Positions 1-16,551 of a stretch of 16,551 nucleotides of DNA are shown here, piece after piece. The notes under the pieces were generated by a model, which saw only the letters and a list, made by a program, of their open reading frames with translations, had not been told where the DNA came from and ran no database searches. Each line of letters opens with the position of its first letter. Within the stretch, counting starts at the first letter, position 1. The DNA comes from Limnofasciculus baicalensis BBK-W-15 (GTDB lineage Bacteria > Cyanobacteriota > Cyanobacteriia > Cyanobacteriales > Coleofasciculaceae), in contig NZ_JAMZMM010000114.1 in NCBI RefSeq assembly GCF_024178385.1, positions 1-16,551 on the forward strand. Reading direction: 5' to 3'. The position numbers and the translations under genes were made by a program.

Positions 1-42
1 CAAAGGAACCTCTTGATTTGCTCTCATAAATTGAACAAACTC

Positions 43-555
43 CTATACCACCTGTAATTTACTAAAAGCAGGTTTAATAAACTCGTCCTTATCCTCTAAA
101 CTAATATAACCCAGATTAACAGCTAAATCCATTAATTCAGTTAAAAACCGTTTTAACTCATCTAGAACTTCTTGTCTATTTAGCATAACTAATTTTTCCT
201 CTGTTGAATAACCAAACTCTCTTAAATAACATTTAATTTCATTGCCAACAGGTACGAGTTTAATAATTAACCAATAACTTTCAGCAAAATCTAAGCGAAT
301 TGTTTTCCCTTGTTCTAATTCTCTTATTTGTTCATTAAATCTATCTTCTAATAACATGCAAATATCAGGATCTAAAAAAACATTAAACCTTGTTTCTCCT
401 ACTTGAAAAATTACCTTACTATCCCATTCATAGCAAAACTTTCTTAACCCTAATTCAAAATCTGATAATTCCCCTAAAGGATCGTCAGGTGGATCCGCAA
501 AATTTTCTAAATTTCTCTCAGCTAATTTTATTTTAAACTGCTCTATTTTAGTCAT
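43..555 (-). CDS. Hypothetical acidic protein (170 aa) with no recognisable domain. The gene is markedly AT-rich compared with its neighbours.
   Basis: Uninterrupted 170-codon ORF with an ATG start. It is divergent from the PP2C gene across a 226-bp intergenic spacer. Local GC looks near 30% against roughly 42-45% elsewhere, and the ORF contains no HIP1 site. Confidence 0.5.
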   Translation of the reverse strand: MTKIEQFKIKLAERNLENFADPPDDPLGELSDFELGLRKFCYEWDSKVIFQVGETRFNVFLDPDICMLLEDRFNEQIRELEQGKTIRLDFAESYWLIIKLVPVGNEIKCYLREFGYSTEEKLVMLNRQEVLDELKRFLTELMDLAVNLGYISLEDKDEFIKPAFSKLQVV

Positions 556-781
556 TTTTACCTCCGTAGCCTAGTACCCTAAAACCTGATACCATATTTG
601 AGTTTAACATAAAATCTTCAGCTCGTTCTTTGGGGTGTGCCCCCTGCGGCGGAGTCAGTGAATGAAAAAAAACTAAATTACCGTAGTATAATCAAAATCA
701 GAGACACCCTCTGAAAAATCACCCAAATATTTGAAAACTCCTTTGCGCCCTTTGCGTTAAAAAAAACTAAAACACCAAACC

Positions 782-1750
782 ATGGAATGCCCAAACTGCG
801 GTACTATAATCCAAATCGGAGATCGCTTTTGTGAAGAATGCGGTACGTCTCTTGTCGCCAAAAATACCACCGGAGGATGTGCTAAGTGTGGTGCGGGTGC
901 GATAGATTCAGAAGGATATTGTTCTAATTGTGGTTTCCGCAGTGAAGTTAGGGAAAGTGACTATGTGGAAGTTAATGTCAATTCTAGTTTAGCTGGAGTT
1001 TGCGATCGCGGATTGAAGCGTCACCGGAATGAAGATTATCTGGCTTGTGCTAAAATTGATGGTAAAAATATTTATGTTTTAGTGGTTTGTGATGGGGTTT
1101 CTAGTTCTCAGTCACCGGAGTTAGCGGCTAAAGCTGCTGCTGAGATTGCTTGTCAATCCCTAACTACAGGAGGGGTAGTGGATGTGGCAGCGATGAAAGA
1201 TGCGATCGCATCTGCTTTATTATCTGTATGTAAGATTCCTTATAATAATAGATCCGACGATCCACCATCCACTACTATTGTAGCTGCGATCGCTTCGTTA
1301 GTAGTAGGCGCTTCAGCGCCCTCCCTACCAAAACTCACTGCTACAATTGGCTGGATGGGAGATAGTCGCGCTTATTGGATTTCTCCATCTACTTCCCGAC
1401 AACTGACTGCGGATCATTCTTGGTTAAATGATGTGGTTTCATCAGGAAAAATGACGGCAGCAGAGGCGAAATTATCACCCAATGCCCATGCAATTAGTCG
1501 TTGGGTAGGGGCGGATATTCCGGATGATCTGGAACCTTCTATTATTCAGTTTAATAGTTCTGAGTCGGGATGTCTATTGTTGTGTACGGATGGATTATGG
1601 AATTATGCGCCACAAGCTGAACAAATTGCTGCTCTTGTTCAATCTACAATAGATATAGATGCCCTTGGGGTGTCGCGTCGGTTGGTGGATTTTGCTAGGG
1701 GGAAGGGGGGGAATGATAATATTACAGTGGCGGTTTTGTCTGTGGCATAA
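782..1750 (+). CDS. PP2C-family Ser/Thr protein phosphatase with an N-terminal double zinc ribbon.
   Basis: N-terminus carries the CxxC pairs CPNCG, CEECG, CAKCG and CSNCG. PP2C motifs follow: VCDGVSSSQ (metal-binding Asp), CTDGLWNY and GGNDNITVAV near the C-terminus. ATG start at 782. Confidence 0.92.
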   Translation: MECPNCGTIIQIGDRFCEECGTSLVAKNTTGGCAKCGAGAIDSEGYCSNCGFRSEVRESDYVEVNVNSSLAGVCDRGLKRHRNEDYLACAKIDGKNIYVLVVCDGVSSSQSPELAAKAAAEIACQSLTTGGVVDVAAMKDAIASALLSVCKIPYNNRSDDPPSTTIVAAIASLVVGASAPSLPKLTATIGWMGDSRAYWISPSTSRQLTADHSWLNDVVSSGKMTAAEAKLSPNAHAISRWVGADIPDDLEPSIIQFNSSESGCLLLCTDGLWNYAPQAEQIAALVQSTIDIDALGVSRRLVDFARGKGGNDNITVAVLSVA

Positions 1751-2201
1751 CAATATATTTCTGAATTATAATAGTGGAGAAATGAAGGAGAATGGGGGAG
1801 TAATACCGAATTTATTGGTGTTAAAAAAAAACCATATTTTCACTATCAAAAACCCCATGTCCACCCAATTCAAAGCCGAAGTATTCCAAAACTAATACCT
1901 ACCCCAAGGAGCAAAAGAAGTCCATGCGATTATGACAGTTTCCGTTCGCATTTCTAAGTCTAGCTAATTTTAGTTTTCCCAACTGAGTAATGTTTTTTCT
2001 AAAATGTCCTACTCCCTTTCCCCTGTGAAAATAGTGAATTATTTAAACACTAAGACACTAAGGAAGGGAAATGATATTCTTGGCTAAATCGCTTTCGGGC
2101 TGGAGAAGAGATGATACTGTATTAAAGTAGATCGGAATAGGGTATAAAAACGGCAAAAGGTTATTAGCCCCCCTTTGGATTATTCTACCACGATCGCTGA
2201 A

Positions 2202-2756
2202 ATGACGCAAATTCGTAAATTGTTGAGAATTATTTTTAATAATTTCAACGAAGTTAAGGAATCAGATTATTGTTCGGAATGTGGTGTAAAAATTCAGGGT
2301 GGAGTTGAACTACCATTAGGAAATAATTCGCTAATATCAACAGTGCTGCAAACAGATAATTTTGTCATCACTTGCCCCGATTGTACGGCAATACACGAAC
2401 CCGATAGCGATGATGCAATCTCTCAGGGTTTTCAAGATCTAGATGGCTTTGAAATCAGTACTCCAGTTGTCGCTGTTGCTATCTCTTTGTTGACATTATT
2501 TGGATTGATGCCACGGATTAAGGAGTATTCGGAATATTTTTTTTTAACACAGAGGTACACAGAGGGCAACACAGAGGTACACAGAGGTACACAGAGAATA
2601 AGACAGAGGTATCCAGAGGGTTTTCGGGATAAATTCGTTTTTACTCAATATCTAATTCTAAATACTGAGGAGGTACAGAAGAAACTAACCAAACTCCATT
2701 ATCAGAACAATAAAATGTATAACCATCTCTCTGCATCGCCATCGCATTTACTCTAA
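2202..2756 (+). CDS. Doubtful small zinc-ribbon protein (CSECG...CPDC) with one predicted TM helix. Its 3' third runs through a tandem repeat and overlaps kptA.
   Basis: The ORF track starts at TTG 2175, and the first ATG is at 2202. A CxxC...CxxC zinc ribbon and the hydrophobic stretch TPVVAVAISLLTLFGLM are present. The last ~60 codons translate the CACAGAGGTA decamer array and overlap the convergent kptA 3' end by 116 bp, so the true 3' end is uncertain. Confidence 0.35.
   Translation: MTQIRKLLRIIFNNFNEVKESDYCSECGVKIQGGVELPLGNNSLISTVLQTDNFVITCPDCTAIHEPDSDDAISQGFQDLDGFEISTPVVAVAISLLTLFGLMPRIKEYSEYFFLTQRYTEGNTEVHRGTQRIRQRYPEGFRDKFVFTQYLILNTEEVQKKLTKLHYQNNKMYNHLSASPSHLL
2538..2620. repeat. 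Left terminal inverted repeat (T9-AA-CACAGAGGTACACAGAGG) followed by a degenerate tandem array of a ~10-bp unit CACAGAGGTA.
   Basis: Read directly from the sequence: tttttttttaa cacagaggta cacagagggcaa cacagaggta cacagaggta cacagagaataaga cagaggtatc cagaggg. Its reverse complement recurs at 3235..3285. Confidence 0.8.
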
Positions 2757-3192
2757 ATATTACAGGAAGACCATGCCTTGCGCCAACCTTTTTCGCAGTC
2801 CCCATATCGCCAGATAAATGGACATGATGGCGGGACATTTTCCGCAAACCCTCCCGCAAAATTGACTTTACCGCCTTATTTCCCGTACCATGATAAAGTA
2901 CATCTGGCGGAATCGCAGCTTCCAACTGCAAATCAATCTCTACACTATGCCCTTGATTAGCCCGAATTCTAGTACCAGTATCATCAAAAGAAAACCGTTG
3001 TTTATCATTATGGGCAACAACTTCCTTTAACTCAGTACGACTAAGAGCAAAAGAATCCCGTCTACAAGCATCCAATAATTCATCCACATCAACCCACCCC
3101 CCAGGCGCAAGCGTTAAACCAATTTTATCAGGATGATGCCGCAAATGATAACTCAAATACTTACTAATTTTAACCAGTCGAGAATCCTTCAT
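2641..3192 (-). CDS. kptA: RNA 2'-phosphotransferase (Tpt1/KptA family).
   Basis: 183 aa. Motifs match E. coli KptA closely: SKYLSYHLRHHPDKIGL, GGWVDVDELL, KQRFSFDD, IRANQGHS, LYHGT and HVHLS. Confidence 0.92.
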   Translation of the reverse strand: MKDSRLVKISKYLSYHLRHHPDKIGLTLAPGGWVDVDELLDACRRDSFALSRTELKEVVAHNDKQRFSFDDTGTRIRANQGHSVEIDLQLEAAIPPDVLYHGTGNKAVKSILREGLRKMSRHHVHLSGDMGTAKKVGARHGLPVIFRVNAMAMQRDGYTFYCSDNGVWLVSSVPPQYLELDIE

Positions 3193-3234
3193 ATTTGGTT
3201 ATTAGTTATTTGTTTAGAAAAATACTTCTCAAAA

Positions 3235-3285
3235 CCCTCTGCGTACCTCTGTGCCAACCTCTGCGTACCTCTGTGTTAAAAAAAA
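3235..3285. repeat. Right terminal inverted repeat plus array, the reverse complement of the 2538..2620 array, ending ...CCTCTGTG-TTAAAAAAAA.
   Basis: The reverse complement of 3258..3285 is ttttttttaacacagaggtacGcagagg, against ttttttttaacacagaggtacAcagagg at 2538..2565: 27 of 28 positions match. It lies between the xseA stop and the kptA start. Confidence 0.8.
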
Positions 3286-3317
3286 TCCCCATTATCATCC
3301 CCATAACCTCAATATCA

Positions 3318-4550
3318 TCAATCAACAATCTCCACCACTTTAACCATAACCTCCCCCTCCCCAAGCTTAACTTGTAACTCCTCCCCCACAACCAACCCAG
3401 ATACCGATCGCAAAATTGTACCATCATTCCCTCTAACTACCGCATAACCCCGTTTCAACACATTATTCGGATCGAGTGTTGCTAACTTTTGCCGCAGAAA
3501 TTCACACTCCTGATGCCCTTGACTTAAACGCCTAGATGTGGATTTAATTAACTCCTGCTTCAGGATGGCGATCGCATTTTTCTGTACCTGTAATTTTCTG
3601 TCAAGTGGTAGCGGTTGCAATCGCTCTTTCAGATAATCTAACCGATGGCGATATTTTCCTAAAACCTCCATTACCCCCTGAGAAAGAGCGCGTTTTCGCT
3701 CCTGATGTTGGGCAATCAAAGTACTTAATTCTGGCACGGCTGTTGCGGCTACAGCGGTGGGAGTATGTACGGAAACATCTGCGGCTAAATCTGCCAAAGA
3801 CTCATCTCTTTCATGCCCAATGCCTGTGAGTACCGGAATGGAGCAATTTGCGATCGCTCTCACCACCCGTTCATCATTAAAACAAGCCAAATCCTCCGTT
3901 GCACCACCGCCTCGTGATATTATTAATAATTGCGCTCTCCCATCCCTTTCAACTCGCTCAATTGCTTTAACTATTGATTCTGGTGCTGTTTCTCCCTGTA
4001 CTTGGGCAGGTGATAATAAAACTTTTAATCCCGGATATCGATAGTATAGAGTCTGTTGAATATCGCCCCAAGCTGCTGCTTGAGGTGAAGTAACAACTGC
4101 TATAATTTGGGGATTAATTGGTAAATTACGCTTACGTTGCGCCGCAAATAATCCTTCTGCTGCTAATTGATTCCGAAGTTGATTGTAGCGTAATGATTGG
4201 AAGCCCTCACCTCCTGGTAAAGCCTGCCAAACTGCTATTTGATATTCTCCTCGTTGCGGATAAATCCGGATACTACCTAAAACAATAAGTTGTTCTCCTG
4301 ACTGTGGTAACTGGACTAATTTACTAATTTGACTTTGCCAGACTACACATTTAATTGATGCTTTCGTATTGGGATCTTGGAGGGTAAAAAATATACCGCT
4401 GCGATGTTTAGATGTACTGGAAACTTCTCCAATTACCCAAGCCCGGCGGAGTTGCTCGTCTTCTTCTAATAATTCTTGAATATAGTCGGTTAAACTGGCA
4501 ACTGATAGAGTTGTTTCTAGTATCTGAGTAGAGGAAGTTGATGAATTCAT
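3318..4550 (-). CDS. xseA: Exodeoxyribonuclease VII large subunit.
   Basis: 410 aa. N-terminal OB-fold region (WVIGEVSS...GIFFTLQD) and the catalytic core motif ISRGGGATEDLACFNDERVVRAIANCSIPVLTGIGHERD, both typical of XseA. Confidence 0.93.
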   Translation of the reverse strand: MNSSTSSTQILETTLSVASLTDYIQELLEEDEQLRRAWVIGEVSSTSKHRSGIFFTLQDPNTKASIKCVVWQSQISKLVQLPQSGEQLIVLGSIRIYPQRGEYQIAVWQALPGGEGFQSLRYNQLRNQLAAEGLFAAQRKRNLPINPQIIAVVTSPQAAAWGDIQQTLYYRYPGLKVLLSPAQVQGETAPESIVKAIERVERDGRAQLLIISRGGGATEDLACFNDERVVRAIANCSIPVLTGIGHERDESLADLAADVSVHTPTAVAATAVPELSTLIAQHQERKRALSQGVMEVLGKYRHRLDYLKERLQPLPLDRKLQVQKNAIAILKQELIKSTSRRLSQGHQECEFLRQKLATLDPNNVLKRGYAVVRGNDGTILRSVSGLVVGEELQVKLGEGEVMVKVVEIVD

Positions 4551-4556
4551 TATACC

Positions 4557-4772
4557 TTACGATTTTATCTGTGACCTTTGAGGATGATTCTTTGATCGGG
4601 GAATTAGAATTTCCTCCAGAGTATCAATATAACAATTATATCCTGAATTTCTGTAAGAAACAAAGACAACCTTCTCAACAGAAGTATCTTGCTCCAAAAA
4701 TGCCCTCACTTCAGTCACAGTGATTCTCGCTCCTCTCTCTATCAGAAAGTTCAATAACTTCCATTCTTTCAC
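4557..4772 (-). CDS. Small hypothetical protein (71 aa) immediately upstream of xseA. It is not XseB-like.
   Basis: ORF ends 6 bp before the xseA start, is AT-rich and matches no recognisable family. It could be a leader/5'UTR artefact. Confidence 0.25.
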   Translation of the reverse strand: MKEWKLLNFLIERGARITVTEVRAFLEQDTSVEKVVFVSYRNSGYNCYIDTLEEILIPRSKNHPQRSQIKS

Positions 4773-4947
4773 GCATTAACTTATTCTTCATCCTATAGTC
4801 ATCCATCCTAGCGATGCCCTATAATAGTCTTGATGCGCTCGGCGCTACCGAATCGCACTAGGCGGTGCGATCGCAATATTAGTCGAGTTGGGCAGGCAAG
4901 AGGTAAAGTGAGGGAGACCACACAGTCCCGTTCCTCTCTCAATCATT

Positions 4948-4956
4948 TGTTACAAT
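4948..4956 (+). promoter_or_regulatory. Extended -10 element (TGtTACAAT), a candidate recA promoter.
   Basis: TG at 4948-4949 and TACAAT at 4951-4956, about 70-90 bp upstream of the recA start codons. Confidence 0.4.
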
Positions 4957-4995
4957 ACTCAGCCCCACAGTCATTCACCGAAGTCAGCGCTAAAA

Positions 4996-5011
4996 TAGAA
5001 CAGATGATCCA
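4996..5011 (+). promoter_or_regulatory. Putative cyanobacterial LexA box with one perfect half-site.
   Basis: TAGAACAGATGATCCA. The left half TAGAACA equals the reverse complement of the TGTTCTA half of the Anabaena recA box and of the consensus RGTACNNNDGTWCB. The other half, GATCC, is imperfect against GTACY. Confidence 0.3.
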
Positions 5012-5025
5012 CTCTGATTCCCAAA

Positions 5026-6123
5026 ATGGCTCCTAAAACATCCATGGCTACCCCAATCACGAACAGCCCTGAAAAGGAAAAAGCCCTAAACTTGGTGCTA
5101 ACCCAAATAGAGCGGACCTTTGGCAAAGGTTCCATCATGCGCTTGGGCGATGCTACCCGCATGAGAGTAGAAACCATCTCCAGCGGCGCAATTACCCTGG
5201 ATTTAGCCTTGGGCGGTGGTTTACCAAAAGGGCGCGTGATTGAGATTTACGGACCTGAAAGTTCTGGTAAAACAACTCTCGCCTTACATGCAGTAGCAGA
5301 AGTCCAGAAAAATGGTGGGGTGGCGGCGTTTGTAGATGCCGAACACGCCCTCGATCCCACTTACTCTGCTGCTTTGGGGGTTGATATTGCCAACCTCTTA
5401 GTTTCTCAACCCGATAACGGCGAGTCGGCGCTAGAAATAGTAGATCAGCTAGTCCGCTCTTCAGCAGTAGATATTGTCGTAATTGACTCAGTAGCCGCCT
5501 TAGTTCCTCGTGCCGAAATCGAAGGCGAAATGGGCGATACTCAGGTAGGTTTGCAAGCGCGTCTGATGAGCAAAGCGCTCCGTAAAATTGCCGGGAATAT
5601 TGGTCGCTCCGGCTGTACTGTCATTTTCCTCAACCAGTTGCGCCAAAAAATCGGTGTTACTTACGGTTCACCAGAAGTGACAACAGGCGGTAATGCGCTA
5701 AAGTTTTATGCGTCAGTTCGTCTGGATATTCGTCGAATTCAAACTCTCAAAAAAGGCAATGAAGGCGAATACGGAATCCGCGCCAAAGTCAAGGTTGCCA
5801 AGAATAAAGTTGCTCCGCCTTTCCGCATTGCTGAGTTTGATATTATCTTTGGACAAGGAATTTCTAGTTTGGGGTGTTTAGTTGACTTAGCTGAACAAAC
5901 TGGAGTAATTGTCCGTAAGGGAGCTTGGTACAGCTACAACGGAGAAAATATTGGTCAAGGTCGCGATAATACAATGAAGTATCTGGAAGATAAATCGGAA
6001 ATTGTTGATATTATCGATAAACAAGTGCGGGAGAAACTAGAGATGGGCGCTGTAGTTTCTGCTAATTCAGTTAATCCTGTTGATATTGAGGAGGAAGAGG
6101 AAATTGTTGATGATGATATGTAA
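5026..6123 (+). CDS. recA: Recombinase RecA.
   Basis: Near-identical to Anabaena/Nostoc RecA across the protein. Walker A is GPESSGKTT; other blocks include [37 protein letters not shown] and [15 protein letters not shown], followed by an acidic C-terminal tail. The in-frame ATG at 5044 ([15 protein letters not shown]...) aligns better with Anabaena RecA and may be the true start. Confidence 0.97.
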
Positions 6124-6163
6124 TTTAGAGGTCATACCGAGTTTCCTTCAAACATAGAATGTA

Positions 6164-6206
6164 GAGCGGGTGTCCTGTCTGTCAGCGGCATAGGGGATCC
6201 CCGCTC
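6164..6206 (+). terminator. Imperfect hairpin containing the perfect palindrome GGGGATCCCC, downstream of recA. Possible terminator.
   Basis: gagcggg...ggggatcccc...cccgctc, 40 bp after the recA stop. There is no U-tract, but cyanobacterial terminators often lack one. Confidence 0.3.
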
Positions 6207-6271
6207 AATTATACTACCTGAGTATGCGCTTCGCGCAGGCTACGCCAACGGTGTTCGGTGCCCTCTCAATA

Positions 6272-6326
6272 CTTCATCCTTCATCCTTCATCCTTTACCC
6301 TTCATCCTTCACCCTTCATCCTTTTA
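6272..6326. repeat. STRR-like heptamer tandem repeat, (CCTTCAT) in about 7.5 copies.
   Basis: cttcat ccttcat ccttcat cctttac ccttcat ccttcac ccttcat cctttt. The stop codon and last codons of the FHA gene (minus strand) fall inside the repeat. Confidence 0.85.
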
Positions 6327-7107
6327 TTGACAGATTTTCTGACTTTTGGAGACTAAAAAATCGATCTAAGATTTCCCCTCGCGCCACAGAGTTTAACTCA
6401 GGAATAGAAAAATCACTGATGCCTCTAGCTGGCGTTGCCATCGCATCCTTAAATTCTGATAAATCTTCTAAAAACCGTGAAGTTCCCTGTCGGGAATCAG
6501 TATGTTTGGGGACTGAGAGTGGATCGAATTTTGGCTGTTGTGCGGGTGATTGAGGTATGCTGGGCTTTACCGATGGGGGCGAGACTGTTGCCTCTTTAAG
6601 TTTGGTGAGGATTGCCGGAGGCACTTGATCTAAAATCTGAGTATCTTGGGATATGAAAAAGGAAAAAGCCAGATTACTCAGTCTAATGCGATCGCCATCT
6701 TTGAGCCGCATTCTGCCATGTACGGGTTCCCCATTGAGGAAGGAACCATTGGTGCTGCGCAAATCGACTAGAGAAAATCCTCGCTCGGGAATGTACTGAA
6801 TTACCGCGTGATAACGAGACAAATGGGGATCGGGAATAGATATTGCCACTTGGCGATCGCGACCAATTGACCAAAGTCCTTGAGGCTGAAGGAGAATCTT
6901 GGTTTTCCCCCCTGCGAGGTTAGTCACCAGATAGGGTTGTTCGCCTTCAATCACCCCTGTCATATAATGAATAGTGCGACTAGCAAAGGTTTTATGACCT
7001 GTTCTCTCCAACTGAAGGATCTCATCCAACAGGCTGCGATGATACTGATAAAGCTTCAGAAAGATTTGGTATAAACCGAGTCGCTGTTCTATTTCCATAT
7101 TAAACAT
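6316..7107 (-). CDS. FHA-domain protein with a Pro/Ser-rich C-terminal tail.
   Basis: FHA signature WSIGRDRQVAISIPDPHLSRYHAVIQY...LVDLRSTNGSFLNGEPV...LKDGDRIRLS. The C-terminus is low-complexity (PPSVKPSIPQSPAQQPK). Confidence 0.85.
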   Translation of the reverse strand: MFNMEIEQRLGLYQIFLKLYQYHRSLLDEILQLERTGHKTFASRTIHYMTGVIEGEQPYLVTNLAGGKTKILLQPQGLWSIGRDRQVAISIPDPHLSRYHAVIQYIPERGFSLVDLRSTNGSFLNGEPVHGRMRLKDGDRIRLSNLAFSFFISQDTQILDQVPPAILTKLKEATVSPPSVKPSIPQSPAQQPKFDPLSVPKHTDSRQGTSRFLEDLSEFKDAMATPARGISDFSIPELNSVARGEILDRFFSLQKSENLSIKG

Positions 7108-7287
7108 GTGGTAAGGGGACGCTCGTTATATCGATACTCCGATTAAGGAGAGTTGAAAATCTTAACCATCGATTAAACTGTGACTCATTTAAGGAAGCAT
7201 ACCTCGACACCGCTCAAAGAAAGCTAGACAAAGTTACCTCCAAGAATTTTAATATCCAATTTAGATGCGCAGGAGCTTACCTACTCC

Positions 7288-7578
7288 CTATTCCCCTCTT
7301 TGTTCCAGCCGCAATAACCAAACCATCAAAGCCACAATCCCAATTTGCAATCCCAGGTTGGGAATGGCTGTAGCAACTTCTTGACCAGCAGCTAAATCAG
7401 TTAAGAATATTACTACACCAATGAAACCAGATGCACCGAAGGCCACATAAATAAATTTTCTCAATCCCCGATAGGGAGCTTTCGCCTCAGCTCTCAATCT
7501 GGCATATTTTTCCGGGCTGAGGCGCAGAGGGTTGATTTTAGGCTTGGGCGGGGGATTTTTTGAGGTTGAGTTGGTCAT
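7288..7578 (-). CDS. Small membrane protein (96 aa) with a basic N-terminus and two predicted TM helices.
   Basis: ORF reads LSPEKYARLRAEAKAPYRGLRK, followed by two hydrophobic helices (FIYVAFGASGFIGVVIFL and LGLQIGIVALMVWLL). Confidence 0.6.
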   Translation of the reverse strand: MTNSTSKNPPPKPKINPLRLSPEKYARLRAEAKAPYRGLRKFIYVAFGASGFIGVVIFLTDLAAGQEVATAIPNLGLQIGIVALMVWLLRLEQRGE

Positions 7579-7683
7579 TTTTTGATTGACTGGGTTGGTT
7601 ACTCATAAAAACACCTCCGTCGTTGGAAACTCTGTGTCTACCCTGCGGGAAGCAAGCTATAGACCAGAGAGGAAAACGCGGCA

Positions 7684-7755
7684 GCGGTTTTAACCGCCTA
7701 CCCCGTAAAGGGTGGAGGGGTATGGTTGCCCCTCCGTGGAGATATGGTTGTCTCC
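7684..7755. other. Three consecutive hairpins; the last two share the loop TATGGTTG.
   Basis: gcggtt-tt-aaccgc; ggagggg-TATGGTTG-cccctcc (7714-7735); ggaga-TATGGTTG-tctcc (7738-7755). Confidence 0.6.
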
Positions 7756-7942
7756 AGTCTCTTTCGAGTAAAGTTAGCTTTGCCAATGTTATCGGTCGGT
7801 AACTATCCAAAAAGCACTGGTTTAACCCGTTACGCCTGTTTAACTTTTCGGTTCTAGAGCAAGGGACTAGCTTCGCATCCCCTGGTAGGTTCTTGAACAC
7901 TTGCCGATAACGTAGTCCGCAAGAGACTGAGGCTGGTCAACT

Positions 7943-7990
7943 TCCGGGCTTCAGCTTTTTTGCTGGAAGCCCCGTGTCTTTAGACAGGGG
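7943..7990. repeat. Two abutting hairpins. The second is a dispersed repeat, ccccgtgtctttagacNgggg (copy 1).
   Basis: Hairpin 1 is gggcttcagc-tttttt-gctggaagccc. Hairpin 2 (7970-7990) is ccccgtgtc-ttta-gacagggg, and is repeated at 8307-8327. Confidence 0.7.
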
Positions 7991-16288: not shown

Positions 16289-16551
16289 TTTTCTTTCGGG
16301 ATATTTTTTTTCCTTACTCTTTTCCCTTCACAAAATTATGTGGGGGCAAAGGATTGCAGCATTAACATTTCGATTTTGAGTTAAGCTTAATTCCGCAATG
16401 CTTCGCCCTGCCACCGGGAATGGAGTAGATGTATGTGGAAGGTTTTGGGGATTTTTTTTGTACCTATAGATACGATAGCAAGATAATTAAGCTAAGTTCA
16501 TAAAATCTTTAAAAATAACCTTACTTTCTCCCTCCCCCATCCTCCCACTCC

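What the first reader, a model, noticed from the sequence alone, without database searches (positions are those of the whole stretch)
2538..3285. kptA is carried inside a 748-bp segment bounded by 28-bp near-perfect inverted repeats with internal decamer arrays
TTTTTTTTAACACAGAGGTACACAGAGG at 2538-2565 matches the reverse complement of 3258-3285 at 27 of 28 positions. Each terminus is extended inward by a degenerate tandem array of the ~10-bp unit CACAGAGGTA, 5-6 units on the left and 3-4 on the right. The only gene between the repeats is kptA. The repeats sit exactly in the xseA-kptA spacer and just past the kptA stop. This could be a MITE-like or cassette-like mobilisation of kptA. Alternatively, because both arrays are transcribed on the same strand as xseA and kptA, it could be a long-range RNA stem enclosing the kptA cistron, acting as a processing or stability element. 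Neither idea is a described feature of kptA loci.
Basis: seen in the sequence. Interest (0 to 1): 0.65.

Follow-up and report, generated by a model that had tools for sequence, protein, structure and literature searches.

The report
Dispersed repeat arms bracketing kptA
The inverted repeats on either side of kptA are real, but they are two copies of a widespread repeat that looks like selfish DNA and normally wraps a small nuclease gene (GxxExxY), so they are probably not a device specific to kptA.

Summary
The arms 2538-2587 and 3236-3285 are 50 nt long and 88% complementary. Each is a complete element: T-run, AAC, then 4-7 tandem ~10-nt units (CRCAGAGGNN), ending in GGGTTT.

The arms are not kptA-specific. 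A third copy lies at 731-767. The same arms occur in many cyanobacteria, mostly as single arms, and in more than 10 other phyla as compact hairpins. Across phyla they tightly flank the small PD-(D/E)XK gene family GxxExxY (TIGR04256). In 47 of 78 metagenomic GxxExxY genes the flanks form a clear inverted repeat.

Relatives that keep xseA-kptA have the upstream arm only. More distant kptA loci have none. The two window arms resemble each other no more than they resemble arms in unrelated genera.

Mismatches between arms around GxxExxY genes show no bias toward G·U pairs on the sense strand (68 vs 70). The arms therefore behave as DNA inverted repeats, not as a selected RNA stem.

Best reading: two single arms of an apparently undescribed MITE/REPIN-like family sit in the two spacers around a resident kptA. 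A ~50-bp stem around the kptA mRNA would form if both arms are transcribed together, but selection for it is not shown.

The parts
3231..3285 (-). Right arm, upstream of kptA. Read on the minus strand it is T8-AAC-ACAGAGGT-ACGCAGAGGTTGG-CACAGAGGT-ACGCAGAGGGTTTT: 4 units spaced 10-13-10 nt. It starts 32 nt after the xseA stop and ends 38 nt before the kptA ATG.
   Evidence: nhmmer with a model of 25 cyanobacterial arms gives 52.4 bits, E=2.5e-15. An arm occupies the same position in L007, L001-L006.
2538..2624 (+). Left arm, just past the kptA stop and in inverted orientation to the right arm. It reads T-run (T9, 2537-2545)-AAC, then 7 units (the last three degenerate), ending CAGAGGGTTTT. It was expanded by an internal ~32-nt tandem duplication.
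   Evidence: period 32, 2.3 copies. nhmmer 39.7 and 19.3 bits. No counterpart downstream of kptA in L007, L123, L001 or L004.
2641..3192 (-). kptA (RNA 2'-phosphotransferase, 183 aa). It is a resident gene enclosed by the two arms.
   Evidence: PF01885 E=1.4e-53. NF002014 equivalog, 280.9 bits against a cutoff of 239. xseA-kptA synteny in relatives.
3318..4550 (-). xseA (exonuclease VII large subunit), the co-directional gene upstream of the right arm.
   Evidence: PF02601 and PF13742.
731..767 (-). Third, shorter copy of the same arm family. On the minus strand it reads T8-AAC-GCAAAGG-GCGCAAAGG. It lies 15 nt upstream of the PP2C gene start at 782, in a divergent spacer.
   Evidence: Sequence. 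nhmmer 18.8 bits, E=7.7e-5.

Best explanation
The two termini are independent copies ('arms') of a dispersed, multi-copy DNA repeat family. An arm is a run of 3-7 tandem ~10-nt units (core CRCNNAG, here CRCAGAGG). It has a fixed outer end (T-run/TTAAC) and, in cyanobacteria, an inner GGGTTT end. The complete form of the family is an inverted pair of arms. The pair either tightly flanks a ~120-aa PD-(D/E)XK 'GxxExxY' gene or forms a compact ORF-less hairpin. Cyanobacteria also carry many single arms. I infer a selfish element resembling a MITE or REPIN, whose arms are DNA-level terminal repeats, possibly acted on by the GxxExxY nuclease. In this genome one arm sits in the xseA-kptA spacer, a site occupied since the common ancestor with UBA11149-like relatives but with turned-over content. 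A second arm was gained, or uniquely retained, just past the kptA stop in the opposite orientation. kptA itself is a resident housekeeping gene, not cargo. A by-product (inferred): if both arms are on the xseA-kptA transcript, they would pair into a ~50-bp duplex around the cistron, which would be a natural RNase III substrate. Shown here: the repeat family, its distribution, its association with GxxExxY, and the absence of the 3' arm in relatives. Inferred: mobility, a role for GxxExxY, and any effect on kptA expression.
For: (1) A third arm lies in the window at 731-767.
They come from cyanobacteria and more than 10 other phyla. None has kptA or xseA nearby.
(3) Several genomes carry multiple copies: Oscillochloris trichoides x5, Ramlibacter x3, Cyanosarcina x3. 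The Oscillochloris copies are near-identical, including the loop, but sit in different flanks.
(4) GxxExxY genes are tightly flanked by the arms in L054, L086, L069, L037 and L093.
(5) In 47 of 78 metagenomic GxxExxY loci the flanks form an inverted repeat scoring at least 30, against 0 of 78 after shuffling.
(6) Annotated RefSeq examples exist: NZ_OY725952.1 and NZ_CP147018.1.
(7) Relatives with 84-87% identical KptA keep xseA-arm-kptA but lack a downstream arm. kptA loci at 75-77% identity have no arms.
(8) The window arms are 34/40 identical in the core. Arms from unrelated genera match them at 34-36/40.
(9) Arm mismatches around GxxExxY genes split 68 G·U-compatible on the sense strand against 70 on the antisense strand, with 93 transversions. 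That is no RNA signature.
(10) Among arm pairs 150-800 bp apart that do not enclose GxxExxY, there is 1 convergent, 1 divergent and 1 tandem pair, so there is no excess of gene-enclosing pairs.
Against: The geometry around kptA (arm ends 38 nt before the ATG; the other arm starts 16 nt after the stop) is the same tight fit seen around GxxExxY genes and around queF in Nodularia (L084). All five transition mismatches between the window arms are G·U on the kptA sense strand (one-sided p about 0.03). The closest relative lineage also has an inverted arm pair around another small unknown ORF (L005). With only about 1 other arm per 16.5 kb, a chance convergent pair within this window is roughly a 1-2% event, although several are expected per genome. 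Mobility was never observed directly: no clean filled-versus-empty site and no target-site duplication.
Confidence: 0.6

Rival explanations
1. Cassette reading: arm-kptA-arm is one unit of the same element family, in which kptA has replaced the usual GxxExxY gene as captured cargo. The whole block could then be moved, excised or converted as a cassette.
For: The arms fit kptA as tightly as they fit GxxExxY genes. Other non-GxxExxY small genes are enclosed the same way: queF in Nodularia L084 and an unknown ~94-aa ORF in L005. Compact and gene-bearing forms share the same arm orientation, purine-rich arm first.
Against: xseA-kptA synteny is conserved, and relatives carry only the 5' arm. The arms are unequal (7 vs 4 units) and no more similar to each other than to arms in other genera. 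No kptA elsewhere is flanked by arms. There is no excess of convergent pairs outside GxxExxY. No empty site or target duplication was found.
Confidence: 0.15
2. Functional RNA stem: the two arms pair in the xseA-kptA transcript. This forms a long-range duplex that is cleaved by RNase III, or that sequesters the kptA ribosome-binding region, and so controls kptA mRNA processing, stability or translation. Known parallels are rRNA processing stems, 23S intervening sequences and hok mRNA fold-back inhibition.
For: The stem appears in both the MFE and centroid folds of 2520-3300 (minus strand), with z = -8.4. The joined arms fold at -84.9 kcal/mol on the sense strand against -78.8 on the antisense strand, with 7 G·U pairs against 1. 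No terminator-like site lies between the kptA stop and the left arm. Single arms in cyanobacteria tend to point the same way as the downstream gene, 20 vs 8.
Against: The family-wide strand test shows no G·U enrichment on the sense strand (68 vs 70) and many transversions. In L054 the asymmetry runs opposite to the gene. Relatives with the same xseA-kptA operon lack the 3' arm. No Rfam family matches.
Confidence: 0.15
3. Protein-binding array: the 10-bp phased units are operator or iteron-like sites for a DNA-binding regulator (for example NtcA through GTAN8TAC, or an OmpR-type or ribbon-helix-helix protein) that controls kptA.
For: The 10-bp period places every unit on one face of the helix. 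One perfect GTAN8TAC lies in the left arm at 2577-2590.
Against: There is only one GTAN8TAC, none in the right arm and none in the orthologous arms, and the window-wide count is at chance level (3 found, 2.0 expected). The same arrays occur next to unrelated genes in many phyla. Unit sequence varies between elements while flanking genes are unrelated.
Confidence: 0.04

Closest known systems
REPINs and their RAYT transposases (REP doublets forming hairpins; PMC3116915)
   Same: Short extragenic repeats in inverted pairs that form hairpins. Many copies per genome. The associated gene is itself flanked by inverted copies. ORF-less doublets far outnumber the gene.
   Different: The associated ORF is a ~120-aa PD-(D/E)XK GxxExxY protein, not a Y1 (IS200-like) RAYT. 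The arms are tandem arrays of ~10-nt units rather than a single 20-nt palindrome with GTAG. The unit core and the architecture recur across many phyla.
MITEs (for example Nezha in Nostocales; recalled from memory, not tested)
   Same: Terminal inverted repeats, small size, multiple copies, intergenic location, nested insertions (L005).
   Different: No target-site duplication was demonstrated. No parent insertion sequence with a recognised transposase. Single arms are common in cyanobacteria.
ORF-bearing intervening sequences of 23S rRNA (Coxiella and Leptospira IVS; PMC4990558)
   Same: An element of ~430-480 nt consisting of a small ORF of unknown function enclosed by ~28-bp terminal inverted repeats that form a stem. 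Sporadic, horizontally transferred distribution.
   Different: These elements are not in rRNA: no LSU rRNA or any Rfam hit in the window region or in 20 GxxExxY loci. The IVS ORF is S23p (a four-helix bundle), not GxxExxY or kptA. RNase III excision is not shown here, and the strand test gives no RNA signature.
Integron gene cassettes and attC sites
   Same: Small promoterless genes bounded by imperfect inverted repeats with AAC...GTT-like outer ends. Occasional tandem clustering of units (L142, L149).
   Different: Each gene is flanked by two half-sites in inverted orientation, not followed by one complete attC. No R''/L''/L'/R' organisation. No integrase or attI nearby. The arms are made of tandem units.
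Small dispersed repeats (SDR) of Nostocaceae (Elhai 2008; cited in PMC3116915 and PMC5861425)
   Same: Very small dispersed repeats in the intergenic DNA of filamentous cyanobacteria.
   Different: SDRs are 21-27 nt and are reported only in Nostocaceae (PMC5861425). These arms are 35-90 nt, made of tandem units, and cross phyla. The SDR paper itself could not be read, so identity with an SDR family is not excluded for the 22-nt double unit.

Membership tests
   Left arm 7 units, right arm 4 units. nhmmer matches to the cyanobacterial arm model at E=2.5e-15 and 2.3e-11.
GTTAA/A-run | tested here: met
   Same orientation as 8 of 9 compact pairs and as the GxxExxY units.
   38 nt before the kptA ATG and 16 nt after the stop. 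Compare.
   The enclosed gene is kptA. tblastn finds no GxxExxY gene anywhere in the window.
MITE | Terminal inverted repeats | tested here: met
   50 nt, 88% complementary.
MITE | Target-site duplication flanking the element | tested here: inconclusive
   The flanks are CGGAATA / TCCCCAT, so no direct repeat. A palindromic TA or TTAA at the ends cannot be told apart from an extension of the inverted repeat.
MITE | Many dispersed copies, with presence/absence polymorphism | tested here: inconclusive
   Multi-copy status is met. No clean filled-versus-empty site was found.
MITE | Derived from an autonomous insertion sequence that encodes a transposase | tested here: not met
   No recurrent neighbouring gene family other than GxxExxY. 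GxxExxY is not a known transposase (PMC3424549: function unknown).
REPIN/RAYT | Association with a RAYT (Y1 transposase) gene | tested here: not met
   No recurrent Y1_Tnp next to arms. The only Y1_Tnp seen (L004) is an IS605-type gene 3.9 kb away, paired with OrfB.
REPIN/RAYT | Repeat doublets in inverted orientation that form a hairpin | tested here: met
   Compact forms. The window pair folds into a long stem.
23S rRNA intervening sequence | Inserted in a 23S rRNA helix | tested here: not met
   No LSU rRNA match in the window or in 20 GxxExxY loci.
23S rRNA intervening sequence | Excised from the transcript by RNase III at the terminal stem | not testable with these tools
   Needs RNA end mapping. 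Only a thermodynamic prediction is available.
Integron cassette | One attC site 3' of the gene, within an array next to intI/attI | tested here: not met
   Half-sites on both sides of the gene and no integrase among the window ORFs.
Structured RNA family (Rfam) | Match to a curated covariance model | tested here: not met
   nothing on the arms.

The most novel reading that the evidence does not exclude
The tandem-unit arms are the cis-acting ends of an undescribed, cross-phylum family of very small mobile cassettes that normally carry a GxxExxY PD-(D/E)XK nuclease gene. In this cyanobacterium the same ends enclose kptA as a working unit, as they enclose queF in a Nodularia. On this reading a housekeeping RNA-repair gene has been packaged and can be moved, converted or excised with its arms. 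In the most extreme version, the excision happens at the RNA level by a nuclease-plus-ligase route that would create the 2'-phosphate junctions KptA removes.
Probability: 0.12. Interest if true: 0.8.

Novelty: new variant of a known kind. Interest (0 to 1): 0.5.

Why it matters
For kptA the result is deflationary. The inverted repeat does not mark a kptA-specific mobile cassette or riboregulator, and the bacterial role of KptA is no clearer.

The repeat family it belongs to is the interesting part. One architecture recurs from cyanobacteria to Acidobacteriota, Chloroflexota, Bacteroidota and Proteobacteria. It consists of tandem ~10-nt units in inverted arms that fit closely around a ~120-aa PD-(D/E)XK gene. 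It has abundant ORF-less hairpin derivatives and, in cyanobacteria, single arms. I found no Rfam model, no annotation in RefSeq records and no paper that describes it.

If GxxExxY is the enzyme that spreads these arms, this would be a new nuclease-driven counterpart of the REPIN/RAYT system. It would also give a function to a large 'unknown' protein family.

In practice, such arms create long inverted repeats around ordinary genes. Genome scans, assemblers and RNA-structure screens will keep flagging them.

Tried and rejected
1. NtcA or other operator reading. GTAN8TAC occurs once in the left arm and never in the right or orthologous arms, and the window count is at chance level.
2. Known RNA family. 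Rfam found nothing at gathering thresholds on the window, at permissive E-value on 2400-3400, on 6 hairpin loci, or on 20 GxxExxY loci.
3. Selection for an RNA stem, tested by G·U against A·C asymmetry relative to the enclosed gene. No bias (68 vs 70). The per-locus energy asymmetry is inconsistent.
4. 'The arm supplies the stop codon of the upstream gene.' True in some loci (both sides of queF in L084), but 17 of 164 against 12 and 10 in control frames is not an enrichment.
5. Using the + strand ORF 2175-2546 to test whether the left arm travels with that gene. The ORF has no homologues at all.
6. A clean insertion/deletion between L004 and L005 to define element ends. The region was replaced, not cleanly inserted.
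7. Target-site duplication from near-identical Oscillochloris copies. The boundaries are ambiguous.
8. A recurrent neighbouring gene such as a transposase, RAYT or integrase. None besides GxxExxY.
9. Literature searches with six 16-18-mers of the arms in both orientations, run twice. No relevant paper. 'GxxExxY', PF13366 and TIGR04256 return only 'function unknown'. The Elhai 2008 SDR paper is not held.
10. The exact window KptA is not in the assembly collection, so the source genome could not be retrieved.
11. GxxExxY in viral contigs. Only 2 of 7 loci have arms, and the distant phage homologues have none.
Full report
**The observation**

The sequence is as described, and the match is better than described. 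The repeat finder pairs 2538-2587 with 3236-3285: 50 nt, 88% complementary, 648 nt apart. The 28-nt termini match at 27/28.

The decamer arrays are far beyond chance. CACAGAGGTA with up to 1 mismatch occurs 7 times against 0.53 expected, and none of 200 shuffles reached 7. CARAGGN4CARAGG occurs 5 times against 0.01 expected. TRF also reports both arrays.

Read in a common orientation, both copies have the same anatomy:
- a T-run, then AAC;
- tandem ~10-nt units (CACAGAGGTA or CGCAGAGGTA), with a 12-13-nt step after the second unit;
- a shared inner end, CAGAGGGTTTT.

The full elements are therefore 2538-2624 (7 units, expanded by a ~32-nt internal duplication) and 3231-3285 (4 units).

The gene between the arms is kptA (2641-3192, minus strand; PF01885, NCBIfam equivalog). 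xseA (3318-4550, minus) lies upstream and recA (5026-6123, plus) beyond it. The right arm ends 38 nt before the kptA ATG. The left arm begins 16 nt after the kptA stop.

**Orthologous loci**

The exact KptA protein is not in the assembly collection. The nearest relatives are 84-87% identical.
- MAGs named Cyanobacteria bacterium UBA11149 (L001-L006) and a JGI contig (L007) keep xseA-kptA.
- All of these carry an arm in the xseA-kptA spacer, at the same place and in the same orientation.
- The content of that arm has turned over. L007 and the distal copy in L005 have CGCAAAGG units. The window and the kptA-proximal copy in L005 have CAGAGG units.
- L001-L006 also carry a ~190-bp insert containing an arm, flanked by an 18-nt direct repeat of the xseA 3' end (alignment A3).
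- None of L007, L123, L001 and L004 has an arm downstream of kptA.
- kptA loci at 75-77% identity have different synteny (kptA-NUDIX-AAA, kptA-Uma2) and no arms at all.

So kptA is a resident gene. The upstream arm site is old. The downstream arm is peculiar to this genome.

**The arms are a dispersed family**

A third, shorter copy lies at 731-767 in the window itself.

None of them has kptA or xseA nearby.

About 40% of the stretches are cyanobacterial: Nostoc, Coleofasciculus, Cyanosarcina, Rivularia, Chamaesiphon and others. These show the same T-run-AAC-4-unit arm. It is usually single, sometimes followed at once by the inverse arm.

The rest come from Acidobacteriota, Burkholderiales, Chloroflexota, Planctomycetota, Bacteroidota, Zetaproteobacteria, Desulfobacterota, Elusimicrobia and one archaeal MAG. 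There the element is a compact hairpin: TTAACC-(3 units)-loop of 4-100 nt-(3 inverse units)-GGTTAA.

Several genomes contribute multiple copies. The Oscillochloris copies are near-identical, including the loop, but lie in unrelated flanks. That pattern is what recent spread would leave.

No Rfam family matches the arms. No neighbouring gene family recurs in these loci.

**The arms are the characteristic flanks of GxxExxY genes**

Among the pattern-seeded loci, five have a GxxExxY gene (TIGR04256, PD-(D/E)XK) fitted between the arms. They are Trichlorobacter L054, Chamaesiphon L086, Anaerolineales L069, Zetaproteobacteria L037, and a pseudogene with T-run...A-run arms in a Coleofasciculaceae MAG, L093.

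I then fetched 80 GxxExxY loci from metagenomes. Nearly all show inverted tandem-unit arms touching the ORF. The distance between arms is 375-455 bp.
- 47 of 78 have a flank inverted-repeat score of at least 30.
- After shuffling, 0 of 78 reach that score.
- In cross-locus comparisons, 12 of 78 do.

Unit sequence differs between elements (CGCCGAG, CACAGAG, CGCAAAG, CACGAAG, CACAGTG and others). Within an element it is uniform across units and across both arms.

Annotated RefSeq records show the same thing, with the arms left unannotated:
- Bacteroides finegoldii NZ_OY725952.1: radA-[arm]-GxxExxY-[arm]-FAD protein.
- Bernardetia NZ_CP147018.1.

The flanking genes are ordinary housekeeping genes with no recurrent family. 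None of 20 loci tested lies in rRNA. In the one paper found that classifies PF13366, the family has unknown function.

**DNA repeat or RNA stem?**

The enclosed gene defines the sense strand. That allows a test: do transition mismatches between the arms fall as G·U on that strand (expected for a selected RNA stem) or as A·C?

Over the 49 GxxExxY loci whose flanks aligned well enough to score, out of 78 examined:
- 68 mismatches are G·U-compatible on the sense strand;
- 70 are G·U-compatible on the antisense strand;
- 93 are transversions.

There is no RNA signature, so the arms behave as DNA inverted repeats.

In the window, five of the six mismatches are G·U on the kptA sense strand. The joined arms fold better on that strand (-84.9 vs -78.8 kcal/mol). 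The long-range stem appears in the MFE and centroid structures of the kptA region, with z = -8.4. Taken alone this is suggestive (about p = 0.03). But L054 shows the opposite asymmetry, and the family shows none. I treat it as probably chance.

**Unit or coincidence?**

For a unit:
- The fit around kptA is as tight as around GxxExxY genes.
- queF in a Nodularia MAG is enclosed in the same way (L084).
- L005, the closest relative lineage, has an arm pair around an unknown ~94-aa ORF that is interrupted by a nested inverted-repeat element.

Against a unit:
- Relatives lack the 3' arm.
- The arms are unequal.
- Their 34/40 core identity is matched or exceeded by arms from unrelated genera (34-36/40).
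- In an nhmmer census of the seeded loci, arm pairs 150-800 bp apart that do not enclose GxxExxY are 1 convergent, 1 divergent and 1 tandem.

A rough estimate (my inference): with about one other arm per 16.5 kb, a convergent pair around one gene is about a 0.1% event per gene. That gives several per genome, and a genome-wide scan would find them.

Single arms in cyanobacteria are mostly intergenic and tend to point the same way as the downstream gene (20 vs 8). The right arm fits that pattern.

**Mechanism I commit to**

Confidence is about 0.6. The two termini are independent copies of a selfish DNA repeat resembling a MITE or REPIN. Its complete form is an inverted pair of tandem-unit arms around a GxxExxY nuclease gene, or around nothing.

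By analogy with RAYT and REPINs, GxxExxY is the likely enzyme that acts on the arms. This is inferred, not shown.

kptA is a bystander. If the arms are transcribed together they will pair. That could expose the transcript to RNase III or mask the kptA leader. This is a possible side effect, not a demonstrated function.

The rivals are a true kptA cassette (0.15), a selected RNA stem (0.15) and a protein-binding array (0.04; the NtcA motif idea fails).

**Comparison with known systems**

The family resembles REPIN/RAYT systems (PMC3116915), MITEs and ORF-bearing 23S rRNA intervening sequences (PMC4990558). The Coxiella IVS is 428-444 nt with 28-bp terminal inverted repeats, a small ORF and RNase III excision.

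The family fails a defining test of each:
- no RAYT;
- no transposase and no demonstrable target duplication;
- not located in rRNA.

It also fails the integron cassette pattern.

SDRs of Nostocaceae are shorter and restricted to that lineage (PMC5861425). I could not read the original SDR paper.

I found no description of these arms. That search covered only the open-access library, so absence of a description is provisional.

Noticed in passing
window 7768-7998 (minus): Strong HEARO RNA match (RF02033, 143.9 bits against a gathering score of 83), the RNA that normally precedes an IscB/HNH gene. Downstream there are only short ORFs (7538-7900 with no Pfam; 7288-7578 DUF3493). This looks like an ORF-less HEARO copy. 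It lies next to a tRNA at 8183-8255.
   Followed up: partly
window 13622-16288 (minus): An 888-aa protein with a full set of major vault protein domains (Vault repeats and MVP_shoulder, E=2.8e-64). It is a bacterial homologue of the eukaryotic vault shell protein.
   Followed up: partly
window 2175-2756 (plus): This ORF reads through the left arm and overlaps kptA antisense by 116 nt. With T8 instead of T9 at 2537-2545 it would stop at the arm's TAA. Its N-terminal 124 aa (two CxxC pairs and a hydrophobic segment) have no homologue in 5.8 billion proteins.
   Followed up: partly
window 6272-6323, 10797-10838, 13421-13453, 13560-13584: Heptamer tandem arrays (CTTCATC, TTGGTTG, TAATTGC, CCCCACT) of the STRR type typical of filamentous cyanobacteria. 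One lies inside the PAS/histidine-kinase gene.
   Followed up: no
L005 1866-2039: A separate ~165-bp element with 21-23-nt terminal inverted repeats (GGTCTACCGTACTTAGCGTGC ... GGCACACTAAGTACGGTAGAACC) is nested inside the small ORF enclosed by arms. Removing it restores a continuous ~94-aa reading frame with no family match.
   Followed up: partly
L001 5660-5900; L005 280-500: In the UBA11149-like genomes the xseA-kptA spacer carries a ~190-bp insert (arm plus ~130 nt). It is flanked by an 18-nt direct repeat of the xseA 3' end (TTATGGAGGTTTTTGATT). This could be a footprint of how arms are inserted or duplicated.
   Followed up: partly
L084 6644-7189 (Nodularia MAG): queF (preQ1 synthase) is enclosed by inverted arms. 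On each side the TAA inside the arm's outer end is the stop codon of a long neighbouring ORF (466 and 157 codons).
   Followed up: partly
L135, L152, L200: Three metagenomic contigs have a GxxExxY element directly after the same housekeeping gene, whose product ends ...RMLYRLYP (a tRNA-synthetase-like C-terminus). Each has a different unit type in its arms (CGCCGAG vs CGCAGAG). This indicates either repeated insertion at one site or concerted replacement of all units in both arms.
   Followed up: no
L142, L149, L133, L141: GxxExxY elements and ORF-less hairpins often sit back to back, about 10 nt apart. This gives short arrays that superficially resemble cassette arrays.
   Followed up: no
L004 6077-6682: An IS200/IS605-type pair (Y1_Tnp plus OrfB N-terminus) lies about 3.9 kb downstream of kptA in one UBA11149 MAG. 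It is not adjacent to any arm.
   Followed up: no
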